The notes under the pieces are model-generated. The model searched no databases. It was given only the letters and a program-made list of their open reading frames with translations, and was not told where the DNA came from. Of a DNA stretch of 39,562 bases, positions 1 through 39,562 are shown piece after piece; positions within the stretch are counted from its first letter, which is position 1, and each line of letters begins with the position of its first letter. The stretch lies in the IMG/VR virus record IMGVR_UViG_2690316243_000006. The stretch is one strand, 5' to 3'. This stretch comes from a virus. Its lineage: Duplodnaviria > Heunggongvirae > Uroviricota > Caudoviricetes. The translations under genes were made by a program, and so were the position numbers.

Positions 1-361
1 GGTACTTACCTCGGTACGGGTGTTCGGGTTCCAGGGGATCTCAAAGGACTCCGGCAGATAACGCACGGTGTCGCACAGGACCAGGCTCTGGTCGGTACTT
101 TTTTGCGCGTGCTCCTCATAAAAGAAGATGCCTTCCTCCGCCGCCATCCGGCACAGGAAATCGTAATCAGTTTCGCCGTACTGGACACAAAACTCACGGG
201 AAGGATGCGGCTCGCTGAACAGCGGACTCCACTCGGTCACACCGTTTTCCTTCAGGATCGTCGCGAGGATGCTTTCGATGTCCTCATTCTGGAAGATACG
301 GAAGTTCTGGCGCAGCCCTATGCGCCACAGCGGTGGGCATACCTTCATGCTGTACAGCATC
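1..361 (-). pseudogene. vgrG: Host vgrG-like (T6SS spike / phage gpD-like) gene, distal fragment, interrupted by prophage insertion; partial at window edge
   Basis: Minus-strand frame open from 363 to 1, reading QMLYSMKVCPPLWRIGLRQNFRIFQNEDIESILATILKENGVTEWSPLFSEPHPSREFCVQYGETDYDFLCRMAAEEGIFFYEEHAQKSTDQ...; continuous in frame with 39535-39562 once the prophage is removed. Confidence 0.6.
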
Positions 362-364
362 TGG
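351..364. repeat. Left copy of 14-bp direct repeat TGTACAGCATCTGG at the prophage junction; contains the inferred 5-bp target-site duplication GCATC (357-361)
   Basis: Identical 14-mer at 351-364 and 39529-39542; host sequence resumes immediately outside both copies. Confidence 0.7.
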
Positions 365-440
365 CGATTTTTTTGATACCGATTTGCATTTCATTTGATA
401 CCGCTGAAAAACACCGATACGCAACTTATTTGATACTAAA
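362..440. repeat. Phage right-end (attR-like) region with repeated putative transposase-binding motif TTGATACCG
   Basis: TTGATACCG at 373-381 and 395-403, TTGATACTA at 430-438; the inverted complement CGGTATCAA/CAGTATCAA recurs at the opposite end. Confidence 0.6.
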
Positions 441-482
441 TCGGCGCTTTTCTTTTGAGTTTTAGAATGAGTTTTTAAGCGT

Positions 483-1220
483 TCATTCACTCTCTTTCAA
501 ACCAGTTTTAACTGTTTGTGGTTTTGGGTAAGGCTGGACTTTGAATAGCTTTGTGTTAAGGCGTTTTCTGGCTCTCTTGTCCAGAAACCGGATGTAACGA
601 AACTGACGGAATTTATGAACACTGGCTCTGTCGATATTAGCCCGCAGATGTTCACCTCGCTGTCCTCCTCGTTTGATTGCATTCTTGCAAATCTCGTGAT
701 ACCACTCGCCATCAAGTTCATAGAATGTTGTTTCATGACTGCCTACATAATCAAAATTGCTTGCCTGGTACACGACACCAAGACAGCCACAACGCTCATC
801 TGCAAACGACTGAACCCACTGCACCTGCGGATAAAGTTGTCTGATTAGTTTGAGCGCGTAACTGATTGCCCTTGATTCGGAGTTTCTCGGCATACAGTCA
901 TGCAGCCATAACCGGTTAAGCTCCATATATTCGCGGTTCTGCGTGCCAGTTACGACGCGTGCACCATTGTTTGGATTAAGGGCATAACCCCATTGCATTA
1001 CGCCAACCAGCTCCCGTTCTGAAAATATGCCCAGATGAAGGTAGGAATTATTTACGAAACGATGGCTGTAATGTTTATTGACGACGACCAGCCGGGCCAG
1101 CCAGCAACTTATTGTCTCAACCCGTAACTCACGGGAGCCATAACCGACGATATTGTCGTTATAGTGAATAAGTTCAGGCGTGCTGATGATACGGGATGTA
1201 ACTTGCTTTCTGTTCCCCAC
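483..1220 (-). CDS. mom: Mom-like DNA modification protein (start tentative: GTG at 1220 preceded by AGGAAA; the open frame extends to 1415)
   Basis: Position at the phage right end immediately downstream of, and overlapping, a Com-like zinc-finger gene, as in Mu com-mom; assignment is by synteny, not motif recognition. Confidence 0.55.
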
Positions 1221-1374
1221 GACAGGATTTCCTTGTGTATGTGGGGTGCTCTGTGGCGCTCTGAGATGTGATTTGATTGAGGGTTTTACAGCGCGGACAT
1301 TTAACTTCCAGATAACTGAAGCTGGCTCGTGCCAGTAGCTTGTTACAATGTCGGCACCGTATGTTTCGATACAT
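1174..1374 (-). CDS. com: Com-like zinc-finger translational activator of mom
   Basis: [34 protein letters not shown]...[15 protein letters not shown] resembles Mu Com (CxxC...CPRC zinc finger); ATG at 1374 preceded by GGAGG; 3' end overlaps the mom frame. Confidence 0.8.
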
Positions 1375-1520
1375 GGCCGCATAACCTCCTGCTTTGTTGT
1401 TGATATCTTTATCACTCAATCGATCGACAAAAACGATCGATTTGATTTATTTAATTGATACAACAAATAACACGAAATGTCATTAGCGAAAATTTATGAG
1501 TTTGATCACTAATTTTAAAC
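1375..1520 (-). promoter_or_regulatory. Upstream control region of com-mom with three GATC (Dam) sites
   Basis: GATC at 1422-1425, 1435-1438 and 1504-1507 in an AT-rich leader; in Mu, mom transcription is controlled by Dam methylation of upstream GATC sites and by C protein. Exact promoter not resolved. Confidence 0.45.
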
Positions 1521-1630
1521 GGTGCTGTAACGCATAAGTGCTGAATGATTGTACATTTGAATACCGCAAAGCAAACAAATCAACTAATTTATAGAAGTCA
1601 ATTGGTTAATTGCCAGCGTAAGAGGCTGCT

Positions 1631-1924
1631 ATGGACAATCATGTAACGACGAGAAATCGAAAAATGATTGAAAATGCGGAAATCTATAATGATTATTTTT
1701 CCGATTATTCAGATGCCTGCAAATACAGTTCGAGTGCGGGAGAGTTCATATGCTTCAACTTTTTTATTAAATCTTATGTTTTTCCTCCACAGCAAGAAGA
1801 TGGAGGTGTGCCACCTCCTGAAATCACTTTGCACCGTATAGCCTCCGTCTCAATGATGGAGCAACAGGCTAATGAGCTGTATAGCATTCTGGGAACGATT
1901 CTACAAAAGCGTGAATCGGACTAA
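1631..1924 (+). CDS. Hypothetical protein (97 aa) in AT-rich cargo, divergent from com-mom
   Basis: ORF with AGAGG upstream of the ATG; no recognisable motif. Confidence 0.4.
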   Translation: MDNHVTTRNRKMIENAEIYNDYFSDYSDACKYSSSAGEFICFNFFIKSYVFPPQQEDGGVPPPEITLHRIASVSMMEQQANELYSILGTILQKRESD

Positions 1925-2091
1925 TGATACCGGTTCATTTGCCTGCCCGGATGGGGAAGCAGGATTGACTGCTCCATAAGCAGCTATATTTCTGAATACG
2001 AAATACTATCCAGCGATTACATATGGCTGGATAGCGGCAAAGATGTTTTCATTAGTGTCAAACCGGCAGAGGACACCACCGGTTTGTATTG

Positions 2092-2346
2092 TTACATCAT
2101 GGTACTGTCAGTTCCGGGCTGAGCCGGGTCTGGTTGCTCTGGCTGCGCGTCGGTTTTCGGCTCATTATCAGCATCACTGGCCGCAACTGCTGGCCCAATA
2201 AGTTTTGCCAGCACTTCATCAACGTAAGTGTCGATTTGTGCCTCAAAATCCTTGCGGACCTGCGCTTTCAGCAACTTATTTACTTCACCGGAATACAGTG
2301 CCTGTTTTACCAGGTCTTCAGTGACGGTGCCTTTAATTTCTGGCAT
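2092..2346 (-). CDS. Hypothetical small acidic helical protein (84 aa)
   Basis: Strong RBS AAGGAGGA 7 nt upstream of the ATG; protein-like composition; downstream of the 60-aa membrane protein gene. Confidence 0.5.
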   Translation of the reverse strand: MPEIKGTVTEDLVKQALYSGEVNKLLKAQVRKDFEAQIDTYVDEVLAKLIGPAVAASDADNEPKTDAQPEQPDPAQPGTDSTMM

Positions 2347-2381
2347 GTATATCCTCCTTATGCGGGAATAAAGCCCTGCAA

Positions 2382-2564
2382 TCAGGGCTGGGTCGGGTCT
2401 TTTGGGAGCGGAGTTACCTGCGCTGTTTTACTGAGTTTTTCAGCTGCTGCGTCCTCAATTTTGCGGCGAACATAATTTCTGATGGCCTTATAACCACCAC
2501 TCACCAGATATAACGCACATACTGCCGTGCAGAAATACAATAAAATAAGCTGTAAAAATGTCAT
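2382..2564 (-). CDS. Small single-pass membrane protein (60 aa; true start ATG at 2564, the ORF-track start at 2576 is a TTG)
   Basis: GGGAGGG RBS before the ATG; N-terminal hydrophobic helix LQLILLYFCTAVCALYLV followed by a basic tail. Confidence 0.5.
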   Translation of the reverse strand: MTFLQLILLYFCTAVCALYLVSGGYKAIRNYVRRKIEDAAAEKLSKTAQVTPLPKDPTQP

Positions 2565-2579
2565 TATCCCTCCCAATTA

Positions 2580-2620
2580 TTGACATGGTGTTGACACCGG
2601 TAATATCTGTTAGGTAAAAA
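2580..2620 (+). promoter_or_regulatory. Candidate sigma70 promoter on the + strand
   Basis: TTGACA at 2580-2585 and again at 2591-2596; TAATAT at 2601-2606; imperfect dyad GGTGTtgACACC at 2587-2598. Confidence 0.3.
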
Positions 2621-2660
2621 GGTGCACTGCATTTTTTGCTTTGGATATAACGATCTTTTT

Positions 2661-2701
2661 GCCGCCGGTTTCTTGTTTTCCCTTACCGGCGGCATTTTTT
2701 T
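2661..2701 (+). terminator. Candidate intrinsic terminator on the + strand
   Basis: GCCGCCGGT ... ACCGGCGGC stem (9 bp, 15-nt loop) followed by a run of seven T at 2695-2701; on the minus strand the stem is followed by AAAAAG, so it is not a canonical terminator for the esterase gene. Confidence 0.45.
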
Positions 2702-2708
2702 ATCCTGC

Positions 2709-4763
2709 TTACGCGTTATTCACTTCCACCACGATACTGTCAATCAGTACCGGGTAAGTCGCATTTTTAGTGATATCGGTCACGCGCAACTTGTCTGCCG
2801 TAAACGTGCCGACCGGAGACTGCGACAGCATGAATGGTGTCCCGTCCTTACCATCAATGACCGGCGTCACCTCAATACTGTTGTTACCGGCAAAACGGAA
2901 GCCCAGCGTATGCCATTCGTTATTAAATGCGCCGAATGACCCCAGCTTCGTGTTCTGCGCCGTGTTTCCTTTGTGATACATCACGTTAAGGTCTGTGGCA
3001 TCGCTCTGTACGTAGAACGATGCCAGCAGGTTATGACCGGCATTTCCTTCCAGAGTAACCCCTTGCGGCAGGGCAGAAACCGGCCAGTACAGCGCCAGTG
3101 CGTACTGATTAGCCGTAAGCGCGCCATCGAGTTTAAAACGACAACTGACAAGACCACCTTTACCCAGCAGGTCCGCACCATTACCAGCATCATGCTCAAG
3201 GTACCAGGGGGCTCTTCCTGTTTCCTTGGTCAGTTTCATTGCCTTACCCCCGCTGGCTCCGGCATCATCCACGATTTGAGCCTTGCCACCTCCGGCAGCC
3301 CAACCCTGTGGTGTCAACCGTCCTTCAGACTCAGATGCCCGGTAAGCAAATAGCGTACTCATCGTCGTGGTGTCTGCGGGTGGCGTGGACGGTTTTGATG
3401 GTGTATCAGGTGACGGCTTCTCATCCGGTGGTGTCACGGTCTGCCCGCGCATCAGTTCAGCCGTGCGCCCTGCATGGAGCATAATAGCTGAGGCCAGACG
3501 GTCTGAAATGACGCCCCTGCGTGCCCATGAGCTGAAATGGCTGTCACGCTGTGTCGAAACAAAACTGCCCTGGGTTCGGGATGCTGCACCGTAATACCCG
3601 ACAGCCACAATATCCGGGTCTTCCGCCGGAGCATTCGTTGGCGTGCTCTGTCCATTCTCATCCGTCAGGAACGGTACAAAGAAAATTTTCTGTGCTTCCT
3701 TGCCTTTGTAGCCACCGTATACTGCCTCATATTTATCGGTGCCAGCGTTTTTCCAGTAATACGTGGTATCACCGCAAATCCACGGCACCGTGGTGGCATT
3801 TCCACTCACGCACTGCGCAGCAAGCGGAGCCAGGTCAGTTCTGAACTGCTGAACCATGGCCGTGAATAAACTATTATGCTGCTGGCTTCCTGAGGCAAGG
3901 TCTGCCTCTCCCTGCATCCAGACCACAGCCAGAAGTTTGTTTTTCGGGTTTTTCGCCAGCGCGACTTTGGTGCGGCTTACCAGGTCCTGATACAGAGGTT
4001 TACCGGCCCCCCAGCGTGAAGAATCAGCGGAAGCACCGCTGGCCTCACTGAATGAGCCGTCGGCTCCAGTGGTGAATGCTGACCCGCCACGACAACAGGG
4101 CACCAGAAGTATCCCGGCATTCTGTGGGATATAGGGAAGCAGTTTTTTGGCAATATGCAACCCCTGACCGACAGTCCCGTACTGGCCTTTTGCCAGATCA
4201 GCTTTCGGGTGGTTTATCCCGCTCATATCCTGAACATCATGCAGGCAGTGGTCTGCCGGAATGATGTCGTTGTATGTACACGACGTACCGTTGGGCGTTA
4301 CCGTACTGCGGCGTGCCAGTTGCTTAATGCGTGGGTCCGGGCGGTCAAACGAATCCGGTAACGGCAGCCCCTCGCCGTAGGCCATGCCATTTGACTGACC
4401 CGCGAGAATGACAACAAAGTAATATTCCGGCTCTGAACTGCTGCCATTCGTGCTACCGGAAGGCCCGGCGTTATCCGGTGCATTCCAGTCGGAGGGCGTG
4501 AGCGTTCCGGCCACGTCAGATGTGATTGGAATGATGCCAGTCACGCCTGAACTGGTGATTTCTGCACTGGGATTACCGGATACCGGCATTACCCATAATG
4601 GCTCTTTCGTGCTGAAGCGGATCACGCAGTCTGCGAAGGTGATCCCCCCTTTATTACCCGAAGGGCGGAAAGGGCTTTCAATAAATGCCACCGTGCCACC
4701 GGCAACCTTGACTGAAAACTCTCCGGGCATGGCGGAGAGCATTTTCCACTTGGAGTCTGACAT
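2709..4763 (-). CDS. Sialate O-acetylesterase-like protein (SASA/SGNH esterase domain, Pro/Thr-rich linker, C-terminal lectin-like domain); resembles prophage NanS-p proteins
   Basis: GQSNGMAYGEG and WMQGEADLASG motifs typical of the SASA family; linker TPPDEKPSPDTPSKPSTPPADTT; about 200-aa C-terminal domain; own promoter region after the gin terminator. Confidence 0.7.
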   Translation of the reverse strand: MSDSKWKMLSAMPGEFSVKVAGGTVAFIESPFRPSGNKGGITFADCVIRFSTKEPLWVMPVSGNPSAEITSSGVTGIIPITSDVAGTLTPSDWNAPDNAGPSGSTNGSSSEPEYYFVVILAGQSNGMAYGEGLPLPDSFDRPDPRIKQLARRSTVTPNGTSCTYNDIIPADHCLHDVQDMSGINHPKADLAKGQYGTVGQGLHIAKKLLPYIPQNAGILLVPCCRGGSAFTTGADGSFSEASGASADSSRWGAGKPLYQDLVSRTKVALAKNPKNKLLAVVWMQGEADLASGSQQHNSLFTAMVQQFRTDLAPLAAQCVSGNATTVPWICGDTTYYWKNAGTDKYEAVYGGYKGKEAQKIFFVPFLTDENGQSTPTNAPAEDPDIVAVGYYGAASRTQGSFVSTQRDSHFSSWARRGVISDRLASAIMLHAGRTAELMRGQTVTPPDEKPSPDTPSKPSTPPADTTTMSTLFAYRASESEGRLTPQGWAAGGGKAQIVDDAGASGGKAMKLTKETGRAPWYLEHDAGNGADLLGKGGLVSCRFKLDGALTANQYALALYWPVSALPQGVTLEGNAGHNLLASFYVQSDATDLNVMYHKGNTAQNTKLGSFGAFNNEWHTLGFRFAGNNSIEVTPVIDGKDGTPFMLSQSPVGTFTADKLRVTDITKNATYPVLIDSIVVEVNNA

Positions 4764-4833
4764 CGTCTTTTCTGCCTGTTTCTGAATTAAACAGAGTCAG
4801 AATAGCGACCGCTGAAAAATATGTGTTTTGCGG

Positions 4834-4868
4834 AAATTCAAAAAAGCGTCACGGTACTTTTGGTGACG
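4834..4868 (-). terminator. Intrinsic terminator at the 3' end of gin
   Basis: Minus-strand hairpin CGTCAC/GTGACG (4847-4868, overlapping the gin stop codon) followed by CUUUUUUGAAUUU. Confidence 0.55.
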
Positions 4869-5421
4869 GAGCTGGTGAGGCAGGAAAATAACGATAAAGG
4901 GTGGAAAGGCCAATATCAAATATCAGTGCGATTTGTTTACGGGACTCGCCATTAGCCAGCAAACGGGCGATTTGCTCCCGCTCTTTCTCTGTCAGTTTCT
5001 GAGGTCTGCCGCCATGACGCCCCTGAGCACGGGCAGCAGCAAGACCCGCGCGTGTACGTTCAATAATGAGTTCCCGCTCCATTTCCGCCAGCGCGCCCAT
5101 TATATGGAAAAAGAAACGTCCCATGGGAGTGGATGTATCAATATTGTCCGTAATGCTGCGGAAGTTAACGCCGCGTTGCCGGAGTTCTTCTGTTAAAAGG
5201 ACAAGGTGCTGCATACTGCGTCCAAGGCGATCCAGTTTCCAGACCAGCAGGGTATCCCCTGGCCGGAGTCGCTTTAATGCGCGTTTAAGTCCGGGACGCT
5301 CCCTTGTCTTACCGCTTATTCTGTCTTCGAAAAACAGCTCACATCCTGCACATTCCAGCGCATTTCTTTGTAGCGCCGTATTCTGGTCATTTGTTGACAC
5401 CCTGATATACCCAATCAGCAT
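4849..5421 (-). CDS. gin: Gin/Hin/Pin/Cin-family serine DNA invertase
   Basis: MLIGYIRVSTNDQNTALQRNALE... (catalytic Ser in RVSTNDQ), 190 aa, C-terminal HTH; adjacent to the invertible tail-fibre segment. Confidence 0.9.
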   Translation of the reverse strand: MLIGYIRVSTNDQNTALQRNALECAGCELFFEDRISGKTRERPGLKRALKRLRPGDTLLVWKLDRLGRSMQHLVLLTEELRQRGVNFRSITDNIDTSTPMGRFFFHIMGALAEMERELIIERTRAGLAAARAQGRHGGRPQKLTEKEREQIARLLANGESRKQIALIFDIGLSTLYRYFPASPAPSPKVP

Positions 5422-5486
5422 ACGATTTCCTTATTATAAAAAGCCGGAATTGTCGCATGAGGAATAAAACAGAGTTAATCCTGGCT

Positions 5487-5512
5487 TTCCTGAAAACCTC
5501 GGTTTACGGGAA
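5487..5512. promoter_or_regulatory. gix/hix-like recombination site (left), crossover core TC at 5499-5500
   Basis: TTCCTGAAAACC TC GGTTTACGGGAA; close to Mu gix and Salmonella hix half-sites; lies at the outer boundary of the left inverted repeat. Confidence 0.7.
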
Positions 5513-5860
5513 ACGGTAAACAGGGCGGCGAATGCTCTGCCATCGGACGGCACCGCCGTTGCCGCGAATAGACTCGCCACCCCAAGAAATATTAATGGGG
5601 TTCCCTTTGACGGGACGCAGGACATAAACATCACTTCTGGTATAACACAGCAGGATGCGGATTCCCGATATATCCAGGATATCAGGCTGGGAGCAGAGAA
5701 CAGGCAGACAATGTACGGTGGGGCATATTACTCTGCGTACGGTAATGTTATGGCAGGCCTGCAGATTGACAGTAAAGTTGATGCTTCAAACGATTTTATA
5801 GCATTCAGACCCCTGCAAAAATTAGTCGGAGGTACATGGATTACGGTATCTCAGTTATAA
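5500..5860 (+). other. Silent alternative tail-fibre C-terminal cassette (promoterless, no start codon)
   Basis: + strand frame open from the gix core to TAA at 5858-5860, encoding ...[47 protein letters not shown]...GGTWITVSQL; the first ~40 aa are identical to the corresponding part of the expressed fibre. Confidence 0.6.
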
Positions 5861-5911
5861 ATAGTCAGTAAATAATATATTTTAAAACAGATTTATTTCC
5901 AGGAGGATTTT

Positions 5912-6433
5912 ATGGAACTAAAAAATATAACCCGTTATTATCCTGAAAATATGCCATATGGTAATAATGTTCAGTATTTCCAGAGTGAAGATGGTAAGGA
6001 TTTCTACGAATCCCTGCCATTATTCACCAAAAAATATAAACTTTGCATAACACCTGACAGCGGCGTTATCTGCTCAATATCACAGGACGCCTCGGCGCTG
6101 TATCCTGCGGGGTTTTCTGTGGTTGAGGTCGATGAACTCCCTGAAGGCACGGATATTTCAGGAAACTGGAAGTTTGATAATGGCATAATCTCCCGTATTC
6201 CGGTTAACTACGCAAGAAAACTGGAAGCAATGCGCCAGTCATATCTTAATCAGGCATATGAAAAAATTAATGACTGGAGAACGGAGCTACAACTGGGCAC
6301 CATCAGCGATGAAGACAGAGCAGCACTTACCCAATGGATGGCATACATCAGTCAGGTGAAGAAAATGGAACTACCCGCCATTAAAACAGAAGCTGAATTT
6401 AACGCCATTAAATGGCCTGAGCAGCCACAGTAA
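5912..6433 (+). CDS. Tail fibre assembly protein (Tfa/U-like chaperone) inside the invertible segment
   Basis: AGGAGGA RBS; C-terminal region ...EDRAALTQWMAYISQVKKMELPAIKTEAEFNAIKWPEQPQ is typical of Tfa chaperones; currently antisense to the expressed fibre gene. Confidence 0.75.
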   Translation: MELKNITRYYPENMPYGNNVQYFQSEDGKDFYESLPLFTKKYKLCITPDSGVICSISQDASALYPAGFSVVEVDELPEGTDISGNWKFDNGIISRIPVNYARKLEAMRQSYLNQAYEKINDWRTELQLGTISDEDRAALTQWMAYISQVKKMELPAIKTEAEFNAIKWPEQPQ

Positions 6434-6436
6434 TAA

Positions 6437-6456
6437 AGAAGGCCGGAAGGCCTTCT
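6437..6456. terminator. GC-rich hairpin between the convergent Tfa and tail-fibre genes
   Basis: AGAAGGCC GGAA GGCCTTCT (8-bp stem, 4-nt loop); flanks are AT-rich but not a clean U-run on either strand. Confidence 0.4.
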
Positions 6457-6464
6457 GAATATCA

Positions 6465-7346
6465 TTATATACTTGCAGCCGTCACCCATGCTCCATTTAA
6501 CAGATACTGCAACGGCCGGTAATACACGCCGCCGACGTTATCTGCCGTATTCTTACCGACATCCTGTACTTTAATTCCGGTAAGAACATTGCCGCCCCCC
6601 AGATTCAGATCCCAGCTTTCCCATGTTCCGGGCATATGTGCGGTCACCGACCCCAGTCTTATGGCGGTTACTGTTCCTGATGAGATAGTGATATCCTGCG
6701 TCCCGTCAAAGGGAACACCATTAATTGTGTGGGCATTTGCCAGCCTGTTCGCGGCAACGGCGGTGCCGTCCGATGGCAGGGCATTCGCCGCCCTGTTTAC
6801 CGTTTCCCGTAAACCGACGTTATCGATAAAAGCCCCTTTATCCGGAATGTCTGCGCCGTTCTGCTCCCTGCGCAGGTAACGGTTATCACCTTCGCTTTTG
6901 CTGTAAACATCCAGATTATTACGGGCGGTTCCCTTATTCTCCAGGTCGGCGAGATTCTGATCCTTCGCCAGGGCATTAACGTCAGCGGGACCAAGACTGT
7001 TTTTTGTGGCAAGCGTCCCCAGACCAAGATAACCACGGGCCAGACGCTGGGCCTCCGCACCGGCATCAGCAATTTCTTTCAGGTTATTTTTCCGGGAAAA
7101 GGCATTCGCAGCGATAATGGCTTTAATGGACAGCGTAAGCTGGTTTAACTGCGCCTTATCCGGCTGAATACTGGCTTCAGCCAGAATATTCAGCAGTTCG
7201 GCCTGGAGAATATTCAGCCAGTCCTGACCAATCCAGCTGATACCTTTTTGTCCGTCACCTTCGGTAAACCAGGTGGTGGTATTACTCTGCGCCGGTGCCA
7301 GCGCAGGCATATTCGCCACGCCGGAATTATTATCAACATGAAACAT
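6465..7346 (-). CDS. Tail fibre protein (S-like), with the currently expressed C-terminal variable part
   Basis: 293 aa; reads through the right inverted repeat and gix site; follows the baseplate genes in Mu order. Confidence 0.75.
6804..6829. promoter_or_regulatory. gix/hix-like recombination site (right), crossover core GA at 6816-6817
   Basis: TTCCCGTAAACC GA CGTTATCGATAA; shares the half-site TTCCCGTAAACC with the left site in inverted orientation; lies inside the tail-fibre coding sequence. Confidence 0.7.
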
Positions 7347-7906
7347 TAAATAGTCTCCTCTTCATGGCTGTTTGCATAAACGTAAATAAACGTCTGCCAT
7401 GCAGGCTTATAACGGTTCAGAATACATTCCAGCGCACCGCCTTCATAAATACGCAGCGGCGTGAGAATATCATCCAGCACATTCATATTCCGGTAGCCGG
7501 TTTCACTGTTAATCGTGACAATACTGACCCACTGCGAATCCGGTGAGGGCTGAATGTCAATCTGATAACCAAACTCCGCCGCAAACCGGATATAAAATTC
7601 ACGGTTCAGCGAGGGCTTCATCCGGTATTTATTTCCGGCATAACGCTGTCGCTCCGTGAGGGTGGCTCCGGCCATATCACACTCGGGAAGCCCGAGATAA
7701 CGCTCCCAGTCTTCCAGCAGCAGGCGCGACGTGTCAGGGAAACGCTCGGCAAGCAGCTGTTTACCCGTCCAGGATACACGCGCTGTCGAATGACTGAGGC
7801 CCAGACATAATGATGCCAGTACGGATGACGGACGCTTGTCCCATGCCAGCCCGTCAGGCAGTAACTGCAACAGGGCGCGCTGATGCGGGGTCAGGGTTAC
7901 AGCCAT
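7346..7906 (-). CDS. Tail protein (Mu gp48 / P2 gpI-like)
   Basis: 186 aa, between the baseplate J-like gene and the tail fibre gene; assignment by synteny. Confidence 0.6.
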
Positions 7907-8979
7907 GTGATTTCTCCTACCGTCAGCAGCTCACTGTCTCCCGCCTGAACTGACGTCAGCGGACTGCGCACTTCAAAATCCTCCAGATTTTTCACCCCTG
8001 CCACCGCCCGCCAGAAAGACGACGGCAGAACCAGACCGCCGGGCCGGGATTCGTTATACAACAGGTCGGTCAGCGCCTGTTTTACGGCCGCCTGATTCTC
8101 CGGTGTTTTCGGGATGATCCTGATGCTGAAGGGCACCGGCTTATTGGTCAGTTTAAACACGGTCACCGTCGGCCCCAGAGGCTGTCCGACAGGCTGGCCG
8201 GTCGCCGGATCATCATGACTGCGGATATAATCCGCCACCCGCTGAACATCACCGTCACCGGGGAAAATATCCGGGTTATTATCCTGAACAAACGTTACCC
8301 CCACGCTGCCCGCCTGCGGCCATTCCGGGCGGCACCATGCCCGCGTCACGCCCGGCACTTCACGCGCCCAGCGTTCAAAATCATACTGCGTGCCGCCGGA
8401 CGGTGGATTCTGCACCCGGAAAACCAGACGGGAAAGCAGCTCCGGCACGGTTTCCACATCCGCACCACCGGTGATCCCCGTTCCGGTCACCGTGGCCGTC
8501 TGGTTGATCCCCGCCTGCGGTGTGATAAATGTCAGTTTTGTCCCTGCCGGGGCATTCCCCGCACGACCGGCACTTTCGGCTTCCACACTGACATTCAGCG
8601 TACCGGCCTTACCGGTCAGGGAGGTGGTGATACGGTAAACCACGCCATCACTTCGCTGGAGAAGCACACCTTCCTTGATCCCCGCATCCGTGGTCAGCAT
8701 CAGCTGAACCGGCCCGTCCCCCCGAGAGGCAGGCTTACGCATGACGCCCCAGAATGCACAGTGTTTCAGCAGTTCGGCTTCATCGGCTTCGGTCGGGATG
8801 ATCTGACGCGCAATCCAGGCCAGATGCTCATGCTCCTGAGCAGATAACCCTGCCTGAGCGTAAGCAATGGCATTCAGGGTGGTTTCATTCACACCCGGCT
8901 GCGAGCCGGGCAGGCGCTGGCTGATATCCTGCTGTGTCTGCGTGATTAACTGTGCCAGCGGTAAAGGCTGATAAGGCAT
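7897..8979 (-). CDS. Baseplate J-like protein (Mu gp47-like)
   Basis: 360 aa; position and size match the baseplate J family. Confidence 0.7.
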   Translation of the reverse strand: MPYQPLPLAQLITQTQQDISQRLPGSQPGVNETTLNAIAYAQAGLSAQEHEHLAWIARQIIPTEADEAELLKHCAFWGVMRKPASRGDGPVQLMLTTDAGIKEGVLLQRSDGVVYRITTSLTGKAGTLNVSVEAESAGRAGNAPAGTKLTFITPQAGINQTATVTGTGITGGADVETVPELLSRLVFRVQNPPSGGTQYDFERWAREVPGVTRAWCRPEWPQAGSVGVTFVQDNNPDIFPGDGDVQRVADYIRSHDDPATGQPVGQPLGPTVTVFKLTNKPVPFSIRIIPKTPENQAAVKQALTDLLYNESRPGGLVLPSSFWRAVAGVKNLEDFEVRSPLTSVQAGDSELLTVGEITWL

Positions 8980-9416
8980 TACTCCCCCTTAAGATCAGCA
9001 TAAAAAATCATGGGCCTCACTGAACCATCAGGCAGGGTTATGCGCACCGAAAGCGCCAGCCGCGCGTGTCCCACACGTTCTGCATGACAGACCACGGATG
9101 ACGCCACGCCATCCTGACTGAGCCAGCCCAGCGCCTCATCCGCGTAAGCACGGGCACGGCTTATCACCGAGGCCAGCGTTTTTTCCCGGCTGAGAAGCCA
9201 CAGACGGGAGCCAATGGGGCGCGGGCGAAAACTGTCTCCCCACCATCCCCGGCGGTCGCGCGTACCGTCAGGGATTTCATCCGATGCCAGCGCCCGGCGG
9301 TCAGTAAACAGCGAAATCAGAACGGCCGTCAGCAGACTGTCATCCGTCAGCAGGTCGGCACCGTTCAGTTGCAGCGAACCGCATCCCTGATCCCACACAA
9401 TTGCAATATCAGCCAT
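8979..9416 (-). CDS. Baseplate protein gp46-like (start taken at internal ATG 9416; the ORF-track start at 9560 overlaps the upstream gene)
   Basis: MADIAIVWDQGCGSLQLNGADLLTDDSLLTAVLISLFTDRRA is a typical GP46-family N-terminus. Confidence 0.65.
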   Translation of the reverse strand: MADIAIVWDQGCGSLQLNGADLLTDDSLLTAVLISLFTDRRALASDEIPDGTRDRRGWWGDSFRPRPIGSRLWLLSREKTLASVISRARAYADEALGWLSQDGVASSVVCHAERVGHARLALSVRITLPDGSVRPMIFYADLKGE

Positions 9417-10023
9417 TCTCCGGCACTCCTGTCTTACTGCCTTCGCCGTTATCATGATGCACATGGCCGGAATACCGTATCCCTGCAATAACGGCATCCG
9501 ACATTGTGAACAGTCCCTGAGATTTCCCCGTACCCTCAAGCGCGAAATTACCCTTAACATGCAGGTTCTTATCCACCGTCACATTGCCCGTAAAGGTGGC
9601 TTCCGGCGTATCCACCCGCATCCCCTCGTCGGCGTAAATCTCCAGCATTTTGCATGTCACAATAATGCGGCCATCCTTTGTTAACCGTATCCGGTGCCCC
9701 TCATGGTGATACACCCCCGTATCTCCGGCTGTGAGTCCGGTCGGGCGGCTGCGCCGGTCTTCCACCACAAGCACCACAGTCTGATCCCGCTGTCCGCCCA
9801 GACAGGCAAAAAAGGTTTCCGCACCCGGCAGGGGAACGCTGATCTGCCCGTACTGCTGGGGACGCTCCACATCATCAAAGGTTTCGCCGTCCATGCCGGT
9901 GAGCTGCACATTCTGCATTTTCAGTTCGTCATGTGTGCCGGTCAGAACGCCCCGGCCAAACAACAGGCGAATACCGCGCGTTACCGGGGCAATCAGGCGG
10001 CTGAACACTTCATCATTCATCAA
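9409..10023 (-). CDS. Baseplate assembly/spike protein V-like (Mu gp45-like)
   Basis: 204 aa; synteny between gp44-like and gp46-like genes. Confidence 0.65.
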   Translation of the reverse strand: MMNDEVFSRLIAPVTRGIRLLFGRGVLTGTHDELKMQNVQLTGMDGETFDDVERPQQYGQISVPLPGAETFFACLGGQRDQTVVLVVEDRRSRPTGLTAGDTGVYHHEGHRIRLTKDGRIIVTCKMLEIYADEGMRVDTPEATFTGNVTVDKNLHVKGNFALEGTGKSQGLFTMSDAVIAGIRYSGHVHHDNGEGSKTGVPENG

Positions 10024-11137
10024 AGCTGATCCCCTGTTTTTTCATCTGCTGGCGAATAAAGGCATCAACATCGTCACCGGAACCACCCCGGCCCTTACTG
10101 TCCGGCTCTGCCGGAACGATAAAGCCGTCACGCGGTGCCAGTACCAGCCGGGTGACTTCCCCGTTATGCTCATCAAGTAAAAACTCCACCTGACAGACCA
10201 GCAGTTCAGTCTGTTCTATACCGAAACGCAGGGCTGAAACACCGGTCAGCAGATTGACATCCCATAACCGGCCATCATCCCGGAACCAGCCACGCACGGT
10301 GGCAGAAAACCGTTCTGAACGGGCAATCGCACGGCGCATTTCACGCAGGGCACGCTGCCGTGCACCGGTGATGTCTGTCTGTTGATCGGCGAGGATGATT
10401 TTCGGCCGGTAGCGGCCGATCTGCTCATCACTGATGACGCCCACAGGTGCTGCCAGACGGGCGGCGGATTCGCTGTCTCCCCGTTTGCCACCACCGCGCC
10501 CGTGTCCCCGGACACGGTATTCGCTGTATCGTCCTCGCCAGTCCGTGTTGTAATCGGCATCAAGCAGGTTATCTCCCAGCACCAGTCTGTCCGTCTGCTG
10601 GCTTCCTGCCTGGGTGAACACCAGATCGCCGTCAGCATTACTGGTCACCAGCACCCCGCGATGCCGGGCAGCACGGGTCAGCGCATCCGCCACGGTTTCT
10701 GAGTTTTCCAGCGTAAAAGAGCTGAAGGGGCGTGCAGCCGTGTCGTCGTTAACCTGCCAGCGCACGGCTATCCCGAAGGGCGCACATAAATCTGCGGCAA
10801 TCTGTGCCAGCGTCCGGTTGCGCCACTGGCTGCCGGGATGGATGGCGGCACAGTCCACCAGGTCGCCGGTTTTATCCCGACCGCTGATGCTGATCTGATG
10901 ACGGGTTGCACTGATCCGCTGACTGACCTGATCCAGCCAGCCACTGATGACCGTCTGCCCGTTAATTCTGAGCGTCAGGGACTGACCGGTCCGCAGGGCT
11001 GAGGGGATGCGCTCACCGGGCAGCATCAGCCCCAGTTCAAACGACCCGGCCAGATGCTCCAGCGAGCGACGGACGCTGACCGTCAGCCAGCCGGAAAAAA
11101 TACTGCCGCCGATATACAGTTCAATCCTGCTGCTCAC
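10013..11137 (-). CDS. Tail protein, phage late control D-like (Mu P / gp44-like)
   Basis: 374 aa; follows the N-like gene; gpD-like composition. Confidence 0.65.
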   Translation of the reverse strand: MSSRIELYIGGSIFSGWLTVSVRRSLEHLAGSFELGLMLPGERIPSALRTGQSLTLRINGQTVISGWLDQVSQRISATRHQISISGRDKTGDLVDCAAIHPGSQWRNRTLAQIAADLCAPFGIAVRWQVNDDTAARPFSSFTLENSETVADALTRAARHRGVLVTSNADGDLVFTQAGSQQTDRLVLGDNLLDADYNTDWRGRYSEYRVRGHGRGGGKRGDSESAARLAAPVGVISDEQIGRYRPKIILADQQTDITGARQRALREMRRAIARSERFSATVRGWFRDDGRLWDVNLLTGVSALRFGIEQTELLVCQVEFLLDEHNGEVTRLVLAPRDGFIVPAEPDSKGRGGSGDDVDAFIRQQMKKQGISFDE

Positions 11138-12479
11138 TGATCACCTCCACGCGGCGGCCACCCGGAACAAAAACCGGATCGGGGATATTGTTTCTGCGGA
11201 CAAAATACTGCCAGCGGCGGCTGTTACCGGTGGCACGGTACAGCGTGACCAGTGCCGGTTCGGTGGTTCGCACCATGACCTGAAAAGCACCGGGAAGATG
11301 CACGCTCCGCGTGGTTAAATCTTCTGTCAGCGCAAGCCCTGCATCACGTAATGCAAGGGCGGTGCCGGTATGGCCCTGTGCGGACAGATCCAGCACCTGT
11401 TGTTCCATGGCATCGCTCAAATCCCGGTTGATACGCTGCACATCAGCAGAACTTTCCAGCCAGGCCAGTCCGCCCGCACGGTCAGTATCCTGAACGTGCG
11501 TCGTATTCTGCCGGATGACCTGATCCAGCAGTTTTCCGACCGTCTGCGCCTGCGACACCAGGGCTGCACTCTGCATGACGCTCCGCAGCAGACGGATATT
11601 GTTCTGTGCCGCAGGCGTCAGACCAATCAGGCGCTGCGGATCATCCTGTTCGCTGAGGGTGTAACGCAGGGAAGAAAGTGTGCGGTACAGCTGCGGCATG
11701 GCCTGCTCTGTCGTGCTGTCACGGTTTGTGGTCAGGCTGCCGGACGGCGTTCCGGCTTTTCCGGTCAGCGACAGGGAAGGATCGCCGGGCAGCCCCGCCA
11801 GCACGGCAAACATTCCGGCCAGCGATTCAGCCATGCGACGGGGCGCATTAATCAGGGCGGCGGCATTCCCTTTCAGGGCAGTAAAACTGGCCGTAAAGGC
11901 ACTGATATCCTGCACAATCCCCATCCCTGAAACGGCATTCTCCAGCGCATCAATTTTATCGCTGATGGTGTCGGTCATGGCCTGTACATCATGCAGACCG
12001 TCTGAAATCACCGTCCAGCCGTCTGAAAGTGTGTTAAACAGCTGATTCATTGCTGAGCCGCTTTTCTGCTCCAGCGCAGCTGCCGTATCTTCTGCCACCG
12101 AAGGGGCGGTATCGTCACTGGCGGGGATCACGTTGATCGTGAACTCAACCGTTCCCTGCTCGCTGGCGTTATAACGGCTTTCAAAGCTGTTTATCAGCAC
12201 GTTTAACGTGCCGTAATCCGGGTGCATCAGTTCACCGGCACCGGGTGCACGCAGCGCATCACGCAGGCGGCTTCGCTGTGTCTGAAGATCGTCTCCGGTC
12301 ACTAGAACCGTGAATGTGAACTCCGGGAGTTTTGGCCCCAGATCATCCGCACCGCCGCTTTCACGCAGTGGGTATTCACGGCGCACAATGTTACGTCCGC
12401 CCCGTTCCCGCTGCTCCTGATAAACCAGGAACGGTACGCCACGAAAGGAGCCACGCCCCGGCGTGTCAGTAGAGGCCAT
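11121..12479 (-). CDS. DNA circularisation protein N-like (Mu gp43-like)
   Basis: 452 aa directly downstream of the tape measure gene, as in Mu. Confidence 0.65.
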   Translation of the reverse strand: MASTDTPGRGSFRGVPFLVYQEQRERGGRNIVRREYPLRESGGADDLGPKLPEFTFTVLVTGDDLQTQRSRLRDALRAPGAGELMHPDYGTLNVLINSFESRYNASEQGTVEFTINVIPASDDTAPSVAEDTAAALEQKSGSAMNQLFNTLSDGWTVISDGLHDVQAMTDTISDKIDALENAVSGMGIVQDISAFTASFTALKGNAAALINAPRRMAESLAGMFAVLAGLPGDPSLSLTGKAGTPSGSLTTNRDSTTEQAMPQLYRTLSSLRYTLSEQDDPQRLIGLTPAAQNNIRLLRSVMQSAALVSQAQTVGKLLDQVIRQNTTHVQDTDRAGGLAWLESSADVQRINRDLSDAMEQQVLDLSAQGHTGTALALRDAGLALTEDLTTRSVHLPGAFQVMVRTTEPALVTLYRATGNSRRWQYFVRRNNIPDPVFVPGGRRVEVISEQQD

Positions 12480-14523
12480 AGTTCCCTCCGTTCCAGACGT
12501 TCACATCCAGGCCATGCTGTGCGGTATCATCCACATCAATACTGCGCGCCCGCCAGCCTTCAGGGGCCACAAGCTCCACCCGTGCGGCGGTTTTCGCGGT
12601 GGCCTGTCCGCCGTTTTCGTCACTGCTGCCACGCAGTTTCTGCCAGGCCTGCGTCAGCCAGCCCCCCAGATAATCACCGAGATAGCTGCCCACCGAGGAA
12701 CCAATGGCAACCCCGACCGGACCGGCAGCCGCCCCCAGCGCGCCACCGGCGATACTTCCGGCAAGAGAACCCACGGCACCGGCTTTATCGGCTGCACTGG
12801 CGCTGCTGTCCAGCAGTACAGGAGCCGCCATGGCACCGGCCCACAGGGCACCACCACCCAGCCGACCGGCACCACGGAACAGCCCGGCAAAACGCCCCAG
12901 CCCCATGCGGTTTCCGGCCGCCGTTAGCAGACCACCGGCACGGCTCATCATACGACCGAAGAAGCCCTGTTTACCGGCACTCTCCGCCAGTTGCTCACCG
13001 GCAGTCACGACGGTCGTGACACCCCGTCCACGTCCGGGGCCGCGTTTTTTACGGCCGCGCACGGTTTTGCCGTCACCGCTGACCACCACATCCCCGCCAC
13101 CTGAGGCCAGGCCACCCGCAGGCCAGTTGGTGACCAGCACGGGCTGAACGGCAGCCGGATTTACCCCGGTAAGGAAATTCAGGAACCGGCCAGCGCGTCC
13201 GGGCTGCGTTCCCGGTACAGTGGTCTGCGGTTTGCGGAAGGGCGACGTCAGCACGGAGGTCATCGCCATGCCATAGCGTAAGGGGGTTGCGCCGAGACGT
13301 AATGCCCCCGTCCCTGCAAACCTGAGCACCTTCAGCGCACGGGAGGCGAGATACATATACATCAGGTACTTTGCGGCGGTCTGCGCACCCTGACCAATAC
13401 GATCCAGCGCATCGCCATAACCGGCGTCGCGCAGTGCCTGAAGCGTTTCCCTGACTTTCTGAATGGCCCGGTAAAAGCCGGTCGCAGCATCTCTGGCATA
13501 CTCAAATCCCTGATTCAGTGCTGAGGCCGTCTGTGTGGCCAGCTTATCCTGTAAGCCGCTTTTCTGTGCCGCATCGGCATAATCCAGAAAGCCTTTCAGG
13601 CTCTTTTTCAGGCTGTCAAACGGTCCCTTCGCCATCACGTCACGGGCAAACTGATCCCAGACGTCACCCATCATGGACGTCATTCCCGTCCATGAGTTCA
13701 TGGCGTTTTTCTGGGCACCTTTTGCCTGTTCGGCCATCACCTGAAATAACAGGCGAATGCTGTCCGGTCCCAGTTTTCCTTTCTCGCCTTTCTCACGGAT
13801 GATCTTCTGGTTTACACCCAGCTTATCGGCCAGTAACTGGTAAACGTTAATCCCGTATCCGGTCAGAATATTGGCGTCCGCTGCCTGGATACTCTGGCGG
13901 GCAAACATCTGTTTGAGTTGCAGGGACGCACCCTGTGCCTCTGACAGTGACCAGCCGTGATAGCCGCCCTGATCCTGAAGCATGGTAATAAAGCGACGGG
14001 CTTCCCTGTCACTCATGCCAAACCCGCGACTGGAGGCGTATTCCTGCATAACCCCCGCCAGCCCCCAGGTGGTGTCTTTGGCGTTCTGTACCGCCCAGGC
14101 TTTCACTGCTTCCGTTTTTGCCTTATCGCCATGATTAATGGCGTTGAGACGCAGAATATAGTTCTCCATCTCTGCGGCCGGGCGGATAAAGGCTTTATTA
14201 AAACCGTAGACCGCAGCCCCTCCCGCCAGCATCCCGTAAAGGTTGCTTATCCGCCCGATGGTGCCGGTAATGCTGCCCTGCAGGCGGTCAAAATCTGACG
14301 TTACCGTGCGGATACTGCCACGAACACCGGCAAGCGTTCGCTGCATACGGGAGCCAACAAGCTCTGTTTCCTGACCGGCCCGGCGTGCTGCATTTCCAAG
14401 ACCACCCAGCCCCGTCCTGCCGGAACGGGAGAATGCCCCCAGCTCCTGTGACCACTGGCGGGATTTGGCGGAAATATTGCCGAGTAAATCGACAATCAGG
14501 GAGGCTTTCAGGTTTTTTGCCAT
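12466..14523 (-). CDS. Tail tape measure protein
   Basis: 685 aa; Gly/Ala-rich C-terminal half; between chaperone-like gp41 and the N-like gene. Confidence 0.8.
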   Translation of the reverse strand: MAKNLKASLIVDLLGNISAKSRQWSQELGAFSRSGRTGLGGLGNAARRAGQETELVGSRMQRTLAGVRGSIRTVTSDFDRLQGSITGTIGRISNLYGMLAGGAAVYGFNKAFIRPAAEMENYILRLNAINHGDKAKTEAVKAWAVQNAKDTTWGLAGVMQEYASSRGFGMSDREARRFITMLQDQGGYHGWSLSEAQGASLQLKQMFARQSIQAADANILTGYGINVYQLLADKLGVNQKIIREKGEKGKLGPDSIRLLFQVMAEQAKGAQKNAMNSWTGMTSMMGDVWDQFARDVMAKGPFDSLKKSLKGFLDYADAAQKSGLQDKLATQTASALNQGFEYARDAATGFYRAIQKVRETLQALRDAGYGDALDRIGQGAQTAAKYLMYMYLASRALKVLRFAGTGALRLGATPLRYGMAMTSVLTSPFRKPQTTVPGTQPGRAGRFLNFLTGVNPAAVQPVLVTNWPAGGLASGGGDVVVSGDGKTVRGRKKRGPGRGRGVTTVVTAGEQLAESAGKQGFFGRMMSRAGGLLTAAGNRMGLGRFAGLFRGAGRLGGGALWAGAMAAPVLLDSSASAADKAGAVGSLAGSIAGGALGAAAGPVGVAIGSSVGSYLGDYLGGWLTQAWQKLRGSSDENGGQATAKTAARVELVAPEGWRARSIDVDDTAQHGLDVNVWNGGNYGLY

Positions 14524-14650
14524 GGGTTACTGCTTCGTTCTGAGAATTTTTTCGGTCTGTCGGCAGTGCCGGTAAAGCTGCGATAAGGGGAGGTTAAGCG
14601 CCCACTCCGGGCCGCTTTTTGTCACCATCCCCAGCACAATTGCGGCTTCT

Positions 14651-15130
14651 TCAATCTGATCCCGGCACTGCATCTGGTCGCCCCCGTTCAGCGACCAGCT
14701 TTCCTGCCATCGCGGAATCAAGCAGGCTTACCGCCGCCATCAGACGGGAGAGATCGCGCTCGCTGAGCTGTCCGATCTGACGCGGAGACAATGGCCCCTC
14801 AATCTGGCCAACAGCGGCAATCTGACGGCGCAGCAGTGCAATGCCGCGCAGTGCCGGCGAGGCTATCAGAACCGGGCCGCCATTTCGGGTTTCCATAAGA
14901 CGCTCGGCCTCGGTTTCCGCGTCAATGCTGTCTTTCGCCGTCAGTTCGCGGAAGGTGACGCGGTATTCACGGGATTCCCCGAACGGCAGACCGTCGAGCA
15001 GATCCACATAGCCGTTCGCCAGCTGTTCAGCCAGCCCGGCGGTGCGGGGATCGCCGTCTTCAAGTACATCCCGGATAGCCTCCATCACGGCCTCGTCAGA
15101 AACCGCCGTTTTTTTCTTACGTGTGGTCAT
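14651..15130 (-). CDS. Tail assembly chaperone-like protein (Mu gp41-like)
   Basis: 159 aa between the tail tube and tape measure genes. Confidence 0.55.
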   Translation of the reverse strand: MTTRKKKTAVSDEAVMEAIRDVLEDGDPRTAGLAEQLANGYVDLLDGLPFGESREYRVTFRELTAKDSIDAETEAERLMETRNGGPVLIASPALRGIALLRRQIAAVGQIEGPLSPRQIGQLSERDLSRLMAAVSLLDSAMAGKLVAERGRPDAVPGSD

Positions 15131-15144
15131 TGCATTTTTCCTGA

Positions 15145-15510
15145 TTACTGGACACGGGTACTGGTGGCGCTGGCGAACTTCGCGGAGATATCACCGCCAC
15201 CGTCAAGCGAGGCCGGTTCACTGCTCCAGGCCTTCGTCATCATATGGACTTCACCGGTATCGGCCACGAACTCAATCGTGACCGCAGTCCAGGTGTTGAT
15301 TTCATCGGCAGCCGGTGAACCTTCTCCGCCAGCCGGAAATTTACAGTCCAGCGTCGCCTCACGGGGTTTCTCACGATAGCCATAGACTTTCGCGCCTTTC
15401 ACCACTTCACGCTCAAAGCCGGACGGGGAGAACGTGGCTCCCTCAAGGGTGGCGTACTCCTGTCCGTTCACACGGATGGTGGCCGTGCCCTGATGCTGTT
15501 TTCCGCTCAT
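15145..15510 (-). CDS. Tail tube protein (Mu M / gp40-like)
   Basis: 121 aa immediately downstream of the sheath gene. Confidence 0.7.
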   Translation of the reverse strand: MSGKQHQGTATIRVNGQEYATLEGATFSPSGFEREVVKGAKVYGYREKPREATLDCKFPAGGEGSPAADEINTWTAVTIEFVADTGEVHMMTKAWSSEPASLDGGGDISAKFASATSTRVQ

Positions 15511-15518
15511 GCCTTACC

Positions 15519-17021
15519 TCACAAAATGAAACGGATCTGCGCGGCCATGAAGCGGAACTGGTTAACCAGATCCGGTGTACACATCACATCCAGACGGTTA
15601 CGGTCTTTTGTGTTGCGCTCCACGAGCAGATTCTTTTTAAAGGTGTCCAGATTTTCGACCAGCCCGAGTTCCACCCATTCTTCCCCCAGTGCAATCAGCT
15701 GGAGCGTCATAATCTCCGGCGTCACGATATTCTGACCGGGCCGGACGGGAGTACCGTTATCGGCCAGTTTGTGGCGCGGGAAACGCTGCGTGATAAAGGT
15801 GCGCAGGGAATAACGCAGATATGACAGGGTGTAGATGGTTTCTACATCCAGATAGCTGGGATCGCTTTCGCCGTATGCATTCTGACGGTACATCGTCACC
15901 TGACGTTCAATCTGCACCACATCAGCGGCCGCAACGGTCACCGTGGACATGCCGGTATAAAGCAGGCTGTTTCGCTCTTCCCGCGTCAGACGAGCCGGTG
16001 CTTCAGGTGCCATACGGGCAGGCAGCGCCAGTGTCTGTAATGGTCGGGCCGGATCCGTTGACAGGGAGGGCGCACAGACCGCACAAATGGAGGCCGCCCA
16101 GACATAATCCGGCTCTGGTGCTTTAGGAATAGAAGTGCAGGTAAACAGGAAGTCATTACGGGATTCACCAAAACTGGTTGCCGTACCGAAGGTGCCGGTA
16201 TGCGCCATCCAGACCATACCGTCCGACATTTTTACCGGTCCCCAGCGTTTCAGCAGTTCATCCGCCAGAATTTTGAGATTTGCCGCATCCTTATAGGGCA
16301 TGACGATGTAGTTGTACTGACGATTCCCCATCCCTGAGACGCTACGGGTGATATCGGGGTTTGTTGCCTTCTGTGTTGGCGCGACGAGCTCCAGCGTAAG
16401 ACCGGCCGGTGTAGTTTCACCGTCATAATAGTTCACCCGTAAATCATGAGCTGAGCATTCACCGATAAAGCGGGCGTTAACCCCCATGCTCCCTTTAAGT
16501 CCTTCAGCATTATCACCACTGACTTCAGCTGCGATAGCAGTGAATGGCGCATCAGTGTCAGCGTTAATGACCTTAGCCAGCTATTCCACAAGCTCTTTAC
16601 CTTTTTTCCCCTTACTGACGGGCAGGAGGTAACGGCGACCGCCGATGTAAACACTTAACACCCCGTCTGCCAATGCTGTTCCAATGATATTCATCACGCA
16701 TGCCCTGGACTGACCTGTTCCAGCCCCCTGTGCAATGGCATATAACTCTGTGTCAGGGTTAATGGCGATAAATTCCTCTACCATCAGTGCAATCATGGAA
16801 CCTCGCCCCCAGAGTTCTCTTGCTTGTGAAGCTCGGGTAATACGTACTGGTACATCAAGCTGACCGCGCCCCTGAATGGTGGTGTCTTTCATTGCAGCCT
16901 GACCAAACAACAGTACCGCCTGACGCTGTGGTGGAGTGCCGGTCACGGCCATTGAATTATTGATTTCAATCTGTACCAGCGGAATGCGATTGTTATCGCC
17001 GATATAATCAAAGTTAATCAT
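15519..17021 (-). pseudogene. Tail sheath gene (Mu L / gp39-like) interrupted by one in-frame TAG codon at 16581-16583
   Basis: ORFs 16581..17021 and 15519..16487 are in the same frame; the 31 codons between the TAG and the next ATG are open and read LAKVINADTDAPFTAIAAEVSGDNAEGLKGS; combined length ~500 aa matches a sheath protein. Confidence 0.8.
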
Positions 17022-17308
17022 CAGGACGTCCCCTTGTCTGATGCTGCGGGTTTTTCAGTCGCGGGTTTTTCAGTCGCAGGTTTTTCTGCTGCCGCTCCCG
17101 CGGGTTTTCCGGCGGCATCAGTCGTTGCAGACGCTGCTGCCGGTGCTGCTTCAGCCGCTTTTTCCACCACAATGACGTCCCCGTCATTAAGACGGCGGCA
17201 CCAGAACGGGGTGAAGGGTTTTTCCTCTCCCTCCTGCGCCAGCGGTTTCATGGTGTCCGGATCGCGGATCAGGCATCCCGGCGCGGGTTTGATAAAAATG
17301 GTTGTCAT
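17021..17308 (-). CDS. Mu gp38-like protein with a short EKPAT peptide repeat
   Basis: 95 aa; C-terminus AAEKPATEKPATEKPAAS encoded by a 15-bp tandem repeat at about 17034-17090. Confidence 0.55.
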   Translation of the reverse strand: MTTIFIKPAPGCLIRDPDTMKPLAQEGEEKPFTPFWCRRLNDGDVIVVEKAAEAAPAAASATTDAAGKPAGAAAEKPATEKPATEKPAASDKGTS

Positions 17309-17311
17309 CTG

Positions 17312-17875
17312 TTATTCCTCTGACGGTCCGGCTTTTTCACCGGCGGCGGTTGCACCTGGCAGGCTGATGTGCGCCTTAAATTCCGGTGTGCCTTCCGGTT
17401 CGGTGAAGGTTTCGTAATGGCGCAGGAAATCATCCAGCGAGCTGATATCAGTCAGCGGTGCGATCATTTCCTCGCAGGAGAAATAAAGCGCATACATCAC
17501 CGCGCCACTGTCGGCCTGCGTTTCGGTGTAACCGTTGACCGCCTTTTCAAAGTAAAGCGGTGAGGTTTTTTCGGTTCTGAAGCCGTCCAGCACGGTAATC
17601 AGGCGGGCCACAATCTGATAAAGCCCGGGACGGCTGACCTCACGGCCATTGAGCATGTCGCCGATGACGTAGAACACCCAGTGGCTGACCAGACGCCCAC
17701 GGGTACGGCCTTCACCGGCACCCAGCCAGGCAACGTAGATCGCCGGGGCGCTAATCAGCATGGTGCGCAGCACACTGTCGCTCCAGTCGCCGGGATGCGT
17801 GTCAACTGACACCAGTTCATTCCCGAAATACTCACGGATACGGGCGATGTACGCTTGCTCGGTTTCCGTAATCAT
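17312..17875 (-). CDS. Mu gp37-like (K) protein
   Basis: 187 aa; synteny. Confidence 0.55.
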   Translation of the reverse strand: MITETEQAYIARIREYFGNELVSVDTHPGDWSDSVLRTMLISAPAIYVAWLGAGEGRTRGRLVSHWVFYVIGDMLNGREVSRPGLYQIVARLITVLDGFRTEKTSPLYFEKAVNGYTETQADSGAVMYALYFSCEEMIAPLTDISSLDDFLRHYETFTEPEGTPEFKAHISLPGATAAGEKAGPSEE

Positions 17876-18291
17876 ATAAAGCCCTTCTGGTTGCGCCCGA
17901 ACACCGCCGCATCAGACTGCACCTGCGGTAAATCCCCGGATTCAGGGGCCGCACCGTCTGTATCCACGCCGACCGGCACGTTACCGTTCATGACATCTTT
18001 CAGCCAGGCCAGCGCCTCACGGTAACGGTCACGCGCCTGATCGGATGCCCGCTGATCGCACAGGTAATAAAAGGCAATCGTGCAGCAATGCTGAACAAGG
18101 ACCGCCGGAACCACCGCCAGCGGCAGCGTGTAACGGGCAGACAGGTAACTGTCGATAAGGGCAGACGCGTCCGTCAGTGCCCGGTTCAGCTTGCGCGCGT
18201 CCGGCTCATCCGAACGGGGCACGGCCAGTAATGGCCTGAGCAAATCCTCGCGGTAACGTGCCCGCATATCGGTTTCGGTGGCGTAATTCAT
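17872..18291 (-). CDS. Mu gp36-like (J) protein
   Basis: 139 aa; synteny. Confidence 0.55.
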   Translation of the reverse strand: MNYATETDMRARYREDLLRPLLAVPRSDEPDARKLNRALTDASALIDSYLSARYTLPLAVVPAVLVQHCCTIAFYYLCDQRASDQARDRYREALAWLKDVMNGNVPVGVDTDGAAPESGDLPQVQSDAAVFGRNQKGFI

Positions 18292-18641
18292 GCGCGAGCC
18301 TTTTTCGCCTGTCTGGCGTTATTGCCGGTCTTTTTCCGGGGAGCATCCTGTCCGGCTTCGGCTAAATCTGCACCGGTCTCTGCATGAACCACACCCGCCA
18401 CGGCTCCCGCATCATCACCAGGCGTCTGTAGTATTCGTACAGTGAGGCATGGCTCCGCTTCCAGTCGGGCAAGCTGCTCCGGGGTGACGTCAACCTGCTG
18501 GCGTCCCCGCATGAACAGGAACCCCGCACGACGAAACTGCGCACGACTGCAACGCACTTCTGCCAGTACCGTGACAGGACTGTCACCACTGACCTGAAGG
18601 CCTGAATCATCTGTTGCTGCCACAGTGTGATGTTCATTCAT
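18288..18641 (-). CDS. Mu gp35-like protein
   Basis: 117 aa directly after the major capsid gene; GGAGGG RBS. Confidence 0.55.
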   Translation of the reverse strand: MNEHHTVAATDDSGLQVSGDSPVTVLAEVRCSRAQFRRAGFLFMRGRQQVDVTPEQLARLEAEPCLTVRILQTPGDDAGAVAGVVHAETGADLAEAGQDAPRKKTGNNARQAKKARA

Positions 18642-18684
18642 ATTTGCCCTCCGCAGGGGCCGGGCCGTAAGCCCGGCTCACCGT

Positions 18685-19632
18685 TTACAGATAATCCGCG
18701 ACAACCAGCTCCAGCTTGCCCTTCATCTCGTTAGAGACGGTGGTGTTACCGTCCGCGAACAGCTCGCGCTCCAGCAGCTGCACCGCCTGTTTTTCCAGCG
18801 AGGTGGGGACAACAATATGGGTGGGTTTGATGCCGAGTTTGCGGCCACCGTCAGCCTTAAAGTCACGCATGGCTGACCAGCCGTGCCACAGCGCATCCAG
18901 CGTCAGCGGTGACTGCATCATGTAGGCCATCTGCCAGAAGCCGTAGCCCACATTGCGACGGGCGGAAGCACCGAACACAAACTCGTTATCAGTAAACGCA
19001 CGGCCTTCATCGACTTTTGTCTGGGCAACCAGTTCGGCCTTGCGGCGATCCTGATAAATCAGCGGTTTTACCGCGCGGGAGCAGTCAAGCAGATACCAGG
19101 CCGGGCCGCTGTAATCCGCCTGTGCACCGACAGAGCCGGTTTTTGCCACAAACATATTGCTGACCATCTGTGCATCACCGGAGCCATCCACTTTGGGGTA
19201 AACAGGGTGTTCGGTATCAAAGAAGTTCTGGCCGTCATAGCAGGCCGCATTCAGACCATCACGCAGTGCAGCAAAGACCAGTTCATCCGGTTGTGCCGCC
19301 GCAGCGCGCCCCATCTCCTGGAACAACGGGGAGTAGATGCCAAGATTGTCGTCTTCAAAGTCATCGCGGCTAATGGCAACGGTGCCTTCAAAGGTTTTGT
19401 TCACGATGGCGTAGCCATAGGCTTTCATCTTCTCGATGACGCGGGAGCCGATCCACTCACGGAACTGCGGGAACTGCCCCAGCCAGCCGTAGGTGTTGGA
19501 TTTCGACGTGGACGGTACGGTCATCGCAATTTTCTGGTACTGAGACGGAGCCATGGACATCCCGGCCTGAAAATCAGAACGGTAGCCCGTCATCAGGGCG
19601 GTGATCATCGCCGGTGTGATCGGGGTAGGCAT
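18685..19632 (-). CDS. Major capsid (head) protein (Mu T-like)
   Basis: 315 aa following the protease/scaffold gene; GC hairpin CCGGGC/GCCCGG just after the stop. Confidence 0.8.
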   Translation of the reverse strand: MPTPITPAMITALMTGYRSDFQAGMSMAPSQYQKIAMTVPSTSKSNTYGWLGQFPQFREWIGSRVIEKMKAYGYAIVNKTFEGTVAISRDDFEDDNLGIYSPLFQEMGRAAAAQPDELVFAALRDGLNAACYDGQNFFDTEHPVYPKVDGSGDAQMVSNMFVAKTGSVGAQADYSGPAWYLLDCSRAVKPLIYQDRRKAELVAQTKVDEGRAFTDNEFVFGASARRNVGYGFWQMAYMMQSPLTLDALWHGWSAMRDFKADGGRKLGIKPTHIVVPTSLEKQAVQLLERELFADGNTTVSNEMKGKLELVVADYL

Positions 19633-20756
19633 TATTGCATTTCCTCTTTCATTTTCAGGAACTCGGCTTCGGTTTTACCCAGCAGATGGGCGGCGGCGAT
19701 ATCTTCAGCCGACAGCGCAGCGGTGGCGGTCTTTTTATCCGGCACGGTTACGGTGTCGGTCTGAAGAGTGGTCAGAGCCGCAACCGGCTGGCGGGCGTCA
19801 AGCTGTGCAGAAAGTGCCGCAACACCAATCTGTTGTCCGAGTCCTTCCATGTATCCGCGTTCGCTTTTGAAAATGCGTCCTTCGGACTCGGCCTTATCCA
19901 GCAACTGCTCCAGCGTGGTGCTGCCGTGTTGTGCCGACAACGCGACATATTCGGTACGCAGGGCGTTATACGTCTCAACGGGCACGTATTTCGTCAGATC
20001 AATAGTGCCGCCAGTTGGTGTGCCTTTTGCGGTTTCCAGCTCTGCCGACAGGCTGGCAACCTGCGTTTTCAGGGTGTCGTGCGCATCCGCACGGGTTTTG
20101 ATCCCGGTAAGGGCAGACAGCGCCGCCGTGCCCAGTTCCGGTGTAAATTCGTCACCGTCGGCCACGGTCAGACCGAGCGCCGTCAGCAACTGGCGTAATT
20201 GCTCATTCATGGAGGTGTCCTTTAAAGGAGGGTTTAAGGCGTTATAAAGGTCATCCGCCGACAGTGCGGCGACAGGATTCATGCCAGTCAGACCGGGGTC
20301 ACCGGTAATAGCCAGCATCCGAAGCTCAACAGGTTCACCGGTGATTTCGTCATAACCAATCACCGGGGAAAACCAGGGAAATTCGTTATTGCGCAGGTGT
20401 TCAATGGCCGGAGGGTTCCAGTCCGGACGCACTTCAAAACCCCGCTCTTCACTGAAGCGGAAGTTTTCCGGTGAGGCCATGACAAAACCGGCAGCCGGTG
20501 CCGGATGCCCCTTAATCAGGGTCTGGTGGTTGTAGTCAATTTTTACCGGCTGATTGAGCGCCACAACCCGGGATACCATGCGCTCAACGGCCGCATGGTT
20601 AATCAGCCAGCCTTCCGCCGGTTTTTCCGGGCGACCGTCACGGGCCTTTACCCGACCGGCTGGCATGATCTGACACCAGTCACCGTCCCCGTCTGCGGAC
20701 AGGCTGATGGCATTCAGAATGGCATAAGCAAGTTTGGGCGTGTTTTTCGTCTTCAT
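19632..20756 (-). CDS. Head protease/scaffold protein (Mu I-like)
   Basis: 374 aa; position between the G-like and capsid genes. Confidence 0.75.
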   Translation of the reverse strand: MKTKNTPKLAYAILNAISLSADGDGDWCQIMPAGRVKARDGRPEKPAEGWLINHAAVERMVSRVVALNQPVKIDYNHQTLIKGHPAPAAGFVMASPENFRFSEERGFEVRPDWNPPAIEHLRNNEFPWFSPVIGYDEITGEPVELRMLAITGDPGLTGMNPVAALSADDLYNALNPPLKDTSMNEQLRQLLTALGLTVADGDEFTPELGTAALSALTGIKTRADAHDTLKTQVASLSAELETAKGTPTGGTIDLTKYVPVETYNALRTEYVALSAQHGSTTLEQLLDKAESEGRIFKSERGYMEGLGQQIGVAALSAQLDARQPVAALTTLQTDTVTVPDKKTATAALSAEDIAAAHLLGKTEAEFLKMKEEMQ

Positions 20757-20933
20757 TCCGGCAGCATAAGCCGGTGTTTTTCGGGGCCGGTTTTGCGGGA
20801 CTTCAGAAAGTGCTGACAGGGGAAAAATGAGAAAGGCGCTTCACGCAGATTTTAAAGCCCGTTAAATACAGGTTAGAAAATCACGACACGCGCCTGAAGA
20901 GGGTAAGGTAATGCGTTTGTATACCTTAAACCA
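20757..20933. other. G-I intergenic spacer near the genome centre; candidate strong gyrase site
   Basis: 177-bp non-coding gap about 48 percent of the way along the prophage; in Mu the strong gyrase site lies in this spacer. Positional inference only. Confidence 0.3.
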
Positions 20934-21407
20934 TTACGGCGTTTCTGTGGCCTTTTTAAAGCGTTTTCTGATTTCGTCCATGATCTCCTGTTCTGCCACC
21001 TGATCAAAGCCCATATACGGACGTGCGCCAATGGCCGCCGGTCCCGGTGGCATACCAGGCAGGCCACCCCACTGATGAATGGCCGCATAAGGTTCATTTG
21101 ATCCAATCAGCGCCCAGGTATCGCCATAATCCGTGGTCAGGCGGCGGGCCAGATCGCCGTTCAGTGTCAGGATTTTGCCGGGCGTGTATCCCTTACGGGT
21201 ACGCCACTTGCGGTAAGGATCTGACCAGTCATGCCAGCGTTCGCCGTCCGGCTCTTTTTCCTGTTCAAACGCCATTTCTGACGATGACAGAAGACTCTCC
21301 GCCACACTGCGGGCCAGGTCTTTTCCGCCGCCCACAAACTGAAGCCGGGCAAACACCCGCTGGAGACGCGTAACGTCAACAACGACAGCGGCATCAATGG
21401 ATGACAT
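20934..21407 (-). CDS. Virion morphogenesis protein (Mu G-like)
   Basis: 157 aa; synteny between the F-like and I-like genes. Confidence 0.7.
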   Translation of the reverse strand: MSSIDAAVVVDVTRLQRVFARLQFVGGGKDLARSVAESLLSSSEMAFEQEKEPDGERWHDWSDPYRKWRTRKGYTPGKILTLNGDLARRLTTDYGDTWALIGSNEPYAAIHQWGGLPGMPPGPAAIGARPYMGFDQVAEQEIMDEIRKRFKKATETP

Positions 21408-21447
21408 ATTGCCTCCGCATAAAGGATGAATATAAAATAAACAGGCG

Positions 21448-21527
21448 GTCAGTGTACGCTTAACTGGTAAAGTCGGTGCCTGCCTCCGGGTGGATCATGT
21501 ATGCGGGTTCGACCCCCGCCACTGACC
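21448..21527 (+). other. tRNA-like structure (perfect acceptor stem and T-arm, no anticodon stem) in the F-G spacer
   Basis: GTCAGTG pairs with CACTGAC (7 bp); T-arm GCGGG TTCGACC CCCGC; U8-A9 and a GG-containing D-loop; no 5-bp anticodon stem can be formed. Confidence 0.35.
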
Positions 21528-21528
21528 G

Positions 21529-22860
21529 TTAATCAATTTGTCCTTCCAGCACCTCAAGCATTCCGCCCCGGATATCCGATTTCAGCTTATCCATATTGAT
21601 AACCCGGTAAGCATTCACAATCACATCCAGTTTGTCGGGCTGACGTTTCAGACTGTACGGTGCATTAACGGCAATCTGCACACTGCCATCCTTATTTTCC
21701 ACGATATACATCAGATTTTTGTGCCGTTTGTCCCACAGCACCGCTTTTGGCTTTGCCAGCATTGCCGGTAAGCGCCCGAAGTCCTCTGGCATCAGGGCGA
21801 TGCCGTCATTCTGATGTTTCACACTGTCTGCATGGAGCACATTTTTACCGCTCATCGCCAGCAGGCGGGCCGGTGGCGTTCCCGTCCGGCTTTCCACTGC
21901 CTGCGCAATGCTTTCAGTCATAAAGCCCAGCGTGCGGATATCGTTACCACCTCGCCGGGTCTGCATGATGTTTTTTGCCCAGATGCGGAACGCCAGCTGC
22001 CGCTCCGGGCTGTTGTTCATCTCCTGAACCACCATTTCCCGTAACGCCGGGCTTTTCACCTCGATCAGTTTGCGGATCAGCGCCTGGTCTGTGCCGAACG
22101 CTGCCGAGCCGGGGTTATATGACCAGCCCACATCCGGTGTCATGGTTCTGGTGCCATCTGAATATGTGGTCACCGGCATTTCTCTGACTTCTCCGGTCTG
22201 TTTATCCACGCCAGCCTCAACATTGCGGGTGGAGAGATGATCCTCACCGGATGAAACGGATAACCCCATTGCATCCAGACGAGCCTGAGACAATGGCCGC
22301 ACACGGCAGCGGCAGTTCCAGCCATTAGGTGGGTAGTGTGTTTTCCAGAACGGATCGTCATAGCGGAATACCAGACCGTTAAGGGCGGAATGCGACGGGC
22401 GGGTACGGCTGTCCATGACCGCCACATACTGCCAGAACGGATGCGTGTCCGTGTTGTTCATCATCTGCGTGTAACGCCCGGCATTGTAAGCCACACGGGT
22501 GTTCACGTTGTAAATCAGCGCCAGACGACGGGGACTGCCCAGTTGCACTTCTTCCGCGTTACCGTCGCTGTCCACCACAATCTGCTTTCCCCACCATCCC
22601 AGCTTTTGCAGGCGTGGCGTCAGCGTGCGGATAAATGCTTTCTGTGAAATTCCCTCATCAATGGCCCGCTGCACTTCGGCCTGTAACGTGGTCACCACAT
22701 CCAGGCGTGCCGCTTTTGCTGCCGTGAATGAGCGGGCATGAACATCCGCGGCTGTTTCGAACCAGTTCCAGCTGATATGCGCCCCTTTGACACGGAAGTA
22801 TGCTACCGCCTCTTTTGAGGGAAGCGTGGCGGCATAACCTAAATCAATCCCCTGTGTCAT
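21529..22860 (-). CDS. Head morphogenesis protein (Mu F-like)
   Basis: 443 aa downstream of the portal gene. Confidence 0.75.
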   Translation of the reverse strand: MTQGIDLGYAATLPSKEAVAYFRVKGAHISWNWFETAADVHARSFTAAKAARLDVVTTLQAEVQRAIDEGISQKAFIRTLTPRLQKLGWWGKQIVVDSDGNAEEVQLGSPRRLALIYNVNTRVAYNAGRYTQMMNNTDTHPFWQYVAVMDSRTRPSHSALNGLVFRYDDPFWKTHYPPNGWNCRCRVRPLSQARLDAMGLSVSSGEDHLSTRNVEAGVDKQTGEVREMPVTTYSDGTRTMTPDVGWSYNPGSAAFGTDQALIRKLIEVKSPALREMVVQEMNNSPERQLAFRIWAKNIMQTRRGGNDIRTLGFMTESIAQAVESRTGTPPARLLAMSGKNVLHADSVKHQNDGIALMPEDFGRLPAMLAKPKAVLWDKRHKNLMYIVENKDGSVQIAVNAPYSLKRQPDKLDVIVNAYRVINMDKLKSDIRGGMLEVLEGQID

Positions 22861-24433
22861 CCAGCATCCCCTTCATTTCCGCAGCAAACATGGCATCACT
22901 GAGCAGCGTCATCAGGCGGGAATCATCCATTTCACGATAAAGGGCAGGCAGGTCTGCCAGCGCATCCGCCAGCCCCCGCGTTCTGATGGCATCAATGACC
23001 GGCTCCAGTACCGGGTCGATGGCCTCCTGTAAGCGGCGGGCAGGCACCGCGTCCCCCATATCATCCAGTTCATCACGCGGCGTGCTTTTCGCTTCCGGCA
23101 GTCTGGCTGACAGCGCCGTCTGCTCTGTTTTTTCCTGTTTTTCCGGTGGTGTTTCCCTGTCGGTCTGAGCCGGTTCATTGCCACTCTGACGGACACGGAA
23201 TATGGCTTCACCGGGCGTGGGCTGCGGAATACCGGTCTGCTCCCGTATCCAGGGATCAGAAATATCCATCCCCGTACTGAGCTGCATCACCGCACTGGTG
23301 ATTTTGGTGATATCACCTGGTTCTTTGGTCTGGAAGCAGATACGTGGCAGACGGCGGATATCAATAGTGTGCGTGGTGTTCAGGGCGTACAGCGGATACA
23401 CCAGATCGCGGTTCAGGGTTGCAGCCAGCTGCCGTAAATCAGAATCCCTGATTTCCCGGCGCACCTCGTTATGCACCTCACCCAGCGAGCGCGCGCCTTT
23501 GTCTCCGGCTTCCGTGGTCAGCGTGCCGCCGAGTATTGCTTTGGAGATGGAACGCTCCCCCCACGAAATCATGGTTTCAAATGGATCGGCCTGACCGTTT
23601 GCTGCCGCCTGAAATTCCAGCGACATCCCGGCCGGGATGATCCCGCCTGTACGTCGCCCGATATCCATCACCGCCCGCATCAGGGCGCTTTTCTGCTCCG
23701 GTGTTGCCCCGGACGGGTATTTCCCGACCTTCATCGGCAGTCCGTACACCTCCAGAAATTCGGCCAGATCGCGCACGGAATAGTTTTTGAAAATGAACGG
23801 CCAGATAAGCGTCCTGACAAGCCCCGTTGCGCCACCGTAACCGGTCCGTGAACGTGACTGATGCACTATCCAGCCAAAAGGCTGAAACGCCACCCCGGCA
23901 TGGCTGCCGTCACGCAGCCGCAGTTCGCTCAAATCATCCGGGTTAAGGCAGAAATGCCCGCTGTCACGCCAGCGGATGGCGCGGATGATGTGCATTTTAC
24001 CGAGCATCCCGTGCTCAATTTCCATGCAGGAATAGCCCTTCAGGATGGCATCCGTGGCGTCAAACAGCATGGCATCAAACCAGTCTGCGGAATGCAGATA
24101 TTCGTCGAGCATTTCCGCGTCCTTTTTCTCATTCGCGCTGGCGTTCGGTGGCGGCTCAATACTCCATGGCACCCCCTGAATGGCAAGACGTCGCTTGCCC
24201 AGCTCCGCAAAAAGGTGGGTGTCCTTTTCTTCAATATCAGCGGCCAGATCGGACTGGGCAATCAGATCGCCACGTTCAGCCCCGCGAAGGCACTGCGCCG
24301 CCCGGTTCGGGGTGATACCCGAAGCCGGATGTTCAATATAACGGCTGGCAATCTGCGGAATATCCAGCGCGGCACTCTGCATCTCCGGGTCAAAGGAGAA
24401 AGGTTTTCCGTCAGTATCAATGATGCGTCCCAC
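22844..24433 (-). CDS. Portal protein (Mu H-like)
   Basis: 529 aa directly after the terminase large subunit gene. Confidence 0.8.
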   Translation of the reverse strand: MGRIIDTDGKPFSFDPEMQSAALDIPQIASRYIEHPASGITPNRAAQCLRGAERGDLIAQSDLAADIEEKDTHLFAELGKRRLAIQGVPWSIEPPPNASANEKKDAEMLDEYLHSADWFDAMLFDATDAILKGYSCMEIEHGMLGKMHIIRAIRWRDSGHFCLNPDDLSELRLRDGSHAGVAFQPFGWIVHQSRSRTGYGGATGLVRTLIWPFIFKNYSVRDLAEFLEVYGLPMKVGKYPSGATPEQKSALMRAVMDIGRRTGGIIPAGMSLEFQAAANGQADPFETMISWGERSISKAILGGTLTTEAGDKGARSLGEVHNEVRREIRDSDLRQLAATLNRDLVYPLYALNTTHTIDIRRLPRICFQTKEPGDITKITSAVMQLSTGMDISDPWIREQTGIPQPTPGEAIFRVRQSGNEPAQTDRETPPEKQEKTEQTALSARLPEAKSTPRDELDDMGDAVPARRLQEAIDPVLEPVIDAIRTRGLADALADLPALYREMDDSRLMTLLSDAMFAAEMKGMLDDTGD

Positions 24434-26100
24434 TACCAGCCCCCCCGATCAAATTCATGATATGCCTCATCGTCATCACGATAACCGCCCTCCATTGCCC
24501 GCGACCGCTCCGGTAGCGCCTGACAGGCTGATTCATCCAGGATGAAGCCCTCCATGTATGACGCCCGGTTTGCCATACAGAGCGCCACGGCAAAATCACC
24601 ATGGCGGCGGGCGTTCGCAGCCGTTGCGTTCTGGTCCTTCGTGCGCCCCTTGTCGATTTGCGGGATACCATTCACTACCTTCACATGGCGCAAATCATCA
24701 AGCGTGGTCTGATGGCGGGCGACGAGGATATTCTGATCTTCAAACTCGGCTTTCAGTTTTGGCATCCACTCGCCGTACCACTTCGGCGACAACATCACGC
24801 AGTCGATGATATCCGGGCCAAAGGCCAGCAGTGCGGCCTCTGCCAGATAGCCGCCGTTACCGGTGGCGTCGAACGCCGCACCGACCAGCGCCGGAACGCG
24901 GGTCAGGATGTACATCATCACCTGTTCCTGCTGGGCATACGGCAGGTTGCGCAGCTCCACGCGAAACACCTCGCGCTTTGCCAGGGATTCGGTGATTTCC
25001 AGCAGCACAAAGCAGGACAGGTCACCGGTGCGGGCAAAGTCTTCCCCGAAGCTGAAGCGGGAACGGGGATTTAATTTCTCTAAAAGCGGTTTTAAATGTT
25101 CTTCACACCAGGTTAAAACTTCCGATTCACGCAGCCATACGGCACGGCTGATGAAGTTGTCCGGGGCTTCAAACGTCAGAATCGGGATGTCGCGGATCAT
25201 CGCCATTTCAATAAGCGCGTGGGGGATATAGGCACCGCCGGATTTTTTCGGGATACAGCCGTATTCCTCGTCGGCATCCTCACGGGTCGGGGCGTTTTTG
25301 TAGAGATCATCACGCCATTTCTGCTCGCTTTCCGGTGACCATTCCTGATCGGTGACGTAACAGATACGACGGTACAGCCCGTCCGCAATGGCATCATCCA
25401 GGGTTATGCGGTGGACGCTGTAATCCTTGCGCCCCTCGCGGGCTTCCTGAATGTACTGATTAAACAGATTATCGACGCCGTTATGCGTGGAGATAATACG
25501 CACGCGCGCGCCCCACATAGTGAGCGCCATTGCCGCCTTGAGAAGCTCATCCAGTGACTCGTGGAACGCGGCTTCATCAATCACCACATCCCCCTGAAGG
25601 CCGCGCAGGTTTGACGGACGGGAAGACAATGCCTGAATTTTGAATCCACTGTTCGGAAAGCGGATCATGTAGGTCAAAATTTCTTCTTTTTTATCCCGAT
25701 CCCAGAATGTCTGCTCATACACATCAGCATCTGCCAGCTGGTTAAAGGCACGGGAGAACAGCGCGCAGGCAGAAATATATTCCAGCGCCATCTCCTGCTT
25801 TGATCCCACATAAAACACATTGCGGCCACCACGACGCTTCGGTTTTGCAGCAGTAATGACGTTACGCCCGGCTTCCGCCCAGGTAAGACCGGTGCGGCGG
25901 GATTTCTCCGCGATGCAGACCTGACTTTCATCTGCAAACCAGCGGGCCTGATAATCCAGAAACACCGGCATATCACCGGGCAAATCAAGGCTGTCCGGCA
26001 CATCCACGCCCAGCAGGGCTTTTTCACCTGACAGATCAATTTTGCGGGGAGGCGTCATTTGCATCAGTGAAGGCGACGTTTCTCTGGCTTTGTTCATCAT
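24433..26100 (-). CDS. Terminase large subunit (Mu gp28-like)
   Basis: 555 aa; position upstream of the portal gene. Confidence 0.8.
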   Translation of the reverse strand: MMNKARETSPSLMQMTPPRKIDLSGEKALLGVDVPDSLDLPGDMPVFLDYQARWFADESQVCIAEKSRRTGLTWAEAGRNVITAAKPKRRGGRNVFYVGSKQEMALEYISACALFSRAFNQLADADVYEQTFWDRDKKEEILTYMIRFPNSGFKIQALSSRPSNLRGLQGDVVIDEAAFHESLDELLKAAMALTMWGARVRIISTHNGVDNLFNQYIQEAREGRKDYSVHRITLDDAIADGLYRRICYVTDQEWSPESEQKWRDDLYKNAPTREDADEEYGCIPKKSGGAYIPHALIEMAMIRDIPILTFEAPDNFISRAVWLRESEVLTWCEEHLKPLLEKLNPRSRFSFGEDFARTGDLSCFVLLEITESLAKREVFRVELRNLPYAQQEQVMMYILTRVPALVGAAFDATGNGGYLAEAALLAFGPDIIDCVMLSPKWYGEWMPKLKAEFEDQNILVARHQTTLDDLRHVKVVNGIPQIDKGRTKDQNATAANARRHGDFAVALCMANRASYMEGFILDESACQALPERSRAMEGGYRDDDEAYHEFDRGGW

Positions 26101-26345
26101 GCTTTACCTGTCAGAATGCTTTTGATTCGGGACTCAAGCTCTTCAGTCATCACGTCCACGCCGCTCAACTCATCAGTGGCAGCCTCTGCCAGCAGCGAAT
26201 GCAGTTGTTCCAGGGATATTTCCCCGGCAATGCTGAGTTCAGTCAACTCACGACATACCTTTATGGTTTCAGGAGGTAACTGTGTTGCAAGACTGAATGC
26301 TTTCTGATGGGCACTGCTCATCAGTGAGCGGTTATCTGTTGCCAT
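26097..26345 (-). CDS. Hypothetical protein (82 aa) whose C-terminus resembles that of the adjacent gp27-like protein
   Basis: C-terminus TDELSGVDVMTEELESRIKSILTGKA versus TDELRGVDGMSEQIEFRIRQMLLGKA in the 193-aa protein. Confidence 0.5.
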   Translation of the reverse strand: MATDNRSLMSSAHQKAFSLATQLPPETIKVCRELTELSIAGEISLEQLHSLLAEAATDELSGVDVMTEELESRIKSILTGKA

Positions 26346-26355
26346 GATTCACCTC

Positions 26356-26937
26356 CTACGCCTTACCCAGCAGCATCTGCCTGATACGGAATTCGATCTG
26401 CTCGCTCATGCCATCCACGCCGCGCAACTCATCGGTGACCGCATTCGCCATCTCTTCAGCAAATGCGGCCCGGATTTCTTTTTCACGCTTAATGCTGCGC
26501 TCGGCGGCACTTTCTGCACGCTGTGCCGACAGGAGGATGTCCTTAATAAGGCGCATATCCACATCGCTGTCGCTGTTCAGGGATTCGGTGGCGGCACGCA
26601 GACGGCGGTACATCAGGGCACGGGACATCTCCAGAATCAGTGCCGTGGTTTCACCGGTCGGCTTATCCCCCAGTTCGGCCATCATGGCTTTTGTCTGCTC
26701 GCGTAAATCACGCAGATTACGGGCAATCAGCTCATTACGGGAGGCTTCCCGGCTGATGGCCGCCGGTGAGAGCTGCTGCTCTTCCGGCAGACCTGCTTCA
26801 CGGATCAGACGGTTGATTTCCTCGCGGATCTGGACCTGCGTCAGACGTTTTTCACGCAGCATTTCCAGCAGCGGCTTACGGATGCTGTCGGGGAGCAAAT
26901 CCACCTTGCGTACACGGCCACGCGTTGGCTTATCCAT
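26356..26937 (-). CDS. Mu gp27-like protein (putative terminase small subunit / DNA-binding)
   Basis: 193 aa immediately upstream of the terminase large subunit gene. Confidence 0.6.
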   Translation of the reverse strand: MDKPTRGRVRKVDLLPDSIRKPLLEMLREKRLTQVQIREEINRLIREAGLPEEQQLSPAAISREASRNELIARNLRDLREQTKAMMAELGDKPTGETTALILEMSRALMYRRLRAATESLNSDSDVDMRLIKDILLSAQRAESAAERSIKREKEIRAAFAEEMANAVTDELRGVDGMSEQIEFRIRQMLLGKA

Positions 26938-26939
26938 CG

Positions 26940-27230
26940 TTACCCCCTTGCGCGTGGTTTCTTCACACCCGGAACGGTGGCGCGGCCTTCCGCCACATCC
27001 TGACCCCGGCCGGTCAGTTCAGCGATGAAATAACCGTTAACAAGCGTGCGCTTACGCACCAGTCCCTGCTCGGCAAGCCAGGCAATGTGGGTATGAACGG
27101 TGTCGCGGGACACGCGGTGACCGTAATCATCCAGGCAGTCCTGAAGCACGGATTCGCCCAGTTCGCCGTTGTAATCCGCCAGCGACCGCAGAATGACAAG
27201 ACGCTGATCTTCAGTAATGAAATCACTCAT
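26940..27230 (-). CDS. Small winged-helix-like protein (Mu gp26 position)
   Basis: 96 aa; VSRDTVHTHIAWLAEQGLVRKR resembles a wHTH recognition helix. Confidence 0.5.
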   Translation of the reverse strand: MSDFITEDQRLVILRSLADYNGELGESVLQDCLDDYGHRVSRDTVHTHIAWLAEQGLVRKRTLVNGYFIAELTGRGQDVAEGRATVPGVKKPRARG

Positions 27231-27534
27231 TGTGTTTTTTCCTTACAGCCTGCTCCAGCAGCAGTTCGTTCTGATGGGAGACGGATTTCAGGGTGGCATT
27301 GGTGGCCTTAAGCTCACCGCGCAGGGTGGTGATTTCGATATTGAGTCTGTTCACCTCCTGCTGCGTGGGCAGGCCGGAAATCCGGCTCTCCACCCGCTCA
27401 ACCCGGTCGGAGAGTTTTTCAAAGGCCTCGCGGGGGACAAAGGTTTTGCGCATCAGCGCCATGAAGATCCCCCCGGCTGTGGCCGTTGCCGACAGGATCG
27501 GCACGACATAATCTTTAACGATGCTGACCCACAT
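27223..27534 (-). CDS. Membrane-anchored protein (Mu gp25 position; lysis-associated candidate)
   Basis: 103 aa; N-terminal hydrophobic segment VVPILSATATAGGIFMALM then a coiled-coil-like region. Confidence 0.5.
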   Translation of the reverse strand: MWVSIVKDYVVPILSATATAGGIFMALMRKTFVPREAFEKLSDRVERVESRISGLPTQQEVNRLNIEITTLRGELKATNATLKSVSHQNELLLEQAVRKKHNE

Positions 27535-27742
27535 GACCGGCCTCCATGATGTTCTGGCAGTTCACACAACGGATGGCATCCGGCACGGCAACCAGACGGG
27601 CAGCCGGAATGTCACCCCCGCAGTCCGCGCATACACGCCTGCCCGGTGTCTCCGCCACCCGGCGCTTACGTGTCAGCCGGTCACAAAGGGCGCGTTCTGT
27701 TGCACGCTCCATGACTGCCTGAGCACAATCTGAATCATCCAT
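27515..27742 (-). CDS. TraR/DksA-family C4 zinc-finger protein (start taken at MDDSD; the ORF extends to 27808)
   Basis: CADCGGDIP...RCVNCQ four-cysteine motif. Confidence 0.6.
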   Translation of the reverse strand: MDDSDCAQAVMERATERALCDRLTRKRRVAETPGRRVCADCGGDIPAARLVAVPDAIRCVNCQNIMEAGHVGQHR

Positions 27743-27752
27743 ACCTTTTTCC

Positions 27753-28124
27753 TTACTTCGTCTTTCCTGCCGGAACAGCAGTCGTTCCGGCCATATCAGT
27801 AAATTCATGCTGTCGCTGTGTCTCCAGACGGCGGATGCTGGCCTTGTCCACGTTGCAGTTTTTAATCACCGCCAGCAGTTGCAGGTTGTAAGTGACCGAT
27901 GCACCAAACGTGAACGGCTGCGGCGCGGGAGGGACCAGGCAGTCAGCCAGCCATTCAGCGGGGATCGGCACCGGCGGCACAGGGACGAATTTCACAGACG
28001 GCCCGCCGCACCCGGTCAGCCACATCATCAGACACAGGCACAGCGGCAGCAGGCACCGTTGCCAGTGACCGGCGGACAATGCTCTGCTGTTCCTCGCTGT
28101 GCTGCATGTTCTGCTGTTTTTCAT
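27753..28124 (-). CDS. Outer-membrane spanin (o-spanin) lipoprotein candidate, overlapping the i-spanin in another frame
   Basis: Lipoprotein signal LLPLCLCLMMWLTGC (lipobox LTGC), proline-rich mature part; start position approximate. Confidence 0.45.
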   Translation of the reverse strand: MKNSRTCSTARNSRALSAGHWQRCLLPLCLCLMMWLTGCGGPSVKFVPVPPVPIPAEWLADCLVPPAPQPFTFGASVTYNLQLLAVIKNCNVDKASIRRLETQRQHEFTDMAGTTAVPAGKTK

Positions 28125-28476
28125 TCGTGGCCGCCTTGCTGATTTGTGAAATGAGTTGCAGGGTGCGTTGCTGGTTTGCCAGCACCAGACGGGCTTCGTC
28201 CCGTTCACGCACAAGCACATGATTATTGTCCTCAAGGCGCTGCGTCTTCTGGTGCATTCCCCATACCACGGCAGCCAGCACGCTCATCACCCCCAGCGCC
28301 GCCATACAGCCTCCGGCAATCAGGGCCGGTAAGGGATTGTTCACCGCAGACACAGCACACCCCGCAGCAGCACAACGGCACACAGCAGCGCAATCATGAG
28401 CGGTCGCCAGAAGCGGTTCAGACTTTCGGCAAATCGTAACGACATAACCATTCATCCGCCGAACGGCGGGCCTCAA
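27955..28476 (-). CDS. Inner-membrane spanin (i-spanin) candidate (start uncertain)
   Basis: Hydrophobic segment LPALIAGGCMAALGVMSVLAAVVWGM followed by a charged coiled-coil-like region; immediately downstream of the lysozyme gene. Confidence 0.5.
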   Translation of the reverse strand: MRPAVRRMNGYVVTICRKSEPLLATAHDCAAVCRCAAAGCAVSAVNNPLPALIAGGCMAALGVMSVLAAVVWGMHQKTQRLEDNNHVLVRERDEARLVLANQQRTLQLISQISKAATNEKQQNMQHSEEQQSIVRRSLATVPAAAVPVSDDVADRVRRAVCEIRPCAAGADPR

Positions 28477-28918
28477 GACCGGGGAGTTTTACCCCCTTTG
28501 AATAAATCCAGCGGATATACTGCTTACAGGACGCGGGCATCTGCCCGGCATTGATAAGGCGCAGGAGCGTGGAGTTGCGAAAGTTCGTTTCACCGGCCCA
28601 GAAAATCCAGGAGGCCAGCGCCACCGTCTGACCACGGGTAAGCGGCACCTGAACATGACGATCGATAGCCGCAAAGGCCCATTTCATGTCCTTTTCCAGC
28701 AGCTCCAGACACTCTTCATCAGTTTTTGTCATCCCCGGTTTCACATCCGGGCCGGTATGGCCGTAACAGATGGTGGGGGTGCCGGTGGGATCAATGTACG
28801 TGGTGTTTTCTTTCCCTTCCCAGTAGCCGGTGTAGTGCGTGGCAATGGTGAACGTCCCGGCTCCGGCCAGAACAAGGGCAATCAGCTTTTTACGCAGGGG
28901 TGCGGGGAGTTTTGGCAT
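28418..28918 (-). CDS. Endolysin (lysozyme) with N-terminal signal-anchor-release-like segment
   Basis: N-terminus KKLIALVLAGAGTFTIA followed by TICYGHTGPD, similar in architecture to Mu gp22. Confidence 0.8.
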   Translation of the reverse strand: MPKLPAPLRKKLIALVLAGAGTFTIATHYTGYWEGKENTTYIDPTGTPTICYGHTGPDVKPGMTKTDEECLELLEKDMKWAFAAIDRHVQVPLTRGQTVALASWIFWAGETNFRNSTLLRLINAGQMPASCKQYIRWIYSKGVKLPGLEARRSADEWLCRYDLPKV

Positions 28919-28989
28919 TGTTACGCTGTCTCATGGTGTTCTCTGAGTCAGCGTAACCGTGAGGAAAAGGGGGCAGGATTTGCGGAATA

Positions 28990-29412
28990 TCAGAAAAGCC
29001 GGGGCTGCGTGCGCTCCTGATGCAGGCGACGCTGGTTGCGGATAACGGAGTAAATCTGCGTCTCTGACATCTGGTAGTGGCGGCGCAGGGTTTCAATTTT
29101 TTCGCCCTGGCTCCAGCGGGAAAAAATTTCATTATTGCGCAGTTCGGTGAAAAGGGATTCACCGACCGGGAGATAATAACCACGCCCGCCCATGTACCCG
29201 GCCTGTGCGGCTGCAACCTTACGGGCAAGCATTCCCGCCTGAGCAGGTTCAATCCCCTGACGGTGCAGTTCAGCACTGATCACATCAACCAGGTCCCGCA
29301 GCGTGCCGGGCCAGTTCTTTTTCAGCTCATCATCAGGAATATCATCCAGACGGTCAATCAGCGCGTGCAGCTGTTCGCTGTCACCAAACATGCTCATCTG
29401 TGTTTCAGCCAT
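28990..29412 (-). CDS. Mor/C-family transcription activator (likely the late-gene activator by position upstream of lys)
   Basis: 140 aa; C-terminal HTH ...IETLRRHYQMSETQIYSVIRNQRRL resembles Mor/C. Confidence 0.7.
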   Translation of the reverse strand: MAETQMSMFGDSEQLHALIDRLDDIPDDELKKNWPGTLRDLVDVISAELHRQGIEPAQAGMLARKVAAAQAGYMGGRGYYLPVGESLFTELRNNEIFSRWSQGEKIETLRRHYQMSETQIYSVIRNQRRLHQERTQPRLF

Positions 29413-29443
29413 ACCCGCCTCCGGTCATCATTACACAGGGCAA

Positions 29444-29476
29444 GTTTAAAATAAAAATCCCGCGCTGTGGCGGGAT
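29444..29476 (-). terminator. Intrinsic terminator immediately after gemA
   Basis: Minus-strand hairpin ATCCCGC/GCGGGAT followed by UUUUUAUUUUAAAC. Confidence 0.55.
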
Positions 29477-29482
29477 TTGGGG

Positions 29483-29995
29483 TTAACGGGGGAATGATTT
29501 TTCATACAGCCTGCAAACACGCTCATAACTCATCACTGCACGTTCCGACATATCCAGGGCTGCCAGCATTTTGCGGCGGTGCCAGCGTTTGAGACGCTCC
29601 AGCACATCAGAGGCCAGCGCGGGTTGTTGCTCCAGCCACTGCCAGTTAGCCACACCTTCGCCGTCGTTCTGCGCGGCCGTCTGCGATTTCACCCAGCGGT
29701 TAAGGGCCGTTTCCCCGCCATCAGAGATAAATCCCTGCCGGTGCATCACTTTCCAGATGGCGCGAATTTTGGCGGTCACCGTACCCGGTTTTAAGGCCCG
29801 GTTAACCGGCTTCTGACGCACTTTAAAACCGCGTTTTTTGAAAACATCCAGCACGCGGGATAACTCACCGGGTGACATATCACGGCAACTGGATTTGCCG
29901 GTGGCTGCCAGCAGCGCGGATGTATAGGTATCATGGTCAAGCTGTAGATCGCGTTTTGCGACATGTATTAAGGTAATCAGGGAAGCGCGATTCAT
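29483..29995 (-). CDS. gemA: GemA-like protein (Mu gp16 family)
   Basis: MNRASLITLIHVAKRDLQLDHDTYTSALLAATGKSSCRDMSPGELSRVLDVFKKRGF matches my recollection of the gp16 family N-terminus. Confidence 0.65.
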   Translation of the reverse strand: MNRASLITLIHVAKRDLQLDHDTYTSALLAATGKSSCRDMSPGELSRVLDVFKKRGFKVRQKPVNRALKPGTVTAKIRAIWKVMHRQGFISDGGETALNRWVKSQTAAQNDGEGVANWQWLEQQPALASDVLERLKRWHRRKMLAALDMSERAVMSYERVCRLYEKSFPR

Positions 29996-30011
29996 TATCG
30001 TGGCTCCATAA

Positions 30012-30037
30012 AAAATGGGCGGTGTTACCGCACCGCC
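30012..30037 (-). terminator. Intrinsic terminator or attenuator just upstream of gemA
   Basis: Minus-strand hairpin GGCGGTG/CACCGCC (30018-30037) followed by CAUUUUUUAU, ending about 15 nt before the gemA RBS. Confidence 0.5.
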
Positions 30038-30065
30038 ATGTCAATTAACATAAAAGGAAAAATCT

Positions 30066-30305
30066 ATGTCAGATATAAAAAATGCACTTGATGTTGCCGC
30101 ATTCACAATGGCTGGAAATCTTATGGTAACCCTGTTCGATAAGGGGCTGATTTCCCGTGAGGAGGCAATACATATTATCAATCTCGCTCAAAAAAACTCT
30201 ACCCCGGAAAATGCAGAAGATATCCAGGATGGCTCATATATTAATACCGACTGGCATTTCGACAATCTCCGGGCCTGTATGGGGATTACCGCTGAAAAAG
30301 ATTAA
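30066..30305 (+). CDS. Hypothetical protein (79 aa) on the opposite strand to the early operon
   Basis: AAGGA RBS 8 nt before the ATG; AT-rich island; 3' end overlaps the convergent minus-strand ORF by 20 nt. Confidence 0.4.
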   Translation: MSDIKNALDVAAFTMAGNLMVTLFDKGLISREEAIHIINLAQKNSTPENAEDIQDGSYINTDWHFDNLRACMGITAEKD

Positions 30306-30571
30306 AAATTTTTGCATAATGTTCAGATGTAAGAATTGCTGAACCATCAACACCGAGCCTGCGGCGAACGTATTCCTCGCGGGCTATTTTATTATCCAGA
30401 GATACAGCATCCTTAATCAGGTTAATCTCCCGCTCCATTATCAAAAGGGCTTCTCTGGCTGCAAGATTTTCTTTTATCGCATATTCGATAATGTCCCGCA
30501 TACGTTCAAGCATGCCGATTTTAGCCAGTTCTTCGTCGATAGATTTAGGCGCAAATTTGATTTCTTTTTCC
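30286..30571 (-). CDS. Hypothetical charged helical protein (about 95 aa; start taken at MEKEIK)
   Basis: Start overlaps the stop of the upstream zinc-ribbon ORF; Glu/Lys/Arg-rich. Confidence 0.45.
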
Positions 30572-30574
30572 ATA

Positions 30575-30718
30575 TTATTCATCCTCACAATTTATACATG
30601 CAGTGTCGTCGCCCATATCGCAGTGGTTACATTTTATCTCACCACAATGTGGGCACTCTTTCAGATACTCCGGGTCCTCATTTCCACAGGTGGGACATTC
30701 AACAATTTGCTCATCCAT
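30575..30718 (-). CDS. Small zinc-ribbon protein (47 aa, four CxxC motifs)
   Basis: MDEQIVECPTCGNEDPEYLKECPHCGEIKCNHCDMGDDTACINCEDE; ATG 2 nt after the stop of the upstream gene; not in the supplied ORF track (under 60 aa). Confidence 0.45.
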   Translation of the reverse strand: MDEQIVECPTCGNEDPEYLKECPHCGEIKCNHCDMGDDTACINCEDE

Positions 30719-31043
30719 TATGTATCCCCTGTAATTCCGGCAAGGCCGAAAGATGGCACCAGTGCGTCACCTGTCCGTCCTCATCTTCAAGGCAGGCTCC
30801 GGTTTCTTCATCAATAAAAAAGCCTTCATACCCCATATGGCCGATGCGCAGTTCCTGTTGGTCACCATACTGAACAATCAGCACGACAGCCTCCATATCA
30901 GGCGGAAATGCGTCATCCAGTGAATGCCAGGGATAACCGCGCAAATCCCCGAAATAAACGCCGGTCAGCGTTCCGCCACAGAGCGGCATTCCGGCGGCAC
31001 ACACAAGAGGTTCATCTGATTCAACAAATAAGGTCGTTATCAT
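30711..31043 (-). CDS. Hypothetical strongly acidic protein (110 aa)
   Basis: About 19 Asp/Glu against very few basic residues; early-region position. Confidence 0.5.
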   Translation of the reverse strand: MITTLFVESDEPLVCAAGMPLCGGTLTGVYFGDLRGYPWHSLDDAFPPDMEAVVLIVQYGDQQELRIGHMGYEGFFIDEETGACLEDEDGQVTHWCHLSALPELQGIHNG

Positions 31044-31591
31044 GGCGTTAACTCCCGTAATACAGCGTCCTCGGCAGTCCGGCGACGGTAATAAACTGCG
31101 TGAGCAGAATGTTCAGATATTCCAAACTTTTCGCCAATTTCCCGGAATGACAGACGGCGTGGGTAATCGGAATCACGCAGCGCACGTATAAGACGTACAT
31201 CATCATCAGATATGCGCGTGCCGGGGCGTAACTCTCCGCACTTTGTTAATCCAGCACCAATCATTCCTGCCCGACATCTGACAGAATCTTTATTACGTCC
31301 GAGATATTCTCCCATTTGCTGGCAGGTCATTGTTCTGGCATTTTTTCGAATAAACTTATCTTCATCAGGTGTAAATCTTGGGTGTTTATATTTCAGTAAC
31401 TCCGGGTATGAACTGCGCAATACACCAGTCCGGTTATATACAGCCCAGACAGTTCTTTTTATTCTGGCAGCAATATCCTTAACCGGGGTGGATGAATAAA
31501 GCGCAATCAGCAGCGCATCTTCTTCAGGTGTCCACGGACGGACATGAGCGGGGGCGCGACCTTTTAGTCCCATGGGTTGTAATTTCATCAT
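31040..31591 (-). CDS. Putative DNA-binding protein with Myb/SANT-like N-terminal motifs and a C-terminal HTH
   Basis: RPWTPEEDALLIALY and FTPDEDKFIRKN motifs; C-terminal FREIGEKFGISEHSAHAVYYRRR resembles Mor/C or sigma region-4 HTH. Confidence 0.55.
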   Translation of the reverse strand: MMKLQPMGLKGRAPAHVRPWTPEEDALLIALYSSTPVKDIAARIKRTVWAVYNRTGVLRSSYPELLKYKHPRFTPDEDKFIRKNARTMTCQQMGEYLGRNKDSVRCRAGMIGAGLTKCGELRPGTRISDDDVRLIRALRDSDYPRRLSFREIGEKFGISEHSAHAVYYRRRTAEDAVLRELTP

Positions 31592-31594
31592 GCA

Positions 31595-32110
31595 TCACCC
31601 CCTGACTCGCTTTTCAGCAGCATAAAACTCATCAGACAGTATTTCGGTCATTTTCTGTTTTGCGGGTTTTACGCCGCACTGAAGGTAAATCACATCGTCA
31701 ACGCAGAACCACTTCACAGGGCCAAACAGGATTGCCGAGAAATCAATACCCAGCCAGAACAACAGCGCATCGGTTCTGGCATACGTGACGGGCGAATATT
31801 CACGCCACAGACTGTTCAGTTCATCAGAGGCAACACGCAGGGTTTTAGGGATACGTGATGTGCGCGGTGTGCAGCTCCAGCCATTCGACGCAGTCGGTTT
31901 TCGCCATAAGTCGCGATGAAAAGGATATTTGTCCTCCGTAAAACGCAGTCCCTTAAAGCAAAATCCACTGATACCGGATACAAATACCGACCGGCACGCA
32001 ACATTCAGCACGGCCTCAAGGCGTTTTGCCTCATCCTTAACTTTCTGGCAGTCCTGCTGGTATTTTTGCCACGCAGCCAGCGCGGAAGGGTTTGATGTTT
32101 TAAAGAACAT
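31595..32110 (-). CDS. Hypothetical protein (171 aa)
   Basis: Tightly packed in the early operon; no recognisable motif. Confidence 0.5.
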   Translation of the reverse strand: MFFKTSNPSALAAWQKYQQDCQKVKDEAKRLEAVLNVACRSVFVSGISGFCFKGLRFTEDKYPFHRDLWRKPTASNGWSCTPRTSRIPKTLRVASDELNSLWREYSPVTYARTDALLFWLGIDFSAILFGPVKWFCVDDVIYLQCGVKPAKQKMTEILSDEFYAAEKRVRG

Positions 32111-32643
32111 TACGCCACCTCCGCAGATATCCCTGCCGATGCCGCTGTCCGGTCAATAATCAGGTAACGCAGAACGCGCCCGGTGATGTTCCAGCCGCTT
32201 AAGCCGCAGATAATGACGCCCAGGCGAATGTCGATATACGCCATCACAAACTGGGGCACGCCTTCTTTCATGGCCTGCTCATCAACTTCAGCCACCACAT
32301 AAACGGTTTCGCAGGTCAGTACTCCCTGAGCAAATTCCCACGCCATCGACGGAATATCATGCCCCTCAATCCACGGCAGGGATTTTCTGAAGCTGCACCA
32401 CTGAACATCATCAGCCGCACCTTCCTGGCTGCATTTGCGACGAACCGCCTGCACCGGGCGGGGACGCGGAATATCATAAAAACCGTTACGGTCCGTCAGC
32501 ACCCCGGCATCGACCGCATCACGCAGAAAATAAACCATGGAGGATAGCGGCATATTCATTTTTTCTGCCAGAGAACGACTGGTCAGACGGCCAGAAAAAC
32601 GCAGCCAGCTTTTAACCCCTTCAAGCACTTTTGCATCAATCAT
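32110..32643 (-). CDS. Hypothetical protein (177 aa) with a possible N-terminal winged helix
   Basis: LTSRSLAEKMNMPLSSMVYFLRDAVDAGVL is HTH-like; stop/start overlap with the neighbouring gene. Confidence 0.5.
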   Translation of the reverse strand: MIDAKVLEGVKSWLRFSGRLTSRSLAEKMNMPLSSMVYFLRDAVDAGVLTDRNGFYDIPRPRPVQAVRRKCSQEGAADDVQWCSFRKSLPWIEGHDIPSMAWEFAQGVLTCETVYVVAEVDEQAMKEGVPQFVMAYIDIRLGVIICGLSGWNITGRVLRYLIIDRTAASAGISAEVA

Positions 32644-32646
32644 GAA

Positions 32647-33189
32647 TTATTCCTCCGTCAGCGCCACATATTCAGAATGTTTAATTTCCTGGCATTCTTC
32701 AGGAATACCCCCTTTTATTTCCCTGCCATAAGCGCCTACTTTAAACACCACGCACAGGGCATCACGGGAGAGCGACGGGGTCCACCAGGAGTCCGTGTTA
32801 AACATGGAGGGGATTCTCATTACCCCCAGCTTTTCACAGAGCCAGACAAGGAAATCAGGACGCTTTCTTAACTCACGTTCAGCGGTTTCAATCATTGCGG
32901 CAATCGCCGGACCTTCAGGGCATGACTCATCAGGTCTGGCAATAAAGCACGGTCCGTCCCCGATAAAAGCCACATCATCGCGCTTACGCCAGCCCGCAGG
33001 CAGAGAACCAGAAAAATAAAACTCACTGATTACGTCCATGGCGAACGGCTTTAAGCGCAATCCGGCAGCGCCTGTATTTTTCAGTAATGCCCGAAGAATA
33101 CTGTTGCGTAGCGGTAAAACATCCCGCTGATATTCGGTTAAATATTTATTTGTGTACACTATGTCTAATTTGAAATAAAAATATGCCAT
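32647..33189 (-). CDS. Hypothetical protein (180 aa)
   Basis: ORF downstream of gam; no recognisable motif. Confidence 0.5.
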   Translation of the reverse strand: MAYFYFKLDIVYTNKYLTEYQRDVLPLRNSILRALLKNTGAAGLRLKPFAMDVISEFYFSGSLPAGWRKRDDVAFIGDGPCFIARPDESCPEGPAIAAMIETAERELRKRPDFLVWLCEKLGVMRIPSMFNTDSWWTPSLSRDALCVVFKVGAYGREIKGGIPEECQEIKHSEYVALTEE

Positions 33190-33286
33190 ATTTCCTGTTC
33201 CTTATTTTCAGTTTACAGGCGCAGGCAGTCCCCTGACGCGAGCGCCATAATTAACACGATGTGATATTTAAAGATTTAATGCGGTG

Positions 33287-33817
33287 TTATTTATTCAGTC
33301 CGGCGTCCTGTTCAAAAGGCTCGACATAAAAACTTTCAGCGCCTTTATTCACCTTTATACCGGCAATGCCCTTCACCGCATCTGGCTCCGCCAGGACAGC
33401 TTGCTTATTCACTTCCTCTTTCGTGCGGATGAAGCGCTCAAGGCCCATACGGCGCAGCATTTCAATCACGCCTTCCACATCACGGCTGACGCTGCATGAT
33501 GGCGTTCCCAGCCGCCATGACACCGTTCCGGTGGTCAGATTGGCTGTTTTGGTTTCGCCGCCGTTCGTCAGCTCATTGCGGTTGGTTTTACACCAGTCAT
33601 GAATCCCCTTAAAAAGCACTTTGATTTCTTTTTTAAGGTTTTCAATCTGCGGCGTATAACGGGCGGTGATTTCTGCCACTTCGTCATTCATCGCCGTTTC
33701 CAGGCGTAGTGCCTCACGCTGCATATCCCCAAAGCGTCGGATATCGCGGCTGACCTCTTCACGGGTCTGCGGTGCTGCCTCGGCTGCGGCCTTTAATTTT
33801 GTAACGCGTTTAGCCAT
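33287..33817 (-). CDS. gam: Host-nuclease inhibitor Gam (Ku-like DNA-end-binding protein)
   Basis: MAKRVTKLKAAAEAAPQTREEVSRDIRRFGDMQREALRLETAMNDEVAEITARY...TANLTTGTVSWR...RFIRTKEEVNKQAVLAEP closely resembles Mu Gam; 176 aa. Confidence 0.85.
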   Translation of the reverse strand: MAKRVTKLKAAAEAAPQTREEVSRDIRRFGDMQREALRLETAMNDEVAEITARYTPQIENLKKEIKVLFKGIHDWCKTNRNELTNGGETKTANLTTGTVSWRLGTPSCSVSRDVEGVIEMLRRMGLERFIRTKEEVNKQAVLAEPDAVKGIAGIKVNKGAESFYVEPFEQDAGLNK

Positions 33818-33828
33818 TTTGTTTTTCC

Positions 33829-34122
33829 TTATTGCAGTGTGCCTGATGCTTTATGCACGCGGTGGCGTTTAATGATGGCATCCGCCCCAAAAGCCTGTAC
33901 AGATGCCTGAAATTCCGCTGAGAGAAACTGAATAATTTCAGGACTGTGATACTGGAGAATACTTGCATAAACGTCACAGAGTGACGTCGGCCTGTTATCC
34001 GTATCACGTTCTGTTTTTACATCCACACCAATCTTTTCATGCACTTCAACACTGTCATTGCCTGCCGGTTTTTCGTCATGCGAAACATGCTCAAATTCAA
34101 AAATAACGCGTACTTTGCTCAT
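33829..34122 (-). CDS. Small hypothetical protein (start taken at MSKVRVIFEF); paralogue of the next gene
   Basis: Shares the MSKV-R-IFE N-terminus and overall pattern with the 34127-34399 product. Confidence 0.45.
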   Translation of the reverse strand: MSKVRVIFEFEHVSHDEKPAGNDSVEVHEKIGVDVKTERDTDNRPTSLCDVYASILQYHSPEIIQFLSAEFQASVQAFGADAIIKRHRVHKASGTLQ

Positions 34123-34126
34123 GGAA

Positions 34127-34399
34127 TTACCCCTGCTGATTAAATTCATTACCGTTAATAACCCCGGAAGCCATGCCCCTGTCTTTCATGAATGCACTGG
34201 CTTTCATTGCCACAAGCTCTGCGAAGTTTCTGCTTTCTGCCAGCATAACCACCCCAAAAATCATGGCGGGGCTATCATTTTTCTGCTTTATTCCGGTTGA
34301 ACGTATATCCAGACTTACCCCCATGTGCACTGTTCCATCAGCGTTTTTACGGATAACGTCCTCCTTGTATTCGAAAATAATGCGCACGACTTTACTCAT
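34127..34399 (-). CDS. Small hypothetical protein (90 aa); paralogue of the previous gene
   Basis: MSKVVRIIFEYKEDVIRK... versus MSKVRVIFEFEHVSHDEK... Confidence 0.45.
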   Translation of the reverse strand: MSKVVRIIFEYKEDVIRKNADGTVHMGVSLDIRSTGIKQKNDSPAMIFGVVMLAESRNFAELVAMKASAFMKDRGMASGVINGNEFNQQG

Positions 34400-34677
34400 C
34401 CTCTGGCCCTCGTTCTGTTTGGATAACTGACCCGGCGTCTGACCTCACGGCAGAACTGAACCATGGCATTAAAGGCTTCTTCTTCCGTCACCGCTTCCGG
34501 TATTCCAGGAACCAGTAGCTGTTCCTGTTCATCGCGTCCATGACGCGCCACAACATCAATCACATGCCGTACCGTGGCGGGCTTTCCGGCAACTATCGGC
34601 AATGCACCTTCCGGCAGGACGTAACCAAACTCAATAAGACCACTCGACCACGCCCATGCAATGAGATTTTTTTTCAC
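34396..34677 (-). CDS. Hypothetical protein (93 aa)
   Basis: Early-operon ORF with overlapping stop/start. Confidence 0.45.
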   Translation of the reverse strand: MKKNLIAWAWSSGLIEFGYVLPEGALPIVAGKPATVRHVIDVVARHGRDEQEQLLVPGIPEAVTEEEAFNAMVQFCREVRRRVSYPNRTRARG

Positions 34678-34678
34678 C

Positions 34679-34945
34679 TCACACCTCCCAGTAAACCGTG
34701 CAGCCGCTGATGCGGGTGGCCTTCACACGGCGGCGCAGGCCGTTGGTCTGTATGGTGATTTCAATTTCACCGGTTCCCTGCACGTTGCCTACCGGCGGCG
34801 TGGTTTTCAGTGCAAAACGTTGCGGATAGCGCTTACTGCGTTCCAGTACCGCACCGGCAAGTTCGGTCAGACGGCGCGCGCTGTTCAGGGAGTCGAATAA
34901 ATTCATTTTGTTACCGCAGGATTGCATATTCATATAACACCTCAT
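34679..34945 (-). CDS. Hypothetical protein (88 aa)
   Basis: Early-operon ORF. Confidence 0.4.
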   Translation of the reverse strand: MRCYMNMQSCGNKMNLFDSLNSARRLTELAGAVLERSKRYPQRFALKTTPPVGNVQGTGEIEITIQTNGLRRRVKATRISGCTVYWEV

Positions 34946-35173
34946 TTAGCTGACTTGTTTCGCACCAACAGAACGGCATATTCCGCTGTAAACTTCTGTC
35001 GCACCTTCGCGATCAAGTCCGGCAGATATCACCATTCGTGTGCGGTCATTAAATTCAAAAAGTAAATCGCCACATGCTTTATTTTCGGCCAGTGAAATCA
35101 CCTTCACGTTATCGAAATTAACCAGGTAAAAGCGTCCGTAAATATCAGGAATATTAAATACCGCCATAATCAC
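34946..35173 (-). CDS. Small protein at the Mu kil position (75 aa); function not established
   Basis: Immediately downstream of the B-like gene, where Mu carries kil; size and position only. Confidence 0.35.
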   Translation of the reverse strand: MIMAVFNIPDIYGRFYLVNFDNVKVISLAENKACGDLLFEFNDRTRMVISAGLDREGATEVYSGICRSVGAKQVS

Positions 35174-36102
35174 ACCTGTGAGAGTAATTCAGGGTTGGTA
35201 TAAACCTCTTTAAAGGCCGCATTAATATGTTTTTCTGTCAGCGCCGCGCCTTCACCGCTGGCGGTGAGCCACGCCTGGTTAAGCGTATGTGTCAGAACAC
35301 GTAATGCTCCCGGCTTTTCAGCGATAGCCTGCATGACGGCCAGCTCGGCCTCACCACTGATACCCCATGCCCTGGCAATGGCCAGCACATCCGCCTTTTT
35401 GGCCTTGCGAAGTTGTTTTGTACGGGCAAGACGGCTGAACAGGCGCGATAAATCATCAAAGGCGCGGCGTCCACCTTTAAACAATCCGCGCGGGTTACCA
35501 ATAAGCACCATCCCGATCCCCGTGGCGTCCTGAATTGCCCGGAGTTGCTCCAGACCGTCAATACCAAGATGATCCGCCTCATCCACAATCACCAGTCCAC
35601 GCGTTCCCGTCAGGCGACGGCGGATGGCGCGGGATAATGCCCCTTTGTTCGCGCGGGTGTAATCAATCCCCAGCGCATCGGCCAGCTCCAGCAGACACTC
35701 CGTGACGCTGGAGTGCGCGGGTGACAGGGTGATCATCCAGGTGTTTGGTTGCTCCTGGCAGTAATTACGGGCAGTGGCCGTTTTACCCACACCCGGTACG
35801 CCCACAATAACGTTAATACAGCCCATCAGGCGAACCGCCTGAAACAGTGCGCGCAGCTCCTGGACTGTCTGAGTTTCCACAAACTGCGGCGGTTCCGGCA
35901 GTGCGCTTTGTTTATTCCAGTTCTCATACCAGGAGCGCAGGGAAGCAGCCACAGCGGCGTTATCGCCTTTATATTTCCCCTTGCGGAAAGCCGATAATGT
36001 GCCGTCGGAAATTCCCGCCTCTCTGGCGATGGCATACTGCGTCAGCACGCCGCCATCAATAAGTTCATCAATGGTCTTGATTACATCGTTTATATCGGTC
36101 AT
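35170..36102 (-). CDS. B: MuB-like transposition target-DNA activator (AAA+ ATPase)
   Basis: 310 aa; Walker A GVPGVGKT and Walker B LVIVDEAD; directly downstream of the transposase gene. Confidence 0.85.
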   Translation of the reverse strand: MTDINDVIKTIDELIDGGVLTQYAIAREAGISDGTLSAFRKGKYKGDNAAVAASLRSWYENWNKQSALPEPPQFVETQTVQELRALFQAVRLMGCINVIVGVPGVGKTATARNYCQEQPNTWMITLSPAHSSVTECLLELADALGIDYTRANKGALSRAIRRRLTGTRGLVIVDEADHLGIDGLEQLRAIQDATGIGMVLIGNPRGLFKGGRRAFDDLSRLFSRLARTKQLRKAKKADVLAIARAWGISGEAELAVMQAIAEKPGALRVLTHTLNQAWLTASGEGAALTEKHINAAFKEVYTNPELLSQV

Positions 36103-36177
36103 ATTATTACCTCGCGTTTGTGTAGTTCCTTTGTTTAATCAAATAACCTGAGTCGCCGCTCGGGTTATTTTTTTATT

Positions 36178-38286
36178 TCAGGCCAGAGGGTCATTTTCTT
36201 TTAATTTCGCTTCGAGCAACTGCAATCCCCGCTGGAAATTACGCTCGTATTCTTCATCAGGCTCATCATCAACGGCAGGTTGCTGAACGGTCACCGTATT
36301 ACCCACAGGGCGGTATATGTTTTCCAGCCAGGGCTCCTGCGGCTTGTGCTCCAGCACGTTGACAACCTCATCCTCGGCATCACGGATTTTTTCCTCTGCG
36401 CGTTTACGCATACCTTTAAGGCGTTGCTGCTGTTTGTAGTATTCCGCGCTGACCGGGAAGGCTTCGCGTTTATTGCCGTCCCATACCGCCTCGCAAATCA
36501 CGCTGCCATCCGGGCGACGTACGGTAATTCGTTCGGCATCATGAATGTCATAGCTGATAAGCACCTTGCGGCCATGCTCATCACTCAGCTCGGGCGCGTA
36601 GTAAATATTATTCAGCCAGCGTATTTCACAGCGTCTTACAGGGCGTTCCACCATTGGCCGGAACATATCCCGCAGCTCAACATCGGACAGCCATTCAATT
36701 TCCGTGTCCTCTTCTGCCAGGCGTTTTTTTCTGAACTCCGCCGGGCTGTAATGCTTCCCGTTCGGCTTCATGGGTAATTCATCGTGCGGCCGGTTGTTGT
36801 ACCACTCAACGCCATCACGAATGGCATCAATCAGTTCAGACCAGGACGGTAAATCACGCATCGCTGACTGTTGCCGGGCGTTCAGCCGTTTGCCCTGTTG
36901 CAGGGCGGTAAATGCCGAGCGTAAATCGCGGTTGGTTTTGCGTAACGTCTCGCGATCTGCACCTTTCCCGAAATAGGTGCGGTATTTACGGGCTATACGC
37001 ATCGGTAACGTGCGGTTAAGCCGTTCGATAATGCCCCGTCCCTGCGGGTTACCGGCAATCCCGGTTGGGTGATTAATCCCCAGTCGCGGCAGGATCCCCA
37101 CAACTTCCTTATCCAGGATGTCGGCGGTTTCCCCGGAACCGTTATCCGAGTAATACAGAAACGGTTTGCCGTGATTACGAATACCGTACTGTATGGCACC
37201 GGCTACGGCGAAAACATTTTCAGCCAGGTCAAGGCTCCAGCCCACCACAAAGCGCGTGCCACCGTCGATAACAAAGGTCACTTCCGGTGCAAATGGCCGC
37301 CCGTGAACCGGGTGCCTGCATTTCAGCTTCATGCCGTGACCGTCACCAATCCAGACATAATTCACCGGCATTCTGGACCAGTCGCGGCGCGTGAATCCCT
37401 CAAGCTGGCGGTATTCACTGCCGGTCACCCGGCCTTTTTGTTTCACCACTTCCGGCAGTTTCTTCATTGCGCGGCGGATGGTGTCGTAAGACGGCATGAT
37501 ATCGAGCATATAAGGCTCATCAGCGTGCCGGTGCTGCCATTCAGCGACAAAATCCTCGTAAGCCTCGGTCATTGGTCGGCCGTTTGACTGGCGATACTGC
37601 GCCAGAAATTCGGGCAGCCAGTTAATATCTTCGGCTTTTATTTCCTGGCGCTTACCAGGTGCCAGCAAAAGCAGGCGTTCAGCGGCGTTCTGCGCCTTGT
37701 TAAAGGCTGCAATCCAGCGTTTCAGCGTGATTTCACTCAACGCACGGCTGTTTCCCTTTTTGGCGTTCGCCGTCTCAACCATTGCCACAATGCGCTCGTC
37801 CAGTTGCGAACGTGCCAGGTTGTCAACGATAAACCGGATAGCCTTCGCACAGCTGAAACCAGGTTGTTGCGCGACTTTCAGAACTTCGCTGACGATCGCG
37901 ATTCGTGCATCAGCCACCTGGCGCTGGTTTTCAGTCAGGGCATTGAGGCGTTCGAGCATCAGTTGTGGTGATCCGCGATATGCCTCCACCGCATCAACCA
38001 CGGCAGGTGAGCGCCTGGCCTTTGTCACTACCGGAGCCGGTGATTCATCGGCTTTTTGCGTCATCAGTTGCAGGGCATAGCGTTCGCGTACTGCCTGCTG
38101 AACAGTTAAAGGCAAAGCCCCTATTTCACACTCTAAAACTTTCCCTTTTACCCCTGGTTTTAGCCGCGTTTTCCACGCTTCCCTCTTTGCTTTTTTGTGC
38201 AGACCTGCCAAAGAACTAGGTAGGTCACTGAATGAAATCAATTCAGTCATTGCAACCCACATATTTCCTCCGCGCACGTCGTTCAT
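36178..38286 (-). CDS. A: MuA-like DDE transposase (start probably ATG at about 38250)
   Basis: 702 aa; N-terminal LPSSLAGLHKKAKREAW domain shared with the c-like repressor; follows ner. Confidence 0.85.
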   Translation of the reverse strand: MNDVRGGNMWVAMTELISFSDLPSSLAGLHKKAKREAWKTRLKPGVKGKVLECEIGALPLTVQQAVRERYALQLMTQKADESPAPVVTKARRSPAVVDAVEAYRGSPQLMLERLNALTENQRQVADARIAIVSEVLKVAQQPGFSCAKAIRFIVDNLARSQLDERIVAMVETANAKKGNSRALSEITLKRWIAAFNKAQNAAERLLLLAPGKRQEIKAEDINWLPEFLAQYRQSNGRPMTEAYEDFVAEWQHRHADEPYMLDIMPSYDTIRRAMKKLPEVVKQKGRVTGSEYRQLEGFTRRDWSRMPVNYVWIGDGHGMKLKCRHPVHGRPFAPEVTFVIDGGTRFVVGWSLDLAENVFAVAGAIQYGIRNHGKPFLYYSDNGSGETADILDKEVVGILPRLGINHPTGIAGNPQGRGIIERLNRTLPMRIARKYRTYFGKGADRETLRKTNRDLRSAFTALQQGKRLNARQQSAMRDLPSWSELIDAIRDGVEWYNNRPHDELPMKPNGKHYSPAEFRKKRLAEEDTEIEWLSDVELRDMFRPMVERPVRRCEIRWLNNIYYAPELSDEHGRKVLISYDIHDAERITVRRPDGSVICEAVWDGNKREAFPVSAEYYKQQQRLKGMRKRAEEKIRDAEDEVVNVLEHKPQEPWLENIYRPVGNTVTVQQPAVDDEPDEEYERNFQRGLQLLEAKLKENDPLA

Positions 38287-38488
38287 ATCTAGTAGGCCAA
38301 ATAACCTGTGGCTCTACACCTATAGCCCTAGCAATTATCTTTTCACCTTTAGGGTAGGGAACTCGCAAAGCATTACCCAAAGTCCTAGGCTGCAAATTAT
38401 TTTCCCTTGATAAACGTGACAAATTGGTATCGCGTTTTTCTAAGGCTGCCTTTATATCGGCGGAAGACCAATCTTCAATAAGACTCAC
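38243..38488 (-). CDS. ner: Ner-like DNA-binding regulator (GTG start, AGGGGG RBS)
   Basis: DWSSADIKAALEKR...LGNAL...YPKGEKIIARAIGVEPQVIWPTRY resembles Mu Ner. Confidence 0.8.
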   Translation of the reverse strand: MSLIEDWSSADIKAALEKRDTNLSRLSRENNLQPRTLGNALRVPYPKGEKIIARAIGVEPQVIWPTRYERRARRKYVGCND

Positions 38489-38704
38489 AATGGCCCCCTG
38501 TGTACTTTCTATGGCAAACTTTATTACTCATGTGTGCTACTCTATTGAGTTACTCACTAGTGTATGTTTGATATGTTAGATATTAACTTAGTAAATATCA
38601 ACTGGTTAATTTCAAATTTTTAAATTTGCTCTGTATCTATTTGTTTTTTATTGAGTTATTTTTGAAATAAACCACATAAAGATATAAACAAAAGTTAATA
38701 TCAA
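38489..38704. promoter_or_regulatory. Divergent early promoter / operator region between c and ner
   Basis: AT-rich 216-bp spacer between divergent genes with reiterated TTACTCA motifs; in Mu this spacer holds the operators, Pe, Pc and the transposition enhancer. Confidence 0.5.
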
Positions 38705-39223
38705 ATGGAGTTTGATATGATCCTTGACCAAGAATGGATCCTTGCCAGTGACTTGTTGGGGGTTGGAGGTCTTCCTTCATCTCTGGCTGGGCTTCATAAA
38801 CGAGCAAAAAATGAAGGATGGGAAAAACGTTCGGTAACTACACCTGGTATCAGAGGGAGAGCATTTGCCTACCGTTTAAGCGACTTACCTGCACATGTTG
38901 TTTCCATCATTACAGGTAGTGCAGAAATAAAACACCAGCCCCCTCAAAAGAACGGTGGCAATAGCGAGTTGCTCGAACTCATCGACACTTTGAGCCAAGA
39001 AGAGCAAGAATTAGTTATTTACACCTTGAGAAGGAAAGGGGTAGAAAAATTGCTGGAATTCTGCAATCAAGAGAATCAAGAGTTGATCGCTTTAACAGGT
39101 ATTCGACGCCTGGCAGCATTGAGCCTTAATAATTTATCAGATCAAAAGGTTAGAGAGATTTTCGAGGGAGATGAAACCAAGGATCATCATTTCAATTTAA
39201 CCCATAAAGAAGCCAAAGCGTAA
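38705..39223 (+). CDS. c: Mu c-like repressor
   Basis: 172 aa; N-terminal ...LPSSLAGLHKRAKNEGWEKR domain homologous to the transposase N-terminus; divergent from ner. Confidence 0.7.
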   Translation: MEFDMILDQEWILASDLLGVGGLPSSLAGLHKRAKNEGWEKRSVTTPGIRGRAFAYRLSDLPAHVVSIITGSAEIKHQPPQKNGGNSELLELIDTLSQEEQELVIYTLRRKGVEKLLEFCNQENQELIALTGIRRLAALSLNNLSDQKVREIFEGDETKDHHFNLTHKEAKA

Positions 39224-39354
39224 CCCCATGAAGCCCAGGCCATGCACTTAGCGAGCACTTTCAACTTGATTTGTGACCAGATCGATATTGATATAAACTT
39301 TTTAGCATAAAAGACATTTTAAGTACTTTTAAAAACGTCCATAAGCAGTATGTG

Positions 39355-39534
39355 CAGTATCAAATTTGTTGCCGATACCTTAATTTTATACCGGATTTTA
39401 TTTAATCAGTATCAAAACTAAACAACCTCCAGAATCATCGATCACCTGTTTTATTTCAGTATCTTACAGGTGATTTCACCTCCTTTCACTAAAACCCTTG
39501 TCGGTATCAAATGATTTACCTAGTTACATGTACA
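39355..39534. repeat. Phage left-end (attL-like) region with repeated putative transposase-binding motif
   Basis: CAGTATCAA at 39355-39363 and 39407-39415, CGGTATCAA at 39502-39510, inverted relative to TTGATACCG at the other end; phage ends ...TGTACA at 39534. Confidence 0.55.
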
Positions 39535-39542
39535 GCATCTGG
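39529..39542. repeat. Right copy of the 14-bp direct repeat TGTACAGCATCTGG; contains the inferred 5-bp duplication GCATC (39535-39539)
   Basis: Identical to 351-364. Confidence 0.7.
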
Positions 39543-39562
39543 TTTTTGTCGTTCTCCCCCAG
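39535..39562 (-). pseudogene. vgrG: Host vgrG-like gene, proximal fragment upstream of the insertion point (partial at window edge)
   Basis: Reverse complement reads LGENDKNQMLY, in frame with the fragment at 1-361. Confidence 0.45.

Follow-up and report, generated by a model that had tools for sequence, protein, structure and literature searches.

A conserved tRNA-shaped RNA that lacks an anticodon loop, coupled to the MuF_C domain of the Mu-like head protein F, as a candidate RNA inhibitor of a predicted phage RNase

The spacer between genes F and G of a Mu-like prophage encodes a small tRNA-shaped RNA in which a closed hairpin takes the place of the anticodon arm, and comparative genomics ties this RNA functionally to MuF_C, the C-terminal domain of the adjacent head protein F. 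From this coupling we infer a mechanism in which the RNA serves as a decoy that silences the predicted RNase of F by RNA immunity, a reading to which we assign a probability of about 0.5. Its fuller form would be a new type of toxin-immunity pair, in which a virion-borne BECR-fold RNase is held in check by an anticodon-loop-less, tRNA-shaped RNA, and arrays of such RNAs on genomic islands represent orphan immunity RNAs for the individual F types; this we propose more tentatively, at somewhat short of even odds. Genes for the RNA are already known as 'tRNA-OTHER' annotations. They specify a tRNA-like non-coding RNA, possibly an RNA antitoxin, and a search of the published literature returned nothing on the RNA, nor on any link between MuF proteins and a tRNA-like gene.

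Results

The F-G spacer of a Mu-like prophage

The window (the whole 39,562-nucleotide stretch of viral DNA that was analysed) is a Mu-like prophage whose late genes are encoded by the minus strand. Its open reading frames (ORFs) include one of transposase size and homologues of Gam, GemA, Mor, lysozyme, Gp27, portal, F and G, together with a protease, a major head protein and Mom. A 529-residue ORF (22844-24433) lies directly upstream of F, and its homologues in related loci are recognised by Pfam as Portal_Mu. Within F, Pfam identifies Phage_Mu_F (residues 58-187) and MuF_C (PF18819, residues 347-429), so that F, like the MuF polymorphic toxins, has a MuF N-terminal domain and is encoded beside a portal gene. 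The F-G spacer (121 nt, 21408-21528) holds no ORF of 60 or more residues in the ORF list and is taken up by a promoter and the tRNA-like gene, the F stop codon (21529-21531) abutting the 3' end of the tRNA-like stem and the G start codon lying just upstream of the promoter. The parts are as follows.

20934-21407, minus strand: gene G, Phage_tail_S family, downstream neighbour in the late operon (ORF list, Pfam)
21409-21438, plus strand: sigma-70-like promoter, TTGCCT-18-TAAAAT (promoter scan)
21447-21527, plus strand: gene for the tRNA-shaped RNA, positions -1 to 73 (Rfam tRNA match, own covariance model R1)
21447-21454, plus strand: 5' strand of the acceptor stem including G-1, partner at 21520-21527 (sequence, compensatory changes)
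21455-21457, plus strand: U8, A9 and one extra C, just before the D arm
21458-21473, plus strand: D arm, GCTT / AACTGGTA / AAGT (Rfam alignment, covariation in helix 2)
21475-21499, plus strand: hairpin replacing the anticodon arm, with basal stem, internal loop and 5-bp apical helix (folds)
21503-21519, plus strand: T arm, GCGGG / TTCGACC / CCCGC (sequence, 100% of cells paired in homologues)
21529-22860, minus strand: gene F, MuF head protein of 443 residues (ORF list, Pfam Phage_Mu_F and MuF_C)
21532-21858, minus strand: MuF_C (PBECR) domain of F, a predicted BECR-fold RNase, boundaries approximate
21604-21618, minus strand: motif VNAYR, F residues 415-419, in a predicted fourth strand (translation, alignments)
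21814-21834, minus strand: motif HADSVKH, F residues 343-349 (translation, survey of loci)

Structure of the tRNA-like RNA

The proposal that a tRNA-like RNA lies on the plus strand, antisense to the late operon, holds. The acceptor pairing of GTCAGTG (21448-21454) with CACTGAC (21520-21526) is real, the original prediction having been off by one base, and two more pairs, G21447:C21527 (-1:73) and C21446:G21528 (-2:74), lengthen the stem. The T arm is present in the sequence as first described, U8-A9 (21455-21456) and the D-loop GG (21466-21467) fall in their expected places, and CCA, reported absent, is indeed not encoded, GTT coming next. Acceptor, D and T arms are thus accompanied by the bases that form tertiary contacts in tRNA (U8, A14, A15:U48, G18, G19, A21 and the T-loop UUCRA), with one extra base between A9 and the D stem. 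In its lack of CCA and its conserved pairs -1:73 and -2:74 the RNA departs from the 3' end of a mature tRNA.

The third arm was described at first as lacking any anticodon stem that could be built. Folding bears out the absence of an anticodon loop but recovers a stem, composed of a basal G·U/U-A/G-C segment (21476-21478 with 21496-21498), an internal loop and a 5-bp apical helix (21480-21484 with 21489-21493) closed by a UCCG tetraloop (21485-21488). It is not the anticodon arm of a tRNA, in which a 5-bp stem bears a 7-nt loop with U33 and an anticodon. Because a closed hairpin replaces the anticodon loop the RNA cannot decode, in line with the earlier judgement that an RNA with neither this loop nor an encoded CCA is unfit as a decoding tRNA.

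Covariance searches place the RNA within the tRNA family. With sensitive filters on 21350-21600 the Rfam tRNA model (RF00005) matches 21448-21527 on the plus strand at 31.0 bits (gathering threshold 29, E 6.7e-5), which reaches the family threshold; the alignment pairs the acceptor, D and T arms and skips the anticodon arm, which measures 24 nt as against the usual 18. The scan of the whole window at the gathering threshold with default filters gave no match, an effect of the speed filters, and Rfam families other than tRNA were matched neither in that scan nor in the sensitive scan of 21350-21600. ARAGORN, which had been suggested along with Rfam as a check, finds no tRNA in the window. Our own covariance model of the RNA, R1, scores 86.8 bits at 21445-21529. 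As a single sequence the plus strand folds into the cloverleaf at -31.5 kcal/mol (z -1.7, a modest gain over shuffled sequences), the minus strand giving a weaker fold (z -1.0 against shuffles). Since the fold stands only modestly above shuffles, the case against chance rests on comparison with homologues.

Compensatory change and the selected strand

Homologues were recovered by pattern, protein-anchored and similarity searches, among which the pattern scan of contigs yielded only 8 loci (2 of them chance matches) and short-query protein searches gave few returns, mostly partial proteins. The RNA occupies the spacer between F stop and G start, on the strand opposite the late genes, in many Mu-like prophages, with hosts including E. 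coli, Citrobacter braakii, Edwardsiella anguillarum, Leminorella grimontii and Alishewanella jeotgali, and further copies come from gut and marine metagenome contigs.

A cloverleaf of 23 pairs, made up of a 9-bp acceptor (including -1:73 and -2:74), the D stem, the basal third stem and the T stem, was scored in 22 distinct copies aligned with MAFFT, with 500 shuffles and controls in which pairing partners were slid out of place. In these copies 91.3% of cells are paired, compared with 39-53% when partners are slid, 15 of the 23 pairs are altered on both sides, and none of the 500 shuffles matches the observed values. A set of 36 distinct copies, aligned to R1 in an alignment that leans towards the model, gives 91.8% of cells paired (37-50% slid) with 17 of 23 pairs altered on both sides. 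Compensatory changes affect 7 of the 9 acceptor pairs among the 22 sequences and all 9 among the 36; the D stem (helix 2) and the basal third stem covary in both sets; and the T arm varies as GCGGG/CCCGC, GCAGG/CCTGC and GTGGG/CCCAC with 100% of cells paired. The paired positions are therefore kept with compensatory changes in related prophages, which was the check first suggested, and the covariation in 22 and 36 distinct homologues supports the proposal of a structured RNA element. The bases that shape the tRNA L (U8, A14, A15 with U48, G18 G19, A21 and the T loop UUCRAYY) are likewise kept in homologues.

The pattern of mispairing identifies the strand under selection. Homologues contain 93 G·U or U·G cells and 10 A·C or C·A cells, and because each G·U would be a mismatch in RNA of the minus strand, this excess indicates that it is the plus-strand RNA, and not the late mRNA, on which selection acts. 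Given this excess and the weaker minus-strand fold, the feature under selection is not the long-range hairpin that the original prediction placed on the late mRNA between the F-like and G-like genes.

Conservation of the RNA exceeds that of its surroundings. In distant hosts F is 47-54% and G about 40-44% identical to the window's proteins, with acceptor, D and T arms nearly unchanged, and in E. coli copies the variation falls in the promoter spacer rather than the RNA. In the O157:H7 allele the sole difference is G57A, which exchanges one purine for another in the T loop and suffices to drop that copy from the PGAP annotation. The exception to the constancy is the third arm, the sequence of which is swapped wholesale even among close E. 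coli relatives with the remainder of the molecule fixed. A 5-bp stem with a 7-nt loop occurs in 0 of 36 distinct variants; all 36 form the short covarying basal stem, internal loop and apical hairpin. Nine variants close this hairpin with UUCG, and the rest use UCCG, GCAA, a CUUG-type loop or another loop of 3-10 nt; tetraloops of the UNCG, GNRA-like or CUUG kind cap many of the arms. No copy encodes CCA. The -1:73 pair is G:C in most copies and A:U, U:A, G·U or unpaired in others, so that no conserved identity element is evident at this position. By these sequence comparisons the RNA is a conserved, structured tRNA mimic under plus-strand selection, without an anticodon loop.

A promoter of its own

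The -10 hexamer of the predicted promoter ends 8 nt ahead of G-1, and its -35 hexamer shares sequence with the ribosome-binding site that gene G has on the opposite strand. Of 35 distinct upstream regions of homologues, 34 have a pair of sigma-70-like hexamers at the same distance. Neither the hexamers (TTGCCY/TAAAAT, TTGAAC/TATACT, TTGCAT/TAGGAT) nor the spacers are the same from lineage to lineage. The Leminorella-type lineage has, directly after the RNA, a G+C-rich hairpin and U-rich tail that resemble an intrinsic terminator. In the window lineage no terminator follows the RNA, and transcription should therefore run on antisense into the C-terminal coding part of F. The conserved predicted promoter suggests that the RNA is an independently transcribed gene, probably active in vivo. 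Retention of four helices, tertiary bases and this promoter among diverged prophages leaves the idea of a tRNA remnant, raised at the outset, unsupported.

Coupling to the MuF_C domain of F

MuF_C corresponds to PBECR, the phage clade of the Barnase-EndoU-ColicinE5/D-RelE metal-independent RNase fold, and was predicted to be a colicin-D-like BECR RNase; the copy in Mu was judged inactive and those of orthologues active, and RNA binding was suggested as a role for the domain (Iyer et al., 2017; PMC5512222). A sequence search of the PDB and a Foldseek search with the F C-terminal domain returned nothing significant. In phage Mu genes F and G overlap, and there is neither a spacer nor a tRNA-like gene. 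Alignment of F C-termini shows HADSxKH in six RNA-bearing phages; the motif is replaced in L060 and deleted in Mu, both of which are without the RNA. This association was followed in a survey of 80 viral loci with an F C-terminus, which were searched with R1 and then scored for the motif.

RNA directly after the F stop: 58 loci with 45 distinct C-terminal sequences; H-[A/T/I]-D-S-x-K-H in all; spacer with RNA
Mu type (L177-L191), no RNA: 15 loci; 7-residue deletion of the motif; F and G overlap
L171 (= L060), no RNA: 1 locus; motif replaced (TLFNEANS...); 9-nt gap
L192, L194 and L195, no RNA: 3 loci; H to Q (QADSV[K/Q]H); no gap
L135: F and RNA both disrupted by an insertion
L174 and L176: cut by contig ends

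All 58 RNA-bearing F loci have both H-x-D-S-x-K-H and N-x-Y, and in these loci the RNA always abuts the F stop codon. The 18 complete loci without RNA, which belong to three lineages, have all lost the first His. Other residues kept with the RNA are lost in all three RNA-less classes, namely WDK, x-N-L-(L/M)-Y, a K/R-K/R pair and (V/I)-N-[A/T]-Y. In a neighbour-joining tree of the N-terminal 265 residues of F, from which the C-terminal domain was left out, each of the three RNA-less lineages is nested among RNA-bearing ones, and the co-losses are therefore three separate events.

For six further loci, outside the set in which the rule was found, the RNA state was predicted from the motif alone, and all six predictions were correct.

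P0142: motif present; RNA abuts the stop codon, 60.8 bits
P0143: motif present; RNA abuts the stop codon, 62.3 bits
P0144: motif present; RNA abuts the stop codon, 44.4 bits
P0145: motif present; RNA abuts the stop codon, 47.4 bits
P0146 and P0147: motif lost; no RNA; G starts 4-8 nt after F

The closest relatives of P0146 bear the RNA, which makes this a fourth independent loss, and MuF_C, which Pfam still detects in the proteins linked to the RNA, is no longer recognised in P0146. P0144 is a stand-alone MuF_C gene of 141 residues followed by the RNA, found in an Oceanospirillum MAG and two marine contigs; no G gene lies nearby, and the pair therefore persists apart from the rest of F and the late operon. 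Across the 80 and 6 loci, then, the RNA co-occurs strictly with intact conserved residues of the adjacent MuF_C, and four independent RNA-less lineages, phage Mu included, have lost both F motifs as read from their sequences. The motif rule (H-x-D-S-x-K-H predicts the RNA) also supplies mutants of the putative active site and natural negative controls, such as phage Mu.

Copies outside the spacer and existing annotation

Small satellite-like islands integrated at tRNA-Ile in E. coli carry 2-3 tandem, divergent copies of the RNA at their far end and no F gene; their genes encode an integrase, an Icd-like protein, a RepA helicase, SSB, PerC and Mor. Three island copies correspond in third arm and D stem to the three types seen in E. 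coli prophages. On a 1.1-kb metagenome contig a frameshifted C-terminal fragment of F, with its motif kept, lies between two different RNA copies, and one copy in Alishewanella aestuarii sits beside a CRISPR array, outside any Mu-like late region. The layouts of the islands and of the metagenome contig resemble orphan immunity modules.

RefSeq annotates the identical sequence as 'tRNA-OTHER' in E. coli genomes, and the spacer is found in 173 of 5426 complete genomes of that species. The PGAP label 'tRNA-Tyr' on some island copies stems from a GUA within the 4-6-nt loop of a palindromic hairpin, and for the locus L076 ARAGORN reports an 'anticodon' of 2 bases. The nearest true tRNAs are phage tRNA-Ile(UAU) genes, which have the T arm in common with the RNA.

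A number of other assignments were considered and set aside. A decoding or suppressor tRNA would need an anticodon loop, and no conserved loop of 7, 8 or 9 nt was found by hand or by folding. Histidine identity through G-1:C73 fails because copies vary at this pair, some having A:U, U:A, G·U or a mismatch, and for the 8/5 architecture of tRNA-Sec nothing fits beyond the extra acceptor pair. A tmRNA would combine a tRNA-like domain with a tag-peptide reading frame; ARAGORN finds none, and the element is only about 81 nt long. An integration target or attachment-site remnant is not indicated, as the islands integrate at the host tRNA-Ile and carry their full-length copies at the far end. Mor is the only partner gene common to prophage and islands, and Mu has Mor without the RNA; Mom and the gyrase site are likewise both in Mu, which has no RNA. 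At 443 residues F is of ordinary length, with no extra toxin domain.

Discussion

RNA immunity against the F domain

The reading that we favour, RNA immunity, draws together a structure under selection, a separate promoter, the position of the gene, co-occurrence with intact MuF_C, independent co-losses, the outcome at the predicted loci and the copies elsewhere. In this mechanism the F domain would be an active RNase that the RNA binds and inhibits. Its own sigma-70 promoter would supply the RNA in lysogens and during the first phase of infection. As a substrate look-alike without a cleavable site, the RNA would bind the RNase domain, so that the bound enzyme would stay harmless in the producing or lysogenic cell. 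Its part would then be the one that an immunity gene plays behind a MuF polymorphic toxin, or that the RNA antitoxin plays in a type III system. Lying antisense, the gene could have a constitutive promoter within the late operon that does not activate G or anything beyond it, and read-through from that promoter would be antisense to the part of F encoding the domain. The island arrays may be sets of orphan immunity RNAs, each matching one of the F types that circulate in E. coli.

Some features of the system weigh against this reading, among them a 3' end unlike that of a mature tRNA. The RNA gene faces strong late transcription, and its supply during late synthesis of F would therefore depend on the stability of the RNA. 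An RNase that reads only the anticodon stem-loop would not bind a decoy without an anticodon loop. Phages that carry the RNA-linked type of F, itself a structural protein of the head, are viable.

The co-loss data fit an inhibitor, a substrate or a cofactor equally well, and the direction of interaction is left unspecified by them. The RNA could thus be a non-inhibitory partner of the F domain, serving as substrate, cofactor, cargo carried in the capsid to the next host, guide or scaffold. Toxins of type III toxin-antitoxin systems also process their own RNA, which lends this alternative some plausibility, as does the suggestion that the domain binds RNA (Iyer et al., 2017; PMC5512222). The copies in F-less islands and in Alishewanella aestuarii are harder to explain for a dedicated cofactor than for a free-standing protective RNA, and a constitutive antisense promoter suits expression in the lysogen, when F is not made; on balance a non-inhibitory partner seems unlikely. 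If the link to F were instead one of linkage only, the RNA might be a free-standing tRNA decoy aimed at host or rival factors that read the upper half of tRNA, candidates being tRNA-targeting defence nucleases, toxins that modify the acceptor end and tRNA-processing enzymes. Phage tRNAs are known to counter tRNA-cleaving defences, and the conserved acceptor, T and D arms and elbow beside a variable anticodon arm, the separate promoter and the accessory positions in satellite-like islands would all suit such a decoy. Linkage alone, however, leaves unexplained why the same F residues (the His motif, WDK, N-L, K/R-K/R and N-x-Y) were lost in four RNA-less lineages, and why a stand-alone MuF_C gene has the RNA beside it, and we regard a decoy independent of F as distinctly improbable.

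The element could also act in cis on the late operon, either as a structured 5' cap or processing signal of an antisense transcript, which is expected to run into the C-terminal part of F in the window lineage for want of a terminator, or as an F-G hairpin of the late mRNA; tRNA-like processing signals do occur elsewhere, as in mascRNA/MALAT1. Against this stand the copies outside F-G spacers, the terminator-like hairpin right after the RNA in one lineage, the G·U excess that places selection on the plus-strand RNA and the conservation of L-shape tertiary bases that a plain hairpin would not need, which together make a cis role very improbable. Both this role and an independent decoy fit the data much less well than a partnership between RNA and domain. 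ARAGORN's rejection, the absence of an anticodon loop and of CCA, and the T arm shared with phage tRNA-Ile(UAU) are what a functionless, decaying phage tRNA gene or attachment-site remnant might display, but we give decay almost no credence in view of the compensatory covariation in all helices, the conserved promoter, the confinement of E. coli changes to the promoter spacer and the high identity of the RNA across hosts whose flanking F and G have diverged to 40-47% identity.

If RNA immunity is correct, it would give a function to the 'tRNA-OTHER' genes of many enterobacterial Mu-like prophages and to the MuF_C domain of a classic phage head protein, and the few RNA antitoxins on record would be joined by a tRNA mimic. 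Such a mechanism would also mean that a phage may carry an RNase in its capsid, kept in check by an RNA, and would suggest that prophages and satellites shield their hosts from the injected effectors of related phages.

Relation to known systems

Several families of tRNA-like or phage-borne small RNAs share part of the architecture. The tRNA-like domain of tmRNA and the mascRNA/MEN-beta RNAs combine acceptor and T arms with an elbow and no working anticodon loop, and are handled by tRNA enzymes without decoding; tmRNA differs in carrying an ORF, in being alanylated and in working with SmpB, mascRNA in being a eukaryotic 3'-end processing product, and neither is linked to a nuclease gene as the RNA is here. 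Phage tRNAs that counter host defences, among which the tRNA-Tyr of T5 reportedly counters retron Ec78, are likewise phage-borne members of the tRNA family in conflicts over tRNA nucleases, but they are complete, decode and replace cleaved host tRNAs, whereas none of the 36 variants here has an anticodon loop. The C4 RNA of P1/P7 and the CI RNA of P4 are small, stable phage immunity RNAs processed in a tRNA-like manner by RNase P; unlike the RNA here, they pair to mRNA through their loops and form no full cloverleaf.

Closer in proposed role are the type III toxin-antitoxin systems (ToxIN, CptIN, TenpIN), in which an adjacent non-coding RNA neutralises an endoribonuclease and which are carried by mobile elements in phage conflicts. 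Their antitoxins are transcribed ahead of the toxin gene, on its strand, as tandem repeats from which the toxin releases unit-length RNAs; in the F-G spacer there is no repeat array, and a single cloverleaf follows F, runs on the other strand and has a promoter of its own. Type III toxins have the ToxN/AbiQ fold, whereas the partner here is a predicted BECR-fold domain fused to a virion protein.

With MuF polymorphic toxins the F locus shares the MuF N-terminus by a portal gene and orphan-like modules, its C-terminal domain being a putative counterpart of their effector domain, and in those systems the immunity gene is placed directly after the toxin gene (Jamet et al., 2017; PMC5576092), the very position that an RNA gene occupies here. 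Immunity in those systems is known to come from small proteins with genes on the toxin's strand, and the toxin domains are swapped among unrelated folds, in contrast to the opposite-strand RNA and the single homologous C-terminal family on an F of ordinary length. The metal-independent BECR-fold RNases, to which the F domain is predicted to belong along with colicin D, RelE and CdiA-CT, have a catalytic His on an N-terminal helix ahead of a 4-5-stranded sheet with a conserved residue in strand 4. For the tRNase colicin D the immunity protein ImmD is a protein that imitates tRNA; the inhibitor proposed for F would be an actual tRNA-shaped RNA.

Nearest true tRNAs and natural alleles

The true tRNAs closest to the tRNA-like family are tRNA-Ile(UAU) genes residing in metagenomic phage tRNA clusters, some of which have long variable arms. 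Four lie in the retrieved loci (coordinates within each locus):

L011, 3775-3867: tRNA-Ile(UAU)
L014, 1307-1384: tRNA-Ile(UAU)
L092, 135-223: tRNA-Ile(UAU)
L096, 2692-2780: tRNA-Ile(UAU)

These genes have their T arm and 3' acceptor strand in common with the tRNA-like family, a hint as to where the family came from.

The allele found in E. coli O157:H7 PA20 (L084 301-420) and in many other O157 genomes carries G57A in the T-loop (TTCAACC). The change substitutes purine for purine, and nonetheless the gene is left unannotated by the PGAP pipeline, which misses it because of this substitution. Two natural knock-outs were also observed. In an E. coli prophage (L086 1501-2471) the tRNA-like gene is interrupted by an IS3-family element, and in a second prophage (L135, about 1630-1980) an insertion breaks the 3' end of F, the MuF head protein gene, together with the RNA.

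Copies in other settings

In E. coli STEC2018-607 (L083 1659-9926), and likewise in L081, an island of ~8 kb is integrated at tRNA-Ile. The island encodes an integrase, an Icd-like protein, RepA helicase, SSB, PerC and Mor, and ends in 2-3 tandem tRNA-like copies, with iteron-like GTGAAA repeats lying between mor and the tRNA-like array. By appearance the island looks like a phage satellite.

A further copy, in Alishewanella aestuarii B11 (L073 3656-7844), is not within any Mu-like late region. It is situated ~730 nt past a host tRNA-Gly(CCC) gene and ~300 nt from a CRISPR array, beyond the far end of the array, which shows a 60-nt periodicity and is accompanied by a Cas6f-like ORF:

L073, 4456-4527 (+): tRNA-like copy
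L073, 4828-6870: CRISPR array, stretch with the 60-nt periodicity
L073, 7275-7844 (-): Cas6f-like ORF

In the metagenome contig Ga0209599_10049188 (L093 1-1116), a C-terminal fragment of F and the tRNA-like gene are duplicated in tandem. The two RNAs are markedly unlike (66.9 vs 48.3 bits) and the F protein fragment contains frameshifts. The duplication could represent a genuine orphan module, or an artefact of assembly or sequencing.

Other features of the window

Several window features lie outside the tRNA-like gene:

483-1415 (-): Mom homologue, 310 aa, Pfam Mom domain at residues 96-298
4849-5421 (-): ORF starting MLIGYIRVSTNDQ..., resembling a Gin/serine-recombinase N-terminus by eye only
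5912-6433 (+): tail-fibre-assembly ORF (Caudo_TAP)
20757-20933: non-coding spacer, 177 nt, separating G, the late gene next to F, from the protease gene

The N-terminal extension of the Mom homologue (~95 residues), outside the Pfam Mom domain, gave no match. The spacer corresponds in position to the annotated gyrase cut site of phage Mu, and may be equivalent to Mu's strong gyrase site and the late promoter for the head genes. The putative recombinase-like ORF adjoins the tail-fibre-assembly ORF, an arrangement (4849-6433) that, with the recombinase likeness judged by eye, is similar to the invertible G segment of Mu.

Follow-up and report, generated by a model that had tools for sequence, protein, structure and literature searches.

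Why should a second copy of the tail of a small terminase subunit lie between the two terminase genes of a Mu-like prophage? The window, by which we mean the whole stretch of DNA analysed here (39,562 nt, IMG/VR record IMGVR_UViG_2690316243_000006), encodes a 193-aa gp27-like protein followed by an 82-aa protein, p82. A first-pass annotation, whose coordinates for both ORFs proved exact, had reported that the two proteins share a C-terminal peptide with little similarity elsewhere. It had suggested that p82 competes for or shares the contact between the small (TerS) and large (TerL) terminase subunits, or that it is a partial duplication. On balance, we favour a reading in which p82 would be a non-essential, lineage-restricted accessory protein, a recombination chimera sitting at the TerS–TerL junction of a Mu-like prophage of E. 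coli, within its late operon. The relevant features are listed below.

26356..26937, minus strand: gp27, the small terminase subunit (TerS), 193 aa, identified by PF11985 and phrog_426 matches
26359..26451, minus strand: tail A, gp27 residues 163-193 (MANAVTDELRGVDGMSEQIEFRIRQMLLGKA), aligned to p82 residues 52-82
26346..26358, minus strand: gp27 stop codon and 10-nt spacer with the consensus Shine–Dalgarno sequence AGGAGGT (26351-26357), from reading the sequence
26097..26345, minus strand: p82, 82-aa acidic (pI 4.7) helical accessory protein, phrog_30922
26178..26345, minus strand: N-domain of p82, residues 1-56, with homology to p67, orf69 and orf65
26100..26192, minus strand: tail B, p82 residues 52-82 (LAEAATDELSGVDVMTEELESRIKSILTGKA), 58% identical to tail A
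26095..26100, minus strand: stop/start overlap GCATGATGAAC, from reading the sequence
24433..26100, minus strand: large terminase subunit (TerL, Mu gp28 homologue), 554/555 aa, phrog_2
26040..26460, minus strand: mosaic patch covering tail A, p82 and the first ~20 TerL codons, defined by a drop in identity

The gp27 protein gives a full-length family match to PF11985 (Phage_Mu_Gp27, DUF3486; E = 3e-33 over residues 12-193), matches phrog_426 'terminase small subunit' (E = 9e-55) and is 57% identical to gp27 of Mu; its stop codon is a TAG at 26356-26358. TerL matches phrog_2 'terminase large subunit' (E = 6e-43) and shares 74% identity with Mu gp28 across about 490 aa. Downstream of TerL lie the DUF935/portal and then the MuF genes, and the overall order, DUF2730 (gp25), gp26-like, gp27, (p82), TerL, portal and MuF, is as in Mu.

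The p82 protein matches phrog_30922, of unknown function, over residues 2-82 (E = 7e-52) and is annotated in RefSeq as a hypothetical protein. The identical sequence is found on at least 1000 contigs from E. coli, Shigella and E. albertii. Its AlphaFold2 model consists of four helices (pLDDT 70). Searches of Pfam, NCBIfam, PADLOC and the PDB gave no match, nor did fold searches with the model against BFVD and the PDB, where the best E value was 0.9 or worse; PF11985 at E ≤ 0.1 and phrog_426 at E ≤ 0.01 likewise did not match. An exhaustive phmmer search with p82 over 1.84 billion representatives returned six matches, comprising three p82-family variants (two of them frameshifted), one p67 (a homologue described below) and two instances of repeat-protein noise. 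Two antisense ORFs within p82, of 63 and 70 aa, had no matches.

The shared peptide itself is well founded. BLASTP aligns gp27 residues 163-193 with p82 residues 52-82, with 18 of 31 positions identical and 24 of 31 positive (E = 3e-10), and this is the single local alignment between the two proteins, the rest being at the level of noise. A six-frame tblastn over the whole window agrees, neither tail having a match beyond itself and its counterpart (E = 8e-9; next E > 0.5), and positions 51-82 of the phrog_30922 profile match gp27 residues 162-193 (E = 6e-8). The gp27-family resemblance in p82 is limited to its last 31 aa, and the 26-aa cores of the two tails lie at 26359-26436 (tail A) and 26100-26177 (tail B). 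The two tails are encoded by 93-nt segments that show obvious divergence when aligned, and a repeat finder missed them. A read-through fusion of gp27 and p82 was considered and rejected: past the TAG there is a TAA eight codons on, and p82 is in a different frame.

The gp27 tail and TerL

Any role of the copied tail at TerL presumes that TerS contacts TerL through its C-terminus, as the first-pass annotation had assumed. The published binding data concern only lambda and P22, in which C-terminal residues of TerS bind the N-terminus of TerL (PMC9611059); for gp27 the premise gains indirect support from patterns of conservation. Within the gp27 family the tail is the best conserved segment. Over 65 Mu-like loci, the tail and TerL each averaged 74% identity and the gp27 body 40%, and the tail was correlated with TerL given the body (partial correlation 0.34, permutation P = 0.001). 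Between E. coli and JBD25 the body is 26% identical, the tail 69–77% and TerL 70%, and between E. coli and Vibrio the corresponding values are 35%, 23% and 50%. The tail type changes together with the TerL clade, and the DNA likeness of JBD25/JBD67 begins at the tail and continues into TerL. Gp27 tails have what is expected of a docking peptide, that is, a position at the C-terminal end and conservation that tracks TerL, not the TerS body. As it is conserved like TerL and switches type with the TerL clade, the gp27 tail is probably a TerL-matching element, and this C-terminal loop-helix, evolving in step with TerL, is most likely the TerL-docking element of gp27.

In an AlphaFold2 model of gp27, of low confidence (pLDDT 57), the tail is made up of the final stretch of a long helix, a loop (172-178) and a helix (179-189). 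A PDB sequence search with gp27 found nothing below E = 0.35, and hence no related solved structure. The tail resembles residues 140-162 of P22 gp3 and the C-terminus of lambda gpNu1 in being a short TerL-matching segment at the end of TerS, in each case predicted to be flexible and helical. It differs from P22 and lambda, the two systems covered by the published binding data, in that TerL binding by Mu gp27 is putative, and in that a second protein that is not a TerS, p82, has a copy of the tail.

p82 at the TerS–TerL junction

The region is present in 230 of 5426 complete E. coli genomes. The unique part of p82 occurs in 25 of the about 230 genomes with this prophage type, while the remaining E. 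coli prophages of the type lack exactly 259 nt (the short form), the gene being absent from about 90% of them. It is also absent from Mu, D108 and SfMu, and from Pseudomonas, Vibrio and Pasteurella Mu-like phages; gp27 directly adjoins TerL in Mu, Vibrio 1.028.O, JBD25, JBD67 and Pasteurella Pmp9. The first-pass annotation had allowed that the ORF might be missing from all relatives, and it is present in some. Up to three copies of the p82-bearing prophage occur per genome, at different sites, and, given these copies and the at least 1000 contigs, p82-bearing phages look viable. As in accessory cargo, precise presence or absence among close relatives is accompanied by a deviant base composition, with a GC content of 47.7% over 26193-26345 in the N-domain compared with 55–59% in the flanks.

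The indel lies within the mosaic patch, over which long and short forms are 65–85% identical, whereas both flanks are 92–100% identical. Its length of exactly 259 nt equals the period from tail A to tail B, so the two locus forms differ by exactly one repeat period. The suggestion of a partial duplication is borne out to this extent, and tail B is a paralogous copy of the gp27-family C-terminal motif. No donor lineage for the patch came to light, so the order of events (tail fusion versus tail loss in the relatives) is one that we infer.

At the upstream end of the gene, AGGAGGT is placed 6 nt 5' of the p82 start codon and overlaps the gp27 stop; this motif is kept in all long-form alleles, with either ATG or GTG starts, and in the p67 allele. 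At the downstream end, the p82 TGA (26097-26099) shares bases with each of the candidate TerL ATGs (26098-26100 and 26095-26097), and in short-form relatives gp27 and TerL are joined by the same overlap (TGATG). The stop/start overlaps are what suggests translational coupling across the p82/TerL junction. A promoter scan of 25800-27400 revealed no sigma-70-like site, and a terminator scan of the same interval gave four weak hits (shuffles give 1.5), all within coding sequence. In this interval p82 has neither a promoter nor a terminator of its own, as an autonomous moron would.

In the mechanism that we envisage, a cargo gene would have been joined in frame, by recombination, to a native junction of gp27 3' end and TerL start. 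Residues 1-56 of p82 belong to a family of small proteins, and residues 57-82 are a diverged copy, paralogous to the loop-helix at the gp27 C-terminus. After the insertion gp27 has its complete tail intact, and it is p82, not gp27, that ends on the TerL start codon. The tail copy may have been kept mainly because the ORF must reach the TerL start, preserving translational coupling.

Insertions at this point are not peculiar to p82. Among 80 IMG/VR Mu-like loci gathered by alignment of the TerL N-terminus, the gp27 stop lies at most 30 nt from the TerL start in 61, the gap exceeds 30 nt in 19, and it exceeds 120 nt, with varied cargo, in 15. Judged by sequence comparison, Mu-like phages repeatedly carry cargo at the TerS–TerL junction, a hotspot that the first-pass annotation missed. 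Among the in-gap ORFs of the 80 loci, a gp27 tail was found only in the p82 loci (z = 16.7), every other annotated or plausible in-gap ORF giving roughly z < 2.

The same annotation did not recognise that the N-terminal part of p82 is, on the basis of homology, an uncharacterised family of its own. Members occur in Mu-like prophages of E. coli, Shigella and Salmonella, have 65–89 aa and are encoded right after gp27. The 46 clusters obtained in a profile search come exclusively from E. coli and Salmonella and lie within this length range, truncated or frameshifted variants apart. Homologues of the N-domain are p67 (57% identity), Salmonella orf69 (38% over 42 aa) and orf65, and phrog_30922 matches p67 (E = 3e-14) and Salmonella orf69 (E = 5e-5) in the N-terminal part only. 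The genes for p82, p67 and orf69 lie 7–10 nt past the gp27 stop on the same strand. Compared with p67, the p82 N-domain has a dN/dS of 0.32. The members differ in their C-termini, and a gp27-type tail was not detectable in the other members examined (p67, orf69, orf65 and orf87). A degenerate gp27-like tail considered in Salmonella orf87 ('EGLRGAELYLFVRYFVGKTS') was not significant (shuffle P = 0.11–0.30).

Cargo between the TerS and TerL genes is also known from Pseudomonas phage JBD26, where it is the Tab/anti-Tab pair (Patel et al. 2024, PMC10884400). The JBD26 anti-Tab (gene 30) has 83 aa and lies right after TerS on the late-operon strand; p82 has 82 aa and starts 10 nt after the gp27 stop. 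A Tab-like arrangement, with a convergent reverse-strand gene before TerL, is found in some relatives of p82. These genes, rev72 (Salmonella locus L023) and rev162 (IMG/VR locus L105), are each convergent with, and 3' of, a gene of the N-domain family, and are homologous to one another (41% over 59 aa, E = 7e-16). Pfam, NCBIfam and PADLOC returned nothing for rev72, rev162, p82, p67, orf65, orf69 or orf87. There are differences from Tab/anti-Tab: the JBD26 TerS is outside the gp27 family, and anti-Tab, unlike p82, has no tail in common with its TerS. BLASTP of p82, p67 and gp27 against JBD26 Tab, anti-Tab, TerS and TerL gave nothing below E = 1. In the window, no reverse-strand defence gene or promoter-like site lies between p82 and TerL, and there is no room for one.

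Selection on the copied tail and alternative explanations

By residue count, tail B is closest to the short-form tails (20 of 26 core residues; 71% by tblastn across 31 aa). It does not have the full near-invariant set of gp27 tails (E3, R5, G6, D8, G9, M10, S11, E12, E15, I18, L22, L/M23, G24 and K25). Ten of these are retained (E3, G6, D8, M10, E12, E15, I18, L22, G24 and K25), and the near-invariant R, G, S and L/M are replaced by S61, V65, T67 and T79 (R5S, G9V, S11T and L23T in the core). None of these four p82 residues occurs in 78 distinct gp27 tails, and all are fixed in 27 p82 alleles, a single T79R variant excepted.

Selection on the two genes differs markedly. In five alleles the gp27 body has 24 synonymous and 1 nonsynonymous changes, indicating strongly purifying selection, and tail A has 6 and 0, compared with 4 and 6 in tail B (P = 0.03 for tail A versus tail B). 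Over the whole genes the ratios are 30:1 for gp27 and 12:21 for p82 (Fisher P = 2e-7). Within E. coli, p82 does not depart significantly from neutrality, and dN/dS for tail B is 0.2–0.5, on counts too few to separate it from 1. Over the 27 alleles, 8 of 26 sites vary in the tail and 27 of 56 in the N-domain, and the terminal helix keeps its hydrophobic pattern. Since the tail is not more variable than the N-domain and this pattern is kept, there may be some constraint on the tail peptide, and hence some function.

Given the four fixed residues unseen in gp27 tails, a near-neutral tail B against a frozen gp27 tail, and the tailless relatives of p82, competition for or sharing of the gp27–TerL interaction is somewhat disfavoured. 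Any affinity of p82 for TerL would be attenuated or residual, rather than that of a dedicated competitor. The activity of p82 probably resides in the N-domain, and could, speculatively, be that of an antidote or counter-defence protein like anti-Tab.

The idea of the first-pass annotation, extended to a p82 that is a functional mimic of the TerS tail and docks on TerL, we consider unlikely, but deserving of serious thought. Such a mimic might compete with gp27, tuning terminase assembly or pac cleavage, or might anchor its N-domain on the packaging motor. The tail reproduces over its full length a motif that co-varies with TerL, 22 of its 26 core positions bear residues found in genuine gp27 tails, most near-invariant ones included, and it is no more variable than the N-domain across the 27 alleles. 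A strong Shine–Dalgarno sequence and probable co-expression with TerS and TerL also speak for it, and binding of TerS C-terminal residues to the TerL N-terminus has its precedent in lambda and P22 (PMC9611059). It is difficult, however, to reconcile a mimic with residues unseen in TerS tails at four near-invariant positions, with selection far weaker on tail B than on tail A, with the lack of a detectable tail in p67, orf69, orf65 and orf87, or with a gene missing in about 90% of sister prophages and in all characterised Mu-like phages examined. An efficient competitor with a consensus ribosome-binding site should, moreover, harm packaging, and these phages are abundant and multi-copy. It seems to us quite doubtful that p82 is a captured TerL-docking peptide which positions the N-domain on the motor, or decoys an inhibitor, within an undescribed defence/antidote system with rev72/rev162. 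In a counter-defence module with a decoy tail, which we hold to be improbable, the N-domain family would be an antidote to a prophage-expressed reverse-strand inhibitor, and the TerS-tail copy would lure an inhibitor of the TerS tail or of terminase, as an enterobacterial analogue of Tab/anti-Tab. This would fit the match to anti-Tab in position, strand and size (82 aa versus 83 aa), the convergent reverse-strand homologues in two lineages (rev72 and rev162), and a gene that is low in GC, evolves fast and has deeply diverged alleles (dS 0.95 versus 0.09–0.26 in the flanks). It fits poorly with the lack of sequence similarity to Tab/anti-Tab or of a PADLOC match for any partner, with a window that has no reverse-strand gene or promoter-like site at p82, and with a reverse partner missing in most family members; the decoy role itself is conjectural.

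Two further explanations were considered. The 259-nt unit could be a tandem duplication of the gp27 tail together with the first ~51 TerL codons, making the N-domain a diverged TerL N-terminus. The unit length does equal the indel length, and the TerL N-terminus is the best non-self match of the N-domain in the window (E = 0.05; Smith–Waterman score 37, shuffle P = 0.0008), with the 9-mer TCACTGATG in common almost in register. However, a profile–profile comparison (hhalign) gives a probability of 0.2%, the DNA alignment is no better than codon shuffles (P = 0.54), and the GC content of the N-domain is foreign to the flanks. A duplication including the TerL 5' end is unsupported, and is largely refuted by the separate N-domain family in Salmonella, which has no likeness to TerL; we regard it as highly improbable. 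Finally, the shared region is short (31 aa) and p82 is near-neutral within E. coli, as might be expected of chance similarity or of a non-coding ORF. This is virtually out of the question, being refuted by the alignment statistics (E = 3e-10 pairwise, 8e-9 against the whole window), an 82-aa ORF that stays intact across 27 distinct alleles and at least 1000 contigs, the consensus Shine–Dalgarno sequence and the dN/dS of 0.32 against p67.

If p82 is indeed an accessory chimera, several consequences would follow. The 26-residue gp27 tail would stand as a candidate for the element of Mu-type small terminases that matches TerL, and p82 offers a natural variant set of it, with four substitutions at near-invariant positions. 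The TerS–TerL hotspot would span Mu-like phages (gaps of more than 30 nt in 19 of 80 loci), beyond the Pseudomonas Tab/anti-Tab case, and the small-protein family, sometimes with a reverse-strand gene, would be a candidate for a defence/counter-defence pair in prophages of E. coli and Salmonella. Duplication of the boundary would let cargo enter between two translationally coupled essential genes with both left intact. If the tail is only a scar, the locus would be an ordinary case of phage mosaicism.

Comparison with other known systems

SaPI Ppi, PICI Rpp and the satellite TerS homologues, proteins of a kind discussed in PMC10884400, are encoded by satellites and target the terminase of the helper phage; they bind or replace TerS and redirect packaging. 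They are small and act on the TerS/TerL partnership, a theme shared with p82; unlike them, p82 is encoded in cis by the phage, and its interference is putative. In lambda C/Nu3 and similar protease–scaffold pairs, internal initiation within one ORF gives C-termini that are 100% identical. As with gp27 and p82, two proteins of one operon have the same end peptide and could reach the same partner, but gp27 and p82 are separate ORFs, with tails that are 58% identical through duplication or recombination.

Mu-like phages also contain morons and regions of genomic plasticity (Cazares et al. 2014, PMC4378225). p82 resembles a moron in several respects: it is one small accessory gene placed at a constant site between genes, its GC content is low, and close relatives are polymorphic for its presence. 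It differs in having no promoter or terminator of its own, being embedded in the late operon and apparently linked to it translationally, and in being fused to a copy of its neighbour's C-terminus.

Gene layout and the shared C-terminal peptide

The window is an E. coli Mu-like prophage with its genes on the minus strand, and the chromosome of strain 102651 matches it with 100% identity over the kilobase tested. The genes considered here are as follows.

26356-26937, minus strand: gp27-family protein, 193 aa (PF11985, E=3e-33; phrog_426 'terminase small subunit', E=9e-55)
26097-26345, minus strand: p82, 82-aa ORF next to gp27
24433-26097/26100, minus strand: large terminase, TerL (phrog_2, E=6e-43)

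gp27 is an ordinary PF11985 member, whereas p82 is not a small terminase (TerS) and belongs to phrog_30922, a family of unknown function. The three genes are linked stop-to-start. Between the gp27 stop codon (TAG) and the ATG of p82 lies GAGGTGAATC, giving a consensus AGGAGGT that overlaps the stop, 6 nt before that ATG; the p82 TGA in turn overlaps the TerL ATG (GCATGATGAAC). As neither promoter-like sites nor convincing terminators were found in 25800-27400, the three genes are probably carried on one late transcript.

The first-pass annotation had proposed that gp27 and p82 share a C-terminal peptide and little else, and both parts of this are borne out. BLASTP returned a single alignment, between gp27 residues 163-193 (tail A) and p82 residues 52-82 (tail B), with 18 of 31 positions identical at a clearly significant E=3e-10. 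When the whole window was searched in six frames, each tail matched only the other (E=8e-9; next E>0.5). Tail A also aligns to the last 32 positions of the phrog_30922 profile (E=6e-8). The shared peptide is real, and tail B copies a motif found throughout the gp27 family. AlphaFold2 models show helices throughout gp27 (pLDDT 57) and four helices in p82 (3-22, 25-39, 45-60 and 68-79; pLDDT 70). In both, the common segment comprises a helix end and a short helix at the C-terminus, joined by a loop that reads RGVDGMS in gp27 and SGVDVMT in p82.

Some further features of these genes were noted. The word CA(C/T)(A/G)TCCACGCC, coding G-V-D on the minus strand, occurs at 25999-26016, 26151-26162 and 26412-26427, in the TerL N-terminus, tail B and tail A respectively (LLGVDVPDSLD in TerL, LSGVDVMTEEL in tail B), which may be chance. 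TerL (24433-26097) has no Pfam match at E<=0.1 and is a 'hypothetical protein' in RefSeq, and its Mu homologue gp28 (2084-3573 of the Mu locus, L017) is labelled 'putative portal protein' in NC_000929; in view of the phrog_2 match, these labels look like annotation gaps or errors. Directly upstream of gp27 (26940-27230, minus) lies a gp26-like gene of the VpaChn25_0724 family (E=3e-34), whose product has weak winged-helix or HTH matches, is fused to gp27 on one Logan contig (P0016, 291 aa) and could be a DNA-recognition partner of the small terminase.

An optional chimera at a cargo hotspot

The region is present in 230 of 5426 complete E. coli genomes. Whether relatives carry the 82-aa gene had been left to be checked, and the answer is divided: most of the 230 match only 742 nt of the 1001-nt query and lack the unique part of p82, which was found in only 25 genomes, at 29 places; a genome can have as many as three, each at its own site. 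Phages with p82 are common and multi-copy. Alignment of five prophages with p82 (long form) and five without (short form) gave a single 259-nt gap, exactly as long as the spacing between the starts of tails A and B. In the short form gp27 ends ...TDELRGVDGMSEQLESRIKGILLGKA and overlaps TerL via TGATG. Between the two forms the flanks on both sides are 92-100% identical, as against only 65-85% from ~26460 to ~26040, a stretch comprising tail A, p82 and the first ~20 TerL codons, which we therefore regard as a mosaic patch. The GC content of p82 residues 1-56 (the N-domain) is 47.7%, compared with 55-59% in the neighbours. One short-form gp27 gene (L007 2598-3179, E. coli 2015C-3121) has an internal stop codon and a pseudogene annotation, so some copies of this prophage type are decaying.

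An exhaustive search of 1.84 billion representatives found no remote homologues of p82; its six matches were three p82-family variants, two instances of repeat-protein noise and one 67-aa protein, p67. The latter is encoded at the position of p82 in another E. coli-type prophage contig, where the preceding gp27 has an identical tail A, the spacer with its Shine-Dalgarno sequence is unchanged, and 120 nt separate p67 from TerL; p67 shares residues 1-56 with p82 (57% identity) and has no tail. Salmonella Mu-like prophages encode further relatives directly after gp27: orf69 (38% identity to p82 over 42 aa, 36% to p67 over 53 aa), orf65 (30% to orf69) and orf87 (33% to orf65). A profile search with the N-domain gave 46 clusters, all from E. 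coli and Salmonella, all annotated 'hypothetical', none with a Pfam domain and, barring truncated or frameshifted variants, 65-89 aa long; cluster look-ups place p82 itself also in Shigella and E. albertii. No significant gp27-like tail was seen in the other members whose sequences were examined (orf87, P=0.1-0.3). p82 is thus an optional chimera of a gp27 motif and a member of a separate small-protein family; neither that family nor the shared tail was found described in the searched literature. Weak matches of orf65 (L025 3090-3287; E=8e-6) and orf69 (L023 3093-3302; E=6e-3) to positions ~916-972 of the 1338 in phrog_220, 'minor head protein and DNA pilot', may be explained by fused or mis-clustered members.

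The TerS-TerL site is a recurrent cargo hotspot. Among 80 IMG/VR loci the gp27-TerL gap is <=30 nt in 61 and >120 nt in 15. The cargo ranges from lipoprotein-like ORFs (63-67 aa) and a membrane-like ORF of 55 aa to N-domain family members, some of them accompanied by a second gene or by one on the reverse strand. Only at p82 loci does the cargo share a tail with its own gp27 (SW 90, z=16.7; other plausible in-gap ORFs near or below z=2). Accessory cargo is known at this junction; here it is fused to a copy of its neighbour's C-terminal motif. Three of the IMG/VR loci, with Pseudomonas-type gp27 tails, carry junction ORFs (L061 2274-2465, L086 2241-2444, L065 2329-2496) that are either 63-67 aa with a lipoprotein-like signal (…LVGC…) or, at 55 aa, hydrophobic; they may be exclusion or membrane morons.

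The gp27 tail and its diverged copy

gp27 directly abuts TerL in Mu, Vibrio phage 1.028.O, Pseudomonas JBD25 and JBD67, and Pasteurella Pmp9, and alignments show the tail to be its best-conserved part.

Identity between pairs of phages (gp27 body; tail; TerL). The last two pairs are comparisons with the other TerL clade.
E. coli vs JBD25: 26%; 69-77%; 70%
Mu vs JBD67: 22%; 77%; 75%
E. coli vs Vibrio 1.028.O: 35%; 23%; 50%
E. coli vs Pmp9: 36%; 19-23%; 51%

In a set of 65 non-redundant IMG/VR loci, tail and TerL each average 74% identity and the body 40%; with the body controlled for, tail and TerL have a partial rank correlation of 0.34 (permutation P=0.001). The DNA of JBD25 and JBD67 becomes similar at nt 435 of TerS, where the tail starts, and the similarity extends into TerL. 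TerS of lambda and of P22 binds the N-terminus of TerL through its C-terminal residues (PMC9611059). On these grounds the gp27 tail is probably the TerL-matching element, which would dock TerS on TerL.

Substitutions among five long-form alleles (synonymous; nonsynonymous).
gp27 body: 24; 1
Tail A: 6; 0
p82 N-domain: 8; 15
Tail B: 4; 6

Constraint on p82 is much weaker than on gp27 (Fisher's test, gp27 vs p82, P=2e-7; tail A vs tail B, P=0.03), and with five alleles neither the N-domain nor tail B departs significantly from neutrality (P about 0.3). Comparison with p67 gives the N-domain a dN of 0.30 and a dS of 0.95 (ratio 0.32), the flanking genes having a dS of only 0.26 and 0.09, which marks the N-domain as part of a genuine gene that evolves fast and has long-standing allelic diversity. 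Across 27 distinct alleles of 82 aa, 27 of 56 N-domain sites and 8 of 26 tail sites vary. Set against 78 distinct gp27 tails, the p82 tail keeps ten near-invariant residues, while S, V, T and T replace R (74/78), G (77/78), S (77/78) and L/M (76/78); none of the four replacements occurs in the 78 genuine gp27 tails, and all are fixed in p82, barring a single T79R variant.

Origin and possible role of p82

The duplication is most likely a recombination scar. On the reading that we favour, somewhat above even, recombination would have joined cargo in frame to the native junction of the gp27 3' end and the TerL 5' end, the p82 frame would stay open to the TerL start because of translational coupling to TerL, and the copied tail would have an attenuated putative affinity for TerL. 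That p82 is a functional TerL-docking mimic we consider doubtful; the ten retained residues are consistent with it, and the four fixed replacements and the weak constraint on tail B are to be set beside them. The finding opens the Mu-type TerS-TerL interface to testing. Derivation of the N-domain by duplication of the TerL N-terminus was rejected: one statistic was suggestive, profile and DNA tests failed, and the idea is at odds with a separate N-domain family.

A role for p82 as antidote or decoy, linked to reverse-strand genes of its relatives, seems improbable. Pseudomonas phage JBD26 carries at its TerS-TerL site a reverse-strand defence gene, tab, and the antidote to it, atab (83 aa), which immediately follows TerS (PMC10884400); p82 resembles anti-Tab in position only, with no sequence similarity to it or to Tab. 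In its favour, rev72 (72 aa; L023 3429-3647, minus, Salmonella) and rev162 (162 aa; L105 1928-2416, minus, IMG/VR) are convergent genes between the small post-gp27 gene and TerL in two lineages, are homologues of one another (41% over 59 aa, E=7e-16) and mirror the tab/anti-tab layout. Neither has a Pfam or PADLOC match. The finding points to a possible new defence/antidote locus.

Two observations concern other parts of the prophage. RefSeq places a plus-strand 'tRNA-OTHER' inside the head-gene block (15449-15536 of L002, the identical prophage; window ~21448-21535), and ARAGORN found no tRNA anywhere in the window. Within a low-GC segment (29800-30800; 41-45% vs about 56%), a RefSeq DUF2513 gene on the plus strand (30060-30470; L002 24061-24471), opposite in direction to the surrounding phage genes, looks like another moron.

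Follow-up and report, generated by a model that had tools for sequence, protein, structure and literature searches.

Two hairpins bracket gemA in a Mu-like prophage: a predicted early terminator in front of a C-type late activator gene and a conserved stem-loop upstream of gemA

In the Mu-like prophage analysed here, gemA is bracketed by two hairpins. A preceding sequence-only reading had placed them at these positions, and sequences, folds, a strict terminator scan and conservation agree on both. We consider a model rather probable, though far from settled, in which the hairpin following gemA (H2) is a strong early terminator located before the sole late activator gene, C, and the hairpin upstream of gemA (H1) is a weak accessory attenuator.

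The window, that is, the whole stretch of 39,562 nucleotides that was analysed, is a Mu-like prophage transcribed on the minus strand. The gene order is repressor (plus strand, near 39 kb), transposase A and B, small early genes, gemA, the Mor/C gene and lysozyme, followed by lysis, head and tail genes (Table 1). The names gemA and Mor/C gene had already been given in the sequence-only reading and hold in profile searches (PF06252, E 2e-28; PF08765, E 7e-31). The gemA-C-lys region was matched in 231 of 5426 complete E. coli genomes, and the part upstream of gemA in only 13; the identity to E. coli JE86-ST05 in this region is 99.7%. The map of transcription units proposed here is set for a very common family of Mu-like prophages of E. 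coli and Shigella. The early region also encodes a 183-aa protein with a SANT/Myb-type HTH domain (31040-31591, minus strand) that matches phrog_323, 'D5-like transcriptional regulator', and is without a counterpart in Mu; its gene occurs in some relatives and is missing from others, regardless of H2.

Table 1. Positions of the features in and around the gemA region of the window.
Feature	Position	Strand	Remarks
Opposite-strand accessory gene, 79 aa, between gp14-like early gene and H1	30066..30305	+	phrog_32893, E 1.3e-45, full length; annotated CDS in relatives
H1: GGCGGTG (30037-30031), loop CGGTAA, CACCGCC (30024-30018)	30018..30037	-	conserved RNA stem-loop
T6 after H1, offset by CA (2 nt)	30010..30015	-	
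gemA Shine-Dalgarno sequence, GGAG	30004..30007	-	gemA ATG at 29995
gemA, 170 aa	29483..29995	-	PF06252, E 1.8e-28; phrog_286
H2: AAATCCCGC (29478-29470), loop CACAGC, GCGGGATTT (29463-29455)	29455..29478	-	predicted intrinsic terminator at the end of the early operon
U-rich tail of H2, TTATTTT	29448..29454	-	
TATTTT, candidate -10 of a -35-less C promoter	29448-29453	-	overlaps the T-tract of H2
C-type late transcription activator, 140 aa	28990..29412	-	PF08765, E 6.7e-31; phrog_532, late transcriptional activator
Plys-like late promoter: operator-like dyad TTTTCTGA-TAT-TCCGCAAA (28997-28979; overlaps C stop codon), -10 TACGCT (28955-28950)	28950..28997	-	
Lysozyme (lys)	28418-28918	-	

A loose terminator scan of the window returned 17 sites compared to 17.4 expected from shuffled sequences, indicating no enrichment. 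We also performed a strict scan (perfect stem of at least 7 bp with at least 5 G-C pairs, loop of 3-8 nt, at least 5 T in 8), using 100 dinucleotide shuffles as control. Five sites were obtained on the minus strand and none on the plus strand, compared to 0.24 +/- 0.45 sites per strand (maximum 2) in the shuffles. Sites of the strict type are, accordingly, enriched about 20-fold on the coding strand (5 vs 0.24). The best T-runs among the five are those of H1 and H2, both of which are located in intergenic spacers. That the two hairpins are chance inverted repeats beside T-rich spacers would agree with the outcome of the loose scan. However, this reading is already contradicted by the result of the strict scan and by the conservation of H1 and H2 well beyond their flanks, and we hold it to be extremely improbable. 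Rfam at gathering thresholds, ARAGORN and PADLOC returned nothing for the region of the hairpins flanking gemA. The remaining three strict hairpins are located at 6437-6456, 4719-4739 and 1802-1818, all on the minus strand; the first of these, AGAAGGCC-TTCC-GGCCTTCT followed by TTATT, is located close to where a small late gene ends.

H2 begins 4 nt past the gemA stop codon (TAA, 29485-29483) and has a stem of 9 bp, of which 5 are G-C pairs, and a loop of 6 nt (-13.5 kcal/mol; z = -3.0). The U-tract lies immediately 3' of the GCGGGA core, and the tail following this core, TTTTTATTTT, consists of T at 9 of 10 positions. With 4.81, the tail score of H2 equals that of the post-mor terminator of Mu. 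The d'Aubenton-Carafa-type d-score of core plus tail, +24.1, is identical to that of the Mu post-mor hairpin as well; the formula was combined with modern energy parameters, so that d-scores provide a relative ranking only. Downstream of C, no further terminator occurs before the lysis and late genes. Read-through at H2 would consequently enter the lysis genes, and this accounts for the requirement of a strong stop at this position. These features support a role of H2 as a strong Rho-independent terminator that would end most of the transcription of the early operon. The sequence-only reading had likewise proposed that H2 ends the early transcript before the Mor/C gene, and this proposal is strengthened by the position at the end of the early gene string, the match to the Mu post-mor hairpin in shape and score, and the conservation in deep relatives. 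As a potential attenuator or anti-terminator upstream of H2, only a sub-threshold match to Trp_leader was obtained (21.5 bits compared to a gathering score of 41), and inspection by eye revealed no alternative pairing.

The GenBank record of Mu lists a predicted terminator, AAAGCCGG-TTAAT-CCGGCTTT followed by T7, which comes right behind mor and falls within the middle promoter activated by Mor, and so does the record of D108. In Mu, Mor is encoded by the early transcript and binds to a dyad of 16 bp that spans -51 to -36 in a promoter without a -35. In our reconstruction, this dyad would overlap the left arm and the loop of the Mu post-mor hairpin. Like the Mu terminator, H2 is a hairpin rich in G+C, bordered by an A-tract and a long T-tract, that follows the last early gene and precedes the gene string leading to the late activator. 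The Mu hairpin is followed by a -35-less promoter, and H2, in the window and in relatives, by a promoter-like T-tract/TATAnT sequence. In contrast to Mu, where the hairpin follows mor and the Mor dyad activates Pm, H2 follows gemA and the next gene is C. In addition, the stems are unrelated (GCCGG in Mu, TCCCGC in H2), and a Pm-like CCTGTG box is not conserved in the relatives. The region 29413-29500 contains no AGTAA-N6-TTAAT-like dyad of the 16-bp Mor type (5-bp inverted repeat with a G/C-rich 6-bp spacer, near -43.5). Between gemA and lys no mor gene was found, and the junction is not of the Mu Pm type. We regard H1 and H2 as intrinsic elements of the ordinary terminator type within an architecture already known; what varies is the layout, with a terminator directly before C and no Mor. 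The terminator of the Mu early operon after mor is designated t9.2; the term 't9.2' had no match in a full-text literature search.

Judged by its sequence, the gene following H2 is a C-type late activator and not Mor. The deduced protein is 40% identical to Mu C (2e-37, 111 bits) compared to 28% identity to Mu Mor (5e-17, 59 bits), it has the length of Mu C, and its gene is located directly upstream of lys. It is the only representative of the Mor/C family found between gemA and lys; a second one was absent. The pattern TGANNTNCCGCAAA has three exact matches in the window (28979, 20792 and 4827), all of them intergenic and on the minus strand. They mark a dyad, TTTYYTGA-N3-YCCGCAAA, about 30 nt upstream of a -10 of the type TAnnCT (28979-28997, 20792-20805 and 4827-4840, minus strand). 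The dyad-bearing late operons (lys, protease/scaffold and tail-fibre) lack a -35, and the phage's own C gene is not preceded by the dyad. We consider the three dyads candidate binding sites of the C-type activator; the layout of these late promoters parallels that of Plys in Mu. The Mor/C gene had been assigned a role as middle/late activator in the sequence-only reading. The late part of this assignment stands, given the similarity to C, the position before lys and the motif at three late operons, but the middle part does not, as there is no separate middle tier.

The sequence TATTTT downstream of the H2 stem matches the -10 consensus at 4 of 6 positions. In the relatives, the T-tract is followed by TATAAT, TATACT, TATATT or TATAGT in every lineage, at a distance of 1-6 nt from the hairpin, and T-tract and TATAnT are kept where H2 has been lost (L180, L053 and L050). 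The T-tract/TATAnT box is the probable -10 of a -35-less promoter for C. No activator site for such a promoter was found, and two candidate elements were rejected, one as the conserved promoter and the other as a site of autoregulation. The first, a Pm-like -10 region, CCTGTGTAATGA, can be aligned with Mu CCTGTGATGAATAA, both being equally far from the hairpin centre; O157-type relatives retain the hairpin but have unrelated sequence in place of this region. The motif CAAATCCYGCC, present in the left arm of H2 and in the lys promoter, was considered as an autoregulatory C site; it has 4 matches compared to 2 expected, two of which are inside coding sequence, its flank is not conserved, and the late operator is missing from the gemA-C spacer. 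Within 29413-29500, the late-operator motif gave no match even with one mismatch allowed. A partial resemblance to the operator in the same spacer, CCCCAAATCCCGCC, is not conserved, and the upstream flank is replaced in cargo-bearing relatives. In these comparisons, no evidence was obtained for autoregulation of C through the late operator.

H2 is identical save for one loop base in every E. coli relative that was examined, the most distant having 84% nucleotide identity. It is also identical in relatives from Salmonella and Citrobacter, in which the C protein is 66-67% identical, the downstream spacer differs and the flanks diverge. To avoid circularity, a sample independent of the hairpin was collected by means of a degenerate DNA pattern on the C-protein motif YMGGRxYYLP and comprised 9 species. 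In 7 of these 9, CCCGC-loop-GCGGG with a T-run was located between gemA (or cargo) and C, and one further species (L180) has an outer-pair variant of H2 after gemA. Across 16 lineages of Mu-like prophages, the five G-C pairs of H2 are constant and the loops vary at every position, most of these lineages having been retrieved with a pattern requiring the stem, so that part of the invariance of the stem is due to ascertainment. In one of the 16 lineages, two outer pairs show compensatory changes. As each single change weakens a short stem made up of G-C pairs only, such a stem should be frozen, and therefore the invariance of H2 alone needs no binding protein.

In the relatives, gemA lies upstream of H2 either directly or with a cargo gene in between. 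The gemA-C junction is a hotspot for cargo, which occurs in either orientation and in some cases between two copies of H2 (cargo-bearing lineages: L016/L034/L052/L121, L100/L132, L133/L170, L110/L145, L058, L070, L091, L175 and L178). Cargo at this junction includes an ORF of 113 aa and two distinct ORFs of 140 aa, the product of one being secreted-looking, as well as a related secreted-looking protein of 128 aa. The gemA-side copy of H2 is always intact in cargo-bearing relatives. The C-side copy often retains only the right arm and the T-tract (L070, L091 and L110) or is lost (L053 and L180), and C is intact in these lineages. Thus, the gemA-side copy is kept and the C-side copy is dispensable, indicating that the stem is retained where early transcription must stop, which favours a terminator over an operator.

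These data bear on the possibility that H2 is chiefly a DNA operator, with termination being secondary: an early phage protein such as GemA, or else C, would bind to the dyad TCCCGC-N6-GCGGGA and thereby turn the C promoter on or off, similar to the Mor site of Mu that overlaps a hairpin. A binding site would account for a core stem that stays constant, with variable loops, in lineages sharing 43-50% protein identity, although selection for stability alone could freeze a short stem composed of G-C pairs. A precedent is Mu, in which the Mor site (-51 to -36), as reconstructed here, extends over the terminator hairpin at its left arm and loop. Against an operator, the spacing between the dyad and TATAnT varies from 1 to 6 nt, a poor geometry for an activator. 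Some cargo-bearing relatives do retain a second intact copy beside C, but in L070, L091, L110, L053, L180 and L050 the C-side copy is without its left arm or gone, and C is intact. Furthermore, the dyad is unlike the late operator of the window phage, the gene for the 183-aa HTH protein does not co-occur with it, and the stem also serves as an ordinary terminator in unrelated phage contexts. Taken together, we consider an operator as the main function of H2 unlikely. The sequence-only reading had named the 183-aa HTH protein as a possible regulator acting on the gemA-C spacer; this suggestion was dropped, as the protein is absent from Citrobacter-type relatives that have H2 and its gene does not accompany H2 in the relatives. 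The recurrence of the exact stem in unrelated phage contexts also led us to consider H2 as a mobile element. This was rejected since chance sharing of a 6-bp core amounts to about 1 in 4096 and, with the number of terminators contained in the collection, convergence suffices.

In a combined version, gemA, H2 and C would form a self-contained timer in which the dyad TCCCGC-N6-GCGGGA is both the early terminator and the operator of an early protein, most plausibly GemA, that licenses the -35-less C promoter. We assign a low probability to this version, marginally below that of an operator as the chief function. We know of no molecular role established for GemA, and if the timer exists, GemA would gain a defined function in Mu-like phages without Mor.

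A further possibility is that the hairpins are mainly recombination joints at the boundaries of modules or cassettes and that their conservation results from repeated exchange of the flanking modules. Homology with most relatives indeed breaks at or beside H1, and varied cargo in either orientation is found at the gemA-C junction next to a copy of H2, in some cases between two copies. However, recombination leaves the U-tracts, the strand bias (5 vs 0) and the perfect gemA-side copy unexplained, and it is compatible with termination rather than a true alternative to it. It is therefore doubtful, on a par with the timer, that this is their main function. The borders of gemA can be regarded as slots for the insertion of accessory genes. 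The 79-aa gene next to H1 and the cargo next to copies of H2 resemble phage morons, i.e., accessory genes between core genes with their own transcription signals. Unlike in morons, the terminator is on the early strand of the phage and not at the 3' end of the insert, and some inserts have a hairpin on both sides.

According to the terminator model that we favour, H2 would insulate the C gene and the following lysis and late genes from early read-through and would represent the counterpart of the post-mor terminator within Pm of Mu. The family of the window phage would have lost the Mor tier, leaving the terminator directly before a single late activator. C may first be made from residual read-through at H2, from the weak -35-less promoter (-10 TATTTT, 29453-29448), or from both. 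Subsequently, C would switch on the late promoters with TTTYYTGA-N3-YCCGCAAA. The family would thus have a two-tier cascade (early, C, late) compared to the three tiers of Mu. If H2 is efficient, the initial expression of C beyond so strong a terminator becomes a testable question.

H1 has a 7-bp stem with 6 G-C pairs and a free energy of approximately -12.4 kcal/mol (z = -1.6 for a 46-nt slice and -2.7 for 111 nt). Its d-score is -27.5 in a strict parse and +6.9 with an extended bulged stem, which is below or near threshold. The stem is present at equal distance to the gemA Shine-Dalgarno sequence in Mu, SfMu, D108, a Yersinia phage, a Klebsiella phage and several prophage lineages. In Mu, SfMu and D108, GGCGGTG/CACCGCC is identical to the window, the distance to the gemA ATG is also equal, and a small opposite-strand ORF is located upstream in most of them. 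In our alignment A2, GGAG-N-ACGA-N-ATG is unchanging. Within the alignment of H1, 98.6% of the cells are paired, one pair is compensatory (U-A to C-G), and the G-U wobbles fit the gemA-sense RNA only. The pairing together with the sense-only wobbles indicates that H1 is an RNA structure of the early or the gemA transcript. The tract following the stem is variable: four lineages, the window, L011, L091 and L173, have T5-T8 (T8 in L173), and the Mu group has CCCTTTCC. Unlike H1 of the window with its T6, the hairpin of the Mu group has the loop TTGCAG and only CCCTTTCC or TCTTTCC after the stem, and is not terminator-like (-40.6). Based on these comparisons, H1 is probably an accessory element that attenuates early transcription in the window lineage, and at best a weak one. 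Of the earlier proposal that H1 attenuates read-through into gemA, the hairpin itself is confirmed, and it is a conserved RNA hairpin. A terminator role is only plausible, since the U-tract is 2 nt off, the homologues in Mu, SfMu and D108 have just CCCTTTCC, and the hairpin is missing in most E. coli relatives.

Alternatively, H1 may be a 5'-UTR or processing element of a gemA transcript that starts from its own promoter, with the T6 being incidental. The hairpin would then serve to stabilise the 5' end or, jointly with the pyrimidine tract after it, to modulate how accessible the gemA Shine-Dalgarno sequence is. In the GenBank record of Mu (AF083977), the hairpin upstream of gemA lies inside an annotated 'semi-early promoter', which supports this alternative, but in the window the sequence upstream of H1 yielded no convincing sigma-70 promoter. 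The homologues of the Mu group lack a U-run (d = -40.6), and stem and Shine-Dalgarno spacing are conserved over a variable intervening tract; on the other hand, T5-T8 follows the stem in the four lineages named above. The tract after H1 can pair with the Shine-Dalgarno sequence in predicted folds, but this pairing is weak in the window (4 bp) and its register is not conserved. We regard this alternative as a serious one, although the odds are tilted against it.

The favoured reading of H1 as an attenuator is linked to the gene arrangement upstream of gemA. H1 is absent from most E. coli relatives, in which gemA and the gene upstream of it overlap; this arrangement is the commonest one in E. 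coli. It is present wherever an opposite-strand gene precedes gemA and, in addition, in one phage without such a gene. Among the relatives examined, H1 was never found where gemA overlaps a co-directional upstream gene. In the window, the opposite-strand gene is located at 30066-30305 and had been overlooked in the sequence-only reading; other lineages have a different opposite-strand gene at the equivalent spot. H1 may accordingly be placed at the 5' border of the gemA unit, where it would be folded in the gemA-sense transcript and act as a partial terminator in the window lineage. It would attenuate early transcripts after their antisense passage through the opposite-strand accessory gene and would thus be accessory to an inserted module, outside the core cascade.

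In one relative, L003 (E. coli AF39), the H1 slot upstream of gemA is occupied by another opposite-strand gene, encoding a DUF2513 protein (1605-1952), and the L003 version of H1 is longer, with 10 bp and compensatory changes. The swapped gene together with the altered hairpin indicates module swapping exactly at the hairpin.

Mu (AF083977; L008) has an unannotated opposite-strand ORF of 88 aa at the same place (897-1163, minus strand), which matches phrog_8747 (E 7e-60) and is annotated as gp16 in SfMu. It overlaps the annotated 55-aa Mu_54, which is without a PHROG match and may be a mis-call. The opposite-strand ORFs of the window and of Mu had no significant match to each other in BLASTP, and a weak PHROG cross-match is the sole link between them.

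Two further elements were observed elsewhere in the window. A tRNA-like sequence at 21448-21527 (plus strand) is antisense to the late operon in the spacer between a 443-aa and a 157-aa gene. It scores 31 bits compared to the Rfam tRNA gathering score of 29 when the region is searched alone, and ARAGORN and the Rfam run on the whole window were silent. Its acceptor, D and T arms are good, and its anticodon region is over-long. A hairpin of 13 bp, AAATAACC(C/T)GAG...CTCGGGTTATTT, with A/T tracts on both sides is located at 36141-36170, where it separates the genes for transposase A and B. It is terminator-like on the plus strand, has just TTT after it on the early (minus) strand, and could be an A-B attenuator or an antisense stop.

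Follow-up and report, generated by a model that had tools for sequence, protein, structure and literature searches.

In this work we ask whether a small AT-rich block in the early region of a Mu-like viral genome, in which one gene faces the otherwise unidirectional early operon, represents a module acquired from elsewhere or a part of the phage's own inheritance, and what the facing gene might do. The window, that is the whole stretch of 39,562 nucleotides analysed here (Caudoviricetes record IMGVR_UViG_2690316243_000006), had been described in an earlier note, made without database searches, which considered an opposite-strand gene in a Mu early region to be unusual and suggested an acquired module. 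The first of these statements does not hold, since Mu itself carries the opposite-strand gene gp15. With fair confidence we regard the block as the counterpart, in the window, of genes 13, 14 and 15 of phage Mu, conserved early genes that are termed "semi-essential" and of which gene 13 encodes the zinc ribbon; this reading includes a model in which gp15 acts in the prophage state. As judged from synteny, the gene 13-14-15 arrangement is already known from Mu and is not an acquired oddity, which removes a false lead: the block is standard Mu backbone.

The features of the block are collected in Table 1. Its layout is largely as previously read, comprising a + strand ORF with a good ribosome-binding site, a 20-nt convergent overlap with a minus-strand ORF of 95 aa, and a 47-aa zinc ribbon; one correction applies to the 95-aa ORF, whose end had been placed at 30571, the last base of its ATG, rather than at 30573. 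The block is indeed AT-rich, with a GC content of 41.1% compared to 50.5% for the early region and 53.7% for the whole window. The Mu copies of these genes are likewise AT-rich (46-48% GC vs 55% for gemA), and it is the neighbouring ORFs of 183 aa and 110 aa, ahead of the zinc ribbon, that are the genes without a Mu counterpart. The PGAP annotation of an E. coli prophage that is 99.9% identical calls the 79-aa and 95-aa genes and skips the zinc ribbon.

Table 1. Features of the gene 13-14-15 block and its gemA flank, in window coordinates.
Feature	Position	Strand	Description
gp15-like ORF	30066..30305	+	79 aa, ATG start; opposite to early operon
gp14-like ORF	30286..30573	-	95 aa
gp13-like zinc-ribbon ORF	30575..30718	-	47 aa
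Overlap of gp14-like and gp15-like 3' ends	30286..30305		20 nt
RBS of gp15-like ORF	30054..30058	+	AAGGA, 7 nt upstream of ATG, read from sequence
Hairpin and T6 tract	30008..30037	-	terminator-like in early direction; 22 nt before gemA ATG
Exchangeable gene 15 cassette	30062..30327		homology break vs L019 and L017
A7 run within gp15-like ORF	30190..30196	+	site of rare frameshifted variants
gemA	29483..29995	-	Pfam GemA 1.8e-28; divergent from gp15-like

The two genes on the early-operon strand were readily assigned. The zinc ribbon, which carries four CxxC motifs (CPTC, CPHC, CNHC and CINC) and a net charge of about -12, shares 88% identity over 41 aa with residues 20-60 of Mu gp13 (formerly E14; tblastn E = 7e-17) and belongs to phrog_5584 (3.1e-26), while Pfam returned sub-threshold zinc-ribbon matches only. 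Its pN/pS of 0.08-0.10, at a pS of about 0.7 in comparisons with Mu and L015 (L numbers are our handles), is low, indicating strong purifying selection. This very acidic, eight-cysteine ribbon is highly conserved and is routinely overlooked by automated annotation. The gp14-like protein shares 49% identity over 94 aa with Mu gp14, formerly E15 (tblastn E = 5e-21), and matches phrog_6075 (5.4e-44), with homologues in Vibrio and Photobacterium recovered at 97-98% hhalign probability; its pN/pS is 0.33-0.55, and its AF2 model is all-helical (pLDDT 86.9). The ATG of the zinc ribbon overlaps the stop codon of the upstream 110-aa ORF by 8 nt, and the zinc ribbon is joined to the gp14-like ORF through TAA, one T and ATG, a junction identical in Mu. 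As read from this junction, the gp13-like and gp14-like genes are translationally coupled on the early-operon strand, as the earlier note had proposed.

The assignment of the + strand ORF to gene 15 (PGAP entry WP_001280088; phrog_32893, 1.3e-45) required a different route. In a tblastn search of the phage collection the window protein gave no match to Mu gp15 at E <= 1, so its homology to Mu gp15 rests on profiles: hhalign matched 52 N-terminal columns of the window-type and Mu-type profiles at 97.4% probability (E = 1.1e-11), with 19% identity between the window protein and Mu gp15 in the alignment, and intermediate alleles connect the two types. The family comprises roughly 20 clusters of small proteins with two conserved motifs, one N-terminal and common to the aligned members, the other (DWHLDNL) found in many of them. 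HMMER recovered family members down to E = 1e-30, and when 1.84 billion proteins were searched with the profile, 35 matches at E <= 1e-3 were obtained, about two-thirds of them 47-92 aa long. Additional loci were sought with a degenerate DNA pattern for DWHLDNL, which returned five new loci, of which three are what chance would give. The window protein is acidic (pI 4.5) with three predicted helices and an AF2 model of pLDDT 76.6. A membrane protein was considered and rejected, the maximum Kyte-Doolittle score over 19 residues being 1.27-1.54, below 1.6.

In Mu the order of elements is the gp13 zinc ribbon, gp14, the opposite-strand gp15 overlapping gp14, a hairpin, and gemA. Ten diverged Mu-like lineages, which range from E. 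coli to Vibrio and Photobacterium, have genes 14 and 15 tail to tail with a GC hairpin after them, and synteny was observed in L015-L020, L024-L027, L029, L036, SfMu, D108, L041 and L042, with E. coli, Klebsiella, Photobacterium and Vibrio as hosts of the Mu-like prophages concerned. The length of the overlap varies (62 nt in Mu, 20 nt in the window, 2 nt in L029, 38 nt in L041 and 26 nt in L042), and in the Vibrio sequence L042 the pair is not next to gemA. From its recurrence, the combination of gene 14, gene 15 running towards it and a GC hairpin is a unit conserved from Enterobacteriaceae to Vibrionaceae.

Several lines of evidence bear on whether gene 15 is translated. In its own frame, which has zero stop codons, pN/pS is 0.22-0.57 and lower than in any of the other five frames in all five pairs compared; the shadow forward frame gave 0.36-0.75, with stops. 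The frame is open across the interval in 10 of 10 lineages, in nine of which it is the longest ORF there; in every other lineage inspected it has its own ATG and RBS, though the surrounding DNA is unalignable, and the ORF is intact in all 12 complete close relatives. Five rare variants (P0005 and P0007-P0010, with one or two member sequences each) shift frame, at the A run in P0007 and P0008 and further downstream in P0005, P0009 and P0010, and retain only the first 43-55 residues. Programmed -1 frameshifting at A AAA AAC (30190-30196) was rejected as an explanation, because the run is not conserved (A6G at this position in close relatives and no run in other lineages) and the variants, besides being rare, originate at more than one place. 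Judged by these patterns, gp15 looks like a genuine, widely conserved protein-coding gene on the opposite strand, and this adds a small point to the annotation of Mu, as gene 15 has evolved in the manner of a real gene. Current records differ in this respect: RefSeq NC_000929 places Mup15 at 7896-8162 on the opposite strand, overlapping gp14; the current GenBank record of Mu (AF083977) has dropped gp15 in favour of a forward ORF, Mu_54; and gene 15 is unannotated in D108. The coding evidence, as measured by substitution patterns, argues against the replacement of gp15 by Mu_54.

The gene 15 slot is at the same time a site of exchange. Compared with L019 and L017, the window shows 88-92% identity as far as 30326-30328 and 96% identity starting at 30061; within the cassette interval of Table 1 no DNA can be aligned, and a Mu-type gp15 of 24% amino acid identity takes the place of the window allele. 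Despite this swap, gp14 residues 1-82 stay window-like in the L019 comparison. These breakpoints suggest that the AT-rich slot is swapped as a discrete cassette among prophages that are otherwise 92-96% identical. Between Mu and D108, genes 14 and 15 differ together. In the plaque-forming Yersinia phage vB_YpM_3, gp14 was kept and gene 15 was lost by deletion between CTGAT repeats, from which we take gene 15 to be accessory.

The terminator-like hairpin that had been described as bounding the block is present, with a seven-pair stem at 30018-30037 followed on the minus strand by CATTTTTTAT, and a folding energy of -13.3 kcal/mol (z = -2.6); terminator-like sites in the region as a whole (4 found vs 3.3 expected) are not above chance. 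A hairpin occurs at the equivalent position in every lineage examined (Mu, D108, L015, L024, L029, L041 and L042), and in L015 a different stem sequence keeps its pairing through compensatory changes. Only the window lineage (T6) and L041 (T8) have a strong U tract; it is weak in Mu, D108, L029 and L042, so that the hairpin is probably an inefficient terminator in Mu and most other lineages, which lack a good U tract. GenBank AF083977 annotates a semi-early gemA promoter over the hairpin region, and synonymous divergence in gemA is lower in codons 1-40 than in the remainder, a pattern that is consistent with an embedded element; the flank of a recombination event, instead of a promoter, could also produce it. 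On the strand of gp15, no sigma-70 consensus promoter was found upstream of the gene in the window, Mu or L041, the sole weak + strand promoter-like site in the window being at 29905-29934, about 130 nt upstream (9/12), and no terminator was found downstream of gp15.

Profile and structure searches, which the earlier note had proposed for the three proteins, led to the Mu and PHROG families described above and gave no functional clue. None of the three was assigned a function from Pfam, NCBIfam, PADLOC, the PDB or, for gp14 and gp15, fold comparison. PADLOC gave no match at E <= 0.1, Pfam and NCBIfam gave no relevant match and no toxin-antitoxin family, and PDB sequence searches with all three proteins returned nothing significant. 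Foldseek against the PDB likewise returned nothing significant for gp14 (best E = 0.46), and for gp15 its best PDB match had E = 2.2, with nothing significant in BFVD, where the notable row was Mu's own F-134 ORF. Rfam identified no family in the block (two sub-threshold matches both lie outside it), a repeat scan gave short matches only, at chance level, and a literature search by the names Mup13-15 returned nothing on the Mu genes. The block is conserved Mu backbone to which these searches attach no function; the earlier note had said that conserved backbone with a known function would count against acquisition, and the first half of this is what we find.

How might such a gene be used? Lytic transcription of Mu has been described as rightward only (PMC2582627), and gene 15 falls outside this classical scheme. 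The early transcript from Pe, which runs rightward, would not permit its translation, and a leftward promoter would therefore be needed in the conserved flank formed by the hairpin and the 5' end of gemA. When Pe fires, RNA polymerase would cross about 270 nt of untranslated sequence antisense to gene 15, and collision together with RNA duplex formation would then silence gp15, while the hairpin may attenuate read-through into gemA-mor or cap, at its 5' end, an independent gemA transcript. A gene silenced upon Pe firing would most likely encode an accessory protein of the quiet early operon, for example in the prophage state, and gp15 itself may be a small acidic helical module that binds protein or oligomerises. 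If expressed in lysogens, gp15 would represent a previously unrecognised prophage-state function at the boundary controlling entry into gemA-mor. The suggestion in the earlier note that convergent transcription regulates the gene 14/15 pair is a plausible one. A bolder version, to which we assign a low probability, is that Mu-like phages possess an ancient, self-contained switch built from gene 14, gene 15 opposite it and the hairpin. It would combine a prophage-state role of gp15 (e.g. exclusion or host modulation) with shut-off of gp15 by Pe and with a gate on gemA-mor that would affect commitment to the middle and late programme, and the fast turnover of gene 15 alleles would be the mark of an arms race.

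These proposals must be weighed against other explanations of the same locus, of which two dispute that the gp15 protein matters. The main product could be RNA, with a leftward cis-antisense RNA or transcriptional interference limiting early read-through into gemA-mor and thereby timing the middle/late switch, and the peptide being secondary. The conserved convergent overlap with the early operon, the hairpin met directly afterwards by early transcription (with a T6 or T8 tract in some lineages) and the roughly 270 nt over which early RNA is untranslated in the window would all suit such a role; however, an RNA-only role has no need of constraint at the protein level or of conserved motifs, the nucleotide sequence is freely swapped between alleles, and the pair lies apart from gemA in Vibrio L042 and has no Rfam match, all of which leads us to regard this explanation as unlikely. 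The + strand ORF might be a shadow, the interval being in truth a forward small ORF (Mu_54) or an untranslated leader or promoter of gemA-mor. The updated GenBank record of Mu, with Mu_54 and a semi-early promoter in place of gp15, speaks for this, as do the second-lowest pN/pS of the Mu_54 frame, which shares its wobble positions with gp15, the failure to find a promoter for the + ORF and the rare frameshifted variants. Yet the forward frames hold stops in every pair, their ORFs are short, variable and mostly begin with TTG or GTG, and the window has no Mu_54 equivalent, while the opposite-strand ORF is open, has an ATG and RBS where inspected and encodes a protein family with conserved motifs; a shadow ORF is in our assessment quite unlikely.

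Two further explanations accept the proteins and differ as to their origin or partnership. The foreign, moron-like module recently acquired by a prophage, as the earlier note would have it, draws on the base composition of the block (41% GC vs 54% for the window) and on a slot that is swapped between close relatives and absent in one phage. This much of the original suggestion stands, in that gene 15 moves as a cassette and the Yersinia phage lacks it, but the remainder is largely refuted by synteny: the three genes have identical order and orientation in Mu, SfMu, D108 and prophages of four genera, the Mu copies are AT-rich too, and the genes that are really missing from Mu are the 183-aa and 110-aa neighbours. 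We consider recent acquisition of the block very unlikely. An equally low probability is given to gp14 and gp15 being a functionally coupled pair, whether as effector and neutraliser, in the manner of a toxin-antitoxin system, or as a lysogeny factor and its lytic antagonist. The two genes do remain neighbours across the range from E. coli to Vibrio, also where gemA lies elsewhere, and Mu and D108 exchange both genes together, but between the window and L019 a 24%-identical allele replaced gene 15 beside a gp14 whose residues 1-82 remained window-like, a plaque-forming phage has gp14 without gp15, and neither PADLOC nor toxin-antitoxin families gave a match. The reading that we retain is that of Mu genes 13, 14 and 15, with gp15 as a probable prophage-state protein.

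Comparison with known systems offers additional insights into this reading. At the level of the protein, the gp15 core motif L..L..KG.I(S/T)..E(A/G) and a predicted helix-turn-helix hairpin resemble the SHOCT domains (Pfam SHOCT-like_DUF2089-C and SHOCT_2). Two or three gp15 family members show weak matches below Pfam thresholds, with a best E-value of 1.4e-3; the window protein has no match, and those of 2 of 20 relatives, at E = 1.4e-3, stay under the Pfam gathering score. At the level of the gene, phage morons and lysogenic-conversion cassettes, such as lambda bor and lom, share with gene 15 a small, AT-rich and dispensable gene in an exchangeable slot, whose transcription would, in gene 15, be independent of the surrounding operon; gene 15 differs from them in that no promoter or terminator of its own was identified and in that its slot is invariably occupied by members of one protein family, not by cargo of unrelated kinds.

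A parallel in layout is found in the Pseudomonas Mu-like phage Fc02, in which olg1 and gene 10 overlap on opposite strands (PMC9936078). In this transposable phage one of the overlapping genes is active in the lysogen and the other belongs to the lytic early operon; gene 15 likewise overlaps an early-operon gene. The exclusion activity of Fc02 has been shown by experiment, the Fc02 overlap adjoins repressor and ner rather than gemA, and the proteins are unrelated. The closest relative of the block is Mu itself. Two extra genes precede the zinc ribbon in the window, Mu gp13 has a 13-residue N-terminal extension that is missing from the window protein, the T6 tract is a feature of the window, and the window gp15 allele is of the DWHLDNL subtype, with an N-terminal domain homologous to that of Mu gp15 at the profile level. 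In order, orientation, coupling and 3' overlap, however, the block matches Mup13-Mup15 of Mu (NC_000929; E14, E15 and the leftward ORF F-134), and in both phages the hairpin stands just before gemA.

The AT-rich block that immediately precedes gemA in the early direction, comprising a zinc-ribbon gene, a 95-aa gene and a small gene facing them on the opposite strand, is already-known Mu backbone of unknown function. Each of the sequence features described in the earlier note (ORFs, convergent overlap, CxxC motifs, translational coupling, AT-richness and hairpin) is found in the window, with the end of the 95-aa ORF moved by 2 nt, from 30571 to 30573; GC content is 41.1% in the block and 53.7% across the window. 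The early operon of this Mu-like prophage occupies the minus strand, and all three products of the block fall into PHROG families of unknown function (see table). In tblastn searches of a phage collection the zinc ribbon matched the last 41 residues of Mu gp13 (old E14) at 88% identity (E = 7e-17), the 95-aa protein matched Mu gp14 (old E15) at 49% identity (E = 5e-21), and the plus-strand ORF gave no direct match to Mu gp15. The plus-strand ORF and Mu gp15 are bridged by antisense ORFs at the same position in the Mu-like prophages L016 (79 aa) and L018 (92 aa), and profiles of the window-type and Mu-type proteins match over their N-terminal 52 columns (97.4% probability, E = 1.1e-11). In Mu (RefSeq NC_000929), gp15 shares 62 nt with gene 14, and 70 nt separate it from the gemA start. 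Opposite-strand genes had been regarded as unusual in a Mu early region and as suggesting an acquired module; since Mu itself has gp13, gp14, an opposite-strand gp15 and the hairpin in the same order and orientation, this is the canonical Mu arrangement.

Features of the block and its surroundings (window coordinates unless a phage is named)
Feature	Coordinates	Strand	Description
Transposase A candidate	36178-38286	-	ORF of expected length
Transposase B candidate	35170-36102	-	ORF of expected length
Gam	33287-33817	-	Early operon
gp11-like	32110-32643		Pfam
SANT/Myb-like ORF	31040-31591	-	183 aa; phrog_323
110-aa ORF	30711-31043	-	phrog_6925; weak DUF551 match
Zinc-ribbon (gp13-like) ORF	30575-30718	-	47 aa; four CxxC motifs; TAA stop 1 nt 5' of next ATG; phrog_5584 (3.1e-26)
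gp14-like ORF	30286-30573	-	95 aa; 3' end overlaps + ORF by 20 nt; phrog_6075 (5.4e-44)
gp15-like ORF	30066-30305	+	79 aa; AAGGA 7 nt 5' of ATG; phrog_32893 (1.3e-45)
Hairpin before gemA	30018-30037		7-bp GC stem, then T6 on minus strand; -13.3 kcal/mol, z = -2.6
GemA	29483-29995		Pfam, 1.8e-28
Strong intrinsic terminator	29455-29478	-	9-bp stem, U-rich tail; -13.5 kcal/mol, z = -4.5
Mor	28990-29412		Pfam, 6.7e-31
Mup15 (gp15)	Mu 7896-8162	opposite	88 aa; NC_000929
Mu_54	Mu 7960-8127	forward	55 aa; AF083977.1 annotation
D108 ORF	D108 554-913	-	119 aa; unannotated (GQ357916)

The lineage-specific additions relative to Mu are, rather than this block, the 110-aa and 183-aa ORFs between the gp12-like gene and the zinc ribbon, a position at which Mu has nothing; related locus L017 has two additional small ORFs in the same interval. 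A strong intrinsic terminator also occupies the 70-nt gap between gemA and mor, which overlap by 4 nt in Mu. In the window lineage a terminator-like hairpin thus lies on either side of gemA, and expression of mor may depend on read-through or a promoter of its own.

The coding status of gene 15 is of interest, since in the current GenBank Mu record (AF083977.1) gp15 has given way to a forward ORF, Mu_54, together with a "semi-early promoter", and the D108 record leaves the interval between gene 14 and gemA empty. Mu_54 lies in a forward shadow frame that has its wobble positions in common with gp15; the window lacks an equivalent, and the ORF is not kept across lineages. In ten lineages (the window, L003, L016, L018, Mu, L024, L029, D108, Photobacterium L041 and Vibrio L042) the opposite-strand frame has no interruption over the full length of the interval and extends into gene 14, and early-direction ORFs are shorter, variable and mostly begin with TTG or GTG. 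Every gp15 allele that was inspected starts with an ATG of its own behind its own ribosome-binding site, although DNA of different allele types is unalignable. Of the six frames, the one for gp15 has the lowest pN/pS (0.22-0.57) and the highest amino-acid identity in all five pairs compared, and it contains zero stop codons; the Mu_54 frame ranks second (0.36-0.75) and contains stops. Alignment bias does not explain this ranking, because two of the five pairs are gap-free. When 1.84 billion representative proteins were searched with a HMMER profile, 35 matched at E <= 1e-3, about two-thirds of them proteins of 47-92 aa. Aligned members share the N-terminal motif D(V/I/L)A(A/G)F..AGN.L..L..KG.(I/L)(S/T)..EA, and many have a C-terminal DWHLDNL.A motif; the window protein carries both, the latter as DWHFDNL.A. 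The 79-aa frame is kept in all 12 complete close relatives; in five rare variants, each represented by 1-2 member sequences, the frame shifts after residue 43-55. From these comparisons gene 15 is very probably a real protein gene, Mu_54 is likely a shadow ORF, and the current Mu record likely mis-annotates the locus.

Two of the frameshifted variants are altered at an A7 run, which in the window (30190-30196) forms an in-frame A AAA AAC heptamer, and the rest further downstream; programmed frameshifting at this run is unlikely, because other alleles do not conserve the run. In D108 (L038), an opposite-strand ORF with the gp15-family core motif lies within the 376-nt gap left between gene 14 and gemA.

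The proposal of an acquired module does not hold for the block as a whole, and Mu copies of it are also AT-rich (46-48% GC, against 55% for gemA), so that the low GC belongs to the module itself and gives no sign of recent import. What survives of the proposal concerns the gene 15 slot, which is a true hotspot of exchange. Compared with L019 and L017, related loci carrying the Mu-type allele (24% amino-acid identity), the window shows 88-92% identity down to 30326-30328, then 96% identity starting at 30061. The intervening 266 bp are unalignable and consist of the gene 15 coding sequence, 4 nt 5' of its ATG and 22 nt past its stop, the last including the final ~14 codons of gene 14. Mu and D108 are likewise 95-97% identical up to the first gene 14 codons and again from the hairpin, and differ across genes 14 and 15. 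A natural deletion between a pair of CTGAT repeats has wholly removed gene 15 from the Yersinia phage vB_YpM_3 (L040, MT374852; ~905-935), where TGTGTAAATT, the hairpin and gemA come straight after the stop codon of gene 14; gene 15 is thus dispensable for plaque formation. Two IMG/VR prophage remnants (L006 and L007) have a deletion junction within gene 15 at ~3447 (window ~30127), where the truncated gene is fused to coding-like sequence.

The order gp13, gp14, facing gp15, hairpin, gemA and mor is found in all enterobacterial loci examined; L036 ends inside gene 15, leaving only gp13, gp14 and gp15 visible. The gp15 family also extends to Klebsiella michiganensis, Photobacterium frigidiphilum and Vibrio mediterranei. 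In the Photobacterium and Vibrio loci the gp15 homologue converges with a 98- or 100-aa gene, overlapping it by 38 or 26 nt, respectively; these genes are gp14 homologues (hhalign 97-98% probability, E = 1e-11 to 1e-12), and a GC hairpin again lies beyond the gp15 start in the early direction. Since four other genes lie between the pair and gemA in Vibrio, the linked unit is gene 14, gene 15 and the hairpin, excluding gemA.

Terminator-like sites occur in the region at chance level (4 found, 3.3 expected), so the significance of the hairpin rests on its conservation. The same GC hairpin (GGCGGTG...CACCGCC) stands just 5' of the gemA ribosome-binding site in Mu, and the distance to the gemA ATG is 19-22 nt in the window, Mu, D108, L024 and L029. 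L015 retains the pairing with another stem sequence (GGCUGCGC/GCGCGGCC), and versions are present in L041 (with T8) and L042; a canonical U tract is confined to the window lineage and L041. The gemA "semi-early" promoter of AF083977.1 is annotated over this region in Mu. The hairpin could act as a partial early-operon terminator, as a 5' stabiliser of a gemA transcript, or both.

The zinc ribbon is extremely acidic (net charge about -12 over 47 residues, eight of them cysteines) and under strong purifying selection (pN/pS 0.08-0.10 against Mu), and is no part of the Vibrionaceae version. Its gene is routinely missed by automated annotation: PGAP skips it in an E. coli prophage 99.9% identical to the window, where the 79-aa and 95-aa genes are called, and misses it in two RefSeq E. 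coli prophages (L002 and L003). A 50-aa homologue (55% identity) is encoded by the Klebsiella phage Kpn BU9 (OR145793, 2501-2653), which is not Mu-like, just ahead of genes for exonuclease, ssDNA annealing and DNA polymerase.

Together, the new content is modest: comparative evidence on gene 15 and its probable mis-annotation in Mu, its linkage to gene 14 and the hairpin across Gammaproteobacteria, and an overlooked zinc-ribbon gene. Searches of Pfam, NCBIfam, PADLOC and PDB sequences found nothing significant for the three proteins, nor did Foldseek against PDB and BFVD. The gp14-like protein gives a confident all-helical model (pLDDT 86.9) and the acidic gp15-like protein (pI 4.5) a three-helix model (pLDDT 76.6); its sequence properties make a membrane protein unconvincing. 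Weak SHOCT-like matches in 2 of 20 relatives (E = 1.4e-3) are the sole functional leads.

The most economical reading is that gp15 would be an accessory protein made while the early operon is quiet. Genes 13 and 14 would be translated from the transcript of the early promoter, Pe, from which gp15 would be untranslatable, so that a leftward promoter would be needed in the conserved flank of the hairpin and gemA 5' end. No consensus promoter for gp15 was found. Synonymous divergence in gemA codons 1-40 (window 29876-29995) and their homologues is consistently below that of the remaining codons in pairs of enterobacterial loci (0.25 versus 0.64 between Mu and L024; 0.14 versus 0.46 in another example), which an embedded regulatory element or a recombination flank could explain. 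With Pe active, polymerases would traverse ~270 nt of untranslated antisense gene 15 sequence, silencing gp15 through polymerase collision and RNA pairing and exposing the early RNA to termination at the hairpin. Published parallels are offered as analogies, not evidence: Mu lytic transcription is described as rightward only (PMC2582627), a low level of early-region expression has been reported in lysogens, as has constitutive gem expression (PMC3820752), and in the Mu-like Pseudomonas phage Fc02 an opposite-strand overlapping gene has documented exclusion activity (PMC9936078).

Follow-up and report, generated by a model that had tools for sequence, protein, structure and literature searches.

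A D5-like protein with three Myb-like repeats in the early region of a Mu-like prophage of E. coli, and its relation to Mor

Phage Mu carries both Mor and C, and a Mu-like prophage with a single gene of the Mor/C family raises the question of whether another early protein does the work of Mor. The window analyzed here, the whole stretch of 39,562 nucleotides, is such a prophage, from E. coli, with its genes on the minus strand; the records closest to it are Mu-like prophages of E. coli chromosomes together with copies that have inserted into Stx-converting phages. One Mor/C-family locus was found in the window, in agreement with the initial annotation, which had gone on to single out a 183-aa protein of the early operon, with Myb/SANT-like motifs and a C-terminal segment thought to resemble the HTH of Mor/C or of sigma region 4, as a possible functional counterpart of Mor in an unusual form. 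We find that the idea of a Mor substitute is unsupported and that the protein is probably not a disguised Mor activator.

The gene is a member of a tightly coupled operon, because a ribosome-binding site precedes its ATG, the stop codon of the upstream gp12-like gene (31595-31597) is only 3 nt away, and its own stop codon overlaps, in an ATGA, the start codon of the 110-aa gene that comes next downstream; the G-rich run that would serve as Shine-Dalgarno sequence overlaps the end of the gp12-like gene. Coupled in this way to its neighbors within a Mu-type early region (Table 1), the gene does have the early-operon position first ascribed to it, and the terminators described downstream are seen as two hairpins. 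Small early ORFs, one of them Kil-like, lie between B and Gam, and a convergent plus-strand ORF lies between the gp14-like ORF and GemA. Part of this region is variable: the 180-aa ORF between Gam and the gp11-like gene is missing from some close relatives (e.g. L001 and L005), while others have a version of about 24% identity in its place. The 183-aa ORF is a real gene under purifying selection, being intact in 64 viral contigs and at 273/273 places spread over 232 E. coli genomes; dN/dS between its two main alleles is about 0.25. Since the block from gemA to the Mor/C gene was found in 231 genomes, virtually no copy of the lineage is without the gene. Copies are carried by O157:H7 and other Shiga-toxin-producing strains and by Stx-converting phages.

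Table 1. Features of the window discussed in the text (positions in the 39,562-nucleotide window)
Feature	Position	Strand	Remark
Transposase A	36178..38286	minus	
B	35170..36102	minus	
Gam	33287..33817	minus	
Variable 180-aa ORF	32647-33189	minus	PHROG 2260; between Gam and gp11-like gene
gp11-like gene	32110..32643	minus	
gp12-like gene	31595..32110	minus	
Shine-Dalgarno-like run GGGGG	31598-31602	minus	G-rich; 6-10 nt 5' of the ATG; read from sequence
183-aa ORF	31040..31591	minus	ATG start; basic (pI 9.96) D5-like protein, three Myb-like/HTH repeats
N-terminal peptide, residues 1-17	31541..31591	minus	..LxPMGxxGxxPAHVR; kept even in P2-like-phage homologues at 37% identity
Repeat 1, residues 18-60	31412..31540	minus	WTPEED..; helices 22-32, 37-44, 48-59
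Repeat 2, residues 71-112	31256..31381	minus	FTPDED..; helices 75-83, 90-97, 101-110
Repeat 3, residues 125-171	31079..31219	minus	ISDDDV..FREIGEKF..; helices 129-140, 149-156, 160-169; segment earlier called Mor-like
Conserved C-terminal helix, residues 172-183	31043..31078	minus	TAEDAVLRELTP; terminal helix 173-181 in the AlphaFold2 model
ATGA overlap	31040..31043	minus	stop of the 183-aa gene/start of the 110-aa gene; translational coupling
47-aa ORF	30575-30718	minus	four CxxC pairs (zinc-ribbon-like); PHROG 5584 (unknown function); between 110-aa and gp14-like ORFs
gp14-like ORF	30286..30588	minus	
Terminator-like hairpin	30037..30018		downstream of the 183-aa gene in the direction of transcription
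GemA	29483..29995	minus	
Terminator-like hairpin	29478..29455	minus	AAATCCCGC-CACAGC-GCGGGATTT and T-run; between gemA and Mor/C gene; kept in all relatives
Mor/C-family gene	28990..29412	minus	Pfam Mor 106.9 bits
Late-promoter-like site	28950-28985	minus	upstream of lysozyme gene
Lysozyme	28418..28918	minus	
tRNA-like element	21448-21527	plus	antisense to late genes, in the gap between 21529..22860 and 20934..21407
Late-promoter-like site	20763-20798	minus	upstream of 19632..20756 gene
Late-promoter-like site	4799-4833	minus	upstream of 2709..4763 gene

The two W/F-TPEED motifs reported initially (RPWTPEEDALLIALY, residues 18-32, and FTPDEDKFIRKN, residues 73-84) are present, and the segments to which they belong are copies of one repeat, since repeats 1 and 2 are homologous (hhalign 97.7%, E 2.5e-12). 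The segment that had been likened to Mor/C or to sigma region 4 (FREIGEKFGISEHSAHAVYYRRR, residues 149-171) does belong to a C-terminal HTH, but this HTH is a third, more diverged copy of the repeat, related to repeat 2 (hhalign 71.5%, E 3.6e-5), and not a Mor domain. An AlphaFold2 model has three helical triplets followed by a C-terminal helix, with a mean pLDDT of 80 and a low pTM (0.43), as expected for modules on flexible linkers. Sequence and model together show that the protein consists of three tandem three-helix HTH repeats of about 50 residues.

The Myb/SANT-like character of the repeats is supported, and the motifs are more than a chance resemblance. In a search of PDB sequences with the family profile, c-Myb R2R3 was matched across both repeats 1 and 2 (E 2.5e-4), as was a tandem-HTH protein (2lvs, E 4.9e-4), and the nearest folds are the GcrA DNA-binding domain, which is the nearest bacterial one, and SANT and Myb domains. 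The protein itself scores 20.7 bits with Pfam Myb (PF00249/PF13921), against a cut-off of 24.4, and has no Pfam match to GcrA, whereas the orthologue P0034 (32.4 bits) and the multi-repeat relative P0023 (140 bits) exceed the Myb threshold. The identical protein WP_000977058.1 is named 'SANT/Myb-like DNA-binding domain-containing protein' by PGAP, so that this annotation is already in the database and the protein adds to a known family. In the family alignment the three regularly spaced tryptophans per repeat are not kept: conservation is confined to the first aromatic position (W20, F73), the others being aliphatic or variable.

Repeat 3 favors bacterial HTH models (HTH_10, 18.7 bits; HTH_AsnC-type, 19.1 bits; Sigma70_r4, 12.1 bits), and in orthologues it is above threshold for generic HTH models (HTH_38, Sigma70_r4 and HTH_23). 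Two family assignments that might be drawn from such matches were rejected. More distant homologues go under 'AsnC family protein' or 'DNA-binding protein' at NCBI, but the HTH_AsnC-type score is below its cut-off of 27 bits, there is no AsnC_trans_reg domain and the model is without an alpha/beta (RAM) domain; the 'AsnC family' name is a mis-transfer from a short HTH match. Membership of the sigma-70 family was discarded as well, the protein having neither region 2 nor region 3 and scoring 12 bits with TIGR02937 against a cut-off of 42.9; in the orthologue P0034, Sigma70_r4 reaches 30.3 bits, in repeat 3 only. Of the HMM searches proposed with the initial annotation, that for Mor gave nothing, and those for Sigma70_r4 and Myb gave 12.1 and 20.7 bits, respectively.

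That the protein binds DNA, as originally suggested, is very probable from its pI, its predicted GcrA-DBD/SANT/Myb folds and its homology to D5 of phage T5. Each of the three repeats carries a net positive charge. Conservation is highest in helix 2 of repeat 3 and in the two terminal peptides, while the presumed recognition helices rank among the regions where it is lowest (mean conservation 0.52 for helix 3 of repeat 3, versus 0.98 for its helix 2). No binding site of the protein was found. The repeats might instead be SANT-like protein-interaction modules that do not bind DNA, the protein serving for instance as an adaptor for RNA polymerase or for some replication protein; we regard this as most improbable, because all three repeats are basic, unlike acidic SANT modules, the closest bacterial fold is a DNA-binding domain and T5 D5 is annotated as DNA-binding in GenBank.

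The family to which the protein belongs is unrelated to Mor/C. PHROG 323 ('transcriptional regulator, D5-like') was matched at 2e-52, residues 2-182 aligning with profile positions 80-256, and the same family takes in T5 D5 (1.2e-71), Mu gp9 (5.2e-29) and a P2-like homologue (2.8e-33); clear homology of this kind had been named at the outset as an observation that would refute a Mor counterpart. T5 D5 is collinear with all three repeats (hhalign 96.7%, E 4.2e-10, 151 columns; residues 17-171 of the 183-aa protein versus 71-232 of D5). Mu gp9 aligns with residues 65-168, which comprise repeat 2, the linker and repeat 3 (hhalign 97.6%, E 3e-12, 28% identity). Mu and the window prophage each have one D5-like protein, in a different operon slot, because PHROG 323 takes in no other early ORF of the window and a BLAST comparison of Mu gp9 with the window gives no match. 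Judged by sequence, the 183-aa protein corresponds to Mu gp9 and not to Mor.

An exhaustive profile search gave 9889 relatives, among them orthologues of about 180 aa and long proteins in which the repeat occurs 4-9 times and of which some are helicase fusions, and BFVD holds many uncharacterized phage proteins of the same architecture. A search of genome contigs with the family alignment yielded no relative. A search of the literature for the 183-aa protein, its accession or Myb-like proteins of Mu-like prophages returned nothing.

Direct comparison with Mor/C argues in the same direction. Pfam Mor (PF08765) has no match at E<=1 in the 183-aa protein and none in its orthologues or in repeat 3 alone, a profile-profile comparison with the Mor/C alignment gave a probability of 0.6% (hhalign), and BLAST against Mu Mor found only a 39-residue patch (E 0.25). 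Mor/C proteins are characterized by an N-terminal dimerization domain and a beta-strand linker, GG..Y(I/L)P (PMC2582627; bioRxiv 10.1101/2025.05.02.651988). The linker motif is invariant in the Mor/C alignment, and the 183-aa protein, for which the model gives helices only and places HTH repeats at the N-terminus, has neither that motif nor a dimerization domain or beta-linker. It resembles Mor/C proteins in being a small basic phage protein that ends in an HTH and then a basic tail, and differs from them in these two hallmarks. The gene is also not, as had been supposed, where Mu has mor. In the Mu order mor follows gemA, and here that slot is occupied by the Mor/C-family gene, while the 183-aa gene lies between the gp12-like and gp14-like genes, where Mu has gp13.

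The presence of one Mor/C gene only, which had been taken to imply a Mor counterpart elsewhere, is weak ground for such a conclusion. A single Mor/C gene is the rule among the 48 phage records with a Mor/C match: 34 have one, without a homologue of the 183-aa protein in any of them, and two Mor/C places were found only in the other 14, which form the Mu/D108/SfMu/Yersinia group. Mu, moreover, carries Mor, C and the D5-like gp9 together. A weak match to Mu Mor at 34952-35065 (E 0.009), in a 75-aa ORF of PHROG 3375, was dismissed as chance.

The idea can nevertheless be formulated around the Mor/C gene itself, in which the 183-aa protein would be an early activator or a read-through factor that turns this gene on. 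The Mor/C protein shares more with Mu C (40% identity) than with Mor (28%), the 183-aa gene is found in virtually all copies of the lineage, and the Mor/C gene is separated from gemA by a strongly conserved hairpin. Mor/C activators bind a 16-bp dyad centered at -43.5 in promoters devoid of a -35 element. In the window allele, the inner dyad of this hairpin, a perfect CCCGC-N6-GCGGG, lies 31.5 nt upstream of a TGTAAT hexamer, and the resulting -43.5 dyad geometry is the one described for Mor and C sites (PMC4390567, PMC2582627). Three late-promoter-like sites of the window share the consensus TTTYTGAWNTYCCGCAAA-N22/23-TAYKCT, and no site of this late type was found upstream of the Mor/C gene, so that simple autoactivation of the gene from such a site is not evident; the requirement for late transcription recorded in GenBank for the distant relative T5 D5 would also fit an activator. 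Against all this, there is no homology to Mor/C, Mu has gp9 as well as Mor, 0/34 single-copy phage records have a homologue, and the family occurs in P2-like prophages that have no Mor/C match in the flanks. In the other common leader allele AACGCG stands in place of the TGTAAT hexamer, and the Pm-like geometry is thus not conserved. The 72%-identity allele of the 183-aa protein occurs, moreover, with both leader types and with an identical hairpin, although the recognition helix of repeat 3 differs at many positions. On balance, we consider it very unlikely that the protein is a Mor substitute of this kind. In its most specific form, namely that the D5-like protein took over Mor's job here by acting at the conserved hairpin/dyad, either activating an embedded promoter or promoting read-through, the idea is highly improbable; were it true, a Mu-type early-middle-late cascade would be driven by a protein that does not belong to Mor/C. 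The Mor/C gene may be expressed by read-through or from a promoter of its own, both of which are possible.

Several observations on these elements stand apart from that argument. In four relatives (L028, L029, L044 and L045), an additional 0.6-0.8 kb separates gemA from the Mor/C gene, with a copy of the hairpin on either side of this insert; in another (L023), it is the hairpin loop that holds an inserted element, of about 1.4 kb. A match of the hairpin to the Mu Mor site was rejected, that site being AGTAA-AGCCGG-TTAAT and merely overlapping the Mu terminator. Likewise, a motif common to the hairpin and the lys promoter region, AAATCCYGCC, was set aside as not significantly enriched, with 13 matches versus 6.9 expected and 4/100 shuffles reaching 13. 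The late-type pattern CCGCAAA-N21-24-TANNCT occurs exactly 3 times in place of 0.03 expected, a statistic that is circular because the pattern was derived from these sites. The Mor/C protein starts with ..QMSMF.. and ends with ..QPRLF, resembling the N- and C-terminal beta-clamp-binding motifs reported for Mu C (PMC12867686). Among the late genes, the tRNA-like element has an oversized anticodon region and scores 31.0 bits with Rfam tRNA in a local scan (gathering score 29); ARAGORN and a whole-window Rfam scan gave nothing for it, and PGAP has annotated a 'tRNA-OTHER' at the homologous place.

The distribution and the variation of the gene bear on what else it might do. Mu-like loci make up 42 of the 64 viral loci, and each of them has a single Mor/C gene provided that the flank extends to it. 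Another 21 are P2-like prophages, in which the homologue (36-47% identity, with the same conserved termini) precedes replication gene A by about 1 kb and the flanking DNA examined yielded no Mor/C gene. The neighboring genes are not common to the two contexts. At one P2-like locus (L047 6592-9549), a gene for a Dam-like adenine methyltransferase and a small ORF precede the homologue, a cytosine-5 methyltransferase gene follows it just before replication gene A, and all of these are translationally coupled to it.

Within the E. coli lineage the gene has two deep alleles (noted at window 31079-31460), of about 72% amino acid identity, in backbones whose flanking genes are 90-100% identical. Between these alleles dS is about 0.6 overall but reaches 1.8 in repeat 3 and is only 0.11 in repeat 1, which suggests that the part encoding repeats 2 and 3 has been replaced by recombination. 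In 19000-39562, which includes the hairpin and the leader of the Mor/C gene, no DNA other than the gene itself was found to co-vary with the allele. This allele pattern speaks mildly against a single fixed cis-site in the regulatory regions of the phage, and is compatible with a shifting specificity or a conflict-driven function.

It could also be that the protein is not a transcription regulator but a DNA-targeting accessory factor, acting in replication or transposition, on the host nucleoid, or in conflict with host defenses or competing phages. The gene belongs to the accessory, semi-essential portion of the Mu-type early region and, in P2-like phages, to the non-essential stretch before gene A, with coupling to two DNA methyltransferase genes in one case; in other phages, the repeat is fused to helicases, HNH endonucleases and methylases. 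Two such diverged alleles in a nearly uniform backbone are typical of specificity or arms-race genes, and T5 D5 mutants are defective in DNA replication as well. On the other hand, a PADLOC search was negative, the protein has no enzymatic domain, no partner was identified, and the Mu-like and P2-like contexts do not share their neighboring genes. We consider this account unlikely on the whole, but one to be taken seriously.

The reading that we favor, with moderate confidence, is that the 183-aa protein is a D5-like accessory early factor, the counterpart of Mu gp9, which binds DNA through its three HTH modules and modulates phage transcription or replication. Given the gene arrangement, and with early timing assumed by analogy with Mu, it would be made from the early (transposase) operon by translational coupling. 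It would then most likely bind duplex DNA, as fold, charge and the T5 D5 precedent indicate, with the third helix of each repeat in a major groove, as in Myb R2R3 and the GcrA DBD. Tentatively, and by analogy with T5 D5, it may exert an accessory influence on phage transcription or replication in the transition from early to late; it would probably not do so as an RNA-polymerase-recruiting activator of a specific promoter, as Mor/C proteins do. By the same analogy a regulatory role in the early-to-late switch is possible, and there is room for a specific regulatory link, because the gene is strictly present where the only Mor/C gene lies behind a terminator-like hairpin. The present result alone does not change the current picture of Mu-type regulation. 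What it does is to correct two misleading labels, 'AsnC family protein' in the database and 'Mor-like' in the initial annotation.

Known systems with related folds differ from the 183-aa protein to various degrees. In c-Myb R2R3 (PF00249) and SANT domains the repeats have the regular tryptophan triad that is lost here, and GcrA of Caulobacter (PDB 5yiu) consists of one such DNA-binding domain and a C-terminal sigma-70-interacting domain, which is absent from our protein. The archaeal CRISPR-repeat-binding protein Cbp2 (PDB 2lvs) has two tandem HTH modules and a linker, with the profile match extending over residues 28-115 and a Foldseek probability of 0.98; it is archaeal, has two repeats and serves an unrelated biology, so that the similarity is one of architecture only.

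T5 D5 (T5.118, YP_006946.1) is closer, being like the 183-aa protein a PHROG 323 member and the product of an early gene, with three collinear HTH repeats. The GenBank note on T5.118 describes D5 as DNA-binding, needed for both DNA replication and late transcription, and with a part in the shut-off of expression. It is reported to bind duplex DNA, with effects on replication, early shut-off and late transcription; the primary reference is McCorquodale 1979, cited in PMC12630848. D5 differs from the 183-aa protein in that it is longer (255 aa, about 70 aa of which form an additional N-terminal region), is only 25% identical and is essential in its phage, which is virulent; its alignment does not show the N- and C-terminal peptides conserved in the 183-aa family. 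The relation is remote and rests on widespread HTH repeats, and a function cannot be transferred from T5 D5 with confidence. Mu gp9 (Mup09, formerly E8), of 99 aa, has two repeats only, without repeat 1 and both terminal peptides, and its slot is just upstream of gam and not after gp12; like the 183-aa protein, it is a PHROG 323 member from the early region of a transposable phage. PHROG 323 in this way links T5 D5, Mu gp9/E8 and early genes of P2-like prophages, and genetics on the present lineage could assign a function to Mu gp9 and to D5-like proteins generally.
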